Positions 1-64,000 of a DNA stretch of 64,000 bases are shown in pieces. The position numbers and the translations under genes were made by a program. This DNA comes from an uncultured Alphaproteobacteria bacterium (GTDB lineage: Bacteria; Pseudomonadota; Alphaproteobacteria; Rhizobiales; Hyphomicrobiaceae). The stretch covers positions 375,089-439,088 of the forward strand of contig CAVZEC010000012.1 of assembly GCA_963774165.1 (NCBI GenBank), written 5' to 3'. Below the pieces are notes generated by a model, which was not told the DNA's origin, did not search any database, and saw nothing but the letters and a program-made list of their open reading frames with translations. How positions within the stretch are numbered: position 1 is the first letter of the stretch; every line of letters begins with the position of its first letter.

Positions 1-1910
1 CGATCGGCCGGATCGGGCCCCTCGAGCACGGGATCGCCGACGCCGAAGAACGGCCGCGAGGCCACGCTGCCGCCGGGGAGCTTGCGCAGGGCGCTGAGCG
101 ACGGGATCGATGGCAGCACGCTCAGGGCGTAGCCGCGGATGAGCCACGCCGCGTCCCGCAGTGCCTCGGACGACGACGCGCTTCCCGCCGCCGGCGGCTC
201 GGTGACGAGCACCTGGAAGGGCAGGCTCGTGAGGGGCCCGGTCGGCACCACGATCAGATGCTTCTTGCCCGCGAACACCTCGGCGACCGGACCCAGCACG
301 CGCCTGTAGAGGGCATGCGCGCGCTCGAGATCGAAGCGCTGGACGATGCCCGCACGGCTGCCGGCTGCGCCCTCCGCGTCCTGCTGGGCCAGCGGATCGA
401 GCCCGTCGCGCAGCACCGACACCTCCTTGGCCAGCTCCTCGGTGCCGACATCGATCTGGGCCCAGCCCGTGCGCTCGCGCGTCACCGCCCAAACGAAGCT
501 CTTGGCGGAGCCGACCAGGATGGCAACCAGCGCCTCATCGGGCTTGAGCAATGCCTGCGTCTCGGCAACCGACTGCGGCTTTGGATCGGCAAGCGCCACG
601 TAGCTGGGGAACGCCGCGACGATGCGAGCGCGCGCCTGCCGCACGTCTTGCTCGGCGCGGTCGATCTCGTCGCGCAGGGCGGTGCGGCGGGCCGTGAATT
701 GCGCGTAGCCCGGCAGCGCCTTCTCCGCCGCCTCCATGCGCGCATGCACGGCCATGATCTCGCTCGAGCCGGCCGCCGTGACCTTCGACAGCTCGCCGAG
801 CTCGCGGGCGATCGCCTCGCGCTCACGGTCGCTCGACTCGCAGCCGGTCTTCTTCTGGCCCGGCGGACAGCGCTGCATCAAGGCCTGCAGGCTCGCGACC
901 AGCTCCGTCTGCCGCTTGATGGTCGGCGCCTGGTCCCGGCCGCGGGCGATGCTGGCGGCGCGGAATTCCTCCTGCAGCCCATTGTAGGCCGGGTTGGCGC
1001 GTTGCACCGCGCTCCAGTCGGCGAGCAGCTTGTTGTCGTCGGCATGCAGCCGCAGGATGCGCTCCGACAAGTCCTGGACATTGCGGATGGAGCGGCCGAG
1101 CTCCGTGTCGCCGGCGCCGATGCGCGCGGTCATCCTGGCAAGAGCCGAGGCGGCCGCGGTGTTCCACGCCTGCTGGCCCGCGGCAAAGGTCTCCTCGAAC
1201 AGGGCTGCCCGGTTGGTGGCCGGCTGATCCCGGCTCTGCCAGGCGGCGCGGCACAAGCCGATGAAGGTGTCGCGATGCCGCCTGATCTCGTCCTCGACGA
1301 TGGACTTGACGACGGTCTGCGAGGTGTCCTGGCCGGTCATCAGCCGGATCGCCTCGCGATAGGAGGCGAGCGCCGCCGACCAGTTGCCGCGCGCGAGGCT
1401 GACGTCGCCCAGGTTGGAATGCCCGCTCGCGGAGAACGCGTGGTCGCGCCCGATCAGGTCCTGGCGGATCTTGAGCACGCGCTTGAACAGGGGCTCGGCG
1501 GCATCAGGCTGGCCCATCTTGATGTGGATCGCGCCGAGGCTCTCCAGCGCCTGCGCGACGCCCGCGCTTTCGGGGCCGTACACCTTCTCGCGAATGCGCA
1601 CGGACTCCGCGTGGTATCGCTGAGCGGCGGGGAGGTTGCCGGCCTTCTCCGCGACCAGCCCCAGGCTCGTGTATTGGATGAGGGTCTGCTCGTGCTCGGG
1701 TCCGTACTGGCGGATCACAAGCGGCAACGCCTGCTCCGCCTTCTGCAGAGCGAGCGCGTAGTCGCCCGACCGGTAGAGTGCGTTGGTCGTCTCGCGCAGC
1801 TGGGTCAGCTCCGGCGACGGCTGCTGGGCCCGCGCCACGGGCGCACACGCCAGCATCGCGAGCATGAGAATTCCCAGGCTCAGCCACGGCAGTCTCGGCG
1901 CGATGGGCAT
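1..1910 (-). CDS. TPR-repeat / CHAT-domain protein, N-terminal ~636 codons (3' end lies beyond the window start)
   Basis: Absent from the ORF track because it runs off the window edge. Hand translation from the ATG at 1910 gives MPIAPRLPWLSLGILMLAMLACAPVARAQQ (signal peptide). TPR-like repeats follow (GDYALALQKAEQAL, GNLPAAQRYHAESVRIREKVYG, GQPDAAEPLFKRVLKIRQ). Near position 1 there is a CHAT-like stretch (KHLIVVPTGPLTSLPFQVLVTEPP ... YALSVLPSIPSLSAL). I saw no stop codon down to position 1. No listed minus-strand ORF uses this frame. Confidence 0.7.
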   Translation of the reverse strand, partial: MPIAPRLPWLSLGILMLAMLACAPVARAQQPSPELTQLRETTNALYRSGDYALALQKAEQALPLVIRQYGPEHEQTLIQYTSLGLVAEKAGNLPAAQRYHAESVRIREKVYGPESAGVAQALESLGAIHIKMGQPDAAEPLFKRVLKIRQDLIGRDHAFSASGHSNLGDVSLARGNWSAALASYREAIRLMTGQDTSQTVVKSIVEDEIRRHRDTFIGLCRAAWQSRDQPATNRAALFEETFAAGQQAWNTAAASALARMTARIGAGDTELGRSIRNVQDLSERILRLHADDNKLLADWSAVQRANPAYNGLQEEFRAASIARGRDQAPTIKRQTELVASLQALMQRCPPGQKKTGCESSDREREAIARELGELSKVTAAGSSEIMAVHARMEAAEKALPGYAQFTARRTALRDEIDRAEQDVRQARARIVAAFPSYVALADPKPQSVAETQALLKPDEALVAILVGSAKSFVWAVTRERTGWAQIDVGTEELAKEVSVLRDGLDPLAQQDAEGAAGSRAGIVQRFDLERAHALYRRVLGPVAEVFAGKKHLIVVPTGPLTSLPFQVLVTEPPAAGSASSSEALRDAAWLIRGYALSVLPSIPSLSALRKLPGGSVASRPFFGVGDPVLEGPDPAD

Positions 1911-1927
1911 GTTGCAGAACCTTCGGC

Positions 1928-2272
1928 TCACTTGTCGGGACAGCCGGTCGTCACATCGCCGGCTCGGGCCGCAGGCTTGCCGTTGATGAAAACGCCGCCG
2001 CCGCCACCGACCACGATGCCGCCGCAGCCGGTCCGGTCGCCGACGGTCGCGGCCGGGCGGCCGTTGATGGACACGTTGGGCGAGCCTTCGACGACGGCGC
2101 CCTCGCCGATCGTCGCATCGCCCTTGCGGGCGGCAGGCATGCCGCCGATCGACGTGTTGCCGCTCCCGCCGGTCACAACGCCGGGCACTTTCGGGGGGTC
2201 CTGAGCATCCGCTCCGCCAACGCAAACAGCGGCAAGAATTGCCGCGAGAGCGGCGACCGAGAAAGCGCGCAT
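1928..2272 (-). CDS. PAAR-like domain protein with N-terminal signal peptide
   Basis: The ORF 1928..2377 is trimmed to the internal ATG at 2272, which is preceded by a GGGAG Shine-Dalgarno sequence. The signal-like N-terminus is MRAFSVAALAAILAAVCVGGADA. Three PAAR-type motifs follow (GMPAARKGD, GRPAATVGD, GKPAARAGD) within a Gly-rich beta-type sequence. The stop lies 17 nt upstream of the TPR-CHAT start. Confidence 0.7.
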   Translation of the reverse strand: MRAFSVAALAAILAAVCVGGADAQDPPKVPGVVTGGSGNTSIGGMPAARKGDATIGEGAVVEGSPNVSINGRPAATVGDRTGCGGIVVGGGGGVFINGKPAARAGDVTTGCPDK

Positions 2273-2510
2273 GATGAACTCCCGCATGACGACGGCCCCC
2301 GAGAATTGCCCGACCCCGACCCTATTCAACAGGCCAATCTTGGATCGCTTGTGGCGGAAAAAGCCATTGGAGCGCAACGGCCGGCATCTTTCGGCAGCAA
2401 TCCGAGCGGCGGGTCAAGAGCGCGAAGGAAGACAATCGGTTGCCCTTGCCACCGCCGGATGCCACCTTCCGGCGCCTCGTGTCGTGACTCTTTCGCTTGG
2501 CTCCCGGGTT

Positions 2511-2627
2511 TGTCATGGTCGGGCTTGTCCCGACCATCCATCCAAACGCTTGCTCCGGCATTCGAGGATGGCTGGATCCTCGGGACACTCGGAACAAGTC
2601 CGAGTGCAAGCAAGCCCGAGGATGACA
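2511..2627. repeat. MITE/REP-like palindromic element (TGTCAT...GGATGGCTGGATCC...GATGACA family)
   Basis: The termini are inverted (tgtcatggtcgggcttg ... caagcccgaggatgaca). The internal core ggatggctggatcc is shared with the element at 49348..49439. It is intergenic, between the divergent PAAR-like gene and the 2675 ORF. Confidence 0.6.
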
Positions 2628-2674
2628 GCGGGAGTCATCTGTTGGAACCGGAAGACTGGGATGGAGACGAACCA

Positions 2675-3250
2675 ATGAGCACCGCAGACCCCAACCTCGT
2701 GATCGTGACGGGCGAGAACCCCTTCATCAGGCTGAGCCCTACCGACAGCGACAACTACACCACCAACGCCAGCTTCTGGCGCATCCTCTTCTCGCCCGCA
2801 GGACCCGGACACGTGCTCTATCTCAAGAGCGAGCTCACCGAGAACCGCTGGCGCATCTGGTCCGACAACATCGCCATGGCGCGCTGGCTGCAAACCACCG
2901 TGCAGGGCATGCTGAATGCGGAGCTGCTGGACACTACCATTCCCGTCACGGATGCCGAGTTCAGCAAATCCGGCGATCCGCGCTATTTCTGGACCGAGCG
3001 GGCGGTGGCGCGGGGCGAGGACGTGGCCCTCACGTGGCACGATATCGGCGATCCCCTGCTGATCCACACCCAGCCGAACGCCGGCGGGCGCCGCTATGGC
3101 GTGTGCACGGTTCTCATCCCCGCCCTCGGCGCGCGCTTGACGCGCAACGGCGTCCAGGCCGCAGGCAAGCCCTGGAAGCGGGAGCGGGAGGGCCGGCCCT
3201 TCAGCACCAGTGCGCTGGCGTTCTCCGAGAGCTGGACCGACGCCAGATAG
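2675..3250 (+). CDS. hypothetical protein (191 aa)
   Basis: This is the in-frame ATG at 2675 within ORF 2306..3250. The upstream part of that ORF crosses the repeat element and looks non-coding. The sequence from MSTADPNLVIVTGENPFIRLSPTD has a balanced composition and high GC3. I recognise no family. Confidence 0.55.
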   Translation: MSTADPNLVIVTGENPFIRLSPTDSDNYTTNASFWRILFSPAGPGHVLYLKSELTENRWRIWSDNIAMARWLQTTVQGMLNAELLDTTIPVTDAEFSKSGDPRYFWTERAVARGEDVALTWHDIGDPLLIHTQPNAGGRRYGVCTVLIPALGARLTRNGVQAAGKPWKREREGRPFSTSALAFSESWTDAR

Positions 3251-3276
3251 GCGCTCCCGTGACCGGCGAGGGCTGA

Positions 3277-4198
3277 GTGACCGACGAAGCCGATTGGGTC
3301 GCCGTCGATTGGGGCACGTCCAACCTGCGGGCGTGGGGGATCGGCGCGGGCGGCGAAGTCGTGTTCGCGCGCACGTCCGATCAGGGCATGAGCAAGCTCG
3401 CGCCCGACGCCTACGCGGGCGTCCTCGGCGGCCTGCTCGCGGGCGACTTCCGTGCGAGCGGTCCGCCGATCGACGTGCTGATCTGCGGCATGGCAGGCGC
3501 TCGGCAGGGATGGAGGGAGGCGCCCTATCTCGATGCGCCGGCCGACCTCGACGCCCTGGTAACGGCTGCGGTCGCTCCGGCCATGCCAGCCGCACGCTTC
3601 TCGCCGCGCATCCTTCCGGGCGTCTGCCAGCGGGCCGCCGGCGCCGAGGACGTCATGCGGGGCGAGGAGACGCAGCTGCTCGGCCTCGGGGCGCTTCGGC
3701 CCGGGTTCGACGGCGTCGTGTGCATGCCGGGCACCCATTCCAAGTGGGTGCAGCTGAGCGGGCGGCGCGTGGAGCGCTTCACGACCGCCATGACCGGCGA
3801 GCTGTTCGAGGTCTTGCGCACGCATTCCGTGTTGCGGCATTCGTTCGCCGGGCCTCTGCAGGGCCCCGATCGCGAGCCCGGGTTCCAGGCCGGGCTGGCC
3901 GCGGGCATCGAAGCGCCGCAAAAGCTGCCGGCTGCACTCTTCAAGGTTCGCGCGGGCTCTCTGCTCTCGGGCCGAACGCCCGATTGGTGCGCCGGTTTCC
4001 TCTCGGGCCTGCTGATCGGCACGGAGATCGGCGGCGCAGCGCGATTGGATCGGCGGGAGCGAGGTCGCCATTGTCGGCGATGCGGGACTAGCCGGCCTGT
4101 ATTCGCAGGGCGTGGCGATGATGGGCGGCAAGGCGCGGATCATCGACGGGGCCGAGGCGACGCTTGCCGGCCTGAAGACGGCGAGGCAACAGGGCTAA
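3277..4198 (+). pseudogene. dgoK: 2-dehydro-3-deoxygalactonokinase, interrupted by a +1 frameshift near 4039
   Basis: The N-terminal 254 codons match DgoK (AVDWGTSNLRAW, MRGEETQLLG, MPGTHSKWVQL, ELFEVLRTHS, FLSGLLIGTEIGGA). After GGA the family-like C-terminus (RDWIGGSEVAIVGDAGLAGLYSQGVAMMGGKARIIDGAEATLAGLKTARQQG, stop at 4196-4198) continues in the next frame. In the original frame the ORF runs into R-rich nonsense. Confidence 0.85.
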
Positions 4199-4222
4199 TT
4201 CGAGGCGCGCGAGGGAAGTCCC

Positions 4223-4841
4223 ATGACGAAAGACCATCGGCATCTCATCGCCATCCTGCGGGGCATCACCCCCGAAGAAGCGATCGCCGTTTGCGAGGCG
4301 CTGGTCCAGGCGGGCATCGCGATGATCGAGGTGCCGCTCAACTCGCCCCGGCCCATCGAGTTCGATCGGCGCCGCCGCGAAAGCCTTCGCGGGCCGGGCG
4401 CGTGTCGGCGCCGGCACGGTGCTCGGCGAGGACGAGGTGGAGGCCGTCGCCGAGGCGGGCGGCGCCTTCGTCGTCTCGCCCGACTGCAACGAAGGCGTCA
4501 TCGCGCGCACGCTCGCCCGCGGCCTGCGATCGTATCCGGGGGTGTTCTCGCCGACGGAGGCGTTCCGAGCCATCAGGGCCGGGGCGCACGGACTGAAGCT
4601 CTTTCCCGCGGAGGTGCTGGGCGCCAAAGGCATCAAGGCCATGAAGGCCGTGCTGCCCCCCGAGGTTCCTCTGTACGCCGTCGGCGGCGCTGCGCCTGAG
4701 AACTTCCATGAGTTCGTTGCCGCCGGCTGCACCGGTTTCGGCATCGGCAGCTATCTCTACAAGCCCGGCATGACCGTGACCGAGATCGCCACCCGCGCTG
4801 AAAAAGTCGTCGCCGCCTACGACAAGGCGACGAAGCCCTAA
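4223..4841 (+). pseudogene. dgoA: 2-dehydro-3-deoxy-6-phosphogalactonate aldolase, interrupted by a +1 frameshift at ~4361
   Basis: The N-terminal part (LIAILRGITPEEAIAVCEALVQAGIAMIEVPLNSPRPIE) is in the frame of 4223. The continuation SIGAAAKAFAGRARVGAGTVLGEDEVEAVAEAGGAFVVSP...FPAEVLG...AVGG is in the frame of ORF 4419..4841. There is an extra T in gagTTcg at 4361-4362. Confidence 0.85.
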
Positions 4842-4869
4842 GTCGGCCGGATCAGGCGGCGACCTGTCC

Positions 4870-5895
4870 CTATCCCTTGCCGGGCTCGGGACCCAGCTTC
4901 ACCTGCAGCTTGCCGAAGTTCTCCCCGCGCAGCAGCCCGATGAAGGCACGCGGCGCCTTGTCGATGCCCTCGACGATGTCTTCCTTGTATTTGACGCGTC
5001 CCGACCGGATCCACTCGCCCATCTGGCGCATCGCCGGACCGTACTTGGATGCAAAGTCCGAGACGATGAAGCCGCGCATGCTCACGCGCCGGCCGACGAA
5101 CAGGCCGAGCAGCCGCGGCCCCATCTCCGCCGCGCCCGCGTTGTACTGCGAGATCGAGCCGCACAGCGACACGCGGGCGAAGAAGTTGAGGTTGACGAAC
5201 ACGGCGTCGCTCACGACACCGCCGACATTGTCGAAATATACGTCGACGCCATTGGGACAGGCGGCCTTGATGGCGGCGCCGAGGTCCTTGCCGGCCTTGT
5301 AGTCGATGCACTCGTCGAGACCGAGGGTCTCCTTGACGAAGGCGCATTTCCTGGACCCGCCGGCGATGCCGACCACGCGGCATCCCGCGATCTTCGCCAG
5401 CTGTCCGACGACCTGCCCCACGGCGCCGGAGGCTGCCGACACGACTACGGTCTCGCCCGCCTTGGGCTGCCCGACCTCGAACAGGCCGAAGTAGGCGGTC
5501 ATGCCGGGCATGCCCAGCACGCCGTTGGCCGTGGAGATCGGCGCGAGAGAAGGATCGATCTTGCGCAACGTCGCGCCGCCGATGGCGTATTCCTGCCAGC
5601 CCAACCGGTCCTCGACGATGTCTCCGACCTTCAAGCCGGGATGGCTCGATTTCACCACCTCACCCACGGTGCCGCCCGTCATCACCTCGCCGATGCCGAC
5701 GGGTGGCGCATAGGACGCGACGTCGCGCATGCGGCCGCGCATGTAGGGATCGAGCGACATGTAGACGACGCGCACGAGTGCCTGGCCGGGACCCGGCTCC
5801 GGCATCGGCGCTTCCTCGATGCGGAAATCTGTCTCGGCCGGCTCAGCCGGCGGCCGACGGGCGAGAACGACGCGGCGATAGGTCTTGGGGATCAT
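4870..5895 (-). CDS. NADP-dependent oxidoreductase, medium-chain dehydrogenase/reductase family (CurA/YncB-like)
   Basis: Intact 341-aa ORF. The MDR layout includes LVRVVYMSLDPYMRGRM and the nucleotide-binding stretch VVVSAASGAVGQVVGQLAKIAGCRVVGIAG. Confidence 0.85.
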   Translation of the reverse strand: MIPKTYRRVVLARRPPAEPAETDFRIEEAPMPEPGPGQALVRVVYMSLDPYMRGRMRDVASYAPPVGIGEVMTGGTVGEVVKSSHPGLKVGDIVEDRLGWQEYAIGGATLRKIDPSLAPISTANGVLGMPGMTAYFGLFEVGQPKAGETVVVSAASGAVGQVVGQLAKIAGCRVVGIAGGSRKCAFVKETLGLDECIDYKAGKDLGAAIKAACPNGVDVYFDNVGGVVSDAVFVNLNFFARVSLCGSISQYNAGAAEMGPRLLGLFVGRRVSMRGFIVSDFASKYGPAMRQMGEWIRSGRVKYKEDIVEGIDKAPRAFIGLLRGENFGKLQVKLGPEPGKG

Positions 5896-6148
5896 CGTCT
5901 TTCTCCGGGTGGCAGGGCCAAAATATTCGCACTATCCCCCGAGCCGGTCGAGTATTCCGATCCCCGGGGCTTTCGCTGTCTCGCGGGCGACCGGCTCGGC
6001 TGCCGCGCCGCCGGTGCATGGCTTGCGGCCTTGTCGCTGCACAAAGCGCGTGCAATGTGGCCCCGGTCATTGCGGCGGTCGCATTCGATCAAGGCGCCGG
6101 CCGCGCGCTCCACCCCGACCCGCGGCGCAACCGACGAAAGTCCCGCAC

Positions 6149-7084
6149 GTGCCTACCTTCTTCCGATCGCAGGCGGCGGCCTACCTCCTGCTGCCTCTGG
6201 CAGCTGCGTGCTGGGCGGGAAACCACGTGTCGGCACGCGCGATCGCCGGACACGCGCCACCGGCGACCGTCTCGCTTGTGCGCTGGATGGTGGTGTTCGT
6301 GGTGGTCACCGCGCTTGCCTGGCCGCAAATCCGGGCCGACCTGCCCAAGCTCAGGGCCAAAGCCGGGGTCATGGTGTTCCTGTCGCTGGTCGGCGGCGCG
6401 GCCTTCGGCACCCTGCAGTTCGTGGCGCTGCAGTACACCACCGCCCTCAACATGGGCGTGGTCGGCTCCGTGGCACCGGCGTTCATCGTCGCCGCGAGCT
6501 ATCTGCTGTTCCGCGACGGGCTCGGGCCCATCCAGCTGTTCGGGGTCGCCCTGTCGCTGGTCGGAGTGCTGGCGATCATCACCCAGCTCCATCCCGAGCG
6601 CCTGCTCGCTCTGAGCTTCAACGGCGGCGATCTCATCATCCTCGTCAACATGGTGTTCTGGGGGACCTACTGCGCGTGCCTGCGCCTGCGGCCGGCGGTC
6701 AGCTCCATGAGCTTCCTGTTCGCGCTGGCACCCATCTCCGCCATCGGCACCTTTCCGTTTGCCGCGTGGGAATATGCGGCGGGCTACCATCTGCCGGCCG
6801 ATGCGCTGACCGTGGGCGTGGTGCTGTACTCGGCGCTGTTCACCAGCCTGCTGGCCTACGTGGCCTGGAACCGCGGCATCGATCTCATTGGCGCGCCGCG
6901 TGCCAGCGCGTTCCTGCACACGATCCCGTTGTTCGCCGCCGTGTTCGCCACGACGCTGCTCGGAGAGCGGCTCATGCTCTACCACATCGTCGGCTTCGCC
7001 CTGATCCTCGCCGGTGTGACTTTGGCAGCCCGGCCGTCCGGCAAGCCGCAGGCCGCCGTCTTCGCGCGCGATCCCGCCGCCTGA
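6149..7084 (+). CDS. DMT superfamily (EamA-like) transporter
   Basis: The C-terminal ~310 codons of ORF 5885..7084 form about ten hydrophobic segments with the EamA duplication pattern. The start is set at the in-frame GTG at 6149, just before the first TM segment. This start is uncertain. Confidence 0.75.
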   Translation: MPTFFRSQAAAYLLLPLAAACWAGNHVSARAIAGHAPPATVSLVRWMVVFVVVTALAWPQIRADLPKLRAKAGVMVFLSLVGGAAFGTLQFVALQYTTALNMGVVGSVAPAFIVAASYLLFRDGLGPIQLFGVALSLVGVLAIITQLHPERLLALSFNGGDLIILVNMVFWGTYCACLRLRPAVSSMSFLFALAPISAIGTFPFAAWEYAAGYHLPADALTVGVVLYSALFTSLLAYVAWNRGIDLIGAPRASAFLHTIPLFAAVFATTLLGERLMLYHIVGFALILAGVTLAARPSGKPQAAVFARDPAA

Positions 7085-7112
7085 AGCACAGGCGATGGCG
7101 CCGGCGAGATCG

Positions 7113-7481
7113 TCAGAGCAGGTCGGTGGCGGCGAGCTTGGCGCGCAGCGCTTCGCGATCGAAAGGCTTGAGGAGGTAGTCGTCGGCGCCCGCCGTCAGC
7201 GCGCGTGCGATCTCGGTTGGATCGTTGTCGGTGGCGCAGTAGATCACCACCGGCATCCGCTTGCCGTCGGCGAGCACGCGCAGCGAGGTCAGGAACTCCA
7301 CCGTCGCCATGGGCGGGATGTGGCTGTCGAGCAGGATCGCATCCGGCATCGCCACGGCGCAGATATCGAGCGCATCCTCGCCGCTTTCCGCCTCGGTCGA
7401 CTCGAAGCCGAGGTTCTCGAAGATGCGGCGCGCGACCTTCCTCACCACCTCGGAATCATCGACGACAAGGCAGCTTTTCAT
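7113..7481 (-). CDS. single-domain response regulator (CheY-like receiver)
   Basis: MKSCLVVDDSEVVRKVARRIFENLGF...AILLDSHIP...DDYLLKPF contains the acidic pocket, the phospho-acceptor Asp and the conserved Lys of a receiver domain. There is no output domain. The start is taken at the second ATG of ORF 7113..7505. Confidence 0.85.
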   Translation of the reverse strand: MKSCLVVDDSEVVRKVARRIFENLGFESTEAESGEDALDICAVAMPDAILLDSHIPPMATVEFLTSLRVLADGKRMPVVIYCATDNDPTEIARALTAGADDYLLKPFDREALRAKLAATDLL

Positions 7482-7624
7482 GCGGACCTCGGCAGCGGCT
7501 TGCAATCTTGCGGTAGCGGTCGGATAGCCAACAGCGGGCGCGACCCTGCTGACAATTCGTTAAAGTTGCCCTGTCGGCACTCCCTCTTCCCATTCGGAAG
7601 AAGAGCAGGGAGAGGGGAAGACCC

Positions 7625-8269
7625 TCAGGCCAGGGTCCTGGCGGTCAGGACGATGTCGGCGCCGTCCTTCTGGATGTCCAGCCGCATCCGCGAGGATGCC
7701 GCGAGCCGCCACGTATAGTAGGCCTGGATCGACATGGCATCGAGTTGCGGCGGCTGTCCGCCGGAGACGTAGTCGGTGAGATACTGGGGCGGGCGGGCCG
7801 CGGTGCCCTGGCAGCGCAGCCGGAAGCTCGGCCGGTCGAGGGTGTCGGCGATGCTCACCTCGATCTCGCCGCCGCGCGGCAGCGCAGTGATGGCGCTGGC
7901 GATCAGGTTGAGAAGCAGCTTCACCTTGTCCTTGGCCATGTAGCCGGGCTTGCCGCGCCAGACGAGCTTGTGCTTGCCCTGGCCGACCAGGCCACGGCTG
8001 ATCTGCTCGGCCGTACCGAGCTCGATCTGGGCACCCGCGGACCCCGCGGCGCCGAAGGCGAAGCGCGCAAACTGCAACCGGGCGGATGCCTGCTGCGTGA
8101 CGTTGCGGATGACGTCCATCGCGTAGTTCTTGGCTTCCGCGTCGTCGTCCTCGTCGAGGATCTCCAGGCCGTTGTAGATGGCGCCGACGGGACCGATCAC
8201 GTCGTGGCAGATCTTGCTCGAAATCAGGGCGGCAAGCTCGAGATCGGTCGGCTGGGCGCGCTCGGTCAT
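7625..8269 (-). CDS. chpT: histidine phosphotransferase ChpT
   Basis: The ChpT signature LISSKICHDVIGPVGAIYNGLEILDED is followed by a degenerate CA-like domain. Length is 214 aa. The genomic pairing with a receiver gene is typical of alphaproteobacteria. Confidence 0.85.
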   Translation of the reverse strand: MTERAQPTDLELAALISSKICHDVIGPVGAIYNGLEILDEDDDAEAKNYAMDVIRNVTQQASARLQFARFAFGAAGSAGAQIELGTAEQISRGLVGQGKHKLVWRGKPGYMAKDKVKLLLNLIASAITALPRGGEIEVSIADTLDRPSFRLRCQGTAARPPQYLTDYVSGGQPPQLDAMSIQAYYTWRLAASSRMRLDIQKDGADIVLTARTLA

Positions 8270-8530
8270 CAGAAGACCTCTGTTCTTTTTGGCTTCGAGG
8301 GCGGGGCCGGCCGCTCACGAGAAAAGCGCACGCCACGCTGGCCAACAGAACCGCTTTGCGCAAAGGCCATGCCTTGATACATGCTTCGCGCGCCGGCTCC
8401 AAGGGCTACGACTCAGCGCTGCTCAAGTGGGCAGCTGAAAGTATTGCTTTTGAGTCACTACGCCCGCATGCAATGTCACATTCACGTACGGCCAACGGGG
8501 GCTCAGGCGCGAATCACGAAAGCGGGCAAG

Positions 8531-9355
8531 ATGCAGGCAAGCGAAATCCGTCGTCTCGCCGAGGGCCTCCTGAGCGTGGCCCTTGCGGCGGCGCGAGTGC
8601 AGATGGCGCACTTCGGCACGGGTGTGGCGGTCGAGAAGAAGGCCGACCAGAGCCCCGTGACGGCTGCCGACCAGCAATCGGAGGAGATCATCCTGGCCGG
8701 GCTGGGAAGGATTGCGCCCGGCGTGCCCGTCATCGCCGAGGAGGAGGTGGCGGCCGGCCGCATCCCCGACATCGCCGGCGCCTTCTTCCTGGTCGATCCC
8801 CTCGACGGCACCAAGGGCTTCATCAAGGGGAGGCCGGAGTTCACCATCAACATCGGCCTGATCGAGGCGCGGGTGCCGGTGTTCGGGCTCCTCTATGCGC
8901 CGGCGCTGGCCGACTTCTACGTGACGCTGGGGCCGGAGGAGACAGTCAACGCCAGGCTCGAGCCGGAAGCGAAGGCGAGCCGCCTCGCCGATTGCGATTG
9001 GCGGCCTTTGCGCGGCCGGGTGCCCGATCCGCACGCGCTGGTGGCGCTGACCAGCCAGTCGCACCTCAACCGCGCGACCGAGGGCTTCCTCAACGGCTAC
9101 AACGTGATCGAGCGGCGCGCGCTGTCCTCCTCGCTGAAATTCGGCCTGATCGCCAAGGGCGAGGCGGACGTCTATCCGCGCGTCGGCCCGACCTGCGAAT
9201 GGGATACCGCCGCCGGCCATGCCGTGCTGGTGGCGGCGGGCGGTGCAGTCACGGCGATCGACGGCTCGCCCCTGCTCTACGGCAACGCCGACCGCCGCTT
9301 CGAGAACCCGGACTTCGTGGCCTGGGGGCGCACACCTCTGGCTCGGGTACGGTAA
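8531..9355 (+). CDS. cysQ: 3'(2'),5'-bisphosphate nucleotidase / inositol monophosphatase family
   Basis: IMPase motifs are present (SPVTAADQQSE, FLVDPLDGTKGF, WDTAAGHAVL). The start is at the ATG at 8531 inside ORF 8381..9355. Confidence 0.85.
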   Translation: MQASEIRRLAEGLLSVALAAARVQMAHFGTGVAVEKKADQSPVTAADQQSEEIILAGLGRIAPGVPVIAEEEVAAGRIPDIAGAFFLVDPLDGTKGFIKGRPEFTINIGLIEARVPVFGLLYAPALADFYVTLGPEETVNARLEPEAKASRLADCDWRPLRGRVPDPHALVALTSQSHLNRATEGFLNGYNVIERRALSSSLKFGLIAKGEADVYPRVGPTCEWDTAAGHAVLVAAGGAVTAIDGSPLLYGNADRRFENPDFVAWGRTPLARVR

Positions 9356-9374
9356 GGCGCAAGGGCCGCGCGAC

Positions 9375-9656
9375 TCACCTGACCTCGACGTCCTCCCAGA
9401 AGCCGATCCAGTGATCGACCTGGCTCATCTTGGGCTGCGGCGCCTCGTAGGACCACGCGGCACGCGCGCTGCGCGCGGCATCCTGCTTGACGTCGTAGAA
9501 CTGGACGCCGTGCGGGCACTTCAGATCGTTCTCCGATTTCGGTGCCGCGCTGAGCAGGTCCATGCGCACGGCATCGCGCGGGAAATAGGTGTAGCCGCCC
9601 ACATCGAGCGTGCGGTCGCTCTCAGCGATGACCTGGCCGCGCCATATCGCCTTCAT
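9375..9656 (-). CDS. DUF427 domain protein
   Basis: 93-aa ORF MKAIWRGQVIAESDRTLDVGGYTYFP...CPHGVQFYDV...AAWSYEAP, a pattern typical of DUF427. Confidence 0.75.
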   Translation of the reverse strand: MKAIWRGQVIAESDRTLDVGGYTYFPRDAVRMDLLSAAPKSENDLKCPHGVQFYDVKQDAARSARAAWSYEAPQPKMSQVDHWIGFWEDVEVR

Positions 9657-9870
9657 GATGCTCGTCCTTCGGTTCGATACGCTCCTGCAAAAATAAGGGT
9701 CCCGGCACCGATCTCAAGGGCCACAAGTTGCCTGTAGATCCTCTCCCGAGGTCACTCGGCCACACTTTGGTAATACTTTGCGACAATTGTGGTTAAGGGG
9801 GTGAATCCGCACCAGTGGTGTGGAGGTCGGGATGATTCGAGCCCGGCAAACGAACCTGAGGGTTGATCCC

Positions 9871-10950
9871 ATGCCGTCACGATCTTCGGCGCTGGCCGGC
9901 GCGCTGCTGGTGAGCTTGACCGCCCTGCTGTCCGCTGCATCCGGGTCGGCGCAGGAGACCTGGCAGCGCGGCGCAGACCCGCGATACCAGCAGCGCGACG
10001 ACGCCTACCGGCAGGACCCGCCCACCAGCGACGATCCCGCAAGCCGCCCGAGTCGCGGCGATCCCTATTCCGGCAACCGGCCCGCCGAGGCCTATCCGCC
10101 GCGGTTCGGCGCTTCCGCACCCCCGCCGAGCGATGGCTATTCGCCGCGCGCGGGCAGCCCGCCAGCCGACGACGCCTATCACCCGCCGCGCCCTGCCAAC
10201 GATGTCTACAGCCCTCCGCCGCCGCGTCCGGGCTACGCGCAGGCCCCTGGCTCTTACGGGCAGCCCTATCCGCCGCCTCCGGCAGCGGGACAGGCCTACG
10301 GCCAGCCCTATTCGCCGGCCCCGCGCCCGGCTTACGGCGAGCCGTACACGCCTCCGAGGGGCGAATCCTACAACGAACCGCCGCCCTACCGCGGCTACGG
10401 ACCGCCACCGTCCGACCGCGGCTACGGCCCTCCGCCAGGCCCGCGCCCGGACGACGAAGTCACCGACGGCAGCTACTCCTCGCGCGAGATCATGGAAGCC
10501 GGCCACGGCTTCTTCGGCTCGGTCAGCAAGGGGCTCGCCAGCGTGGTGGAGTACGCCTTCAAGCAGCAGGGCCGCCCGAACGGGTACATTCTGGGCCAGG
10601 ACGCCGGAGGCGCTTTCGTCGCCGGCCTGCGCTACGGCGAAGGCACGCTCTATACCAAGGACGCCGGCAGCCATCGCGTCTACTGGCAGGGACCGTCGAT
10701 CGGCTGGGACGCCGGTGCCGAGGGCTCCAAGGTCATGGTTCTGGTCTACAACCTTCGCGATCCCGAGGAGATCCATCAGCGGTTCGGCGGCGTCGACGGC
10801 TCGGCATACCTGGTCGGCGGCGTCGGCATGACGTTCCTGAAGAGCGGCCCGGTCATCGTCGCGCCGATCCGGTCCGGCGTCGGGCTGCGCTTCGGCGCCA
10901 ACGTCGGCTATCTCAAGTACACGCGCCGGCCGACCTGGAACCCGTTCTGA
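9871..10950 (+). CDS. DUF1134 (EipA-like) periplasmic protein with a long Pro/Tyr/Gly-rich N-terminal extension
   Basis: The signal peptide MPSRSSALAGALLVSLTALLSAASGSA is followed by about 190 aa of low complexity (YGQPYPPPP, GYGPPPSDRGYGPPPGP). A DUF1134-like C-terminal domain follows (GYILGQDAGGAFVAGLRYGEGTLYTKD...GPSIGWDAGAEGSKVMVLVYNL). Confidence 0.75.
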   Translation: MPSRSSALAGALLVSLTALLSAASGSAQETWQRGADPRYQQRDDAYRQDPPTSDDPASRPSRGDPYSGNRPAEAYPPRFGASAPPPSDGYSPRAGSPPADDAYHPPRPANDVYSPPPPRPGYAQAPGSYGQPYPPPPAAGQAYGQPYSPAPRPAYGEPYTPPRGESYNEPPPYRGYGPPPSDRGYGPPPGPRPDDEVTDGSYSSREIMEAGHGFFGSVSKGLASVVEYAFKQQGRPNGYILGQDAGGAFVAGLRYGEGTLYTKDAGSHRVYWQGPSIGWDAGAEGSKVMVLVYNLRDPEEIHQRFGGVDGSAYLVGGVGMTFLKSGPVIVAPIRSGVGLRFGANVGYLKYTRRPTWNPF

Positions 10951-11131
10951 TCTCTGTTGTGCGCCTGCAATAGCGGGATGGCACGTGACGGCGTGCCGCC
11001 CTGCTCCTAGTATCGGCGATGTGCGAATCTTGCCACAAACGTGGGGCCCCTTGCCGGATCGGCTTGCAGGGCCCCTGCATTTGCGCGAAGGCTTTGAATA
11101 CACGGCATCATCACAGCCCTAGGACGCGCCT

Positions 11132-12568
11132 TTGATCTCGATTCAGTCAGGCATGCTGGTGGCGCTGGGCTTCTTGGCCGCGAGCCTGCTTGGGCTGCTC
11201 GTCGCATCCGCGTTCTGGTCGCGGGCGGTGCGGCTGACCACGGCACGCATCAAGCAGTCGATGCCCGTCAGCGAGCCCGAGATCAGGGCGGACCGCGACC
11301 GCCTGCGCGCCGAATACGCCATTAAGGTTCACAAGCTCGAAAAACAGCTCGACCAGGCCAAAATCGAGCGCGCGCGTTCCTCAATCGACCTCAATCGCCG
11401 CGACGCCAGCATCTCGACGCTGGGGACAGACCTGGCGCAGATGAAGGCCGACCTGGAGGAGAACCAGAACGCCAGGCGCGTGCTGGAGCAGACCGTCGCC
11501 GACCGCCTGCCGAGGGTCGAGGCCCGGCTCGCCGAGGCCAAGCGGCTGCTGTTCAACCGCGACCGCGAGATCGCGGAGCTGACCGCGGGCGCCAGGCGCC
11601 ACAAGCAGGCGCTGGAGGAGGTCAGCTCGATCAACGCGCAAAAGAACGCGCAGATCGAGCGTCTGTCGACGGCACTCACGACCCGCGGCGGACGCGGCCG
11701 ACAGGCCGCCAGCAACGGCACCGACGCCGAGGTGGCGCTGCGATCCGAGATCGAGGCGCTGCGCAACAAGACGAGCGAGCAGACCTTGCTGATCGACCGG
11801 CTGCAGCGCCGGCTGGGCCACGGCTTCGCGGGCGGCGAACAAGGCACTCCGTCGCCGCCCGAGGGCGAGGCAGATCGCGCGTGGCGTGACATTTCAGAGG
11901 CGGAGGCGGCGATCAACTCGGCGCGCGTCGCAGCCGCGCCGGCCGACACCAGCACGGTCGCATTCGAGCGCGAGGTGAGAGCGCTCAAGGCCCGCACGGA
12001 GGACCAGGCCGGCGAGATCGCGCGGCTCAAGGCGGCGCTCGCCTCCTTCGAGCAGGAGGACGGCAAGGGCGGAGGGCTGAAGGACAGCCGCATCGGTCTG
12101 AAGGCGCGGCTCAGTTCCGCCCAGGCGCACGCCGACCAGCAGACCGCAACCGTCGCCAAGCTGCGCGCCGAGCTTGCCGCCACGCACGAGCGGCTCGCGC
12201 GCCAGGCCGCGCACTTCATGGGCGAGATGCGCCGCATCGGCGGCGGACCGACGCAGCCGCCCGGTCAGGCGCGGCGTCCCATGCGCGAAGAGCGGCGCAC
12301 GCTGGTCGAGCGCGTGGCCCAGATCCGCACCGGCGGCGGGCCGGCGGAGCGGACCGAGCCGCGCGCGCCGGAGGCTCCGCGCCGTCTCGAGGCGCCGGCG
12401 GCCAACGGACACAACGGCAACGGTTCAGCTGCCGCAGAGAAAAAAGAGTCCGACGAGAGCCCCGCGCCGCTGCCGGCCGCCGCAGAATTGCCCAAAGCCA
12501 GCGAGATACCTGACAAGCGCCGTCGGCCTCGGCTGCTCGACCGCATCACCGGTCTGGCCAAGAGCTGA
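11132..12568 (+). CDS. membrane-anchored coiled-coil protein (hypothetical)
   Basis: One N-terminal TM segment (MLVALGFLAASLLGLLVASAFW) is followed by about 350 aa of heptad-like E/R/L/A/Q-rich sequence and an acidic/Pro-rich tail. The start is either TTG 11132 or ATG 11153. Confidence 0.6.
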   Translation: MISIQSGMLVALGFLAASLLGLLVASAFWSRAVRLTTARIKQSMPVSEPEIRADRDRLRAEYAIKVHKLEKQLDQAKIERARSSIDLNRRDASISTLGTDLAQMKADLEENQNARRVLEQTVADRLPRVEARLAEAKRLLFNRDREIAELTAGARRHKQALEEVSSINAQKNAQIERLSTALTTRGGRGRQAASNGTDAEVALRSEIEALRNKTSEQTLLIDRLQRRLGHGFAGGEQGTPSPPEGEADRAWRDISEAEAAINSARVAAAPADTSTVAFEREVRALKARTEDQAGEIARLKAALASFEQEDGKGGGLKDSRIGLKARLSSAQAHADQQTATVAKLRAELAATHERLARQAAHFMGEMRRIGGGPTQPPGQARRPMREERRTLVERVAQIRTGGGPAERTEPRAPEAPRRLEAPAANGHNGNGSAAAEKKESDESPAPLPAAAELPKASEIPDKRRRPRLLDRITGLAKS

Positions 12569-12866
12569 CAGAGCACGGCGCTCGAGACCCACCCGGCGCA
12601 ATGCGGGGTTGGTAGCCGGCGCGGTCGGCTGCATGGGGTGACAAGGCAGGAACGCTTCGGACTGACGGCCATCGCCGATTTGAGGGCGACGCTACGGAAG
12701 CTCTTTTCCTGCACCATTTTTTGAGTTTGGAGCGAGATTTGCGCTCTTGGTGGAAGCGGCATGCTCCCGTCAAGGCGACCTCGTTCCGGCGACTTCGCTC
12801 GCGGGGAATGCGCTGGCTTGCGGGAGCCGGCCGTTCGGGACTGCACGCAGTGTGTAAGAGGTTGCG

Positions 12867-13820
12867 ATGGCGACCATGCCCGTGCCGCCAGGTCTCGGCG
12901 GCGACGACGACGATTCCGAGCCGAGGCAGAGCTTGAGGCTGAGCGACGCCGAGGAGATAGCCGCCGAGAGGCTCGATGGCGCCGCCGAAGGCTCGCTCAA
13001 GGAGGCCCTGGCGACGGCTGCCGCAGAAGAGGAAGGCGATACGGGACCGCAGCTTGCCGATCGCATCGGTGCCGCCGGGGAGAGTTTCGCTGCAGGGCCC
13101 CTCGTGCGGCTCATCGAGGCGCGGTTCGGGGAAGCGGGCCGCACGCAGATCTCCGAGCCGCCGTATGCATTCAGTCCCATGCCCCGGCCGCCGGCGCTGG
13201 ACTTGGGAGTTGTGCTCGTCGCGCTGAGGGACAGCGCTCCTGCGCCAGCCCCGAGCAACTTCGAGATTGCGGAAAGCGTCGAGTTCGCCAGCCCTCCGGC
13301 CGAGGATCGCCAGGACTTGGTCGACGAGGAGCTTGCTGCACCGGTTGCGGAAGCACCGCCGCAGCCGCCGCCCGCATCGACGCTTTCACCCAACGCGCCG
13401 ACGCCGCCAAGCATGCAGCCGCTGACCAGCGCGCTCGATGCCGCCGTCCGGCTGGCAGCCGACGCCAACGTCGCGGCCGAAGCGCTCGAGAACCTGAAGC
13501 GGCTGCTGGAGCACAAGCAGCAACTGGAAAGCCGCCTCCCGCCTCCCGCTTCCGAACCGACACTGCTTCCTCTCTCGCGGGACCCCGGCGAACCCGATAC
13601 CAGGCGCGTCGCACCGGCGCGCGCCCCTCTCCCGCCGCTGCCGCTGCCTCTCCATGCCGTGTCCGGCGCCGGCGGCGAGGCGGCGCGCGCGATGCTGCCG
13701 GCCCTTCGCCCGCGCCCGCCACCCGAGCGCCGCGGCCTCGACGTGCGCGGCTTCCTGGCGGGCTTCGCACTGTCGTGGGCGTTCGGCGCCGTGCTCTACC
13801 TTTTCCTGACGGTGGGGTGA
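12867..13820 (+). CDS. hypothetical Pro/Ala-rich protein with a C-terminal TM anchor
   Basis: 317-aa ORF that ends in GFLAGFALSWAFGAVLYLFLTVG. The composition is low complexity, so whether it is coding is less certain. Confidence 0.45.
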   Translation: MATMPVPPGLGGDDDDSEPRQSLRLSDAEEIAAERLDGAAEGSLKEALATAAAEEEGDTGPQLADRIGAAGESFAAGPLVRLIEARFGEAGRTQISEPPYAFSPMPRPPALDLGVVLVALRDSAPAPAPSNFEIAESVEFASPPAEDRQDLVDEELAAPVAEAPPQPPPASTLSPNAPTPPSMQPLTSALDAAVRLAADANVAAEALENLKRLLEHKQQLESRLPPPASEPTLLPLSRDPGEPDTRRVAPARAPLPPLPLPLHAVSGAGGEAARAMLPALRPRPPPERRGLDVRGFLAGFALSWAFGAVLYLFLTVG

Positions 13821-13896
13821 CGGTGGATCCGGAGCTATCCGACGGCTCCAATGCCGCACGTTGCCGGCAATCCCTGCAGACGGCGGCGAAAATTCC

Positions 13897-14643
13897 TCAG
13901 ACCCGCGTCCAGCCGCTGCCCGTGAGCTGCTCCTGCGGCTGGAACCGCTTCTTGTAGCTCATCTTCGGCGAGCCCTGGATCCAGTAGCCGAGATACAGAT
14001 AGGGCACGCCGAGCCGGCGCGCGTAGGCGATATGCTCGAGGATCATGTAGGTGCCGAGCCCGCGGCGGGCAGCTTCCGGCTCATAGAAGCTGTACACCAT
14101 CGAGATGCCGTCGGAGAGGCGGTCGCACAGCGCGACGCCGAGGAGCGGCTGCTGCTTGTCGGCGTGCGCGGAGCCGAGCGGCTTCGGCTTGGGCCGGTAC
14201 TCCGTCACGAAGGTGTCGATGATGCTGTCCTCCACCATCATCGCGTAGTCGAGCACGGTCATGTCGGCCATGCCGCCATCGGCGTGGCGCGCGTCGATGT
14301 AGGCGCGGAACAGCGAGTACTGCTCCGACGTCGGCGTCGCCTGCAGCCGGCGCGCGACGAGGTCGCCGTTGACCTCCATCGCACGGCGCAGCGAGCGCGT
14401 GGCCTCGAACTCGCTCACCACCACGCGCACCGACACGCACGCCTGGCATCCCTCGCAGTAGGGCATGTAGGCGATGTTCTGGCTGCGACGGAAACCGCCC
14501 TTGAGCAGGTTGTCGACGAGGGCCGGCGGCTTGTCGTGGGTGAGATGGGTGAACAGCTTGCGCTCGAGACGGCCCGCCAGATACGGGCAGGGCTGCGGCG
14601 CCGTGACGTAGAACTCCGGGAAATGCTTCTGCTGCTCGGTCAT
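13897..14643 (-). CDS. bpt: arginyltransferase-family N-end-rule transferase (Bpt, Asp/Glu leucyltransferase)
   Basis: CPYLAGRLERKLF, GFRRSQNIAYMPYCEGCQACVSVRV, SMVYSFYEP and LGYWIQGSPKMSYK are the hallmark ATE_N/ATE_C motifs. Length is 248 aa. Confidence 0.9.
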   Translation of the reverse strand: MTEQQKHFPEFYVTAPQPCPYLAGRLERKLFTHLTHDKPPALVDNLLKGGFRRSQNIAYMPYCEGCQACVSVRVVVSEFEATRSLRRAMEVNGDLVARRLQATPTSEQYSLFRAYIDARHADGGMADMTVLDYAMMVEDSIIDTFVTEYRPKPKPLGSAHADKQQPLLGVALCDRLSDGISMVYSFYEPEAARRGLGTYMILEHIAYARRLGVPYLYLGYWIQGSPKMSYKKRFQPQEQLTGSGWTRV

Positions 14644-14738
14644 TCGGCCTCACGCGCCCTCACTGCGGGGCGATGATAGGTGAGGCGGTGCAGGCCAAGC
14701 AAGTGGGACGCGCGGGCGCATGCAACACGGCAAGAAGG

Positions 14739-15010
14739 GGCAGTAGGCAATTGGCAGTGGGCAATCGGGAAGACGACGCCTCTGCGGCTACTGCCTACTG
14801 GCCGCGCTACAGCCAAGCCGCGCGCGGCGCCAGAGCCCCGCGTGGTGAGCTTGCCGAACCGCGGCGATGCGCCCGCGGCCGTCCTTCGACAAGGACGAGG
14901 GTGGTGTTCGCGGCAAGGGACTGCCGACCCAGTGGTGAGCTTGTCGAACCACGCGGCCACCACGGTGCCTCGAGCCCGCCCTTCGACCCTCGGAACAAGA
15001 CGGAGGGCAT
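14739..15010. repeat. cluster of REP-like palindromic elements
   Basis: There are two hairpin units with arms gtgagCTTGyCGAAcc ... ccTTCGACAAGg (14842-14904) and gtgagcttgtcgaacc ... cccttcgaccctcgg (14931-15008). A ggcagtaggcaattggcagtgggcaat / gctactgcctactg inverted pair lies at 14739-14805. A half-unit (gagcttgtcgaaggg) recurs at ~32190. Confidence 0.6.
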
Positions 15011-15063
15011 GCAGGCCCAGGGCGACGGAGGTGGTACTGGCCGCGGAGGTGGTATTGGCGGCG

Positions 15064-16135
<1,072 letters not shown>

Positions 16136-16312
16136 GGGGCACCTCTGCCTTCAGCTGATTTTCGGCGTGTGCAGCCACTATTGAGGGCAACCGCGCCGAC
16201 AAGGCAAGGGGGCACAATGCCGGCGCTTCGATGACTCTGCAGGCGTGAATGCGGCTCCCCACGGCATCCTGGCAACGAAATCCGCTAACACTTCGGAAGC
16301 TCTGAGCTGTCT

Positions 16313-18115
16313 GTGATAACGTCGGTCACCAAAGTTGATCGAGACGCCCAGCAGATGCCCGAAGCACCGGGAAATCCGAAGGCTCCTCGCAGGCTGGCGG
16401 CGATCCTGGCCGCCGACATTGCCGGCTACAGCGCCCTCATGGGCGCCGACGAGGAAGCCACCGTTCGCGACCTGAAGGCCCACCAGGCCGTCGTCCTGCC
16501 TATGGTCGCCCAGCACGGAGGCCGGATCATCGATACCGCCGGCGATGGCATCCTCGCCGAGTTTTCGAGCGTCGTGGGCGCGGTCGAGTGTGCGTTGGCC
16601 ATCCAGAAGGCGATGGCCGAGCGCAACGCGTCCGTCGACCCGGCCCGCCGCATGCTATTCCGGATCGGCATCAATCAAGGCGATGTCGTATTCGACGATG
16701 CCCGGATCTACGGAGACGGCGTCAATATCGCCGCGCGCTTGGAGGGGATCGCAGAGCCAGGCGGCATCTGCATTTCAGGCAAAGTGCACGCCGAGATTGC
16801 CGGCAGGGTCCAGGCCGCGGTTCACGACCTCGGGCCACAACACCTCAAGAATATCGCGATGCCGGTGCAGGCTTATCGGATTGTGCTGACGGCTTCCTCC
16901 GCCCCTCCCATCGGTGCGAGGCCGCCGATCAGTCTGCCCGACAAACCCTCCATTGCCGTCCTGCCCTTCACCAACATGAGTGGTGACGACGACCAGGAAT
17001 TTTTCGCCGATGGGCTGACCGAGGACATCATTACGGCCCTGTCGCAGTTTCGCGAGTTCCTCGTCATCTCTCGCAACTCCACGTTCGTCTACAAGGGCAA
17101 GGCCGTGAACATTCAGGAAGCGGCAAAGGCTCTTGGCGTGCAGTACGTGCTGGAGGGCAGCGTGCGCAAGGCCGGCGGGCGCGTCCGGATTACGGCTCAG
17201 CTCATCGACGCCGCGACCGACCGTCACGTGTGGGCCGAACGCTACGACCGCGAGCTCAAGAGCATCTTCGAGATCCAAGACGACGTCACGTCATCGATCG
17301 CGGCGACCTTGCCGGGTCGGGTCGAGGCCGCGGCCTACCAGAAGATTTCCCGCAGCACGACCGAGAGCATGGCTGCGTACGAGCTGGTGCTCGCCGCCAA
17401 GGTGCTTCACCATCGCTCCACCAGGGAGGACAACCACGAGGCGCTGAAAACCATCGAACGCGCGATCGCCCTCGACCCGAATTACGCGCACGCGCACGCT
17501 TGGCGCGCCTGCATCATCGGTCAGTCCTGGGTCTACAGCTGGTGCGCCGACCGCGATGTCGCCTTGCAGGAAGTGAACGATACACTGAAGATCGCGCTCG
17601 CACTGGACGACAACGATAGCGACGTGCACCGCGTCCTGGCCGCCGTGAAACTCGCGAGCGGCAATCACACGGAAGCCGAATACCACCAGCAGCGTGCCGT
17701 CAGCCTCAATCCCAACAACGATCTCATCGTTGTGCAGCAGGGCGAGCTGTACACCTGGCTCGGCAATCCGGAAGAAGGCATCAAGTGGATCAGGAACGCG
17801 ATGCGCCTCAATCCCTACCACCCGGAGCGCTTCTGGCACCATCTCGGCCGGGCACTTTTTGCCGCGCGCCGCTATGACGAGGCCATCGACGCGTTCAGGC
17901 GCGTCAGCCGACCCGACGCATCCATTCACGCATTTCTCGCGGCAGCCTCGGCGATGCTGGGCGATGCGGGCGCCGCCGCTGCCCAGGTCCGCAGCGTCCT
18001 CGCGCTAAATCCGAGGTTCTCGGTCGAGACCTATCTGCGGACGCTCCACTATCTACGCGATAGCGATCGCCAGCATCACCGCGAAGCGCTCTTGAAGGCG
18101 GCGCTGCCTGCCTGA
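16313..18115 (+). CDS. class III adenylate/guanylate cyclase with TolB-like linker and C-terminal TPR repeats
   Basis: The cyclase core is LAAILAADIAGYSALMG...GRIIDTAGDGILAEF...FRIGINQGDVV...YGDGVNIAARLE. It is followed by IAVLPFTNMSGDDDQEFFADGLTEDIIT and TPR-like repeats. The start is either GTG 16313 or ATG 16355. Confidence 0.85.
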   Translation: MITSVTKVDRDAQQMPEAPGNPKAPRRLAAILAADIAGYSALMGADEEATVRDLKAHQAVVLPMVAQHGGRIIDTAGDGILAEFSSVVGAVECALAIQKAMAERNASVDPARRMLFRIGINQGDVVFDDARIYGDGVNIAARLEGIAEPGGICISGKVHAEIAGRVQAAVHDLGPQHLKNIAMPVQAYRIVLTASSAPPIGARPPISLPDKPSIAVLPFTNMSGDDDQEFFADGLTEDIITALSQFREFLVISRNSTFVYKGKAVNIQEAAKALGVQYVLEGSVRKAGGRVRITAQLIDAATDRHVWAERYDRELKSIFEIQDDVTSSIAATLPGRVEAAAYQKISRSTTESMAAYELVLAAKVLHHRSTREDNHEALKTIERAIALDPNYAHAHAWRACIIGQSWVYSWCADRDVALQEVNDTLKIALALDDNDSDVHRVLAAVKLASGNHTEAEYHQQRAVSLNPNNDLIVVQQGELYTWLGNPEEGIKWIRNAMRLNPYHPERFWHHLGRALFAARRYDEAIDAFRRVSRPDASIHAFLAAASAMLGDAGAAAAQVRSVLALNPRFSVETYLRTLHYLRDSDRQHHREALLKAALPA

Positions 18116-18139
18116 TTGGACGGGCAGATATCCGTCAGC

Positions 18140-19255
18140 TCACTCGCAGATCTTGGTGTTCTGGATGCGCTCGGCCATGTCGAGGTGGAAGTGGTTGAGG
18201 TGGGCGTTGTTGGCCTCGGGACCGAGTACGGTGTTGAACACCTTGCAGGCGGAGCGGTGCGCGGCGCGGAGGAAGTCGGTCTTGCCGCCCGGCGCGACGG
18301 ACGGATCGACGGCAGCTGGCGGAGGTTTGGGGCCGCCGAGCCGGCTCGGGGCCATCAGGCCGAAAACCGCCGGCGAGCGGTCCGGGGAGCCCGGCATATC
18401 CAGGGTAATGCCGGGAATGCCGATGGTCATGCCCGGCCGCAGGTCGAGCGGAACGATCGCTGAAGCGGTTGCCGGCCGCTGCACCGCCACGCTGCGGCCC
18501 TGCTGGGCCATGCCGGCCTGCACGGGCACCATCGTGGGCCTTGCCGGCGCGACTTGCGCGGGCGCACTCGCGTGGGCCGTCGCCGCCTCGGCCTTGGCGT
18601 CGGCAGCCGCCTGGGCGGCGATCTGGCGCGCGGTCGGGCCCCATTCGGCCACTACCAGCGCCGCCTGGCCCCGCGCCGTGACGAACGAGCCGAGGTCGAC
18701 CGCGTTGGCCTTGCCGTGCTGGCTGACCCGGCCGTGGGCGCGGCCGTAGGCGTTGCGGCAGGAATAGGAGCTCATGGTATCGATGCGGACGACGGGCCCG
18801 CCCAGGTGCTTGCGCGCCAGCGGCTGCACGTCCCGATCGAGCCATCGCGCCAGCGTCGCGACCATGTCGCAGGTCACCGTCGGAGGCGGCGAGAACGTCA
18901 CCTGCGGGCTGCGGCCGACGCTGATCAGCTTCATCGGCGCCGGCGTCCCGCATTCGGTGCCTTCACGCAGGGGCGGCTCCGGCACCGCCACCGCGTCGAG
19001 GCCTTTCAACAGGATTTTGCAGCGGGCCTGCGCCTCTTCCAATTCCTGCGGCGACCAGGCGATGGCAGCGGCCTCAGGCGCGGCCTTGTCCGGCAGCACG
19101 CGCGGCCACTGCTTCGCGGACGGCGCAGCCGCAGGCACCTGCGGCCCAGCCGTGGCGGGCGGCCCGGCGTTCACAGGTCCAGATTTCTGCGCAAACGCGC
19201 CCGGGGCGGAAAGCACGCAAAACGCTGCGGCCACCGCCAAACGTTTACCGGTCAT
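18140..19255 (-). CDS. extensin-like C-terminal domain family protein (secreted)
   Basis: The signal peptide MTGKRLAVAAAFCVLSAPGAFA is followed by a Pro/Ala-rich linker. Conserved Cys/His segments follow (TECGTPAPMKL, PPPTVTCDM, SSYSCRN, SQHGKANAVD ... NNAHLNHFHLDM). Confidence 0.7.
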   Translation of the reverse strand: MTGKRLAVAAAFCVLSAPGAFAQKSGPVNAGPPATAGPQVPAAAPSAKQWPRVLPDKAAPEAAAIAWSPQELEEAQARCKILLKGLDAVAVPEPPLREGTECGTPAPMKLISVGRSPQVTFSPPPTVTCDMVATLARWLDRDVQPLARKHLGGPVVRIDTMSSYSCRNAYGRAHGRVSQHGKANAVDLGSFVTARGQAALVVAEWGPTARQIAAQAAADAKAEAATAHASAPAQVAPARPTMVPVQAGMAQQGRSVAVQRPATASAIVPLDLRPGMTIGIPGITLDMPGSPDRSPAVFGLMAPSRLGGPKPPPAAVDPSVAPGGKTDFLRAAHRSACKVFNTVLGPEANNAHLNHFHLDMAERIQNTKICE

Positions 19256-19405
19256 CAAGAATTGGCCCCTCGTACCCCCGCGCCGACCCCGACTGATTCC
19301 CCCGCGAATCAAACCGAAGTTTCATCGTAGGTGACAATCATGTATAGCGCGAAAATGGCGTCGGCCTGAAAATCCCACCGGCGGCGGAACGGAGGCGGAA
19401 CATCT

Positions 19406-20530
19406 GTGGACAATGAGCTTCCGAGCCGCGCTGACGACGTCCCGGCGACGGAAACCGGTGCCGGCGACATACGCATCGGCACCGATCACGCCGCCGCGTT
19501 CGTCACGTTGAGCAGGCCGGCGGCGCTCAACGCGCTGACGACGGCCATGCGCGCCGCCATGGCTCGCTCGTTCCCGCCGTGGATACGCGATCCCGAGATC
19601 TACGCGGTGGTGATCTCCTCCGCCTCCGATCGCGCGTTCTGTGCCGGCGGCGATCTGCGCGAGCTGACCGATTGGGGCAGGCATCGCAGGGCCGATGCCG
19701 TCAAATCGCTGGCGGAGGAATACGCGCTCAATTGGCAGCTGGAATGCTTCTTCAAGCCGACGGTATCGCTGATCGACGGCGTGACGATGGGCTCCGGGGT
19801 GGGCATCTCGCTCTACGGCACGCATCGGGTCGCGGGCGAGCGCTATCGGTTCGCGATGCCCGAGACCGGCATCGGTCTGTTCCCGGACGACGGCGTGAGC
19901 TGGGCCTTCGCCCGCATGCCCGATGCCGTCGGCATGTACCTGGCGCTGACCGGCCGATCCATCGGGCGGGCGGATGCCTACCGGCTCGGGTTGGCGACGC
20001 ACTGCATCCCGGCCGGACGCTTCGGCGAAATTCGCGCGGGCCTCGCCGACGCCGACACCGTCGACCCGCTGCTGGACGACCGCCACGAGGACCCGGGACC
20101 CGGCGAGCTGGAGGCACTCCGCCCCGTCATCGCGCGCTGCTTCTCGCAAGGTACGGTGGAAGGCATCGTCGACCGCCTTCGGGCAGAGCGCGGCGCGGCG
20201 GCGGAATGGACGCAAGGCGTGCTGTCGGACCTGGCGGCGCGTTCGCCCACCTCGCTGAAGATCACCCACCGGCACGTGCAGCTGGCGGCCGGCCTGGACC
20301 TGCGCGAGACCCTGATGCAGGACTTCCGCCTGGCCCGCCGCTGCCTGGAGGGAAAAGACCTGTACGAGGGCGTGCGCGCCGTGCTGACCGACCGCGACCG
20401 CAACCCGAAATGGGACCCCGCTCGCCTCGAGGATGTAACCGAGGCCAAAGTCGACGCCTATTTCGCCTCGCTCGGGGACGACGAGCTGCAGCTTCCAAGC
20501 CGCGCCCGGATGCAGGCCTTTGGGTCGTGA
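19406..20530 (+). CDS. enoyl-CoA hydratase/isomerase family protein, 3-hydroxyisobutyryl-CoA hydrolase-like
   Basis: Crotonase-fold motifs are present (RAFCAGGDLREL, IDGVTMGSGVGIS, FAMPETGIGLFPD). The long C-terminal ECH_2-type extension is typical of HIBYL-CoA hydrolases. Confidence 0.8.
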   Translation: MDNELPSRADDVPATETGAGDIRIGTDHAAAFVTLSRPAALNALTTAMRAAMARSFPPWIRDPEIYAVVISSASDRAFCAGGDLRELTDWGRHRRADAVKSLAEEYALNWQLECFFKPTVSLIDGVTMGSGVGISLYGTHRVAGERYRFAMPETGIGLFPDDGVSWAFARMPDAVGMYLALTGRSIGRADAYRLGLATHCIPAGRFGEIRAGLADADTVDPLLDDRHEDPGPGELEALRPVIARCFSQGTVEGIVDRLRAERGAAAEWTQGVLSDLAARSPTSLKITHRHVQLAAGLDLRETLMQDFRLARRCLEGKDLYEGVRAVLTDRDRNPKWDPARLEDVTEAKVDAYFASLGDDELQLPSRARMQAFGS

Positions 20531-20635
20531 TTGGGCCACGGAGGGCCCAAGCACAGCTCGTTAACCCATTGCTTTAAGTTAGAATTAGAGCCTTTGGCAT
20601 AGTCTTGCCGCAAATCCGGGAAAACCGGAGCGTCA

Positions 20636-20678
20636 AACAGTTGCAAAGCTAACAGTTGCGGGTTGTGTAACCTGCAAC
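20636..20678. promoter_or_regulatory. candidate operator upstream of the MarR-family gene
   Basis: AACAGTTGC is a direct repeat at 20636 and 20651. It overlaps an imperfect 24-bp palindrome, GTTGCGGGTTgtgtAACCTGCAAC (20655-20678), 19 nt before the ATG at 20697. Confidence 0.35.
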
Positions 20679-20696
20679 GCAGCAAGGCAGGGACCA

Positions 20697-21206
20697 ATGA
20701 GTGTTGCGTTGGACATGGCGCGCGTGCGCGCGCCAGCGGGCGATGAGACTTTCCGTGGCGAGTATCTCCGCGCGCTGAGAATGATCGAGCGTCTGCACCG
20801 GCTGCTGCTCGATGTCATCAAGGACGAGTTCGACCGCCAGGGCGGCGCAGAGATCAACAGCGTTCAGGCGCTGCTGCTCAACAATATGGGCGACGACGAG
20901 CTCACCGCCGGCGAGCTGAAGACGCGGGGCTACTACCTGGGCTCCAACGTCTCCTATAACCTCAAGAAGCTCGTCGAGATGGGCTATCTCCACTACAAGC
21001 GGTCCGACAAGGACCGCCGGTCGGTGCGGGTCAGCCTGACCCCCAAGGGGGTGGAGGCGCGCGAGACCATCCAGAAGCTGTATCAGCGCCAGCTCACCTC
21101 CGTGGAGGCCGTCGGCCAGATCTCGCTCGAGGATTTCAAGAGCTTGAACAAAGCACTTGTGCGCCTGGAGCGGTTCTGGACGGACCAGGTGCGCTACCGC
21201 CTGTAG
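20697..21206 (+). CDS. MarR-family winged-helix transcriptional regulator
   Basis: 169-aa ORF whose winged-HTH core is LTAGELKTRGYYLGSNVSYNLKKLVEMGYLHYKRSDKDRRSVRVSLTPKG. Confidence 0.8.
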   Translation: MSVALDMARVRAPAGDETFRGEYLRALRMIERLHRLLLDVIKDEFDRQGGAEINSVQALLLNNMGDDELTAGELKTRGYYLGSNVSYNLKKLVEMGYLHYKRSDKDRRSVRVSLTPKGVEARETIQKLYQRQLTSVEAVGQISLEDFKSLNKALVRLERFWTDQVRYRL

Positions 21207-21477
21207 AGCGATCCGCTTTTCCCTTGCAGGTCAAGGCCGGCTGCCCGTTGCGACGGGCGGCCGCCGCCACCGCACGGGGACGCCAGTCGGTCGCAGCATC
21301 CCGGCTGCGACCAAAGACGGATATGGCACGCCGCTTGCGTTTAGCCGAAAGTGAGGCAACGAGGGCTTGCGCGCGTGCAACCCTCGCGCAAAACGCGTTC
21401 CAGCCCTAGTATATCTCTGGGCTTGGGGGCCTCCGGAGGTTCTATGACCCGGTGAATCCGGGCGGCGGGGTGCAGGG

Positions 21478-22717
21478 GTGGCGGTCGAATATATGAAAGC
21501 CAAGCGGCTCGGAGTGTATGTGGCTGGCGCGACCATCGGCGTCGGTCTTGCGTATGTATTGGCGATCCTGCCCAACACCAGCTCCGTACCGGCATCGTCC
21601 GAGACGTCCAAGGCCGTCGCCAAGAAGGGCGATGGCAAGGGGCGTGCTCCGCCGGCTCCCGTCACCGCCGCGACCGTGATCGCCTCCGACATGCCGGTCA
21701 TCCTGGTGGCGCCGGGCACCGTCGAGCCGTTCGCCAACGTCGCGGTCAAGACACGCGTGGACGGACAGATCGTCGACGTCCTGTTCAAGGAGGGCGATCT
21801 CGTCAACGAGAACGACATCCTCTTCCGCCTCGACGACCGGCTCGTGAAGGCGCAGATCGCGCAGGCCGAGGCGAGCATCGCCAAGGACCAGGCGGGGTTG
21901 CGGGATGCCGAGGCGACGCTGGTGCGGCGCGAGGCGCTGATCGGCAGGAAGATCGTCACCGAGGCCTCCGTCGATCAGGCGCGCTATCGCCGTGGAGGGC
22001 CTCAAGGCCAGCATCGCCGCCGGCACGGCGCTGCTCGAGTCGCAGAAGACCCAGCTCGACTATCTCACCATCCGCGCGCCGATCACCGGCCGCACCGGCA
22101 TGCTCAGCGCCAAGGTCGGCGCCATGGTGCGCGGCGTCGATGCCGCCGCAGCGCTGGTCACCATCAACCAGACCAAGCCGATCTGGGTGACGTTCGCCGT
22201 GCCGCAGGGAGAGCTCGGCGCCTTACGGCGCGCGCTCGCCTCCAAATCGCTTGCCGACATCAGCGTGCGCGGCAGCTCCAAGCCGACGGTCGTGCAGGGC
22301 ACCATCGGCTTCGTCGACAACCAGGTCGACAAGACCACGGGCACGGTGACAGCCAGGGTGATCGCCGAGAATGCCGACGAGGTGCTGTGGCCGGGGCTGT
22401 CCGCGCAGGTCGCCCTCACGGTGGAGCTGAGGCCGGGCATGCTGGCGGTGCCGGCGACCGCCGTGCTGCCGGCGCAGCAGGGCATGATCGCCTGGGTCAT
22501 CGGCCCCGACAACAAGGTGGCGCCGCGCACCGTCATGGTCGAGCGCGTCGTCGGCCAGACCGCCTACCTGAGCGAGGGCCTGAAGCCCGGAGAGCGCGTC
22601 GTCACGGATGGCCAGATCCGCCTTGCGCCGGGGACGACCGTCACCGTCGAGGAGCCGCGCCGCCCGCCCGGCACCAAGCCGGCCTCCGAAGAGCGGCGCA
22701 TGAACGGCCGCGGCTAA
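21478..22717 (+). pseudogene. RND efflux periplasmic adaptor (membrane fusion protein), +1 frameshift at 21988
   Basis: The N-terminal half (TM anchor, VKTRVDGQIVDVLFKEGDLVNENDILFRLDDR, coiled coil ...SVDQARY) is in the frame of 21478. The continuation AVEGLKASIAAGTALLESQKTQLDYLTIRAPITGRTG...PGLSAQVALTV... is in the frame of ORF 21992..22717. The extra C is at 21988. Confidence 0.85.
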
Positions 22718-22733
22718 TAGAGGGAAGCCGGCC

Positions 22734-25700
22734 ATGCGCCTTTCCGAGCTCTGCATCCGACGCCCGGTCATGACGACGCTGGTCATGGCCTCGCTGCTGC
22801 TGGCGGGCTTCTTCGGCTATCGCCAGCTGCCGATCGCCGCCATCCCGCGCATCGAGGTGCCGACCATCACGGTCAGCGTGCAGTACCCCGGCGCCAGCCC
22901 CGATACCATGGCCGTGTCGGTGGCGGCGCCGCTGGAGCGGCAGTTCGCCACCATTGCCGGCATCACTTCGATCACCTCGCTCAGCACCCAGGGCAACACG
23001 CAGGTCACGCTGGAGTTCGACCTCAATCGCAGCATCGACGCGGCCGCGCTCGACGTGCAATCGTCGATCTCGGTGGCGATGGCGCGACTGCCGATCGATC
23101 TGCCGGCGCCGCCTGCCTATCGCAAGGTCAATCCGGCCGACTCGCCGATCATCTTCCTGGCCCTCACCTCCGAGACCGCGCAGTCGCAGGAGATCAACGA
23201 GTTCGCCGACAAGGTGATGAGCCCCAAGCTGTCGACGCTGCCGGGCGTGGCGCAGATCAACATCCAGGGCGCCCAGAAACGGGCCGTGCGCATCAAGTAC
23301 GATCTCGACGCGCTGGCCACGCGCGGGATCTCGGTCGAGGAGGTCCGGCAGGCGGTGATCGCGCTGTCCTCGGTCGCCCCGATCGGCAGCGTTCGCACCG
23401 GGCAGCAGTTCTACATCCTGGAGATCAAGGGCGCGGAGCCCTTTGCCGCCTATTTCAAGCCCGCGGTGGTGGCCTGGCGCAACGGCGCGCCGGTGCGGCT
23501 CGAGGATATCGCCAAGATCGAAGAACTCCGTCGAGGACGACGAGGCGAGGACGGAGTTCAACGGCGTCCGCTCGATCATCGTCTCGGTGCAGCGCCAGCC
23601 CGACGCCAACACGGTTGCCGTCACCGATGCCGTGCACCAGATGCTGCCCGAGTTCGACCGGCTGCTGCCGCCGACCATCAAGCTCAGCGTCTTGAGCGAC
23701 CGTTCCGAGTCGATCCGCGATTCCGTCCACGACGTCCAGCTCACGCTGCTGCATGACGGCGGTCCTCGTCATTCTGGTCATCCTGGCGTTCCTGCGCACC
23801 TGGCGCGCCACCTTCATCCCGGCCATCGCGCTGCCGCTGTCGATCATCGGCACCTTCGCCGGCATGTCGATGCTGAACTTCTCTCTCGACAACGTGAGCC
23901 TGCTGGCACTCACGCTCGCGCTGGGCTTCGTCGTCGACGACGCCATCGTCGTGCTCGAGAACATCGTTCGCTACATCGAGCAGGGCATGAAGCCGTTCGA
24001 GGCCGCAATCCGCGGAGCCACCGAGATCGGCTTCACGGTGCTGTCCATCACCATGTCGCTGGTCGCGGTATTCATACCGATCCTGTTCATGGGCGGCATC
24101 GTCGGGCGCTTCTTCTTCGAGTTCGCCATGACGATCAGCATCGCCATCGCGCTGTCGGGCTTCGTCTCGCTGACGCTGACGCCGATGCTCTGCTCGCGCC
24201 TGCTCAAGGCCCACCACGCCGACGAGAAGAAGCCCAACATCCTCTCGCGCGCCTTCGAGGGCGGCTACAATCTGATGGCGCGGGGCTACCGCGTCTCGCT
24301 CGACGCTTCCCTGCGCGTACCCTGGGTCATGTGGCTGCTGACGCTCGGCACCGTAATTGCGACCGTCGTGGTCTTCGGCATGGTCAAGAAGGGCTTCCTG
24401 CCCACCGAGGACACCAACATCATCATCGTGCGCACGGAGGCGGCACCCGATGTCGGCTTCCAGGCCATGCTCGACCGGCAGCGCGTCGTGGCCGAGCGGA
24501 TCCTCGCCGATCCCGACGTCCTCTACATCAACTCCAACGTCGCCCAGAGCTTCTTCAATCCCACGCTCAACCGCGGCTCGATCTTCGTGCAGCTGAAGGT
24601 GCGCGGCGATCGCCAGGCCAAGGGCAGCATCACGCGACGTGCAGACCCGGCTGCGCCGCAACCTGGCCGGCATCCCCGGCATACGCGCCTTTCCGGTTCC
24701 CCTGCAGAACCTGCGCATCGGCAGCCGCGGCGGCGCCGCGCTCTATCAGTACACGCTGACCAGCGTCAATCAGGCCGAGCTCTACGAGAACGCCCAGCGC
24801 CTGATCGATCGCGTGAAGGCGGCGCCGGGCTTCACCGACGTGACGTCCGACCTGACGCTCGGCGCCCGGCAGCTGTCGCTCGACATCGACCGCGACGAGC
24901 TGGCACGCCTCGGGCTGACCATGGACGTGGTGCGCTCGACGCTCTACTCCGCCTTCGGCATCCGCAAGCTCGCCACCGTCTACACGCCCTCCAACGACTA
25001 CGCGGTGCTGATCGAGACGGACCGGGCCCAGCAGCTCGATCCGGCCGTGCTCTCCAAGATCTACGTGCGCTCCAACACGGGCCAGCAGGTGCCGCTGAGC
25101 ACGGTCACCAAGGTGAAGCTGGGACCGGGCCCGGTCTCGGTCGCACGCCAGAGCCAGTTGCCGGCCGTCACCATCACCTTCAACCTCGGCCCCGGCTACA
25201 CGCTGGGCGAGGCGGTGGGCGCCATGCGCGAGCTCGAGCGCGAGGTGAAGATGCCGGCCACCATCACCGGCCAGTTCGCCGGCACCGCGCAGGTGTTCGA
25301 GAACTCGTTCCGCGACCAGCCGATCCTGATCGGCGCGGCGATCCTGACGATCTACATCCTGCTCGGCATCCTCTACGAGAGCTTCATCCACCCCATCACG
25401 ATCCTGTCGGGACTGCCCTCGGCCAGCCTCGGCGCGCTGCTGATCCTCTACCTGTTCGACGTGGAGCTGACGATCATCGCCATGATCGGCATCATCCTGC
25501 TGGTCGGCATCGTCAAGAAGAACGCCATCATGATGGTGGACTTCGCCATCGAGGCGCGAGCGCGCGGGGCCTCGCCCCACGACGCCATCCGCGAGGCCTG
25601 CCTGCTGCGCTTCCGGCCGATCATGATGACGACCATGGCGGCGCTGTTCGGCACGCTGCCGATCGCGGTCGGCTGGGGTGCCGGCGCCGAGCTGCGCCAG

Positions 25701-25880
25701 CCGCTGGGTCTCGCCGTCGTCGGCGGGCTCGCCGTGTCGCAGCTCCTGACCCTCTACATCACGCCGGCGATCTACCTCACCTTCGAGCGCTTCGGCGCCT
25801 ATCTCGGGGCCGGCCGGCGCGAGCACGTCCCCGCCGCTGGCGAGGCCCATCCCGAGAAGCCGCGCGCCGCCGCGGAGTAG
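22734..25880 (+). pseudogene. RND (AcrB/MdtB-type) inner-membrane efflux permease, three +1 frameshifts (23523, 23752, 24635)
   Basis: A continuous AcrB-like sequence can be read only by stepping frame 0>1>2>0. The three junctions are ...LEDIAKIE|NSVEDDEARTEFNGVRSIIVSVQRQPDANT..., then ...SVHDVQLTLL|MTAVLVILVILAFLRTWRATFIP..., then ...[12 protein letters not shown]|[19 protein letters not shown]... The sequence runs to the stop at 25878-25880. Confidence 0.9.
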
Positions 25881-25950
25881 GTTGGTTCGAGCGAATAGCG
25901 ATGACCCAACACCTGACGGGAATACGACCTATGTTGGGTCTGCGCTTCGC
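25881..25950. repeat. REP-like hairpin element
   Basis: The sequence gttggttcgagcgaatagcgatgacccaac ... gttgggtc ... ttgacccaac has gacccaac/gttgggtc arms and the gcgaatagcg word shared with the element at 27049..27153. It starts immediately after the RND stop codon. Confidence 0.45.
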
Positions 25951-25978
25951 TTGACCCAACCTGAGCGCTATACGCGGC

Positions 25979-26332
25979 TCAGCGGAAGGCGAGCCGCCCG
26001 GGCAGCCGGCTCATGGTGCACGGCACGCCGATGGGAACCCACGACGTATTGTTGAGAAACAGATCGCAGCGCGCCAGCTGCACGCCCAGATGCGTGTTCA
26101 TGCAGACGGTGTCGCCGAGCTTGAAGTCGCTGTCGCGGAAACGGCACCGGCAGGGAATGGGCTCGCCGGTCGCGCCGCTGATCACGCCATGATACGGCGA
26201 CGTGGGCCAGGCCGGCGGCGGAACGCCCGCCGGCGCACCACCCTCGGCCTCCTCGACGGCACGGGAGGGGTGCAGCGGCACCAGCAGTGTCGCGGCCACC
26301 AGGGCCGCGCAGGCGAGGCTGAGCTTTGGCAT
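25979..26332 (-). CDS. small secreted Cys-containing hypothetical protein
   Basis: The signal peptide MPKLSLACAALVAATLLVPLHPSRA is followed by six Cys residues in the mature part (CRCRF...CMNTH...RCDLF...PCT). The start is at the internal ATG of ORF 25979..26362. Confidence 0.55.
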   Translation of the reverse strand: MPKLSLACAALVAATLLVPLHPSRAVEEAEGGAPAGVPPPAWPTSPYHGVISGATGEPIPCRCRFRDSDFKLGDTVCMNTHLGVQLARCDLFLNNTSWVPIGVPCTMSRLPGRLAFR

Positions 26333-26475
26333 CGCTACCTCATATGCGCGGCAGCTTAGCACACCGATAGCGTCGCCGAAACAGAGGCCCGCTGGACTTC
26401 ACCGACGCGTTCCGTTAGTCGCCCCGAGCCTGCCCTTCCGCGCACCCTGCCCGCGCACTCCTGGAGATTACCCCG

Positions 26476-26838
26476 ATGCCTTTCGCCGCTGCTCCCTGGC
26501 CGTACCTGATGCCGATCGTGCTGCTCGTCTGCTCCAACGTGTTCATGACGTTCGCCTGGTACGGCCATCTCAATTTCAAGGCGCGGCCGCTCATCCTGGT
26601 GGTGCTGGCATCCTGGGGCATCGCCTTCTTCGAGTACTGCCTGGCGGTACCGGCCAACCGCTACGGCCACGCGGTCTATTCGGCGGCCCAGCTCAAGACC
26701 ATGCAGGAGGTGATCACGCTGATCGTATTCAGCGGCTTCTCGGTGCTCTACCTGAAGGAGCAGCTCTCCTGGAACCACGCCATCGGCTTTGCGCTGATCG
26801 CTGCCGGCGCGGCCTTCGTCTTCACAGGCAAGTCATGA
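26476..26838 (+). CDS. small DMT-family membrane protein (DUF486-like)
   Basis: 120 aa with four TM segments. NVFMTFAWYGHLNF and EYCLAVPANRYG are characteristic of the DUF486/DMT small family. Confidence 0.75.
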   Translation: MPFAAAPWPYLMPIVLLVCSNVFMTFAWYGHLNFKARPLILVVLASWGIAFFEYCLAVPANRYGHAVYSAAQLKTMQEVITLIVFSGFSVLYLKEQLSWNHAIGFALIAAGAAFVFTGKS

Positions 26839-26848
26839 ACGCGCGCCG

Positions 26849-27034
26849 CTACAGGCCGCGCACCAGGTTGCCCACCATCAGCACCATGTAGGCCACCATC
26901 GCCAGCCAGTATTCCTGGTGCGGCAGGTAGCGCGGCACGTTGATGCCGACGGCGCCGAACTTGGAGACCAGCGCGAGGACGGCGAGCAGGACCGAGATCA
27001 GGAACACGAAGATCGACGGCGGATTGAGGCGCAT
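26849..27034 (-). CDS. small two-TM membrane protein (hypothetical, 61 aa)
   Basis: MRLNPPSIFVFLISVLLAVLALVSKFG ... YWLAMVAYMVLMVGNLV contains two clear hydrophobic helices. The gene is short, so coding status is uncertain. Confidence 0.45.
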   Translation of the reverse strand: MRLNPPSIFVFLISVLLAVLALVSKFGAVGINVPRYLPHQEYWLAMVAYMVLMVGNLVRGL

Positions 27035-27048
27035 GGATTCCCCCAGGA

Positions 27049-27153
27049 GAAGCGAATAGCGAGTGGCGAATAGTAAGCAGGCAAAGGTGCGTAGGGAAGC
27101 GCGCGCGACGCCCAGCGCCCCTATTCGCTATTCCCTACTCGCTATTCGCTTCT
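27049..27153. repeat. long inverted repeat (gaagcgaatagcgagtggcgaatag / ctattcgctattccctactcgctattcgcttc)
   Basis: The two arms are 25-32 nt long and nearly complementary, with a spacer of about 47 nt. The element fills the gap between the stop of 27154..27705 and the start of 26849..27034. Confidence 0.65.
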
Positions 27154-27705
27154 TCAGAGGGCCTTGGCGGGTGCCGGCAGGGCTGGCGCAGCGGGCTCGG
27201 CTTCGATGATGAAGCGGACGGGCGCATCGGCCCGGTCGGCGCCCTCGCCCGTCACCCGGCAGGTGACGAGAAGCAGGCGCATCGCGCCCGAGCGCAGGGC
27301 ACGCGCGGCGTTGCCGCCGACGGTCTTCAGGTCGACGACCTCGAGCTGGCGCTCGCGCCCGTCGCGGCCGGCAATGGTGATGCGATCGCCCACGGCCAGC
27401 GGCTTGGCGAACGGCGTGGGGCTTTCCACCTCCGCGCGGGTGAGCCAGTAGCCTTCATCGCCGACGGTGACGCCCTGGGCGGGCGCCTTGGTGGCGACCG
27501 TGTCGAACGACAGGCCAGGCCGTGACGCATCCAGCGCGTGGCCGAAGCCGCGGTTGAGGAGGAGGTCGCTGCGCAGCACGCCCACGCCCGTCGCGACGGC
27601 CAGGGCAAAGCCCACCGCGAAGATCGCGCGCGTCTTCGACACGACGAACACGCGGCTCTTCAATGTCGCATTGCTGGCCATCAGTCGCCTCCGGTCAGTC
27701 GGCAC
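27154..27705 (-). CDS. membrane-anchored hypothetical protein
   Basis: 183-aa ORF with one TM segment (AIFAVGFALAVATGVGVL) followed by a soluble domain (GDEGYWLTRAEVESPTPFAKPLAVGDRITIAGRDGRERQLEVVDL). The start may instead be the ATG at 27681. Confidence 0.55.
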   Translation of the reverse strand: MPTDRRRLMASNATLKSRVFVVSKTRAIFAVGFALAVATGVGVLRSDLLLNRGFGHALDASRPGLSFDTVATKAPAQGVTVGDEGYWLTRAEVESPTPFAKPLAVGDRITIAGRDGRERQLEVVDLKTVGGNAARALRSGAMRLLLVTCRVTGEGADRADAPVRFIIEAEPAAPALPAPAKAL

Positions 27706-27778
27706 CTACAACTCATATAAACGAAGATGGTGGAAGTGTGGAGGAGGGGGGTAGGGGAGAAGACCCGCCTTGACCCGG

Positions 27779-28273
27779 TCAGCCCCTCCTCCACACGCTG
27801 CGCCGCGGGGAGGCATAGACGCGGCGCAGATGGCGCCAGAACCCGAGATTGATGGCGAACAGCGCGGCGAACGCGACGCTCAGCAGCACGCGGGACAGCT
27901 CGGGGCTGGTTTGTGCCCGATGGATCGATTGGGCAGCCTGGGCTGGCCGCTCGGCGCGGAAAGCCGCCGGGGTCGACACGGACGAATCGGGCTGGATCGC
28001 CTCCTTGGCGAGCGTCGGCAGGGATACGGCGTAGGCCCGGCTTTGGCCCGCGTCGAACGACAAGGCAATCGCCCAGAACAAGATCAATGCGAGCGCAAAA
28101 TCCATCGCCCCGCGCCGCAGTCCAACCTTCTTTCCCGCACCCAGCATCATGCCAATCCCCTCGTCGTCGGCCTCGCTCTTCGACTCAATCGTGCTCCCGT
28201 CGTCTAGACGAGCAAACAAGCAGTCCACTGCGGCGTGGGTAGGCCGGGAATGTGGCTGGTCGTTTGGTTTCAT
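27779..28273 (-). CDS. hypothetical membrane protein
   Basis: 164-aa ORF with two hydrophobic segments (MDFALALILFWAIALSF and VLLSVAFAALFAINLGFW). I recognise no family. Confidence 0.45.
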   Translation of the reverse strand: MKPNDQPHSRPTHAAVDCLFARLDDGSTIESKSEADDEGIGMMLGAGKKVGLRRGAMDFALALILFWAIALSFDAGQSRAYAVSLPTLAKEAIQPDSSVSTPAAFRAERPAQAAQSIHRAQTSPELSRVLLSVAFAALFAINLGFWRHLRRVYASPRRSVWRRG

Positions 28274-28494
28274 GTGGCCGAATTAAGTAAGGTTAGCGGC
28301 GTGTCCTGCCAGCAACGCGCCCCGCGCGGGCGATCCGTCGCCGCGCCGCGACCGCGACCCGATTCTCGATTGTCATCGGCCCGAGCATTTCCGCGCCTGC
28401 CTGCGGCCAAGCCTGAGCTGCCGTAAATCGAGCCAAAAGCGGGTGCCTACTCACCAGATCGCGTAGCGCGGGGAAAGCTCGGGGGAGCAATCAG

Positions 28495-29097
28495 ATGACT
28501 TGTTGGCGTCTTTGCGCAGGTTTGGCGGCGGCTCTCGTATGGGCGAGCACGGGCAGCGCTCCGCTCCAGTCGGCCACTCCGATCAGCCTGCAACGCGACG
28601 GCGCCGTGACGATCGCGGGCCGCGTGCTGCGTTGCGGCAGCGTGCGCAACGTGCTCGACCCGCGCCTGCCCAATCTCGGCGTGGCGGCCCCGGGCGTGCT
28701 GGTGCTCAACCCGGGCCTGCTCAACCGGCAATCCGAGATCGTGCGCCTGTTCGTGTTCCATCACGAGTGCGGCCATCACCACGTCGGCGCCAGCGAGCTC
28801 AAGGCCGACTGCTGGGCCGTGAACGAGGGCGTGAAGGCGGGCTGGCTGGACCGCCCCGGGCTCGACCAGGCGTGCCGCTCCTTCGGCGACGCACCCCCCA
28901 CGCCCACCCATCCCTCCGGCGCGCGGCGCTGCGCCAATCTCGACCGGTGCTTCGCTGCGGCAAGCGCGACGCAGGGCAAGTCGCAACAGGCGCGGCAACA
29001 GTCGACGACGGCAACGCTGGTGACGGCTTCCGTGACCCGAGAGGCTCCCAGGCTCGTCTCCGGCCCCACGCTCGTGCGCAACGGGACCGGGCGCTAG
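28495..29097 (+). CDS. secreted hypothetical protein carrying an HExxH motif
   Basis: The signal-like N-terminus is MTCWRLCAGLAAALVWASTGSA. FVFHHECGHHHVG contains H-E-C-G-H. Further Cys residues follow, then a Gln/Thr-rich tail. Confidence 0.5.
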   Translation: MTCWRLCAGLAAALVWASTGSAPLQSATPISLQRDGAVTIAGRVLRCGSVRNVLDPRLPNLGVAAPGVLVLNPGLLNRQSEIVRLFVFHHECGHHHVGASELKADCWAVNEGVKAGWLDRPGLDQACRSFGDAPPTPTHPSGARRCANLDRCFAAASATQGKSQQARQQSTTATLVTASVTREAPRLVSGPTLVRNGTGR

Positions 29098-29244
29098 CAG
29101 TCAGTCTTCACGCCGCCAGAGCAGGATCGCTTCGGATGGAATCGCTTTGCCTCGTCTCCAACGTGGCGGCCGAAGCGTAAATCCTGTTCTACAAAGTTTC
29201 GAGAGCAAGATTCACGTTCCATGATCGAAGCTGAAGTGCTTCGA

Positions 29245-29772
29245 TCAGAAACGATCTTGCTCCAGGTCCTCGTGCGGGGCGGCGCGATACTGGCGCATGA
29301 GGCCCGCGAAGCGGCCGATGAACATGCCGGCCAGCATGCCGGAAATGACGACCTCGGACAGCCAGAAACGCGCCTCGGCGAACAGCGCCGGCTGGGTCGC
29401 ATGCAGGAACCCGAACTCGTACTTGGTCGTGAAGATCAGGAGGATCAGGATCAGCGTCAGCGGCCCGCCGGCGGTGCGGACGAGGTGGCGCACCTTGTCG
29501 GCGCGGATCGGCTGCAGGCCGGCGATCACGATCCCGACCGCGATGCCACCGACCAGCGCCGCCGCCCACGGAACGACCCGCAGCAGCGCGAGCCCGTGCA
29601 TCTGGTAGAGGCTGAACAGCCCCCAGGCGAAGAACACCGCGGGCAGAATGGCGATGCGCCAGAGCGGCGCCGTCGCCGGCCGCAGGGCCCGGATGCCGAT
29701 GAACAGCAGGTACGCCAGCAGCACCCAGACCCAGATCGGGGTGTTGCTGACGATTTGCATGATGGGGGTCAT
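29245..29772 (-). CDS. multi-pass membrane protein (hypothetical)
   Basis: From MTPIMQIVSNTPIWVWVLLAYLLFIG there are five or six hydrophobic segments. The start is at the internal ATG of ORF 29245..29814. Confidence 0.6.
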   Translation of the reverse strand: MTPIMQIVSNTPIWVWVLLAYLLFIGIRALRPATAPLWRIAILPAVFFAWGLFSLYQMHGLALLRVVPWAAALVGGIAVGIVIAGLQPIRADKVRHLVRTAGGPLTLILILLIFTTKYEFGFLHATQPALFAEARFWLSEVVISGMLAGMFIGRFAGLMRQYRAAPHEDLEQDRF

Positions 29773-29974
29773 CGAAGGCTCCAGGCTCCTGGCGCGGCGG
29801 ACGTAGATACCCACGACATCGTGGCGAGATCAAACCTAACGCGCGCCTTCGCCCGCTTATCCCGCGCTATCGGCAATTGCGTCGTCTTGGACCCGATTGG
29901 GGATGACGTTCGCCGGCCGCTCCGTAGATACCCTGCATCCGCACCGGCCGAGCGCCGATCGCAAGGAGTTGCAC

Positions 29975-30322
29975 ATGAAATCGCTTGCCGCGTTGAGCCT
30001 GGGTGCCGTGCTGGCCGTCTCGGCCGCCGGTCCCGCCTCGGCTCATTCGTATGGGTGTCACGACGGGATCGCCGCATGGGGCAGGATGTCAAACGGCCTC
30101 AACTTCGACCCGCCGCGGCGCTACGACACCGAGCGGCTCGCCCGCAGCCGCGCCATCGCGGCGTGGCGGCAGAAGGTCGCCGCCCGGTGCCCGAGCCGCT
30201 CGACCTTCTGGTGGCGCGCCCACGACAAGCGGGTCGATTGCGAGGGCTACGCCGGCGGCGTCGCCTGCCAGGTCCGGGCCGCGCCTGCACGCAAGCTGCT
30301 GTATTTCGGGGCTGCCGACTGA
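29975..30322 (+). CDS. small secreted hypothetical protein
   Basis: The ATG at 29975 is preceded by AAGGAG. The signal peptide is MKSLAALSLGAVLAVSAAGPASA. The mature part has four Cys residues. Confidence 0.55.
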   Translation: MKSLAALSLGAVLAVSAAGPASAHSYGCHDGIAAWGRMSNGLNFDPPRRYDTERLARSRAIAAWRQKVAARCPSRSTFWWRAHDKRVDCEGYAGGVACQVRAAPARKLLYFGAAD

Positions 30323-30490
30323 GGCGGCAACGACGGTCGATCGGACCGCCTCCACGCGACCGGCGAGGGCTTTGGACCATTTCGTCGCCCTGGGCAGGTG
30401 TTCCGCCTCGAGCAGGCCGGACGCCGGAGTGTGTAAGAGCCGCGCCAAGTGGTAAACTCTGCTCTCGTCGTTACCGGGGGATAGAGCCAG

Positions 30491-32068
30491 ATGGCGCCAC
30501 CAGCCGTCCGACGCGCCGACTTTCTGATGGCGCTAGCCTATGCGACCGACTTGGCCACCGGACAGTCGCGAGATTTCGCGCTGCGGTCCTGCGTGCTGGC
30601 GATGCGGCTTGCGGAGGCTGCCGGCCTCGATGTCGATCAGCGCCGCAATGTCTATCATCAGGCGCTGCTCCGCTACATCGGGTGCAACGCCGATACCCAC
30701 CTGCTGGCGTCGGCGTTCGGCGACGAGATCGCCCTTCGCCAGGACCTGGCCCGCATCGATATGGGCAACCACTCCGAAATCGCCGAGACCTTCGTGCGCG
30801 CCTTCACCCGATACTTCGCCGACATGCCGCCCGACGAATTGGCCAAGGCCGTCCAGCAAGGCCTTTCAGAAGCCCTGCAGATCAGCGTTCCGATTCTCGC
30901 CGGCCACTGCGAGGTGGCCCAGAGGATCGGGCAGCGGATCGGCCTGTCCCAAGAGATGCGCGACAACCTCGGCCAGCTCTATGAGCGCTGGGACGGACAT
31001 GGACTGCCGCGGGGCCTCAAGGGCGACGAGGTGAAGCTTGCGGTCCGTCTCGTGACGCTGGCCCAGGATGTGATCGCGGTGAGTGAGGCCTATGGCTTCG
31101 AGGCCATGACCTCGATCATCGCCAAGCGCCGCGGCGGCGCCTATGAGCCGGAGCTGGCCGACCTCTTTCTCGCCGACGCCGCGAGCCTGCTCGAGGGCAT
31201 CGATGGAGCGGTCGACCGCGAGACGATCCTGGCGCTGGAGCCGGTTCCCCACAGCGTTCTCGACGCGGAGGGCTGCGAGGAAGCCTACCTGGCAATCGCC
31301 GACATGGTCGACATGAGGATGCCCTTCACGTTCGGCCATTCGCGCGGGGTTGCCGCGCTCGCGGATGCAGCTGCCAAGCACATGGGTCTCCCGCCCTCGG
31401 ACATTCGCGAGCTGCGCTGGGCAGCGTACACCCATGATATCGGCGAGCTGGCGGTGCCTGTCTCGACATGGATGCGAGCCAGCGCGCTTACGATACGCGA
31501 GACCGATGCGGCGCGGCTTCATCCCTATCATGGCGAGCGCGCGCTGGCGTCATTGGGCGGGGAGGGCAAATCCGTAGCGGCGCTGGTCCTGCGCCATCAC
31601 GAGCACCTCGACGGCAGCGGCTATCACCGTTACGTCCGCGGCAACGACCTCTCGCCGGCCGCCCGCATCCTTGCCGCTGCCGAGGCCTTCCAGACTGCCC
31701 GGGAAGCGCGGCCCCACAGGCCTGCGCTCAGCGATGCAGCTGCGGCCGCAAAACTGCGAAACGCGGCAAGGGATGGCAAGCTTTGCAGCCAGGCCGTGGA
31801 AGCGGTCCTCACGTGCGCCGGCCAGGCGTCGCGCCGGGGAGCACCCGAGCGCTCGGCGGGCCTGACGCCGCGCGAGACCGAGGTCCTGCGGCTGATCGCG
31901 GCCGGGCATACGGCAAAGGAGGCGGCCCGTCTCCTCGAGATCGCGCCCAAGACCGCCGACAACCATATCCAGAATCTCTATTCCAAGATCGGCGTCACCA
32001 CCAGGGCCGCCGCGGCTCTCTACGCCCTCGAGCGCGGCCTGATGCAGCCGGCAACGTCCGCGGCCTGA
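30491..32068 (+). CDS. tandem HD-GYP-like domains fused to a C-terminal LuxR-type HTH
   Basis: The second module carries GHSRGVA...YTHDIGELAV...HPYHGERA...RHHEHLDGSGYHR (HD-GYP-like, with GYH in place of GYP). The first module is degenerate (ERWDGHGLPRG). The C-terminus, LTPRETEVLRLIAAGHTAKEAARLLEIAPKTADNHIQNLYSKIGV, is a LuxR/GerE HTH. Confidence 0.8.
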   Translation: MAPPAVRRADFLMALAYATDLATGQSRDFALRSCVLAMRLAEAAGLDVDQRRNVYHQALLRYIGCNADTHLLASAFGDEIALRQDLARIDMGNHSEIAETFVRAFTRYFADMPPDELAKAVQQGLSEALQISVPILAGHCEVAQRIGQRIGLSQEMRDNLGQLYERWDGHGLPRGLKGDEVKLAVRLVTLAQDVIAVSEAYGFEAMTSIIAKRRGGAYEPELADLFLADAASLLEGIDGAVDRETILALEPVPHSVLDAEGCEEAYLAIADMVDMRMPFTFGHSRGVAALADAAAKHMGLPPSDIRELRWAAYTHDIGELAVPVSTWMRASALTIRETDAARLHPYHGERALASLGGEGKSVAALVLRHHEHLDGSGYHRYVRGNDLSPAARILAAAEAFQTAREARPHRPALSDAAAAAKLRNAARDGKLCSQAVEAVLTCAGQASRRGAPERSAGLTPRETEVLRLIAAGHTAKEAARLLEIAPKTADNHIQNLYSKIGVTTRAAAALYALERGLMQPATSAA

Positions 32069-32945
32069 AGCAAGATCATTTCTGATCGAGGAACGTGAAT
32101 CCTGCCCTCTAATACCGGCGAGCGAAAGCTCTAACTCGTGATGACCATCGAGGGTCAACGCGACCGCGACATCGCCCTGAGCTTGTCGAAGGGCGGCGGC
32201 GGGCTCCACGCGTGCTTCGCTACGAATATTGCACCAGCACGAAGCAGCCGCAGTTTCTGGCGGAGAAACGCCTTACACCGGCGCGTAATCGCAAGGCCTC
32301 AGCCTGATCGCGTCCGATCTCAGTGAGGCGTGCCGGGACACTGCACAATCGCTGACGCGAAGCATCTTGGCAGGCGAGGCCTCGTGGCGTCTCAGGGCCG
32401 GGCACGTGGACTTTCTGGCGCTTTAGGCGGCACCGATCAGTCGTCAAACGCTCGGATGCGGCCAAACTTAGTGTGCTCCCCAGCGATGGATGGTCAAGAG
32501 CACGCCTCCCGCGCGCTCCGACGACACCGAGCATGCTGGTTCTAGCCGGATTCATCACTTCGCGGCAAAGACGTCTGGCTGATGGCAGAATTGATACTGC
32601 TGGTCGAAGCTGCTCATTGCGACTGAGGCTCCGTGATTCCATCCGAAGCGATCCGGCTCTAGGGAATCCTCCTCATGTGCCGGCAGAGCGTTGCCGGCAT
32701 TGTGCAGAGGCGCAGTCGCACAAAGCGCGACGACACCTCTCACAAAGGACGAGCCGGATGATGCTCGCGACGACGAAGGTCGAGAATTTCGATCGCCTCT
32801 TGAAATCTTCTCGACCAAAGGCGCCGAGAAGCGACGGCTCTGACCGTTTGCTCCCTTTGCCCCTGGGCGCCGCCTGCTTCAGCTCCGCCGAGTGCGGGCA
32901 GCGTCGACAACTGGCCTGCAACCCCAACAGAGGACTGCGATACCC

Positions 32946-33260
32946 ATGAAGTACATGCTCACCTGGAACGAACGTCCGCAAGGCTCGCCGATGGAGTACG
33001 AGAATGCCCAGAAGCGGATCTTGGAGGTCTTCACCCAGTGGAAGGCGCCCGCCAACTTCAAGATCGAGCTGTTCGTCATACGCGTGGGCGACTGGGGCGG
33101 GTACATGATGCTGGACTGCGACGATCCGTTGGCGGTCCACAAGTTCTGCTCGATGCTGCCTGCTTTCGTATTCGAGGCGCGGCCGGTGGTTCCCGTCATG
33201 GACGCGGTCCGGGTCGAGCTCGAAGCGATCGGCTTCCGCGACGCGCTCAAGGCCAAGTAG
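32946..33260 (+). CDS. DUF3303-like small protein
   Basis: The ATG at 32946 is inside ORF 32892..33260. The sequence is MKYMLTWNERPQGSPMEYENAQKRILEVFTQWKAPANFKIELFVIRVGDWGGYMMLD..., a ferredoxin-like small-protein pattern. Confidence 0.6.
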   Translation: MKYMLTWNERPQGSPMEYENAQKRILEVFTQWKAPANFKIELFVIRVGDWGGYMMLDCDDPLAVHKFCSMLPAFVFEARPVVPVMDAVRVELEAIGFRDALKAK

Positions 33261-33369
33261 CGCCGGAGCGCCTCATCCGACTCGCGGCAACCGGCGGCAG
33301 CGGTTTTGACGCCTGCGGGAAGGCGCCGCTCATATCGAGCAGCGCTTTCTGTCAGTGTTCCCCGCCCAG

Positions 33370-34260
33370 CTAGCCGCGCTTGGCGCGATCGAGCCCGGCC
33401 ATCTCCTCGTAGACCGCGCATACGGCGGCGGTGTCGTCGGCGCCGTGGCCGGTCGCGAGCACGGCCGCATGCAGCGATGCCGACAGGCCGAACAGCGGCG
33501 TCGGGCAGGCGAGGCTGGAGGCGAAGTCGCCGATCACGGTCAGGTCCTTGGTCCAGGTGGCCGAGCGCATGCTGGCGGGGAGATAGGTGCTCTCGGCCAT
33601 CATGGGCGCGCGCAGCTCGAACACGCGCGAGGTGCCGGCGCCGGAGCTCACGACCTCCACGATCCGGTGCGGGTCGAGACCGGCCTTCATGCCGAGCACC
33701 ATCGCCTCGGCGGCGGCGACGTTGTGGATCGCCACCAGGTGGTTGGCGACGAACTTCATCTTGCTGCCGTTGCCGAAGGCGCCGAGGTCGTGGACCTTGC
33801 GCGCGAAGCCCAGGAACGCCGGCTCGAGCCGCTTGATGGCCGCCGCGTCGCCGCTGGCATAGACGACGAGGTCCTTCACCTTCGCCTGCGCGCCGGTGCC
33901 GGAGATCGGGCAATCCAGCGCCGTGTGGCCGGCCGCGGCGAGGATGCGCTGCACCTCGCTCTTGTCGGCCAGCGCCAGCGTGCTGGTCTCGATGACGGTG
34001 CGGCCCTTCGTTTGCACCGCAGCAATAGCCTGCGCCGTCTCGCGCACGGCCCCCGGCGTGGGCAGGCTGGTGATGATGTCGCTCGCCGCCTCGGCCACGG
34101 CCGCCGCGTCGGCCACGATCTCGATGCCGGCCGCCCGCGCCTCCTCGCACCTGGCAGGCTCCACGTCGCAGCCGACCACCCTCCAGCCGGCGGCGGCGAG
34201 GTTCTTTGCGAACGCCCCGCCCATGATGCCGAGGCCAATGACGCCGATGGTCTTGTGCAT
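33370..34260 (-). CDS. NAD(P)-dependent 3-hydroxyisobutyrate dehydrogenase family oxidoreductase
   Basis: The Rossmann motif IGVIGLGIMGGAFAKNL is present. SGTGAQA and GNGSKMKFVANHL are typical of the 6PGDH-like beta-hydroxyacid dehydrogenases. Confidence 0.85.
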   Translation of the reverse strand: MHKTIGVIGLGIMGGAFAKNLAAAGWRVVGCDVEPARCEEARAAGIEIVADAAAVAEAASDIITSLPTPGAVRETAQAIAAVQTKGRTVIETSTLALADKSEVQRILAAAGHTALDCPISGTGAQAKVKDLVVYASGDAAAIKRLEPAFLGFARKVHDLGAFGNGSKMKFVANHLVAIHNVAAAEAMVLGMKAGLDPHRIVEVVSSGAGTSRVFELRAPMMAESTYLPASMRSATWTKDLTVIGDFASSLACPTPLFGLSASLHAAVLATGHGADDTAAVCAVYEEMAGLDRAKRG

Positions 34261-34414
34261 GCGTTTGCCTCGCTCGGGGTGGATGCGAAAATTGCAGCCC
34301 AGGGGCGCTCGGTTGTCAGCTTACGTCGATTGCCTATGCCGCCCAAGGCGGTTATGCAGCGGCAGGAACATCAACTCTCCGCTCAGCCGCTGATGCCGCC
34401 CCCGATCCCGCACG

Positions 34415-35644
34415 TTGGTCCTTTCGATGCACCAGGCCGCCACGCTTGCCGTCCCGCAGCGCCGCAACGTGACGGTGCTGGCCCTGGCGCAGGGCCTGTT
34501 CATATCGATCCAGGGCATGGGCGCGGCCGCCACGCCGCTCGCCGGCTACGCGCTGCTCGGGACGGAGGAGAAGTGGCTGGCGACCGTGCCGGTGTTCCTG
34601 ATGCAGCTCGGCATCATGCTGGCGACGATCCCGGCCTCCTTCCTGATGGCGGCGATCGGCCGCCGCGGCGGCTTCTCCGTCGGCGCGCTGCTCGGGGTTC
34701 TGGCCGGGCTCATCGGCTGCGCGGCGCTCTATAGCCAGAGCTTTCCGCTGCTGTGCCTCGCCGCCTTGTTGCAGGGCATGCAGGCGGCGTTCTTCTGGTA
34801 CTTCCGCATGGCCGCCGCGGACGCGACTGAGCCGGGCTACCGCGCCAAGGCCATCTCGCTCGTGATGGCGGGCGGCGTGCTGGCGGGCTTCCTCGGGCCG
34901 CAGACCGCCAAGTGGTCGGTGGACTGGCTGGCGCCGGTGACTTTCGCCGGCGTGTACGTCGCCATGGCCGGCTTCTCGATTGCCGTGCTGGCGCTGATCC
35001 AGCTGCTGCGGATCCCGGGCCTCACCACCGCGGAGCGGAGCGCCGGCGGCCGGCCTCTGCGCCAGATCGCCCGCCAGCCGGCCTACCGCGTGGCGCTCGC
35101 CTCCTCCGTGTTCGGCTACGCGGTGATGACGCTCACCATGTCGGCGACGCCTCTGGCCATGCTGGCGTGCGGCTTCCACTTCGTCGACAGCGCCACCGTC
35201 ATACAGGCGCACATCGTGGCGATGTTCCTGCCCTCGTTCTTCACCGGCCACCTGATCGCACGCTTCGGCGTGCTGCCGATGATCGTCGCGGGCGGCCTGA
35301 TCGAGCTCGGCGGCGCTCTCACCAATCTCGCCGGCGTCGACTTCGGCAACTTCATGGTCGCCAACGTCCTGATCGGGCTCGGCTGGAACTTCGCCTACGT
35401 CGGCGGATCGACGCTGCTCACCACGACCTACGCGCCCGCCGAGCGCGCCAAGGTGCAGGCGAGCCACGATTTTACCGTCTACGCGGCAACCGCCTCTGCG
35501 GCGGCTCTGTCGGGCGTACTGCAGGCCAAGGCCGGGTGGACGGTCATCAACCTGGCCGCACTGCCGCTGATGGCCGTGCTGATCTCCGCGGGACTGTGGC
35601 TGATGGCGCGCCAGCGACGCATGGCCACGGCTCCCGCCGAATAG
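34415..35644 (+). CDS. MFS transporter
   Basis: 409 aa with about 12 TM segments in a two-times-six arrangement. Confidence 0.8.
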   Translation: MVLSMHQAATLAVPQRRNVTVLALAQGLFISIQGMGAAATPLAGYALLGTEEKWLATVPVFLMQLGIMLATIPASFLMAAIGRRGGFSVGALLGVLAGLIGCAALYSQSFPLLCLAALLQGMQAAFFWYFRMAAADATEPGYRAKAISLVMAGGVLAGFLGPQTAKWSVDWLAPVTFAGVYVAMAGFSIAVLALIQLLRIPGLTTAERSAGGRPLRQIARQPAYRVALASSVFGYAVMTLTMSATPLAMLACGFHFVDSATVIQAHIVAMFLPSFFTGHLIARFGVLPMIVAGGLIELGGALTNLAGVDFGNFMVANVLIGLGWNFAYVGGSTLLTTTYAPAERAKVQASHDFTVYAATASAAALSGVLQAKAGWTVINLAALPLMAVLISAGLWLMARQRRMATAPAE

Positions 35645-35658
35645 CCGAATTCGGCTAT
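35641..35658. repeat. perfect 18-bp palindrome ATAGCCGAATTCGGCTAT
   Basis: It is self-complementary over all 18 nt. It overlaps the MFS stop codon (35642-35644) and lies 10 nt before the ATG at 35668. Confidence 0.7.
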
Positions 35659-35667
35659 AGTTCGCGC

Positions 35668-36006
35668 ATGGGCGATCGCTACGACAGGAACCTCAAGCGG
35701 CCTCGGCACCCCGCGCTGCGCGGCCTGAAGCCTCCCTCCGATATCATCGCCTGGGGGCTGCCGGCGCGTATCGGCCACAACCAGGGCCCACCGCTGGAGG
35801 AGCCGCCGGCCGATGCCTTCGTGCGCTGGCGTTGGCGCAAGGCCTACAAGGAAGCCTGGAAGAACCCGCCGCTGTCGGTCCTCAAGCTGCGCGTGGCGCG
35901 CGCCGAGGCCGCCGGCGTGAGCTATCGCGAGTACATGCTCGAGCTGCTCGACACCGGCCGCCACCTGCAGGCCGGCGACGCAGCAAAGCGAGGCGGGAAG
36001 AAGTGA
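35668..36006 (+). CDS. small basic hypothetical protein (112 aa)
   Basis: The in-frame ATG at 35668 is in the tail of ORF 34912..36006. The sequence is MGDRYDRNLKRPRHPALRG...IGHNQGPPLEEPPADAFVRWRWRKAYKEAWK...VSYREYMLELLDTG. Its composition is protein-like, unlike the upstream part of that ORF. Confidence 0.5.
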   Translation: MGDRYDRNLKRPRHPALRGLKPPSDIIAWGLPARIGHNQGPPLEEPPADAFVRWRWRKAYKEAWKNPPLSVLKLRVARAEAAGVSYREYMLELLDTGRHLQAGDAAKRGGKK

Positions 36007-36039
36007 GGCCGCGCCTGGACGCTCCTTGCAACGTCGCTT

Positions 36040-36687
36040 CTAGGCCAGATAGCTGCTGAGACGCTTGCCCGGCAGCAGATCGTAGGGCGCCCTCCAGCCG
36101 GGGAGCGCGGCTATTCGGCCAGCCCACGCATGAATGGCCGGATGACTGGCGGCGAGATCGTATCCGGCTTCCTCCTTCGGAAAAGACAGATAGCCGATCA
36201 TGGAGACGTCCGCGATCGTGGGTGCGTCGCCCACGACGAAGTCGCGATCGCCAAGATGCCGATCCAGGATCCCCAGGTAGTCGTCGATGCGCTTGCGCAT
36301 GAACGTCAGCACGTGCGGGTCGGGCGACGGCGTAAACGCGCGCTGGTAGCGATAGGTCGCCAGGTATCCGGTGAGCTTGTGGTTGTCCCAGAACAGCCAG
36401 CGCAGGATTTGGAATTTCTCCTCGGCGTCCTTGCCGCCGAACCGCTGGTAGCGCTCGGCCAGTCGCATCAGTATCGGGGCCGTCTGAGTGAGGCGCGCTC
36501 CGTCCTCCTCCAGGACGGGAATTTCGCCCATCGCATTGACCGCCTTGCGCCACTCCGCCGTCCGCGTCACGCCACCGCCGAAATCGGTCCACACGGGCTC
36601 GAAACTCTGCCCGCACAGAGTGAGCATGAGCGCGAGCTTGTAGCTGTTCCCGGACTCGGGGAAATAGTGCAGTCGGTATGTCGTCAT
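36040..36687 (-). CDS. glutathione S-transferase
   Basis: YRLHYFPESGNSYKLALML...GEIPVLEEDG is a GST N-terminal thioredoxin-like fold. The C-terminal alpha domain contains DFVVGDAPTIADVS. Confidence 0.85.
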   Translation of the reverse strand: MTTYRLHYFPESGNSYKLALMLTLCGQSFEPVWTDFGGGVTRTAEWRKAVNAMGEIPVLEEDGARLTQTAPILMRLAERYQRFGGKDAEEKFQILRWLFWDNHKLTGYLATYRYQRAFTPSPDPHVLTFMRKRIDDYLGILDRHLGDRDFVVGDAPTIADVSMIGYLSFPKEEAGYDLAASHPAIHAWAGRIAALPGWRAPYDLLPGKRLSSYLA

Positions 36688-36967
36688 GGTCGGATGTCTC
36701 GTCTTCAATTCCGCGTGCCGCCAGCACTACCCCGACCGGTAGGCTGAAATCACGCCCCAAGTTCCGGCGCGTGCACATGGGCCGTCTCGCAGCCTGAGTC
36801 CGGCCCGGCATCGGCTCGCAAGACCTGCTGCCGATATCGGATATCCAGTTAGCACATTCTTTACCGAGCCCTTCTCCGCCGCTGCGTGCGGGTCATCCGC
36901 GTGACCGGATTGCAACCGGATCTTCACACAAGGGGCCCTTCATCAGCCCGATGGGCCTGCCTTGGCA

Positions 36968-37787
36968 ATGAGGTTTTCGAGCGTGCCGTTCACTCGCACG
37001 TGCGTCCTGGCGCTGGGTTGCGTTCGTCGCCGCCGCCTCGGCGGCTCCCGCGACGGCCGAAACGCTGAAGCTCGGCGGCACCGGCACCGCGACCGAGTTG
37101 CTCAAGCGTCTCGGCGCGGTCTTCAAGGCCGACAGCGGTGTCGAGGTCGTGGTGGTTCCCAGCCTGGGCAGCAGCGGCGCCATTCGCGCGGTCATCGACG
37201 GCGCGCTTGATCTCGCCGTCACCGGCCGGGCCCTGAAGCCGGAGGAGGCCGCCAAGGGCCTGACCGTTGCGTTCACCGCGCGCACTCCCTTCGTGCTCGC
37301 CACGTCGCACCCCAATCCCGACGGACTGGCGCTCGCCGACATCGCCAATGCATTCCGATCCGAGCGCGCCACCTGGAGCGACGGCAGCCCGATCCGAGTG
37401 ATCCTGCGGCCGCGCGCGGAGAGCGACACGACGCTCATGGGCGAGCTGTTCCCCGGCGTTGCGTCGGCGATCGCGATTGCCCGCCTCCGGCCCGACATCC
37501 CGGTGGCCGCTACCGACCAGGACAACGCCGACATGGCCGAGCAAACGCCGGGCTCGCTCGTCGGATCGACGTTGACGCAGCTCGCGCTGGAAGAGCGCAA
37601 TCTGCGCGTGGTGCCGATCGAAGGCGTCGCTCCGACGTTCGAGAATTTCGAGCGCGGTCTCTATCGATACGCAAAGCCGCTGAACTTCATCGTGCCGGCG
37701 CGACCGGCGCCGCTCGTCGAGCGCTTCCTCGCGTTCCTGCGCTCTCCCGCGGGCCAGCGCGTGCTGCGTGAAGCACGTGTGCTGTGA
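36968..37787 (+). pseudogene. PstS-like periplasmic phosphate-binding-fold protein, +1 frameshift in the signal peptide (~37016)
   Basis: MRFSSVPFTRTCVLAL is in one frame. VAFVAAASAAPATAETLKLGGTGTATELLKRLGAVFKADSGVEVVVVPSLGSSGAIRAVIDGALDLAVTGRALKPEE... is in the next frame (that of ORF 37098..37787). That second frame has no upstream start codon, so the signal peptide exists only if one G of the GGG at 37015-37017 is ignored. Confidence 0.7.
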
Positions 37788-40000
37788 AGGCGCGCCCCGC
37801 ATCGATCCCCGAGCTCCCCAAGCCTCTGCGGGCGATCATCGGCAGGGTCGGCCTCGGCGTGGCGCTGCTGTGCGGCTTGCTCGGTCCGGTCGTCTACGGG
37901 ACATTCGAATACTTCGAGCGGGCGGACTTCCTGGAGTTCAAGGCGAGCCTCAACGCCAGCCAGCTCGCCAAGTACATCTATGCGCACGAGACACTGTGGC
38001 AATATCAGAGCGTGCGGCTGGCCGAGCTCATCGAGCTGCCGCGTGTCGACCAGGAACCTCTGCGCCAGCGGGTATTCGACGCGCCGGGAGAGTGGTCCTC
38101 GAACAGGGGCCGGCAATCTCGGGGCCCGCGCTTCGGCGCAGCGCGCCCATCCTCGTCAGGGGAAGCGTGGTTGGCCGCGTGGAGGCGGAAGCCAGCCTCG
38201 CGCCGCTCTTTGCCGAGGTCGGCTGGGTGGCGCTCATCAGCTCCGCGCTGGGGCTGTGCGCCTACCTTGTCTTCCGGGTCGTGCCCTATGCGTGTCCTCG
38301 ACCGGACGCTCGGTGAGCTCGCAACGCAGAATGCCCGGTTCGACTCGGCTCTCAACAACATGTCCCAGGGCCTCAGCATGTTCGATCGCGAGCAGCGGCT
38401 GGTGGTCTGCAACGAGCGCTATGCGGAACTCTACGGGCTGCCGCCGGAGCTGACACGACCGGGAACGACGCTCCAGGCAATCCTCCATCACCGCGTCGCC
38501 AACCACCTCTACGCCGTGGCCTCGCCGCAGGACCACGCCGACGAGCTGCTATCGACCATCGGCGACAATCTGCCCCTCATCAGGATCGTCGAGCTTTCGG
38601 ACGGCCGCGCGCTCGTCGTCAAGCGCCAGCCGATGGCGGACGGGGGATGGGTCGCCACGCACGAGGACATCACCGAGCAGCGCCGCATCGAGGCGCGCAT
38701 CGCGCACATGGCACATCACGACGCCCTGACCGATCTGGCCAACCGCGTATTGCTGCGCGAACGGCTGGAGGAGGCGCTCGAGCGCAGGCCGCGCGACGAC
38801 AAGGTGGCCGTGCTGTGCATGGACCTCGACCGGTTCAAGGAAGTGAACGACACCCTCGGCCACCCGATGGGCGACGCGCTGCTGAAGGCGGTCGCCCAGC
38901 GCCTGTGCGGCTGCGTGCGCGAAGCCGACATCGTCGCCCGCGTCGGCGGCGACGAGTTCGCGATCCTGCAGCAGGCCGCGGGCCAGCCCGCCAGCGCGAC
39001 TGCCCTCGCCAAGCGCGTGATCGACGCCGTCAGCATGCCCTACGAGCTGGACGGCCACCGGGTCGTGCTCGGCACCAGCGTGGGCATCGCGGTGGCGCCG
39101 GAGGACGGCACCGAGCCGGACAGGCTCCTCAAGCACGCCGATCTCGCGCTCTATCGCGCCAAGGGCGACGGCCGCGGCACCTTCCGCTTCTTCGAGCGCG
39201 GCATGGATGCGGCGGCGCAGGCCCGTCGCAAGCTGGAGCTCGACCTGCGCACCGCATTGAGCACGGGCGCCTTCGAGCTCTACTACCAGCCGCTCGTCGA
39301 TCTCGACCGCAACGAGGTGAGCGGCTTCGAGGCGCTTGTGCGCTGGAACCACCCGGAGCGAGGCTTGATCCCGCCCGGCGACTTCATTCCGCTGGCGGAG
39401 GAGACCGGACTGATCGTGCCGATCGGCGAATGGGTGCTGCGGCGGGCCTGCGTCGAAGCCGCCGGCTGGCCGGAGCAGGTCAGGGTTGCCGTCAACCTGT
39501 CGGCGCTGCAGTTCAACGCCAACAATCTGGTGGAGCTGGTGTTCAGCGCGCTCAGCGCGTCGCAGCTCGCCGCCAGCCGGCTGGAGCTCGAGATCACCGA
39601 AACCGCCCTGCTGGACAACACCGACTGCACGTTCGCCATCCTGAAGCGGCTGCGCGAGATGGGCGTGCGCATCTCGCTCGACGATTTCGGCATCGGCTAT
39701 TCATGCCTGAGCTACCTGCGGCGCTTCCCGTTCGACAAGATCAAGATCGATCGCTCCTTCATTCGCGACATGGGCAGCGATCAGCAATCGGTGGCCATCG
39801 TCCAGGCGGTCATCGGTCTGGGGGCGAGCCTGGACATGGAGACGGTGGCGGAGGGCGTCGAGTCGCGCGACGAGCTCGATTGCCTGCGTGCGTTCGGTTG
39901 CACGGAGGCGCAGGGCTTCTTCATCAGCCCGCCTCGACCTGCCGGCGAGGTCGCCCTGATGCTCGCCACCGTGCGCGGCAGGATCGAACTCGCCGCCTGA
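37784..40000 (+). pseudogene. membrane sensor PAS-GGDEF-EAL protein (c-di-GMP turnover) with two offsetting frame changes (~38084-38091 and 38287)
   Basis: The GGDEF (RVGGDEFAIL) and EAL (EALVRWNHP...DDFGIGYS...KIDRSF) domains are clear. Between ~38090 and 38287 the listed 738-aa frame reads R/S/P-rich nonsense. The adjacent frame (ORF 37768..38316) reads VVLEQGPAISGPALRRSAPILVRGSVVGRVEAEASLAPLFAEVGWVALISSALGLCAYLVFRVVP, a plausible second TM segment with visibly higher GC3. The GTG start overlaps the upstream stop (GTGA). Confidence 0.85.
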
Positions 40001-40133
40001 GCGCGGATGACGCCGCCGCTTCACCGGGCGCGCCGTGCCTGCGGCCGTCCACCGCTGCTCCAAACGACGTATTTCTCGTATTAACAAAGGCTTGACCGGA
40101 ACCGACCAGGTGTCGCGCTGGCGTTAACTCGGG

Positions 40134-40162
40134 TTGTCACACAGCTATTACATTACTGCGCT
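40134..40162 (+). promoter_or_regulatory. candidate Pho box upstream of pstS
   Basis: TTGTCACacagCTATTACattaCTGCGCT has 7-nt half-sites at 11-bp periodicity, resembling the CTGTCAT-N4-CTGTCAT PhoB site. It lies about 80-110 nt upstream of the pstS ATG. Confidence 0.4.
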
Positions 40163-40240
40163 CTACCAGGCCCGCGATTGAGCCGTCTGGCCGGGCATGG
40201 CGCCTGCGCACTCGGCTCGCCAACGCAGGTGAGGTGATAA

Positions 40241-41296
40241 ATGCGGAACGCAATATCGGGTCTCGGGCGGGCGGCCGTTGCGGCAGCCGTGCTCGCCATC
40301 GGGGCTACCGGCGCGCGCGCTGCCGACATATCGGGGGCCGGCGCGACGTTTCCCTATCCGATCTACGCCAAGTGGGCCGACTCCTACAAAAAGGAGACCG
40401 GCGTCGGCATGAACTATCAGTCCATCGGCTCCGGCGGCGGCATCAAGCAGATCAAGGCCAAGACGGTCACCTTCGGCGCCACCGACGCACCGCTGACGGG
40501 CAAGGACCTCGACGACAGCGGCCTCAGCCAGTTTCCGGCGGTCATGGGCGGCATCGTGCCGGTCGTCAACCTCGACGGCATCAAGCCCGACGAGCTCGTG
40601 ATCGACGGCCCGACGCTCGCCAAGATCTTCCTCGGCGAGATCACGAAGTGGGACGACGCCGCGCTCAAGAAGCTCAACCCGAACTCCAAGCTGCCGAGCC
40701 AGGCGATCGCCATCGTGCATCGCTCGGACGGATCGGGCACAACCTACAACTTCGCCTACTACCTGGCCGAGGTCAGCGCGGACTGGAAGTCGAAGGTCGG
40801 CGTCAACACCGCCCTGCAGTGGCCGGCCGGCATCGGCGCCAAGGGCAACGAAGGCGTTGCCAACAACGTGGCCCAGACCAAGGGCTCGATCGGCTACGTC
40901 GAGTACGCCTACGCCAAGCAGAACAAGCTGACCTTCACCAAGATGATCAACAAGGACGGCAAGCCGGTCTCGCCGACCTCGGAAGCGTTCCAGGCGGCGG
41001 CTGCCAATGCCGATTGGAAATCGCAGCCGGGTTACGGCGTGATCCTCGCCAACCAGCCGGGCGAGAAATCCTGGCCGATGACCGCGGCCACCTGGATCCT
41101 CGTCTACAAGCAGCCGTCGGACGCCACTGCGACGGCCGAGGCGCTCAAGTTCTTCGCCTGGGGTTACTCCAAGGGCGGCAAGATGGCCGAGGAGCTCGAC
41201 TACGTCCCGATGCCCGAGAAGGTGGTCGCGGACATCCAGAAGTCCTGGGCCTCCGACATCAAGGACTCCGGCGGCAAGCCGCTCTTCACGCACTGA
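40241..41296 (+). CDS. pstS: phosphate ABC transporter substrate-binding protein
   Basis: A signal peptide is followed by [17 protein letters not shown]...[13 protein letters not shown]...FGATDAPL...HRSDGSGTT. Confidence 0.95.
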
Positions 41297-41310
41297 ACCG
41301 GCGAAAAGCC

Positions 41311-41339
41311 AGGAAAGGCGTCGCACGGGCGCCTTTCCT
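41311..41339 (+). terminator. intercistronic hairpin between pstS and pstC (attenuator/mRNA stabiliser candidate)
   Basis: AGGAAAGGCG-tcgcacggg-CGCCTTTCCT forms a 10-bp perfect stem starting 15 nt after the pstS stop. The downstream T-run is weak (TTCCTCAT). Confidence 0.45.
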
Positions 41340-41460
41340 TCCTCATCCCCACCTTGCGGCACGGTCAAGACGGCTTGTGCCGAACTCAGTTTGACGGCTT
41401 AAGTCGGCGCTTCCAGCGAACCCGCCATTGGGTTCGCCTCCAGATCGAGGAGCGCCGATC

Positions 41461-42477
41461 ATGCCGCCCGCCGGGAGGCGATTGGTGACCGATATCGCAC
41501 TACAGGGTGCCGCGATGAGCCCGGGGGAAGTCCCCTCCCGCGCCAAGATCCTGCAACGGCTGCGGATGGGCGACGCGGTCTTCCGCATCATCACCCGCAG
41601 CGCCGCCATCACCGTGCTGATGCTACTCGGCGGCGTGATCTTCTCGCTCGTGGTCGGCTCGCTGCCGGCCTTCCGCGCCTTCGGCCTCGACTTCGTCACC
41701 ACCGAGGTGTGGAACCCGGTGACCGAGAAGTTCGGCGCGCTGGCTCCGGTCTACGGCACGCTCGTCACTTCGATCATCGCCATGCTGATCGCCGTTCCGG
41801 TCGGCCTGATGGTGGCCTTCTTCCTGACCGAGCTCTGCCCGATGTGGCTGCGCCGGCCGGTCGGCATCGCCATCGAGCTGCTCGCCGGCATCCCCAGCAT
41901 CATCTACGGCATCTGGGGCCTGTTCGTGTTCGCCCCCTTCCTGCAGCAGACGCTGCAGCCGGCCCTGATCTCGGCATTCGGCGACATCCCGATCCTGTCC
42001 TCCGTGTTCGCCGGCCCGCCCTACGGCATCGGCATCCTCACCGCCAGCCTGATCCTCGCGATCATGGTGCTGCCCTTCATCACCTCCATCTCGCGCGACG
42101 TGTTCGACGCGGTCCCGCCCGTCCTGAAGGAGGCGGCCTACGGCGTAGGCTGCACCACCTGGGAGGTGTTTCGCTCGGTCGTGCTGCCCTACACGCGGGT
42201 GGGGGTGATCGGAGGGGTCATGCTCGGCCTCGGGCGCGCGCTGGGGGAGACCATGGCGGTGACCTTCGTCATCGGCAATGCGCACAAGATCTCGGCATCG
42301 CTCCTGCACCCGGGCACCACCATCTCCGCCTCGATCGCCAACGAGTTCACCGAGGCCGTCGGCGACCTCTACACCTCCTCCCTGATCGCGCTGGGCCTTC
42401 TCCTGTTCGTCATCACGTTCATCGTGCTGGCGATCGCGCGCTACATGCTGATGCGCATCGAGCGCCGGATCGGATAG
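41461..42477 (+). CDS. pstC: phosphate ABC transporter permease PstC
   Basis: The PstC permease core includes the EAA-type loop ([20 protein letters not shown]). The ATG at 41461 has a GAGGAG upstream. The track ORF starts at TTG 41428. Confidence 0.9.
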
Positions 42478-42481
42478 CGCC

Positions 42482-43339
42482 ATGGCCGCCACCGTCAACA
42501 ACAGGCTCTACGTCGGACGCAAGCGCCGCAACGGCATCATGATGGGCCTGGCCTACCTCGCGACCCTGTTCGGTCTGGGCTGGCTCGTGCTCATCCTGGG
42601 GGTCCTGCTGTGGGAGGGCTTCAGCGGCCTTTCGCTGCAGGTATTCACGGAGATGACGCCGCCGCCCGGCGGCTCGGGCGGCCTGCTCAATCCGATCGTA
42701 GGCAGCATCATGCTGACCGTGCTGGCGGTGGCGATCGGCACGCCGATCGGCATCCTGGCCGGCACCTATATGGCCGAGTACGGCCGCCACGACCGCCTGA
42801 CCAGCGTCGTGCGCTTCATCAATGACATCCTGCTCAGCGCGCCCTCCATCGTGATCGGTCTGTTCGTCTACGAAGTGATGGTGGCGCCGATGGGCCATTT
42901 CTCCGGATGGGCCGGTGCCGTCGCGCTGGCGGTGATCGTTATCCCGGTCGTGGTTCGCACCACCGAGGACATGCTGGTGTTGGTACCCGACACGCTGCGC
43001 GAAGCGGCCGCATCGATCGGCCTGCCGCGGGCCTACATGGTGCGCAGGATCGCCTACCGCGCGGCGCGCGCCGGCATCATCACCGGCGTCCTGCTGGCGA
43101 TCGCCCGCATCACCGGAGAGACCGCACCGCTCCTGTTCACCGCGCTCAACAACCAGTTCTGGAGCACCAACCTGAATGCGCCGATGGCGAGCCTTCCGGC
43201 CGTCATCTTCCAGTTCGCCCTCTCGCCGTATGCCGACTGGCAGAAGCTGGCCTGGACCGGGGCGCTCATCATCACCGTCACCGTGCTCGCGCTCAGCATC
43301 GTCGCCCGGGCGCTCACCGCAACGAGAAAGACATCATGA
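42482..43339 (+). CDS. pstA: phosphate ABC transporter permease PstA
   Basis: Intact 285-aa permease containing [20 protein letters not shown]. Confidence 0.9.
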
Positions 43340-44181
43340 GTATGGCAGCCGTGAATGCCCCCACCGGCAAGTCTTCGACCGTCGCCACTCCGATCGCCAC
43401 GCACGCGGCGATCGACACGACCGGGCTCGCCGAGAAGGTGACGATCCGCAATCTCGACTTCTACTACGGCCAAAGCAAAGCCCTGAAGGGCATCAGCCTG
43501 CCGCTCTACGCCAACAAGGCGACCGCTTTCATCGGACCGTCGGGCTGCGGCAAGTCCACGCTGCTGCGCGTCCTCAACCGGATGTACGACCTCTATCCCA
43601 ACCAACGTGCCACCGGCGAGGTGTCCTTCGAAGGCGAAGACATCCTGGACCCCAAGCAGGATCTGAACCTGCTGCGCTCGCGCATCGGCATGGTGTTCCA
43701 GAAGCCGACGCCGTTCCCGATGTCGATCTACGAGAACATCGCCTTCGGCATCAGGCTCTACGAACGCCTCCCGCGGGCCGAGATCGACAAGCGCGTCGAA
43801 ACCGCTCTCCGCCGCGCCGCCTTGTGGGACGAGGTCAAGGACAAGCTCGCCTCCAACGGCTTGAGCCTGTCCGGCGGCCAGCAGCAGAGGCTGTGCATCG
43901 CCCGCACCGTGGCGGTAAAGCCCGAGGTGATCCTGTTCGACGAGCCCTGCTCCGCCCTCGACCCGATCTCGACGGCCAAGATCGAGGAGCTGATCGACGA
44001 GTTGAAGAAGGACTACACGATCGTGATCGTGACGCACAACATGCAGCAGGCCGCGCGGGTCTCCGACTTCACCGCCTTCATGTATCTCGGCTTGCTCGTC
44101 GAGTTCGGTCCGACCCAGATGATCTTCACCTCGCCCACCGACCGGCGCACGCAGGACTACATCACCGGACGGTTCGGATAA
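43336..44181 (+). CDS. pstB: phosphate ABC transporter ATP-binding protein PstB
   Basis: The ATG at 43336 overlaps the pstA stop (ATGA). Walker A is GPSGCGKST, the signature is LSGGQQQRL, and Walker B is ILFDEP. The PstB-typical C-terminus is [10 protein letters not shown]. Confidence 0.95.
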
Positions 44182-44225
44182 GCGCCGCCGCCCTCGCGAA
44201 GAAAAAGACGACCCCGGAGCCGAAC

Positions 44226-44948
44226 ATGCAACCGCACACGATCGCCTCCTACGATGCAGATCTCGAGGCGTTGGACGAGCACGTCAGCGATATGGCACAC
44301 CGCGCCGAGGCCTCGCTCGCGGACGCGGCGACGGCGCTGTTCGCCGGCGACGTCCAGCTGGCCCAGAAGGTGATCGCCGGCGATGCGGCCATCGACCTCC
44401 TGCAACACAACATCGAGGAGAAGGCCATTTCCACCATTGCCACGCGCCAGCCCGTGGCGGTGGATCTGCGCCAGATCGTGTCGACCATCCGTATCGCCAG
44501 CGACCTGGAGCGCATCGGCGACCTCGCCAAGAACGTCGCCAAGCGCGTCATCGCCATGGGCGAGCAGCCGGCCTCCGTCAAGGTCGCGTCCAGCCTTGCG
44601 CCGCTCGCGGCACGCGTACGCGAGCAGCTCCAAAGCGTCAGCGGCGCCTATCGCCAGCGCGACGACGGCGCCGCGCTCGAGGTGTGGCGGTCGGACGGGG
44701 CCATCGACACGCTGCACACCTCGCTCTTCCGCGAGCTGCTGACCTACATGATGGAGGACCCGCGCAGCATCGGCTTCTGCGCCCACCTCCTCTTCTGCGC
44801 CAAGAATCTCGAGCGCATCGGCGACCACGCGACCAACATCGCCGAGACCACGCACTACATGATCACGGGCGACATGCTCGCGGGCGAGCGCCCGAAGGCT
44901 GACGGAACGAGTGGCGTCGAACCGAGTTGGGGGCCCAACGCGACCTGA
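44226..44948 (+). CDS. phoU: phosphate signalling complex protein PhoU
   Basis: Two PhoU repeats carry the DLERIGD and NLERIGDHATNIAE motifs. Confidence 0.9.
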   Translation: MQPHTIASYDADLEALDEHVSDMAHRAEASLADAATALFAGDVQLAQKVIAGDAAIDLLQHNIEEKAISTIATRQPVAVDLRQIVSTIRIASDLERIGDLAKNVAKRVIAMGEQPASVKVASSLAPLAARVREQLQSVSGAYRQRDDGAALEVWRSDGAIDTLHTSLFRELLTYMMEDPRSIGFCAHLLFCAKNLERIGDHATNIAETTHYMITGDMLAGERPKADGTSGVEPSWGPNAT

Positions 44949-44965
44949 AAGGAACAGGGAGACCG

Positions 44966-45652
44966 ATGCCGCCACACATCCTCGTCGTCGAAGACGAAGA
45001 ACCTCTGCTGGAGCTGCTGCGCTACAACTTCGAGAAGGCCGGCTACGCCGTCGAGACCATAGCCGACGGCGATTGCGCGGAGGCGCGCCTCAAGGAGACG
45101 GTGCCCGACCTGCTGGTGCTGGACTGGATGCTGCCCGGGCTCTCAGGCATAGAGCTGTGCCGGCGGCTGCGCCAGGCGATCGCCACCAGGAACCTGCCCG
45201 TCATCATGCTGACCGCGCGCGGCGAGGAAACCGACCGGGTGCGCGGCTTCGAGACCGGCGCGGACGACTACGTCACCAAGCCGTTCTCCGTCAACGAGCT
45301 GGTGGCGCGCGTCGCCGCGCTGCTGCGGCGGATGCGTCCGCTGCTGGTCGCCGACGTGCTGACGGTGGGAGACATCGAGCTCAACCGCACGGCCATGTCG
45401 GTGCTGCGGCGCGGGCAGACCATCCATCTCGGCCCCACCGACTATCGGCTGCTCGAGTTCTTCATGCAGGCGCCCGGTCGCGTGTTCACGCGCGGCCAGC
45501 TGCTCGACGGCGTGTGGGGCAACGAGGTCTACGTCGACGAGCGCACGGTGGACGTGCACATCGGCCGCCTGCGCAAGGCGCTGGTACGCGCCTGGCGCGC
45601 CGACCCGATCCGCACGGTGCGCGGCGCCGGCTACAGCTTCGAGGCGCGGTGA
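44966..45652 (+). CDS. phoB: phosphate regulon response regulator PhoB (OmpR family)
   Basis: The receiver domain is ILVVEDEEPL...LLVLDWMLPGLSGIELC...DDYVTKPF. The winged-helix domain is LGPTDYRLLEFFM...VDVHIGRLRKAL. The ATG at 44966 is preceded by AGGGAG. Confidence 0.9.
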   Translation: MPPHILVVEDEEPLLELLRYNFEKAGYAVETIADGDCAEARLKETVPDLLVLDWMLPGLSGIELCRRLRQAIATRNLPVIMLTARGEETDRVRGFETGADDYVTKPFSVNELVARVAALLRRMRPLLVADVLTVGDIELNRTAMSVLRRGQTIHLGPTDYRLLEFFMQAPGRVFTRGQLLDGVWGNEVYVDERTVDVHIGRLRKALVRAWRADPIRTVRGAGYSFEAR

Positions 45653-45701
45653 GATCGCGCGGCGGCGCAAGCTTCCAGCTGAAGCGATCCTGCGCTGGGC
45701 G

Positions 45702-45718
45702 GTCATACGGCCGTTACA
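45702..45718 (+). promoter_or_regulatory. second Pho-box-like site downstream of phoB / upstream of btaA
   Basis: GTCATACGGCCGTTACA matches the pstS-upstream GTCACACAGCTATTACA at 13 of 17 positions with the same spacing. It lies about 345 nt upstream of the btaA ATG, which is far for a promoter site. Confidence 0.25.
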
Positions 45719-46061
45719 CGCGCGCGGCATGATGCGATGTGACCGGAGCTTAGTGAGACCTCGCTCCCTGCAGTGAGAATACATCGACAAAGGCTGCTCG
45801 GCTCATTGTGTGCGTAACGTGTCCGCGTAGAGCCGCGGCAGCTGGTTGGTTCGGACGCGGTACGCCTTCAACAGCGTCCGATTCGAGGCCAGCCCGGTGG
45901 CTGCGTATCGCCTACCCCGCTGGCGAGCAGTTGCCGGGCTGGCTCTCAGCCCCCTTCGCGCGGTGCGCCTCCCTCGTCACATCCCTGCAACGCGAATCCG
46001 CTCACTTGCCGCCCGCGACATCCGCCACGAGCGGCACATCCGGCACCGCAGGAGGGAACAC

Positions 46062-47315
46062 ATGCTCACGCTTTCCAATGCCACCCGCAGCGCGACCGCC
46101 GAGCTCCTGCAGCAGGCCGTGCACCGCAACAGCGTCTTCAGCCTCGACGGCCTGCGCGAGCGCGCCTTCACGCGCGCGTTCCAGAACCTGGTCTACCCGC
46201 AGATCTGGGAAGACCCGGTCGTGGACCTCGAAGCGCTCGAGATCACGCCGGCCTGCCACGTGCTCGCGATCGCGTCCGGCGGCTGCAACGTGCTGAGCTA
46301 CCTCGTCGCCGATCCCGCGGGGATCACCGCCGTCGACCTCAACAGCGCCCACGTCGCTCTCGTCCGCCTCAAGCTCGCGGCCGCGCGCCATCTCGACAGC
46401 CACGCGCAGCTCTACGCCCTGTTCGGCAACGCCAGCGACCCCGGGAACGTCGGGATCTACGATGAGGTCCTTCGGCCGCGGCTCGACCAGATGACGCAGA
46501 GCTATTGGAACAGCCGCGACGCGTTCGGCCGGCGGCGCATCGAGATGCTCTCTCGCGGCCTCTACCGCTTCGGCCTGCTCGGCCGCTTCATCGCTGCCGT
46601 CCACCTGCTCGGACGCGTGCTCGGCGCCGATCCGCGCCGGATGCTGGACGCGCGCGACCGCGAGGAGCAGCGCGAGATCTATGCGCGCACGCTGGCGCCG
46701 CTCTTCCGGCACCGGCTGGTGCGGTGGATGCTCGACAACCCCGCCTCGTTGTTCGGCCTCGGCATCCCGCCGGCGCAGTATCAGGCACTCGCCGGCAGCA
46801 GTCCCGGCGGCATGGCGGAGGCGATCGAGACGCGGCTGGCGCGACTGGCCTGCGATTTCGACCTCGCGGACAACTATTTCGCCTGGCAGGCCTTCGGCCG
46901 CGGCTATGCGCCGAAGGGCCACGGCGCGCTGCCGCCCTATCTCGAGCCCGCGAACTTTTCGCTCATCAAGGCACGCGCGGCGCGCGTGGACGTGCGGCTC
47001 GTCTCCCTCACCGATCATCTGGTGCGGCAGCGGAACGGGAGCATCGACCGATACGTCCTGCTCGATGCGCAGGACTGGATGACGGACGAGGAGCTCGCCC
47101 GGCTGTGGCGCGAGATCACCCGCACCGCCCGGCGCGGCGCGCGGGTGATCTTCCGCACCGCTGCCGCCGACGCCTCTCTTGCCGAGCGCATCCCGCCGGA
47201 GCTGTCGAGCCGCTGGCGGTACGAGGCCGCACGCTCGGCCGAGTTGCACAAGCGCGACCGCTCCGCGATCTACGGCGGCTTCCACCTCTACGTCCTGCGC
47301 GAGCAAGCCGCGTGA
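46062..47315 (+). CDS. btaA: S-adenosylmethionine:diacylglycerol 3-amino-3-carboxypropyl transferase (DGTS synthesis)
   Basis: The ATG at 46062 is preceded by GGAGGGA. The DUF3419/BtaA pattern reads YPQIWEDPVVDLEAL, VLAIASGGCNVLSYL, NYFAWQAFGRGY, YVLLDAQDWM. Confidence 0.8.
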   Translation: MLTLSNATRSATAELLQQAVHRNSVFSLDGLRERAFTRAFQNLVYPQIWEDPVVDLEALEITPACHVLAIASGGCNVLSYLVADPAGITAVDLNSAHVALVRLKLAAARHLDSHAQLYALFGNASDPGNVGIYDEVLRPRLDQMTQSYWNSRDAFGRRRIEMLSRGLYRFGLLGRFIAAVHLLGRVLGADPRRMLDARDREEQREIYARTLAPLFRHRLVRWMLDNPASLFGLGIPPAQYQALAGSSPGGMAEAIETRLARLACDFDLADNYFAWQAFGRGYAPKGHGALPPYLEPANFSLIKARAARVDVRLVSLTDHLVRQRNGSIDRYVLLDAQDWMTDEELARLWREITRTARRGARVIFRTAAADASLAERIPPELSSRWRYEAARSAELHKRDRSAIYGGFHLYVLREQAA

Positions 47316-47992
47316 GCGCCCCCGCGACCGGCGCCGCGGAGCGCATGGACCGCATCTACGGCAGCCAGCGCTTCATCTACGATGCGACGCGACGGCCCTA
47401 TCTGCTCGGGCGCGCGGCGCTGATCCGGTCGCTGGCGCCACCAACCGGCGGGAGCGTGCTGGAGATCGGCTGCGGCACCGCCTGGAACCTCATACGCGTC
47501 GCGGATCTCTATCCGGACGCCCGCTGCTACGGGCTCGACGTCTCCACGGCCATGCTGGAGACGGCGCGCAGGTCGATCGCGCGCGCGGATCTCGCGCGGC
47601 GCATCGTCGTGGCGCAGGCCGACGCGACCGGCTTCGAGCCGATCGGACTGTTCGGCCGCGCGGCGTTCGATCGCGTCTTCTTCTCCTACTCGCTCTCCAT
47701 GATCCCCGATTGGCGCGGCGCCGTGACCCGCGCTCTGGACTCGGTGGAGATGGATGGGGCGATGCACATCGTCGATTTCGGCCAATGCGACGCGCTTCCG
47801 GCTGCCTTTCGCCACCTGCTGTTCGCCTGGCTCGCCCGCTTCTCGGTGACGCCCATCGCCGACTTCGAGCCGGAGATCGCCCGACTGGCGCAGCTGCGCG
47901 GCTTCACATCCCGCGTCTCCCGCCCCTATCGCGGCTACGCCATCCGCGCCGTGCTCGCCGGCAACGGCGCCTTCGACTCGATGAGTCGTTAG
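47312..47992 (+). CDS. btaB: diacylglycerylhomoserine N-methyltransferase (class I SAM methyltransferase)
   Basis: The GTG at 47312 overlaps the btaA stop (GTGA). The SAM motif I is VLEIGCGTAWNL. The context is immediately after btaA. An alternative start is the ATG at 47345. Confidence 0.75.
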   Translation: MSAPATGAAERMDRIYGSQRFIYDATRRPYLLGRAALIRSLAPPTGGSVLEIGCGTAWNLIRVADLYPDARCYGLDVSTAMLETARRSIARADLARRIVVAQADATGFEPIGLFGRAAFDRVFFSYSLSMIPDWRGAVTRALDSVEMDGAMHIVDFGQCDALPAAFRHLLFAWLARFSVTPIADFEPEIARLAQLRGFTSRVSRPYRGYAIRAVLAGNGAFDSMSR

Positions 47993-48157
47993 CCGGCATC
48001 CGCTGCACCTTGCGTTCCTCTCCGTGCCCGAGAGCCTGTTTTCGGCCCGGGAAACACCTGATCGGGGGTCGCCTTGACCCCCAGGGGGCGATTTGCTTCC
48101 TTGCACCCGGGCACGGGTTACTCATTTCGCTCGTCCCTCTCCGCACCGAGGATCCCC

Positions 48158-49324
48158 ATGCCGATCATCAACAGCGTCGCCGCCATGCAGGACGAGGTCG
48201 CCGCCTGGCGCCGGGACATGCACGAGAATCCGGAGATCCTCTACGACGTGCACCGCACGGCAGGCGTCGTCGCCGAGAAGCTCAAGGCGTTCGGCTGCGA
48301 CGAGGTGGTGCCGGGCATCGGCAGGACGGGCGTGGTCGGCGTCATCAGGGGTCGCAAGGCCGCATCGGGCAAGGTGATCGGCATGCGCGCCGACATGGAT
48401 GCGCTGCCCATGACCGAGACGACCGGCCTGCCCTACGCCTCCAAGACGCCGGGGCGCATGCACGCCTGCGGGCACGACGGGCACACGGCCATGCTGCTGG
48501 GGGCCGCCAAGTATCTGTGCCAGACGCGCAACTTCGACGGCACCGCGGTCGTCATCTTCCAGCCGGCCGAGGAGGGCGGCGCGGGCGGCAAGGCGATGGT
48601 GGACGATGGCATGATGGACCGCTGGAACATCCAGGAGGTCTACGGCATGCACAACATGCCGGGCATTCCCGCCGGCGAGTTCGCCATCCGCCCCGGCCCG
48701 CTGCTGGCGGCGAGCGACGGCATCCGCATCGAGATCACCGGCAAGGGCGGCCACGCCTCCCGGCCGCACCAATGCATCGATCCCGTCCTGGTCGGCTCGC
48801 ATATCGTGACCGCGCTGCACTCGATCGTCTCGCGCAATGTCGACCCGCTGCAGTCGGGCGTCATCTCGATCTGCATGTTCCATGCGGGCGAGGCCTTGAA
48901 CGTGATCCCGGAGACGGCGGAGCTGTTGGGAACGGCCCGCTCGCTCACGCCGCAGGTGCGCGACCTGATCGAGCGGCGCGTGGTGGAGGTGGCCGAGACG
49001 ATGGGCAAGCTGCATGGCGCAACCGTCAAGGCCACCTACGAGCGCAAGTATCCGGTGACCGTGAACCACCCCCGGCAGACCGAGTTCGCGGCGGGCGTGG
49101 CGGGGCAGGTCGCGGGCCCGGGCAAGGTCGACACCAACACCGTGCCGCTGATGGGCGGGGAGGACTTCTCCTTCATGCTGGAGGCTCGGCCCGGCGCCTT
49201 CATTCTGATCGGCAACGGCGACACGGCCGGCGTGCATCACCCCAAGTACGACTTCAACGACAACGCCATCCCCGCCGGCGTCTCCTACTGGGCGCGCCTC
49301 GTCGAGACCGCCATGCCGGCGTAG
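48158..49324 (+). CDS. M20 family amidohydrolase (hippurate hydrolase / aminoacylase-like)
   Basis: The sequence contains RRDMHENPEILYDVHRTA, MRADMDALPM, MHACGHDGHTAMLLGAA, FQPAEEGGAGG, and GGEDFSFM near the C-terminus. Confidence 0.9.
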   Translation: MPIINSVAAMQDEVAAWRRDMHENPEILYDVHRTAGVVAEKLKAFGCDEVVPGIGRTGVVGVIRGRKAASGKVIGMRADMDALPMTETTGLPYASKTPGRMHACGHDGHTAMLLGAAKYLCQTRNFDGTAVVIFQPAEEGGAGGKAMVDDGMMDRWNIQEVYGMHNMPGIPAGEFAIRPGPLLAASDGIRIEITGKGGHASRPHQCIDPVLVGSHIVTALHSIVSRNVDPLQSGVISICMFHAGEALNVIPETAELLGTARSLTPQVRDLIERRVVEVAETMGKLHGATVKATYERKYPVTVNHPRQTEFAAGVAGQVAGPGKVDTNTVPLMGGEDFSFMLEARPGAFILIGNGDTAGVHHPKYDFNDNAIPAGVSYWARLVETAMPA

Positions 49325-49347
49325 GGGCCCGCGTCAGCCTCTACGGT

Positions 49348-49439
49348 TGTCATCCCGGGCCTTGTGCCCGGGACCCATCTCGCCGCGAACATCGGCGTTC
49401 ACGGATGGCTGGATCCCGGTGACGAGCACCGGGATGACA
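49348..49439. repeat. MITE/REP-like palindromic element, same family as 2511..2627
   Basis: The sequence is tgtcatcccgggccttgtgcccggga ... ggatggctggatcc ... caccgggatgaca. It has terminal inverted repeats and the shared core. It is intergenic between convergent genes. Confidence 0.6.
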
Positions 49440-49465
49440 CCTGGACGCGAGGACGCGCCTGGCCG

Positions 49466-49870
49466 CTAAGCGGGCTTCTTGGGCGGCTCGACCAGCTCGA
49501 GACGCACGTCGTGGGGCACTGTTAGGAACGCGAAGCGCGCGCCGTTGGGGACCTGTAGCGGACCCTCTTGCAGCTCGGCGCCGAGGCCTTTGAGGCGCGC
49601 GATGTCGGCGTCGATGTCCTGGGTGTCGATGGCGAAATGCTCCAGACCCAAGCGTGCCAACGGGCTGCCCGGGCCCAGCTTCTCGCCGGTGCGAGCGTTG
49701 GAGAACGTCACGAGCGCGCCGCCTTCCTGCGCGCGGCAGCGCACGAAGCGGTCGCCGAATACGCGCGTCTCGTCGCTGAGAATCTCGAAGCCAAAGGCTC
49801 CAACCCACCAATCCGCGGTCTTGCGCGGGTCGGGAGCCTTGATGTGGATGTGGTTGATGCGGAACGGCAT
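49466..49870 (-). CDS. VOC (glyoxalase/bleomycin resistance/dioxygenase) family protein
   Basis: FRINHIHIKAPDPRKTADWWVGAFGFEI ... LEHFAIDTQDIDA shows the paired beta-alpha-beta-beta-beta module pattern. Confidence 0.8.
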   Translation of the reverse strand: MPFRINHIHIKAPDPRKTADWWVGAFGFEILSDETRVFGDRFVRCRAQEGGALVTFSNARTGEKLGPGSPLARLGLEHFAIDTQDIDADIARLKGLGAELQEGPLQVPNGARFAFLTVPHDVRLELVEPPKKPA

Positions 49871-49915
49871 GAGGGCTCCTCGCTCGACACTCACGGATGC
49901 TTGTGGCGGGGCATG

Positions 49916-50716
49916 TTACCCCAGCTGGCGCAGCTTGTAGACGGCCGTGTGCAGCACGTGGGCAACCACGGTGCGCCCGTTGGCGATGACGAGCGCGTCG
50001 AGGTCGACCAGGCGATGGCCCTTCTTGTCGTAGTTGGCGGCGACGCGGGCTCGCACGCAGAGCTCGTCCCCCACACGCGCGGCCGCGAAGTTCGCCACCT
50101 TGCTCCCGGTGTGGATCCACGGCGGCAGCACCACATTCTGCCGCAGCGCCAGATTGCACAGCCGCAGCAGGGCACCGGGATGCGCCAGGCCTTCGCGGGC
50201 GTAGATGCCATCGGCTTCGCGCACGTCGCGCAGGTAGTCCGCGCTCGCCTCGGGTGTCATCTGCATGGGCGCCGTGCTCAGCCAGTTGCCCTCGGCGAGG
50301 CTCGACTCGTCGGCCGGCGGACGGTCTTGCGGCGGGGTGCGCTGCCGGTAGGTATCGATCGACGGCGGCTTGGCCGCGCCGTCCCCCAGCGACGCATGCC
50401 CGGTTGCGCACAGCACGCCCTCGCTCTGCACCACGAGGTCGAGGCCGGCGTTGGCGTCCCGCGCCGTGACCACGGCGATGCGGCCGTCGTAGACGGGCTT
50501 GAGGAAGCGGCACTCCATGCGCCCGCGCTCCAGCCAGGCGCGGCCCCAGCGCTCGACGGCGGGATGGCAGGCGTAGGCGTAGACCTCGACGCCCGGCACC
50601 AGGCCGCCCGCGAACCCGAGCTTCTGGGCCACGGCATCGTCGTGGATCTTGTTCTCCGACGCGTGCGAGAGGTTGTAGGCCTGGACCTGATAGGTCGTCG
50701 ACTTGGGTGCGTTCAT
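49916..50716 (-). CDS. MaoC-like / hotdog-fold dehydratase family protein
   Basis: From the ATG at 50716, NKIHDDAVAQKLGFAGGLVPG resembles the MaoC hydratase motif. Two hotdog-like halves are present. Confidence 0.55.
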   Translation of the reverse strand: MNAPKSTTYQVQAYNLSHASENKIHDDAVAQKLGFAGGLVPGVEVYAYACHPAVERWGRAWLERGRMECRFLKPVYDGRIAVVTARDANAGLDLVVQSEGVLCATGHASLGDGAAKPPSIDTYRQRTPPQDRPPADESSLAEGNWLSTAPMQMTPEASADYLRDVREADGIYAREGLAHPGALLRLCNLALRQNVVLPPWIHTGSKVANFAAARVGDELCVRARVAANYDKKGHRLVDLDALVIANGRTVVAHVLHTAVYKLRQLG

Positions 50717-50992
50717 GTAAGATGATCCACGCCAGAATGGTCCATCGAGGAACACCATTATGCGAGCCCGGCTTTGCGCTGTCATCCTCCTGCGGGGCTA
50801 CGGCTGAAACCCAGGCCTGGCATCGGGCTTGGCGCTCGCATCGAGACCGTGCCGGTGAATTCCGGTCCTTGAGGGCATATTCCCCTGCTTTTTTGTGCAC
50901 GTGGTGACAGCGCCACAGCGCCGCCGCCGGCATTATCCTAGATTGGCAAGGGATTCGGCCCTGCGCCGAGACATTTCCTGCCAACGAACGGG

Positions 50993-51871
50993 GTGCAGCG
51001 CTTGCAACGCCGAACCTTCCTGATGTGCACTGCCGCAGCCCTGAGCGAGGCTGCGTTCTCCTCCCTGGCCTGGGCCGTTCCCAAGCCCTACAGCTGGGAG
51101 GCGATGCCGCCCAACGGCAACGGCGAAGCCTTCGTGAAATGGATGGTGGCGAACCGCGGCGAGGACACCCATTTCCTGGCGCAGCGCTTCACCCGCTACC
51201 AGACGCTGGTCGCCAATCGCGACGTGCTCGACGATCGCAACAAGCGCGCCTTCCTGATGACGCCGCGCGAGGAGTTCACGCTCAAGCGTAACCAGGGCCG
51301 CGCCTACGACCACGCCTTCCTCGACATCGGCTACGGAGTGACCATCTCCGGTCCCCACGTCGTCAGCCGCATGACCACTTCGCTCGAGGTGAAGTTCGGC
51401 GAGAAGGTGCTCGAGATCGGCACCGGCTCCGGCTACCAGTCGGCCTACCTTGCCAACCTCACCGACAAGGTCTGGACCGTCGAGATCATCAAGCCGCTCG
51501 CCGAGCGCACCCGCGGCGTCTATGACGGGTTGATCGAGCGCGGCTACAGCGAGTACAAGGCGATCAGCAGCAAGAACGCCGACGGCTACTACGGCTGGCA
51601 GGAGGCAGGGCCGTTCGACAAGATCATCGTCACCTGCGGCATAGACCACGTTCCGCCGCCCTTGCTGCAGCAGCTGAAAGCGGGCGGAGCCATGGTGATC
51701 CCGGTGGGGCCTCCGGGAGCCCAGCGCCTGCTCAAGATCGTCAAGGAGCAGGCTGCCGACGGCATGATGACGGTCACCCGGTCGGACATCTACGGCGGTA
51801 AGATCGTTCCCTTCGTGCCGTTCACCAAGCTCGACGGCGACGCCATCAAGGGGACGCACAACCAGCGGTGA
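50993..51871 (+). CDS. protein-L-isoaspartate O-methyltransferase homologue with a Tat-type signal peptide and N-terminal extension
   Basis: MQRLQRRTFLMCTAAALSEAAFSSLAWA has the twin-arginine pattern RRxFL, a hydrophobic core and an AxA site. The PIMT core is ISGPHVVSRM, VLEIGTGSGYQSAYLA, VWTVEI, GGAMVIPVG. Confidence 0.8.
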   Translation: MQRLQRRTFLMCTAAALSEAAFSSLAWAVPKPYSWEAMPPNGNGEAFVKWMVANRGEDTHFLAQRFTRYQTLVANRDVLDDRNKRAFLMTPREEFTLKRNQGRAYDHAFLDIGYGVTISGPHVVSRMTTSLEVKFGEKVLEIGTGSGYQSAYLANLTDKVWTVEIIKPLAERTRGVYDGLIERGYSEYKAISSKNADGYYGWQEAGPFDKIIVTCGIDHVPPPLLQQLKAGGAMVIPVGPPGAQRLLKIVKEQAADGMMTVTRSDIYGGKIVPFVPFTKLDGDAIKGTHNQR

Positions 51872-54630
51872 GACAGCGCCACGACAAACAACCTCTGTCA
51901 GGATCGGCGGCACGCTTTCGCCACGGGGCCGCGGCATGGCTGGCGCGCGCCGGGCTGGTTGCGCGTGCGGGCTACGACACGACCGCGCGCCGCGTCGGCA
52001 CCTTCAGCGCCAAGCCGATGACCGCGGGAGGCGAAGAGCCGCGGGAGGGCGACGCGGAGCTGCGGCCGACGCCGTTCCTGTACCTATCGGTCGGACTCGT
52101 GGCCGGCGCGGTGATCGCGCTGCAGATCGGCATCATGCGTCTCTTCTCGGTCGGCAGCTGGGCGCATTTCGGCTCGCTGGTGGTGAGCCTCGCCATGCTC
52201 GGCTTCGGCCTGACCAGCGCCATCATGTGCGTGCGCAAGGGCTGGTTCGAGCGGCACTGGCAGCGCGTGGCGATGACCTCGCTGCTGCTGTTCGGCCCGC
52301 TGACGGTGGCGGCCAATCTCGTCGCCCAGCAGATACCCTTCAATGCGATCTTCCTCGTCTCCGACCCGGCGCAGAAGTGGCGGCTGTTCGGCAACTTCCT
52401 GCTCTACATGCTGCCGTTCCTGGCCGGCGCCTTCTATCTGGGGACTGTGTTCCTCAAGGCACAGCGGATCTTCGGGCGCGTCTATTTCGCCGACCTGACG
52501 GGCTCGGGGCTGTGCGGGCTGCTGTTCCTGGGGGCGATGTACTTCGTCACGCCCGAGAACCTGCTGATCGTTCCGCTGGCGCTGTGGCTCGCCGGCAGCG
52601 TGCTGTGGTGCCTGGCCGTCGAGCGCCGGCGGCAGATCGCCTGGCTGGCGGCGACCGCCGTGGCGTGCGTTGCCGTGCACCTGGCGGCGCCGAGCTTCGA
52701 CGTGCCCAACCTCTCGGTTTCCGACTACAAGGGCGTGTCCTACGCGCGCAAGTTCCCCGACGCCGAGCGCGTCTACGAGCGTGCCTCGCCGTTCGGCTAC
52801 CTGGAGGTCTACTCCAGCTCGTATCTGCACTTCGCGCCCGGGCTCTCCGACAACGCGGCGTTCAACCTGCCGACCATGCCCGCCAACGCCTACCTCGGCC
52901 TCTACATCGACGGCGAGGGCCCGAGCGGCATCATCCGCGACCTGCCCGCGGCCGAGACCGCCTATTTCCGCTACCTGCCGATGATCTACCCCTACCTGAT
53001 CAAGGAGGCGCCCGACACCTTCGTCGTGCAGTTCGGCGGCGGCATCTCGACGGCGGTCGCGCTCAAGAGCGACTCCAAGAGCGTGACCGTGGCGGAGGGC
53101 AACCCGGCCGTCCTCAACGCCTTCCGCTACGACCAGGGCCTGCGCGACTTCACCGGCGACGTGCTCAACAACAAGAAGCTCCGGGTCATCGACTACGAGG
53201 GACGGCTGTTTCTCTCCCACACCAAGGACCGCTTCGACATCGTCGACCTGAGCCTCGCCAACTCGGCGGGCCTGTCGAGCCCCGGCGGCTTCGCCATCGT
53301 CGAGAAGTTCGCCTACTCGCGCGAGGCCATGGCGAGCTACATGCGCGCCCTGAAGGACGGCGGCATCCTCTCGGTCACGCTGTGGAACAAGGAGGAGCCG
53401 CCCAAGTCGGTGCTGAAGCTCTATGCCACCATGGCCGAGGCCGCGCGCCAGATCGACGGCGGCAACATCGCCGACCGCTTCTTCGTGTCCTCGAGCTATC
53501 TGTCGACGGCGACGGTGCTCTACAAGCGCGGCGGCTTCACGCCCGAGGAGACGACCAAGCTGCGCACGCACACGCGCGCCATGTCGTTCGACGAGATCTA
53601 CTACCCGGGCTTCGCCTTCGACGCCAAGGACGCCGAGACCGTCCTCAAGGACTACAAGAACTCGATCTTCCCCGACGAGCCGACGGGAGACCCGAACGCC
53701 ACCGATGCGCCCAAGCCCCCGGAGGGGCCGCCGCCGGAGAACGCCGTGCTGCCCGCCACCACGATGGGCCAGATGGCCTGGCACCACCTGGTGCACGGCG
53801 GCTGGGACGAGGTCGCCCGCAAGTATGTGTTCGACTCGCGCCTCCTCACCAATGACCGGCCGTATTTCGCGGCGTACGTGAAGCCGGGCGACCTGCCGCG
53901 CGTGACCGACCGGCTGGAGCTGCTGCAGGACGAATGGGGCTTCCTGCTGGTGTGGGCGACGTTGGGGATCGCCTGCATCGCCGCCCTCTCGCTGGTGCTG
54001 CTGCCGCTCGCCTTCGGTTGGCGCACCATCTTCAGCCGCAATCCCGGCAAGTTCCGCACCATCGTCTATTTCGCCTGCCTGGGTGCGGGCTACATCATGG
54101 TCGAGGTGGGCCTGATCTCGAAGTTCATCCAGGCGCTGAGCAACGCCACGGTCTCGGCCTCCGTGCTCATCACGGGCATGCTGGTGTGCTCGGGGCTGGG
54201 CAGCCTCGTCTCCGAGCGCTACTTCGACAGCGCGCGCACCATCATGCCGCGCATCTTCGTGGCGATCGGAGCGCTGCTGATCGGCTACGGGCTGGCGCTC
54301 GACAGCGTGCTCGACTGGATCGGCACGTTCCCCTATGCGTTGCGGCTGCTGCTCTGCTTCGTGCTGATCTTCCCGCCGGCGTTCCTGATGGGCTTCCCCA
54401 TGCCGATCGCCATGACGTGGCTGTCCCGGCTGGGCAAGGACCACATGTTCCTATGGGCGTGGGGCATCAACGGCTGCTTCTCGGTGGTGGGCGCGGCACT
54501 GGTGCCTGTCATCGCCACCTCGTTCGGACTGGCGGCCGTGCTGATCTTCAGCGGTTGCGCCTACCTGCTGGCGATCTTCGGGTTCTTCGCGGTGCTGTTG
54601 CCGCTGGCGCCCGCCAGAGCCGCGGCGTGA
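51868..54630 (+). CDS. large polytopic membrane protein with a central spermidine-synthase-like (SAM/dcSAM-binding) domain
   Basis: The ORF is 920 aa and intact. An N-terminal block of about 7 TM segments is followed by a soluble domain with FVVQFGGGISTAVAL, VAEGNP and DRFDIVDLSL motifs. A second block of about 6-7 TM segments forms the C-terminus. The GTG at 51868 overlaps the upstream stop (GTGA). A more conservative start is the ATG at 52018. Confidence 0.75.
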   Translation: MRQRHDKQPLSGSAARFRHGAAAWLARAGLVARAGYDTTARRVGTFSAKPMTAGGEEPREGDAELRPTPFLYLSVGLVAGAVIALQIGIMRLFSVGSWAHFGSLVVSLAMLGFGLTSAIMCVRKGWFERHWQRVAMTSLLLFGPLTVAANLVAQQIPFNAIFLVSDPAQKWRLFGNFLLYMLPFLAGAFYLGTVFLKAQRIFGRVYFADLTGSGLCGLLFLGAMYFVTPENLLIVPLALWLAGSVLWCLAVERRRQIAWLAATAVACVAVHLAAPSFDVPNLSVSDYKGVSYARKFPDAERVYERASPFGYLEVYSSSYLHFAPGLSDNAAFNLPTMPANAYLGLYIDGEGPSGIIRDLPAAETAYFRYLPMIYPYLIKEAPDTFVVQFGGGISTAVALKSDSKSVTVAEGNPAVLNAFRYDQGLRDFTGDVLNNKKLRVIDYEGRLFLSHTKDRFDIVDLSLANSAGLSSPGGFAIVEKFAYSREAMASYMRALKDGGILSVTLWNKEEPPKSVLKLYATMAEAARQIDGGNIADRFFVSSSYLSTATVLYKRGGFTPEETTKLRTHTRAMSFDEIYYPGFAFDAKDAETVLKDYKNSIFPDEPTGDPNATDAPKPPEGPPPENAVLPATTMGQMAWHHLVHGGWDEVARKYVFDSRLLTNDRPYFAAYVKPGDLPRVTDRLELLQDEWGFLLVWATLGIACIAALSLVLLPLAFGWRTIFSRNPGKFRTIVYFACLGAGYIMVEVGLISKFIQALSNATVSASVLITGMLVCSGLGSLVSERYFDSARTIMPRIFVAIGALLIGYGLALDSVLDWIGTFPYALRLLLCFVLIFPPAFLMGFPMPIAMTWLSRLGKDHMFLWAWGINGCFSVVGAALVPVIATSFGLAAVLIFSGCAYLLAIFGFFAVLLPLAPARAAA

Positions 54631-54631
54631 C

Positions 54632-55624
54632 GTGCGCGGCACCGGCGTCCGCCGCCTGCTCGCGCGCCTGATCCCGGCTCTCGTTGCCTTGGGCCCTGCC
54701 ATGCAAAGCCCGGCAAATGCCGCGCAGACCGGAGCCGCGAGAACCGAGCTCGTCGCCTTCGACAATTCACCGTTCCCCTACTCCGGCCAGCCGCCGGGCC
54801 AGGACAAGCCGTTCTTCGACGTCGAGAAGGACGGCCGGCGCGGGCATACCTCTCCGCGCGGCGGCATCTATTGGGAGGACGCCACCTACAGCGACCGCCG
54901 CGTGCTGCTGCACATCCCACGCGGGTTCAATGCGGCGCTGCCGGCGGTGATGGTCGTCTACTTCCACGGCAACCTCGCCAACCTCGAGGGCGTCGTGCAC
55001 CGCCACCAGCAGGTGCCGCGGCAGCTCTCGGAGTCGGGTCTGAACGCGGTGCTGGTGGCGCCGCAGCTCGCGGTCAACGCCGCGGATTCGAGCGCCGGGC
55101 GCTTCTACGATGCCGGCCATTTCCGCCGCTTCGTGGAGGAGGCGGGAGTCCGTCTCGCGAAGCTGCACGGCGACCAGCGCGCGCGGGGGGCCATCGAGAG
55201 CCTGCCGGTGATCGTCTTCGCCTACAGCGGCGGCTATGCGCCCGCCGCGTGGTCCGCGCACCACGGAGGCATCGGCGACCGCCTGCGCGGCATTATCCTG
55301 TTCGACGCGCTCTACGCCGAGATGGACAAGTTCGCCGCCTGGATCGAGCACCGCGAGTCCGCGTTCTTCTTCAGCGCCTACACGCGCTCCGCCCGCGACG
55401 AGAACCTGGTGCTGCAGAAGATGCTGGCCGAGCGGAGGGTCGATTTCACCACCGCTCTGCCCGCGCGCCTGGGACCCGGGCGGGTCGCATTCTATGCGAC
55501 GGCGGAGGAGATCACGCACAGCGAGTTCGTCAGCAAGGCCTGGGTGGACGATCCGCTGCGCGAGACGCTGGCGAAGATCCCCGGCTACCCCCGCACGCCC
55601 CCGCCCAAGGCCCGCAAGCGCTGA
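54632..55624 (+). CDS. secreted hypothetical protein, possibly alpha/beta-hydrolase-like
   Basis: The GTG start lies 1 nt after the upstream stop. The signal-like N-terminus is RRLLARLIPALVALGPAMQSPANA. VVYFHGN and VIVFAYSGGY resemble an oxyanion-hole/nucleophile-elbow arrangement, but this is weak. Confidence 0.6.
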   Translation: MRGTGVRRLLARLIPALVALGPAMQSPANAAQTGAARTELVAFDNSPFPYSGQPPGQDKPFFDVEKDGRRGHTSPRGGIYWEDATYSDRRVLLHIPRGFNAALPAVMVVYFHGNLANLEGVVHRHQQVPRQLSESGLNAVLVAPQLAVNAADSSAGRFYDAGHFRRFVEEAGVRLAKLHGDQRARGAIESLPVIVFAYSGGYAPAAWSAHHGGIGDRLRGIILFDALYAEMDKFAAWIEHRESAFFFSAYTRSARDENLVLQKMLAERRVDFTTALPARLGPGRVAFYATAEEITHSEFVSKAWVDDPLRETLAKIPGYPRTPPPKARKR

Positions 55625-55637
55625 GGCTCGCGCCGCC

Positions 55638-56027
55638 TGGAAGTCGATCCTGTCCAACAAGGGAATCCTGCCCTTGTTGTGGGAGATGGCGCCGCGACAC
55701 CCGAACCTGCTGCCGGCGTACTTCGAGGACGACCCGGCACGCGCGCGGCTGCAGGGTCGCTACGCCAAGAAGCCGCTCTACTCACGCGAGGGTCAGAACG
55801 TGCTGCTCATCGACGGCGACATGGTCGTCGACCGGGACGGCGGCCTCTACGGCAACAACGGCTTCGTCGTGCAGCAGCTGGCGAGGATGCCGCAGTTCGA
55901 CGGCAACTATCCGGTAATCGGCAGCTGGGTCATCGGCGACGCCCCCGGCGGCATCGGCATACGCGAGGACGTCACCCCCATCACCAAGAACACGTCGCGG
56001 TTCATTCCCCACGCGATCGAGCCGTGA
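55638..56027 (+). pseudogene. 3' remnant of a glutathionylspermidine synthase family (GspS-like, ATP-grasp) gene
   Basis: WKSILSNKGILPLLWEMAPRHPNLLPAYFEDD...YAKKPLYSREGQNV...FDGNYPVIGSWVIGDAPGGIGIREDVTPITKNTSRFIPHAIEP matches the conserved C-terminal ~130 aa of the family. There is no N-terminal two-thirds and no start codon at the homology boundary. The upstream part of ORF 55236..56027 overlaps the preceding real gene. Confidence 0.7.
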
Positions 56028-56244
56028 GTGGATCGCGACGATGTCGGTAACGAGAAATCCTGGGAGCCTGAGATGAACATGCAAGATTTCAGTGGACTGC
56101 TGTTGTTCGCCCTCTATTTCACGACAAGCGTCGCGTCGGCCCGCCGCTCGCTTGTGGCTTGCGGGATTCGCAGGAAACCCGGATATTCGTGCTGTCTGGG
56201 CATCAGTGCGGAGCCGCGGCCGGAGCGCCGCGATCGGGGATGTC

Positions 56245-57000
56245 ATGCGAGATTTTTCGGTCGCTTTCGTGCTTGGATCGATGCTGGTTCTGTCTGGGAT
56301 GGCCCCCGTGCAAGCTGCGGAACTCCAGGTCTTGGCGGGCGGCGGCATAGCCGCTCCCTTGAACGAGATCATCGCCCAGTTCGAGAAGGCCTCCGGCCAC
56401 AAGATCGTCGTCCGCTATGGAACGACGCCCGAACTCATCAAGATGGCGACCGCAGGCGGGCCGTTCGACCTGTGCGTCGTCCCGCAGGACGTGCTCAAGG
56501 ATGCCGGCGCTCGCGCGCAGGTCGCACCGGGCCCGACACCCGACGTCGCTCGCGTAGGTCTGGCGGTCGCCGTCCGCGCCGGCGCTCCCAAGCCCGACAT
56601 CGGCACGCCGGAAGCCCTCAAGCAGACGCTGCTCAAGGCGCAATCCATCGCCTCGATACCGGCAAGCGCAACGGGCACCCAGCTTGCAGGCGTATACGAG
56701 CGACTCGGGATCGCGGAGGCGATGAAGGCCAAGACCAAGGCGCAACCGGCGCCGGCCAAGATCATCGAGGCGGTTGCAAGCGGCGAAGCGGAGCTCGCCG
56801 TCTTCCTCGTGAACGTGCTGACGGATCCCCGCCTCGACGTGGTCGGCCCGTTCCCCGCCGAGATACAGCGCGAGGTCGTCTACGCATCCGGGATCGCCGC
56901 CGACAGCAAAGAGGTCGAAGCCGCGAAGGCTTTCCTCGCCTACCTGATGTCTCCCGCCGGCACCTCGGTGATCAAGGCCAAGGGCATGAACCCGGGCTGA
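56245..57000 (+). CDS. ModA-like periplasmic substrate-binding protein (orphan, no adjacent permease/ATPase)
   Basis: The signal peptide MRDFSVAFVLGSMLVLSGMAPVQA is followed by ELQVLAGGGIAAPLNEIIAQFEKASGHKIVVRYGTTPEL...AELAVFLVNVL...VVYASGIAADSK, typical of the molybdate-binding-like SBP family. Confidence 0.7.
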   Translation: MRDFSVAFVLGSMLVLSGMAPVQAAELQVLAGGGIAAPLNEIIAQFEKASGHKIVVRYGTTPELIKMATAGGPFDLCVVPQDVLKDAGARAQVAPGPTPDVARVGLAVAVRAGAPKPDIGTPEALKQTLLKAQSIASIPASATGTQLAGVYERLGIAEAMKAKTKAQPAPAKIIEAVASGEAELAVFLVNVLTDPRLDVVGPFPAEIQREVVYASGIAADSKEVEAAKAFLAYLMSPAGTSVIKAKGMNPG

Positions 57001-57079
57001 GGCGCTGCCTCTTCGAGCCGGTCGATGCTCTGGCTGACGGCGCAGGGATCGCGCATGAGCCGACGGCTCCGAAGGGCGC

Positions 57080-57352
57080 TCAGTTGTGATCGCCGCCGCC
57101 TTCGCGCGCCTTCTGGTCCCACCACAGCTTGCTCCCGAACGGCAATTGGCTGGCGTCGTGCGGATACCAATCGCCGGTCGAGGCGGCGGGCTGGCGCCCG
57201 CTCGCGGCCCGATCGCCATTGCCTGCGGTACTGGAACGGCTCGGGTACTGCTTCTCCTTGTGCTTGCGAGCTGACGCCGCATCCGCGTCGCTCCCAACCG
57301 CAGTGAAAGCGACAAACGACAAAGCCGCACATATTGCTGCGATCGGTCTCAT
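57080..57352 (-). CDS. small secreted hypothetical protein (90 aa)
   Basis: The ATG at 57352 is within the tail of ORF 57080..58165. The signal peptide is MRPIAAICAALSFVAFTAVGSDADA. A polar mature part follows, ending WWDQKAREGGGDHN. Confidence 0.5.
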   Translation of the reverse strand: MRPIAAICAALSFVAFTAVGSDADAASARKHKEKQYPSRSSTAGNGDRAASGRQPAASTGDWYPHDASQLPFGSKLWWDQKAREGGGDHN

Positions 57353-57501
57353 ATCGCCTCGCACGCGTTCGCTGGCCGGGTTGACTTGAGGAACCGCAGG
57401 CGACTTGGCAGGGGTGGAAGTGCTCCGCCCCTCGGGATCAGGCGTCATCGCCGCCCGAACGTCGTTGTCAATGAGACCCGGAAGCCGCGGTTGCACCAGT
57501 G

Positions 57502-58386
57502 CTACTTCGTCATGCCGGTGATGCTCTGGCTGACGGCCCGGGGGTCGCGCATGGGCCAGCGGCCTGCATCGACCTGGGAGAGGAAATCGGCCAGCGCCGC
57601 ATTGAAGGCCGCGGGCTCCTCGATGTTGATGGTGTGGCCGCTGTTGGGGACGACGAGCAGGGCGGCCGACGGGCAGGTGCGCTTGATGAAGACGCCCGGC
57701 AGCAGGCAAGGCCAGTCCTCGTCGCCGGTGACGACCAGCATGGGCACGTCGAGCTTGGCGAGCTTGTCCTCCAGGTCGAGGATCGACGGGCGCTCGCGCT
57801 GCACGCCGAGCTGGGTGTTGGCGGCGCCCTTGGCCGAGTGCTCGGTCAGCATGGCCTTGAACTCGGCAAACCCGCGCGGATCCTTGTTCTCGAACTGCAC
57901 GCGCGTGGGCCCGTAGGCATAGGCCGCCGCGAACGCGGCCATCCCGTCCTTCTCGAGCTTGCCGGCGATAAGCGTTGCCTCGGCGCGGAACTTCTCGCGC
58001 TCGCTCCGCTCCGAGCCGTAGCCGGCGCCGGCAACCAGCAGCGAGAGGGCGCGCTTGGGATAGGTCAGCCCGAAGTGCAGGGTCGCGAACCCGCCCATCG
58101 ACAGGCCGACGACGTGCGCCTTGTCGATCTTCAGCGCATCGAGGACGCAGCGGATGTCGTCGCACGCGCGTGCCTGCGAATAGCGGGTGGCGTCCTGCGG
58201 CACCTCGGAAGGCGGCCAGCCGCGCGCGTTGAAGGCGATGCAGCGGTAGCGGCGCGCGAAGTAGCGCATCTGCGGCTCCCAGCTGCGATAGTCGCCCGCG
58301 AACTCGTGCACGAAGACGATCGGCGCGCCGCTGCCGGTCTCCTCGTAGTAGAGCTGCACGCCGTCGTCGGTGGAGAGATGGGGCAT
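57502..58386 (-). CDS. alpha/beta hydrolase
   Basis: The sequence has PIVFVHEF and the nucleophile elbow GLSMGG. VVTGDEDW and the late GH (NSGHTI) complete the catalytic triad pattern. Confidence 0.85.
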   Translation of the reverse strand: MPHLSTDDGVQLYYEETGSGAPIVFVHEFAGDYRSWEPQMRYFARRYRCIAFNARGWPPSEVPQDATRYSQARACDDIRCVLDALKIDKAHVVGLSMGGFATLHFGLTYPKRALSLLVAGAGYGSERSEREKFRAEATLIAGKLEKDGMAAFAAAYAYGPTRVQFENKDPRGFAEFKAMLTEHSAKGAANTQLGVQRERPSILDLEDKLAKLDVPMLVVTGDEDWPCLLPGVFIKRTCPSAALLVVPNSGHTINIEEPAAFNAALADFLSQVDAGRWPMRDPRAVSQSITGMTK

Positions 58387-58471
58387 CGCGGGTTCCGGTC
58401 GGAGTTTGGCGGGTGCGGAGACATGGAATTAGGCGGGCCGTAGCCTCGAGCCGATGTAGCCGATAATCGCG

Positions 58472-61201
58472 TCAGCGTGAAGTCGCGGCGGTCGGCGAGA
58501 GCGCCGTCTGCGCCACCGGGAGCGTGATCGTGAAGGCCGCGCCCGGCCTGTCGGCGCGGTTGGCGGCGCCGATGCTGCCGTGCATGGCCTCGATGAAGCC
58601 CTTGGAGATCGCCAGGCCCAGGCCGGTGCCCGCACGCACCCGGTCGCCTTTCTGGGCGCGGTAGAATTTCTCGAAGATGCGCTCCAGATCGTCCGGCGGG
58701 ATGCCGCCGCCCTCGTCGAGGACCTGGATGCTGACGGCTCTGCCGTCGCGCCAGCCCTTGATGAGGATGGTGGTTTCGCTCGGCGCGTACTTGGCGGCAT
58801 TGTCCAGCAGGTTGAACAGCACCTGCTCGAGGAGCACGGCGTCCACGGACACCATCGGCAGGTCGGCCGCCACCTCCAGCACCACCGCGTGCCGCGACAG
58901 GATCTTGCTCGCACGCCGCAGCGTGCTGCCGATGATCTCGCCTACGTCATACGGCGCCGAGTTGGGCACCACGGCGCCGGACTCGAGCTTGGTCATGTCG
59001 AGCAGGTTGGCGATGAACCGGTTCAGCCGTTCGGCCTCGTCGATGATGGTGGCGAGCAGATCCACCTTGGCGGCGTCGTCCAGCGAGGGCGCCATGTCGC
59101 GCAGGGCGCCCGCGGCACCGAGGACGGAGGCAAGAGGCGTCTTGAGATCGTGCGAGATCGAGGTGAGCAGCGCGGACCGCAACCGCTCGGTCTCCATCGT
59201 GCGCTTGACGCGATCGATGTCCTCGACGAGGCGGACACGCTCGATCGCCAGCGCGGTCTGATCGACCAGCGCGTGCAGCAGGCGGCGCTGGTCGGCGGTC
59301 AGCAGAGGGCCGGGGCCGTCGCGATCGATGCCGAGGATGCCGATGGTGCCGCGGCCCGTGCGCATCGGCGTGAACAGCCACTTGGCGCCGGGCAGCGTGT
59401 CGGAATCGCGGCCGGCAACGCGGTCCTTCTCCCAGGCCCAGCGGGCCGCCGCGAGGTCGGCTTCCTCCAGCGTGTCCTCCGGCGGATAGCCGGCCCTGAC
59501 GGCGATCGCGCCGTCCTCGGGCAGCAGGACCACGACGCGGACCTTCAGCATCAGCGCGGTCTGGTAGGCGGTGGCCCACAGCGCGTCGTCGAGTGGTCCG
59601 ACGCCGGCGAGCTTGCGGCTGAAGGCGTAGAGCAACTCGATCGTGCGCACGCGCTCCAGCGCCGTGACGGTGTGCGCCCGCCCGCGCGCGGCCATGTTGG
59701 AGACCACCACCGCGACGATGGTGAACAGCACGAACGCCGCCACGTTGGTGGGATCGGTGATGGTGAAGGTGTAGACCGGCGGCAGGAAGAAGAAGTTGTA
59801 GGCGAGCGACGCGGCCACCGTGGCCACCAGCGAGGGCAGCAGGCCGAAGCGCAGCGCGATGCCGACAATGGCCATCAGCAGCACGAGATCGACGTTCTCG
59901 ATGCCGAGCATCGGTTGCAGGGCCTTGCCCGCGCCGACCGCAAGGCCGACCGCCAGCAGTGCGGCGATATAGGGCAAGGGGTCGAAGGGACCCGGGGTTT
60001 CCGCCGCTTGCGTCGGCTTGGCCTCGCCGGCTTTCGCATCGCTCGTATCGCCGGGTACCACGTGCACGCCGATGTTGCCGGCGCGCCGGACGAGGTCGTG
60101 CACCACCGAGCCGTTCACGATCTCGAACCAGCGCGAGCGCGTGGACTTGCCGATGACGATATGGGTGACATTCTGCCTGCGCGCGAACCCCAGCACGTCG
60201 TCGGCGATGCGTCGGGCGCCGGAGGGGAGCGTGATGGCCTCTCCGCCCAGGCGCTCGGCCAGCCGCATGGTCTCGGCCAGCCGGTCGCGCTCGGCCTCGC
60301 TGAACTGGAGGCTTCGCCGCGTCTCGATGCAGATTGCCGTCCAGGGCGCGTGCAGCCGGTCCGCCAGCCGCTTGGCGTAGCGCACCAGCCCGGCGGACTT
60401 CGGATCCTCGCTCACGCACACCAGGATGCGCTCGCCCGCGGCCCAGGGACCGGAAATGGCCTGGGCCTGCATCTGCTCGAGCAGCTGCTCGTCGACGCGC
60501 TCGGCCGTGCGCCGCAGCGCAAGCTCGCGCAGCGCCGTCAGGTTGGTGGGCGAGAAATAATTCTTGAGCGCACGCTCGGCCTGCTTGGGGACGTAGACCT
60601 TGCCCTCTTTCAGGCGCTGGATCAGGTCGTCGGGCGTGAGATCCACGAGCTCGACGGCGTCGGCGCGGTCGAGGATGGCATCGGGCACCGTCTCGCGCAC
60701 GCGCACGCCCGTGATCTGGGCGACGACGTCGTTCAGGCTCTCGACGTGCTGAATGTTGACGGTGGTGTAGACGTCGATGCCGTTCTCCAGCAGCTCCTCG
60801 ACGTCCTGGTAGCGCTTGGCGTGGCGGCTGCCGGGAATGTTGGTGTGCGCCAGCTCGTCGACCAGGACGAGACCGGGGCGCCGCTTGAGAGCCGCATCGA
60901 TGTCGAATTCGCTGAGGATGCGGTTGACGTAGATGGTCGGCTTGCGCGGCAGGACCTGCAGGCCCTCCAGCAGCGCCTCGGTCTCCTTGCGCCCGTGCGT
61001 CTCGACCACTCCGACGACGACGTCCACGCCCTCCGCGAGCTTGGCGCGGGCCGCCTGCAGCATCTCGTAGGTCTTGCCCACCCCCGGCGCCGCGCCCACG
61101 AAGATCTTGAGCTTGCCGACCTGGGGGCCGGCCCGCCTGGCCGCCTCCAGCAGGGCATCGGGCGAGGGCCGCTGCTCGGGGTCGCGTCGCTGATCGGCCA
61201 T
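58472..61201 (-). CDS. kdpD: sensor histidine kinase KdpD
   Basis: The KdpD N-terminal P-loop domain is KIFVGAAPGVGKTYEML...VVETHGR...LVDELAHTN...NIQHVESL. It is followed by a Usp-like domain, four TM segments, a GAF-like region, the H-box SHDLKTPL and the N/G boxes (NLLDNAAKY, GTGLGLAI). The start is at the ATG at 61201. Confidence 0.9.
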   Translation of the reverse strand: MADQRRDPEQRPSPDALLEAARRAGPQVGKLKIFVGAAPGVGKTYEMLQAARAKLAEGVDVVVGVVETHGRKETEALLEGLQVLPRKPTIYVNRILSEFDIDAALKRRPGLVLVDELAHTNIPGSRHAKRYQDVEELLENGIDVYTTVNIQHVESLNDVVAQITGVRVRETVPDAILDRADAVELVDLTPDDLIQRLKEGKVYVPKQAERALKNYFSPTNLTALRELALRRTAERVDEQLLEQMQAQAISGPWAAGERILVCVSEDPKSAGLVRYAKRLADRLHAPWTAICIETRRSLQFSEAERDRLAETMRLAERLGGEAITLPSGARRIADDVLGFARRQNVTHIVIGKSTRSRWFEIVNGSVVHDLVRRAGNIGVHVVPGDTSDAKAGEAKPTQAAETPGPFDPLPYIAALLAVGLAVGAGKALQPMLGIENVDLVLLMAIVGIALRFGLLPSLVATVAASLAYNFFFLPPVYTFTITDPTNVAAFVLFTIVAVVVSNMAARGRAHTVTALERVRTIELLYAFSRKLAGVGPLDDALWATAYQTALMLKVRVVVLLPEDGAIAVRAGYPPEDTLEEADLAAARWAWEKDRVAGRDSDTLPGAKWLFTPMRTGRGTIGILGIDRDGPGPLLTADQRRLLHALVDQTALAIERVRLVEDIDRVKRTMETERLRSALLTSISHDLKTPLASVLGAAGALRDMAPSLDDAAKVDLLATIIDEAERLNRFIANLLDMTKLESGAVVPNSAPYDVGEIIGSTLRRASKILSRHAVVLEVAADLPMVSVDAVLLEQVLFNLLDNAAKYAPSETTILIKGWRDGRAVSIQVLDEGGGIPPDDLERIFEKFYRAQKGDRVRAGTGLGLAISKGFIEAMHGSIGAANRADRPGAAFTITLPVAQTALSPTAATSR

Positions 61202-61502
61202 GTATCGCACGCCCTTCGGCCGGCCTCGTTGACCGGCGGCGTTCACATTGCGCAACCGCGCGATCTAAGCAGGTTGTGTGCGCTGCGCCAACACGAGAGC
61301 CATCGCCGAGAGCCGACGAGAGCACACTCCTGTGAGCAAGCATCCCCTGAGGACCGGGCGATGGGAACCGCATGCCTACCGACGGGGTTGAGAAGCTGGA
61401 GCTTCAGCGTCGATCGAACGTCCGGGAATGCGCTGTCACTCCGCGTCGCCTGCAGTCGCAGGCCTCGAGTTGTCGATCCCACCTCGAAACAGCGAGCAAG
61501 CC

Positions 61503-63369
61503 ATGAGCGACGCAGCCGGGGCGACCACTCCCGCCCGCCCCTCCTCGGCAATGGTTTTCCTGAAACGGGCGATGGGCTTCTGGAAGGGTCCGCAGCGCGC
61601 CACCGCCTGGCTTTGGACCGCGAGCGCCCTCGTTCTGGTCTTGGCCAACCTGGCGGTGACCGTCGGCATCAACCGATGGAACAAGTGGTTCTTCGACGCG
61701 CTCGAGGCCAAGGACGGAAGCACGCTGGTGGCCCTGGTTCTCACCATCATCGTCCTGGTGGCGTTGGGTGCGGCCTTCGCCGTGGCCATGGTGCGATGCC
61801 GGATGACCCTGCAGGTCAAATGGCGACAGTGGCTGACCGGCGAGCTGCTGACGCGCTGGCTGACCCAGCAGCGCTATTACCGGCTGGCGGTGACGGACGA
61901 GGAGCAGATCAACCCCGAGTACCGCATTGCCGACGACCTGCGGCTGGCGTCGGAGCCGGTCGTGGAGTTCGCGATCGGCTTCATCAACGCGGTGCTGGCG
62001 GCTGTCACGTTCGTCGGCATCCTGTTCTGGGTCGGCGGATCGCTGACGATGACGATCGGCGGAACGACCCTGTGGATCCCCGGCTACATCGCCATCGCGG
62101 CGGTGCTCTACGCATCCGTCGTCTCCGGCCTGACCTACCTGATCGGCAATCCGCTGGTGGCGCGCGTGGCCGCCAAGAACGAAGGCGAGGCGCAGTTTCG
62201 CTACGAGCTGACGCGGGTGCGCGAGAACGCCGAGAGCATCGCCCTCATCAAGGGAGCGGACGACGAGCGCGGACGCCTCAACGAGACGTTCGCCGAGCTC
62301 GTCGCCCGCTGGCTGCACGTGATCAAGCAGCACAGCCATTTGACGTGGCTGCTGAATGCCAACGCGTTCTTCTCTCCCGTCTTCCCCGTGCTGCTGGCGA
62401 CGCCGAAATACCTCGCCGGCGAGCTCACGCTGGGATCGGTCATGCAGATCGCCACGGCGTTCACGGCCGTGCTGACCGCGCTGAACTGGTTTGCCGACAA
62501 CTTCATCCGCCTCGCCGAATGGTCGGCATCCGCCCAGCGCGCCGACGAGCTGCACATCGCTCTCGACGAGATGGATGACGACGTCGCCAAGACGGCCGCC
62601 ATCGTCATCGACAATACCGGCGCGGAGCACATCGAGCTGCGCGACCTCTCGATCGTGCATCGTGACGGGCGGGTGGTGATCGACGATGCCGATATCACGG
62701 TGGCGCCGGGAGAGCGGGTGCTGCTCGGGGGCGAATCCGGCTCCGGCAAGAGCACGCTCATCCGGGCCATCGCGGGGCTGTGGCCGTGGGGCGAGGGGCA
62801 TATCCTGCTGCCGGCGGGGGCCAAGCTCGCGTTCGTCCCGCAGCGGCCCTACATCCCCCTCGGCACCTTGCGCGACGCCATCGCCTATCCCGTGGAAGGC
62901 AAACTTCTGGCGGACGAGCGTGCGCACGCCGTGCTGAAGGACGTCGGGCTCGGCTACCTGTCGGCCAAGCTCGACGCCGAGGATGAGCGGTGGGACCAGA
63001 CGCTGTCGGGCGGAGAGCGCCAGCGCATCGCATTCGCGCGCCTGCTGATCGAGCAGCCCAATATCATCATCATGGACGAGGCGACGGCGGCGCTCGACAT
63101 CGACAGCGAGTTCCGGCTTCTCACCTTGCTGTTCGAGCGCCTGCCCAAGGCCACCATGCTCAGCGTCGGGCATCGCCCGGGTCTGCAGGAGTTGCACAGC
63201 CGTCTGCTGAACTCTGCAGCGGCGCCCGACCGGCGGACGGATCGTGCAGACCAAGACGCGCGACAGGGATGCGTGGAAACGCATTCGCCGCGCGGCGGTG
63301 CGCATCCTGAGGCGTCCGCCACCGGACCAGCCGGGGCAGGAAGGTCAGGCGGGCAGCCCTAAACCTTGA
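61503..63369 (+). pseudogene. ABC transporter permease/ATPase fusion (ABC_membrane_2 / SbmA-BacA-ABCD-like), +1 frameshift at 63213 near the 3' end
   Basis: The TMD contains NRWNKWFFDALE and EGEAQFRYELTRVRENAESIAL. The NBD has GESGSGKSTL, LSGGERQRIAFARL and IIIMDEAT. After ...HSRLLN the listed frame becomes Ala/Arg/Asp-rich. The next frame reads LQRRPTGGRIVQTKTRDRDAWKRIRRAAVRILRRP... to a stop at 63367-63369. Confidence 0.8.
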
Positions 63370-64000
63370 ACTCCTCCATCTTGGCGACGGCGGAGCGGAG
63401 CGCCTCCGACCAGGCGGAGGAGAGCTTGCGGAAGTATTCGTCGTCCTGCTCGATGCGCTTCTCGCGGCGCACGTCGAGGCTATCGCGCTCGTAGATCAGC
63501 AAGTCGATCGGCAATCCCACCGACAGGTTCGAGCGCAAGGTGGAGTCGAACGACAGCAGCGCCAGCTTGGCCGCCTCGCCCAGCCGCATGTTGGGCTGCA
63601 CCACGCGGTCCAGGATCGGCTTGCCGTACTTGTGCTCGCCGATCTGGAAGAACGGCGTGTCGCCGGTCGCCTCGATGAAGTTGCCTTCGGGGTAGATGTG
63701 GAACAGGCGCGGCACCTCGTCGCCGATCTGGCCGCCGAGGATGAAGTTGGCGTTGAAGCTGGTGCCGCCCGCCTCCAGCGAGGGGCCATCGACGCGGTGC
63801 ACCTGGCGGACGGCCTCCCCCACCAGGCGCGCGGCGCGGTAGAGCGACGGGACGGTGAACAGGCTCTCCGCGCCGGGCGAGAGCCCCTCGACCAGCTGCT
63901 CGTTGAGGATGCTGATCACGGACTGCGTCACCGCCAGGTTGCCGGCAGACATGAGCACCACCACGCGCTCGCCCATCTTGCGCCAGTAGTGCAGCTTGCG
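63359..64000 (-). CDS. proteasome-type protease (Anbu-like bacterial proteasome homologue), 5' end beyond the window
   Basis: The sequence is GERVVVLMSAGNLAVTQSVISIL...NANFILGGQIGDEVPRLFHIYPEGNFIEATGDTPFFQIGEHKYGKPILDR...LSFDSTLRSNLSVGLPIDLLIY. The frame stays open upstream of the listed ATG (RKLHYWRK precedes it) to position 64000. Confidence 0.75.
   Translation of the reverse strand, partial: RKLHYWRKMGERVVVLMSAGNLAVTQSVISILNEQLVEGLSPGAESLFTVPSLYRAARLVGEAVRQVHRVDGPSLEAGGTSFNANFILGGQIGDEVPRLFHIYPEGNFIEATGDTPFFQIGEHKYGKPILDRVVQPNMRLGEAAKLALLSFDSTLRSNLSVGLPIDLLIYERDSLDVRREKRIEQDDEYFRKLSSAWSEALRSAVAKMEEFKV

Follow-up and report, generated by a model that had tools for sequence, protein, structure and literature searches.

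After analyzing the locus and its relatives, we found that its core is a widespread and hitherto undescribed gene pair. One gene, g1, encodes a homologue of protein-L-isoaspartate O-methyltransferase (PIMT) that is predicted to be exported, and the other, g2, encodes a large membrane protein with a spermidine-synthase-like domain between two blocks of transmembrane (TM) helices. Such a pair would imply S-adenosylmethionine (AdoMet) chemistry in a compartment that is believed to be without AdoMet. No description of an exported PIMT paired with g2 was found in searches of the literature on AdoMet in the periplasm, on PIMT that is exported or periplasmic, and on spermidine-synthase-like proteins of the membrane. 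In the window, that is, the whole stretch of 64,000 nucleotides that was analyzed, a third gene, g3, follows the pair. The features are as follows.

50993–51871, + strand: g1, protein-L-isoaspartate O-methyltransferase homologue, 292 aa, predicted to be exported (PF01135, E 7e-42)
50993–51076, + strand: predicted twin-arginine signal peptide of g1, aa 1–28 (QRRTFL, Ala-rich h-region, cleavage between AWA and VP; from the sequence)
51206–51778, + strand: PCMT catalytic domain of g1, aa 72–262 (Pfam match; alignments to solved Pcm structures)
51868–54630, + strand: g2, polytopic membrane protein of 920 aa with a central spermidine-synthase-fold domain (ORF; AF2 pLDDT 85.8, pTM 0.85)
52072–52698, + strand: N-terminal block of g2, 7 TM helices, aa 69–277 (AF2 helices and hydropathy)
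52714–53457, + strand: spermidine-synthase-fold domain of g2, aa 283–530, predicted periplasmic (Foldseek; family profile)
53458–53925, + strand: extra α/β domain of g2, aa 531–686 (motif conserved in all clades; no Pfam match)
53926–54606, + strand: C-terminal block of g2, 7 TM helices, aa 687–913 (AF2 helices; invariant columns)
54632–55624, + strand: g3, putative secreted α/β-hydrolase, 330 aa (invariant residues; AF2; Foldseek)
55635–56027, + strand: remnant (3′ part) of a glutathionylspermidine-synthase-family gene (PF03738 positions 246–371 of 371 only, E 4e-47)

The coordinates and junctions bore out the original prediction of three co-directional genes, the first two of which overlap in GTGA while the last two are 1 nt apart. 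As read from the sequence, the stop codon of g1 (TGA, 51869–51871) overlaps the GTG of g2 (51868–51870), and the stop codon of g2 (54628–54630) is separated by one nucleotide from the GTG start of g3 at 54632; g1 itself starts with GTG at 50993. The glutathionylspermidine-synthase-family piece downstream of g3 lies outside the system and marks the right edge of the unit. It is a truncated remnant specific to the window: it has no counterpart in 95 related loci, and its missing 5′ part was also searched for and not found. The window holds no second copy of PIMT, g2 or g3, and a scan for promoters and terminators gave counts no better than those in shuffled sequence.

The arrangement is far from chance. 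g1 adjoins g2 in 81 of the 87 informative related loci, the identities of the two are correlated (r=0.84), and in several loci 4-nt overlaps link the genes, which are often translationally overlapped. In a second g2 clade (~30% identity), a PIMT gene adjoins g2 in 66 of 67 metagenome loci. g1 and g2 were shown to form an almost obligate pair in two divergent clades, and no conserved neighbour other than PIMT was found in the related loci of both. Only 56 of 88 related loci contain g3, and the second clade has none; therefore, g3 is accessory and does not belong to the core. The unit is indeed syntenic across many Alphaproteobacteria, as had been proposed, but its conserved core is the two genes for the exported PIMT and g2 and not the trio. 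A module confined to alphaproteobacteria and to a Tat signal proved too narrow a description, as the distribution is much wider and the second clade uses Sec leaders. Three g2 relatives (L083, L087 and L093; 23–31% identity) have no PIMT neighbour, and hence the g2 family must have some PIMT-independent activity. Alignment A3 was used for the genome scan because alignment A2 was too diverse; a profile search with A2 in a database of 5.8 billion proteins returned close relatives only and no distant members. At E<1e-3, the relatives of g2 comprise 7816 representatives (~7800 clusters at 50% identity).

Judged by its sequence, g1 is a PIMT with all AdoMet-binding and isoaspartate-binding motifs intact. 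The PCMT family PF01135 matched residues 72–262 with 144 bits against a gathering cut-off of 20.3, and alignment to Pcm structures from E. coli, V. cholerae and archaea showed that the motifs GVTISGP, VLEIGTGSGYQ, NADGYYGW, PFDKIIVTCG and GGAMVIPVG are kept. g1 scored below every NCBIfam Pcm equivalog cut-off (NF001453, 162.7 versus 188; TIGR00080, 142 versus 159; NF010549, 147 versus 282). g1 appears to be catalytically intact, and isoaspartyl methylation is its predicted activity. It has in common with PIMT/Pcm (PF01135, EC 2.1.1.77) the fold and the motifs TIS loop, EIGTGSGY (motif I), DG..GW, PFD.IIVT and GG.MVIPVG. However, Pcm is cytoplasmic and leaderless and occurs in the surE-pcm-nlpD context, whereas g1 has a Tat leader (Sec or lipoprotein leaders in its relatives) and a ~45-aa mature extension, and its gene is firmly tied to that of a polytopic membrane protein.

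The encoded N-terminus of g1 is MQRLQRRTFLMCTAAALSEAAFSSLAWA, with VP directly after the cleavage site. This leader (LQRRTFLM...AWA, then VP) fits the Tat pattern, with twin arginines, a mildly hydrophobic h-region and an AxA cleavage site, and g1 is a predicted Tat substrate. The twin-arginine leader was already part of the original prediction, and a motif of the RRxF[LVI] type recurs in the leader of 64 of 75 g1 orthologues, the remaining ones having Sec-like or lipobox leaders. The N-terminal extension of ~80 aa that had also been claimed does exist, but it is really made up of the 28-aa leader and the ~45-aa mature extension. Hydrophobicity is lower in the Tat-type leaders of the g1 clade than in the clade-2 Sec leaders, which were found on the PIMT partners of Microvirga, Phyllobacterium, Paraburkholderia and Sinorhizobium and on 42 of 43 complete clade-2 metagenome PIMT ORFs. 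In more than 100 loci, the PIMT leader is kept at the protein level while its type switches among Tat, Sec and lipobox. We also considered whether Tat is needed so that PIMT is exported preloaded with AdoMet, and rejected this as a general mechanism because the clade-2 partners and some clade-1 partners carry Sec or lipoprotein leaders.

According to the AF2 model, g2 is a 14-helix inner-membrane protein of 7TM-domain-7TM order. The helices of the N-terminal block span residues 69–96, 99–122, 131–155, 167–197, 202–223, 234–250 and 255–277; TM1 contains E/Q86 and the nearly invariant R91. The C-terminal block has an invariant, membrane-embedded E746, invariant N868 and G869, and the motif WAWG(I/V)NG. 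Between the blocks lies a large domain of ~415 aa with zero cysteines, whose extra part carries the motif (T/S)(D/N)(D/N)(R/K)P(Y/F)F in all clades (LTNDRPYF in the window, aa 660–667). The start of g2 is uncertain: many homologues begin near residue 50–62, and several loci keep the upstream extension at the protein level. No characterized family claims g2 or g3, in line with what had been expected of an undescribed system. For g2, there was no Pfam family at gathering score and no match to PDB chains by sequence search; its isolated TM blocks and extra domain gave only noise in Pfam at E ≤10 (MFS_1 at E 1.7–2.1), and no transporter family was found for the TM blocks in Pfam or among the 50 PDB matches listed by Foldseek. 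An internal duplication of the TM blocks (MFS-like, 6+6) was rejected, as hhalign of the N-terminal against the C-terminal block in four slicings gave a probability below 1% and E ≥0.1.

Which side of the membrane holds the transferase domain had been left open, and its periplasmic orientation is strongly indicated by a crude hydropathy and charge script together with one fusion. Lys and Arg residues favour the membrane face opposite the big domain (505 versus 193), and 25 of 27 proteins agree; the lack of cysteines in the domain points the same way. In the natural g2::g3 fusion P0243, one additional TM helix is followed by a g3-like domain, the stand-alone form of which has a signal peptide. 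Because of this fusion and the charge bias, the central domain of g2 is predicted to lie outside the cytoplasm.

The central domain has a spermidine-synthase fold. The top 34 of the PDB matches that Foldseek listed for g2 were polyamine aminopropyltransferases, the majority of them spermidine synthases (E 4e-6, target TM 0.55–0.58, ~300 columns), and the family profile matched SpeE sequences at E 5.6e-13. The motifs VQFGGGISTAVAL and DRFDIVDLSL are present within this domain, between the 7-TM blocks. As in SpeE (1INL, 1UIR, 3O4F), an N-terminal β domain precedes a Rossmann domain, and the adenosyl-binding residues are kept, namely the glycine loop (G390–G392) and the ribose-binding acid E410 (VAEGNP; every clade has E or D here). 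However, identity to SpeE is 13–16%, and the g2 domain, which has a 7-TM block on either side, is predicted to be periplasmic and is followed by an extra 155-aa domain with DRPYF. The Asp of SpeE that binds the aminopropyl amine of dcAdoMet is replaced by I393 in the window (GGGIS versus GGG(D/E)G; I, E, L, A or G across the family). Profile alignment to 1UIR placed S459 (in an LSL conserved family-wide) at the catalytic Asp and R365 at the catalytic Tyr; we take these residues to be Tm D170 or Hs D173 and Hs Y79 in the SpeE structures. With substitutions at the acid that recognizes dcAdoMet and at both catalytic residues, Asp and Tyr, the domain is, by sequence, not a credible aminopropyltransferase. 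The aminopropyltransferase-like domain of the original prediction thus retains its fold, its quoted motifs and its place between the TM blocks, but it has lost the residues for aminopropyl transfer. Instead, g2 has strongly conserved motifs of its own (SxYKG, APGLS, LSLxD and DRPYF), and where SpeE has its second Asp, 190 of 196 family members also have Asp. PF01564 scored 10.7 bits on the window protein (cut-off 22.9) and PRK03612 18.7 bits (cut-off 472); 21 of 36 diverse relatives matched PF01564 at E<0.01. NF037959, for fused MFS/spermidine synthases, did not match the window protein and matched one of the 36 relatives at E 0.004.

Two other groups of membrane-embedded SpeE-like proteins resemble g2, and neither is reported to make spermidine. 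MFS-SpdSyn-like fusion proteins were reportedly linked to AdoMet decarboxylase by Li, Kurihara, Kim, Liang and Michael in 2019. The 7TM-SpeE fusions of PspA operons have a membrane part that their authors called "transporter-like" (PMC11237479). In both of these groups the membrane part is N-terminal and the SpeE-like part C-terminal, in contrast to the 7TM-domain-7TM order of g2. Moreover, the genes linked to them are speD, DUF350 or GSP-synthetase-like, whereas g2 has no speD neighbour and is linked to an exported PIMT.

g3 is, from its conserved residues, a secreted serine hydrolase with a putative Ser-Asp-His triad. It has a leader (aa 1–30, cleavage between ANA and A), and the oxyanion residues H112-G113-N114, S199 (AYSGGY; nt 55226–55228), D225 and H296 are invariant in 34 homologues. 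The signal peptide and the elbow-like AYSGG motif noticed in the original prediction therefore both hold, with the serine of AYSGG invariant. The AF2 model (pLDDT 89.7) has a strand-Ser-helix nucleophile elbow, and Foldseek matched it to DPP4 catalytic domains and to HSL-type and feruloyl esterases with a probability of 1.0 and E ~1e-6, at TM scores of only 0.35–0.45. No Pfam, NCBIfam or PADLOC family and no PDB sequence relative below E 0.1 was found for g3.

We suggest that the locus may be an extracytoplasmic carboxyl-methylation or isoaspartyl-repair module in which g2 supplies AdoMet to the exported PIMT, and we favour this reading tentatively, at rather less than an even chance. The periplasm is without ATP, NAD(P)H and AdoMet, which limits protein repair and covalent modification there. 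Because we know of no periplasmic source of AdoMet and the Sec-exported PIMTs would be unable to carry it pre-bound, we infer that g2 brings AdoMet across the membrane; AdoMet binding or transport by g2 is put forward here as a proposal. Acidic residues within the membrane, in TM1 and TM9, might take part in the transfer. AdoMet would be held in the periplasmic nucleotide-binding domain of g2 and handed on to g1, perhaps with AdoHcy returning to g2. g1 would then methylate free α-carboxyls (isoAsp or D-Asp) of envelope proteins, so that succinimide-mediated repair begins, and g3 might process the methyl-ester or succinimide product or degrade irreparable peptides. MsrPQ (YedYZ) offers an analogy only: its Tat-exported periplasmic enzyme repairs methionine sulfoxide and is encoded beside an integral membrane partner, which provides the cofactor absent from the periplasm, the same logic as that proposed for g1 and g2, and it is one of the few known systems that overcome the absence of cofactors in the periplasm. 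However, the proteins and their chemistry are unrelated (molybdopterin/haem electron transfer versus AdoMet-dependent methylation). The envelope-located methyl-transfer or repair module of the original prediction is hence still the best reading, although aminopropyl-type chemistry for g2 is unsupported and the core is the pair. Several points count against the supply of AdoMet by g2. The conserved motifs of the g2 domain suggest catalysis or specific ligand binding and not a passive relay, and the role of g3 is weakly explained because a methyl-esterase would serve no purpose in classical PIMT repair. Free AdoMet would also leak through porins. The g2 relatives without a PIMT neighbour, and the failure of the TM blocks to match a transporter in Pfam or among the listed PDB matches, weigh against it as well.

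Alternatively, g2 itself may be the principal enzyme, its periplasmic SpeE-fold domain alkylating an envelope substrate on which PIMT and g3 act before or after. The group would be methyl or 3-amino-3-carboxypropyl from AdoMet, or would come from another donor, and the substrate would be a lipid, a glycan, a peptidoglycan stem peptide or a protein amine; for instance, the free α-carboxyl of D-iso-Glu or mDAP, which resembles isoAsp, might be methyl-esterified. The family-wide motifs and the near-invariant Asp at the second SpeE position speak for such an enzyme, as does the existence of g2 relatives without PIMT, one of which adjoins a YkuD L,D-transpeptidase, and the missing acid that selects dcAdoMet over AdoMet is compatible with the use of AdoMet. 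However, g2 has neither the catalytic Asp nor the catalytic Tyr of aminopropyltransferases, no conserved neighbour indicates a substrate pathway, and the problem of donor supply persists. Moreover, the very tight pairing in two clades suggests that PIMT is central and not auxiliary. We therefore consider it rather unlikely that g2 is the principal enzyme.

It is less probable still that the module is non-catalytic, with g1 as a structural or sensing subunit for isoAsp-damaged or other ligands and g2 as a transporter or sensor (of polyamines, for example) with a SpeE-like pseudoenzyme domain. This is modelled on the dead PIMT subunit of Paracoccus complex I: CI-PIMT and RPA2580 of R. palustris are alphaproteobacterial PIMT paralogues recruited to membrane complexes as inactive structural subunits (PMC11522691), much as g1 is partnered with g2. 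The precedent, the loss of the SpeE catalytic residues from g2 and the lack of a known AdoMet source in the periplasm all fit. However, CI-PIMT and RPA2580 are cytoplasmic and have lost the catalytic Thr/Ser and Asp/Gly residues, whereas g1 is predicted to be exported, and motif I, the T-I-S substrate residues and the DG cofactor residues are intact in it and in the clade-2 PIMTs; in addition, the glycine loop and ribose-binding acid of g2 are conserved in all clades. Ordinary cytoplasmic metabolism, in which a Pcm would lie beside a membrane-bound spermidine synthase and an unrelated hydrolase and the signal peptides would be start-codon artefacts, is highly improbable. Source annotations do name g2 relatives "spermidine synthase" or "SAM-dependent methyltransferase", and NCBI annotates one clade-2 PIMT with a short start. 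Against this stand the protein-level conservation of the switching leaders, the missing catalytic residues, the score of the window g2 on PF01564 below the cut-off, and the charge bias and g2::g3 fusion, which place the domain outside the cytoplasm. A defence system was rejected as well, since PADLOC gave only a generic methyltransferase-domain match (mad2) on g1 and none on g2 or g3.

A bolder extension of AdoMet supply by g2 is speculative and very improbable. g2 would be a dedicated machine for AdoMet export and relay, through which AdoMet-dependent chemistry could take place in the periplasm, and PIMT would be used beyond repair. By methyl-esterifying the carboxyls of envelope proteins or peptidoglycan, PIMT would activate them without ATP, and g3 or an amine-binding SpeE-like domain would turn the ester or succinimide into new amide bonds, for example in cross-links or polyamine attachment. 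More generally, an exported and catalytically intact PIMT with a 14-TM partner that bears a periplasmic AdoMet-binding-fold domain would mean either that AdoMet is delivered outside the cytoplasmic membrane or that the folds are repurposed for AdoMet-independent chemistry, and either would be new. Either outcome would raise the issue of how isoaspartate damage is controlled in the envelope of slow-growing bacteria of soil and sediment, and it would offer a first functional handle on membrane "spermidine synthase-like" proteins, an orphan family of very large size. Cultured hosts include Prosthecomicrobium hirschii, Rhizobium jaguaris, Microvirga ossetica, Phyllobacterium zundukense and Paraburkholderia hospita.

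The exported protein-L-isoaspartate O-methyltransferase (PIMT, Pcm-type) homologue g1 and g2, a 14-TM membrane protein with a spermidine synthase (SpeE) fold, form a real and widespread two-gene module that is apparently undescribed; neither exported PIMTs nor the PIMT-g2 gene pair was described in the literature searched. In the window, the sequence bore out three co-directional ORFs as originally predicted:

50993-51871, + strand: g1, ORF of 292 aa, exported PIMT homologue
51868-54630, + strand: g2, ORF of 920 aa, polytopic membrane protein with a spermidine-synthase-like domain
54632-55624, + strand: g3, ORF of 330 aa, secreted hydrolase-like protein

The g1 stop overlaps the GTG start of g2 in a GTGA, 1 nt separates the g2 stop from the GTG of g3, and the G+C content is even across the region (~67-68%). 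The g2 start is uncertain: most homologues start near residue 50-62, and the Arg-rich extension is protein-conserved in several loci.

The g2 family comprised 7816 representative clusters at E<1e-3, a typical member being ~800 aa long and ~30% identical. We compared 95 loci, namely 90 relatives at ≥35% identity and five plasmid loci of a second, divergent clade (clade 2; g2 ~30% identical, ~780-830 aa); by make-up, 82 had g2 identity ≥62%, six were more distant metagenome loci and seven were plasmid records, including the five of clade 2. g1 adjoined g2 in 81 of 87 informative loci, and g3 did so in 56 of 88. Among 80 clade-2 metagenome loci, g1 adjoined g2 on the same strand in 66 of 67 informative cases and g3 in none, and no other shared neighbour family occurred in more than 5 of the 80. 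The synteny expected of the trio thus held for g1 and g2 but only partly for g3; the conserved core is the exported PIMT with g2, to which g3 is added as a third gene in the window. The g1 and g2 identities correlated (r=0.84), 4-base g1/g2 overlaps were recurrent, and flanking genes varied by locus among the clade of the window protein and the nearer relatives. These loci belong mostly to Hyphomicrobiales, Reyranella, Roseiarcus, Beijerinckiaceae and Rhodospirillales, with Prosthecomicrobium hirschii and Rhizobium jaguaris as cultured carriers, and clade 2 is carried by megaplasmids of Microvirga, Phyllobacterium, Sinorhizobium and Paraburkholderia. g2 relatives without a PIMT neighbour (loci L083, L087 and L093, the last from Legionella) were 23-31% identical.

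g1 matched PF01135 in Pfam (E 7e-42) but fell under all NCBIfam Pcm equivalog cut-offs (e.g. 163 vs 188 bits). In an alignment with solved structures of Pcm, g1 retains T-I-S (the loop that binds isoaspartate), EIGTGSGY (motif I), DG..GW, PFD.IIVT and GG.MVIPVG. By these motifs g1 probably works like Pcm, although it differs in equivalog score and location. The Paracoccus complex I PIMT paralogue and R. palustris RPA2580, both catalytically dead, are mutated at residues of this kind (PMC11522691), which g1 retains. The predicted twin-arginine leader was confirmed on reading the N-terminus, MQRLQRRTFLM-CTAAALSEAAFSSLAWA followed by VP, with its twin-arginine motif, Ala-rich h-region and AxA site. 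Because an RRxF[LVI]-type motif occurred in 64 of 75 orthologues and the exceptions bear Sec-like or lipobox leaders (L030; LVLSAC in L051), the conserved property of g1 appears to be export, regardless of the pathway. On clade-2 plasmids, the PIMT lies immediately 5′ of g2 and has a classic Sec leader, e.g. MARTLVLLATALPLLTAAAA before EPD, and the leader is strongly hydrophobic in 42 of 43 complete clade-2 PIMT ORFs from metagenomes. Judged by its sequence, g1 is a PIMT that is exported and whose active site is intact. It also matched the PADLOC model 'mad2' (mads_2; E 1.2e-14, methyltransferase core only), which we took as generic class-I methyltransferase similarity because g2 and g3 matched no PADLOC defence model.

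The Pfam scan of g2 gave no family at threshold, and PRK03612 was its sole, weak NCBIfam match. The AlphaFold2 model (pLDDT 85.8) comprises:

aa 69-277: N-terminal membrane block of seven helices
aa 283-686: soluble central region
aa 687-913: C-terminal membrane block of seven helices

In Foldseek against the PDB, the first 34 among the matches listed were polyamine aminopropyltransferases, mostly spermidine synthases, aligned over ~300 columns that include the SpeE-specific N-terminal β domain (E 4e-6, target TM 0.55-0.58), and a profile from 36 diverse g2 relatives picked up SpeE sequences (E 5.6e-13). The likeness to SpeE is one of fold only. We extended the SpeE profile alignment to 17 proteins representing all clades, and it shows conservation of the glycine-rich loop and of E410, the acid that binds ribose. 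In GGG(D/E)G, the acid that in SpeE binds the aminopropyl amine of decarboxylated AdoMet is Ile in the window protein and variable over the family; the catalytic Asp is replaced by Ser inside a conserved 'LSL' motif and the catalytic Tyr by Arg. The second active-site Asp is present in 190 of 196 family members (LSLxD(S/A)). Because the defining residues are replaced and the loop and E410 kept, g2 falls outside the aminopropyltransferases by sequence and probably still binds an adenosyl ligand. The original placing of a spermidine-synthase-like domain between two membrane blocks stood for the fold and the two blocks, but not for aminopropyltransferase chemistry. Family-wide new motifs are SxYKG, APGLS and, in an extra 155-aa domain, (T/S)(D/N)(D/N)(R/K)P(Y/F)F. 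At the second Asp position the window protein has Asn (N462, nt 53251-53253), as do four other proteins (P0025, P0060, P0062 and P0316).

Three lines of evidence predict a periplasmic central domain: loop charge, a gene fusion and the absence of cysteines; they are predictions from a simple script plus one fusion. Lys+Arg in short loops of the window protein are biased to the side away from the central domain (25 vs 8 in a first loop count; 25 vs 5, in the same direction, in a second), and the second count over 27 g2 proteins gave 505 vs 193, with 25 of 27 agreeing. P0243, a natural g2::g3-like fusion (1162 aa, 47% identical), continues after its g2 part with an RR pair that leads into a single extra hydrophobic helix; a g3-like hydrolase domain follows. 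Since stand-alone g3 has a signal peptide and P0243 this extra helix, the g2 C-terminus would be cytoplasmic and, with seven helices between, the central domain periplasmic. The 415-aa domain contains zero cysteines. g2 is a tightly coupled membrane partner of g1 whose SpeE-fold domain retains nucleotide-binding residues. It is strongly indicated that g1 and the central domain of g2 both face the periplasm.

For g3, no family was found in Pfam or NCBIfam. H112-G113-N114, S199 (AYSGGY), D225 and H296 are invariant in 34 homologues. In its AlphaFold2 model (pLDDT 89.7), S199 sits at a strand-turn-helix elbow, as foreseen for the AYSGG motif, and HGN follows β3, a modelled placement that matches the canonical α/β-hydrolase layout. 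Foldseek retrieved DPP4 catalytic domains and HSL-type and feruloyl esterases (E ~1e-6, TM only 0.35-0.45). g3 is a secreted serine hydrolase; its subfamily is unclassified.

We class the module as PIMT-type carboxyl methylation relocated outside the cytoplasm; the original idea of an envelope transfer and repair trio is partly supported and extends to a widespread gene pair. We know of no AdoMet supply in the periplasm, and to our knowledge cofactor pre-loading is impossible for Sec-exported PIMTs; in a self-sufficient two-gene module, the 14-TM g2 would be the sole candidate for AdoMet delivery. We tentatively favour periplasmic PIMT methylation and repair with AdoMet supplied by g2 and g3 as an accessory, a reading that may well prove wrong. 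g2 would deliver AdoMet to the exported PIMT and might also carry away AdoHcy, a potent product inhibitor; a cationic substrate would suit its membrane-embedded acids, E/Q86 (TM1) and the invariant E746 (TM9). The PIMT would methylate free α-carboxyls of isoAsp/D-Asp in envelope proteins, leading to succinimide-mediated repair, and g3, fused to g2 in one case, would act on esters or succinimides or clear away damaged peptides.

The main rival, which we consider unlikely, is that g2 itself transfers a group to some envelope substrate, the PIMT being its partner. The conserved catalytic motifs and leaders fit poorly with a non-catalytic module, which is improbable, and with cytoplasmic proteins, the reading at annotation level, which is very improbable. 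If g2 were an AdoMet conduit, as in the reading we favour, it would be categorically new. Its nearest described relatives are of two kinds, MFS-SpdSyn-like fusions and 7TM-SpeE proteins. Li et al. 2019 reportedly linked orphan MFS-SpdSyn-like fusions to AdoMet decarboxylase. The 7TM-SpeE proteins are encoded in PspA operons (PMC11237479). Both differ from g2 in architecture and partners. The system nearest to the module in its logic is MsrPQ.

Beside the trio, 55635-56027 (+) encodes a 130-aa remnant of the glutathionylspermidine-synthase family PF03738 (profile positions 246-371 of 371, E 4e-47), the C-terminal third only, beginning 11 nt past the g3 stop. Its 5′ part was not found within the window, nor a counterpart across the 95 loci; we read it as a probable truncated pseudogene that marks, at the trio's right edge, the boundary of a rearrangement or insertion. 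About 3 kb upstream, 45846-47992 (+) encodes a DUF3419 protein (BtaA-like, E 1.7e-107) and an overlapping class-I methyltransferase ORF, a btaA/btaB-like pair for betaine-lipid (DGTS) synthesis, which is also AdoMet-dependent; no link to the trio was established.

Single loci varied. In L089 (Rhizobium jaguaris pRCCGE525c, 4918-8550), which lacks g3, g1 is divergent from g2, the sole case in 81 adjacent pairs. No g1 lies in the 6 kb upstream of the close g2 orthologues in L004, L006 and L007 (74-75% identical), and g3 is missing from L006 as well; their g1 may lie elsewhere in the genome or be lost. The L092 PIMT WP_243469226 (Paraburkholderia sp. PGU19 plasmid NZ_AP023183.1, 4110-4880) has the RefSeq start MSSGVHAADD..., which looks too short: the ORF extends 5′ with a Sec-type leader, MLRWLRTLIPAIALVWMSSGVHA before ADD, common to P. 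hospita (L095). In L093 (Legionella adelaidensis plasmid 9, 4710-7397), a g2 relative of 23% identity lies directly 3′ of a Trm112-family gene; Trm112 proteins activate several methyltransferases. In L085 (471-3935), an 861-aa TPR protein lies immediately 5′ of the PIMT-g2 pair, and in L087 (968-5760) the PIMT-less g2 relative adjoins a YkuD (L,D-transpeptidase) protein of 600 aa and an unknown protein of 937 aa; these neighbours may hint at an envelope or peptidoglycan context.
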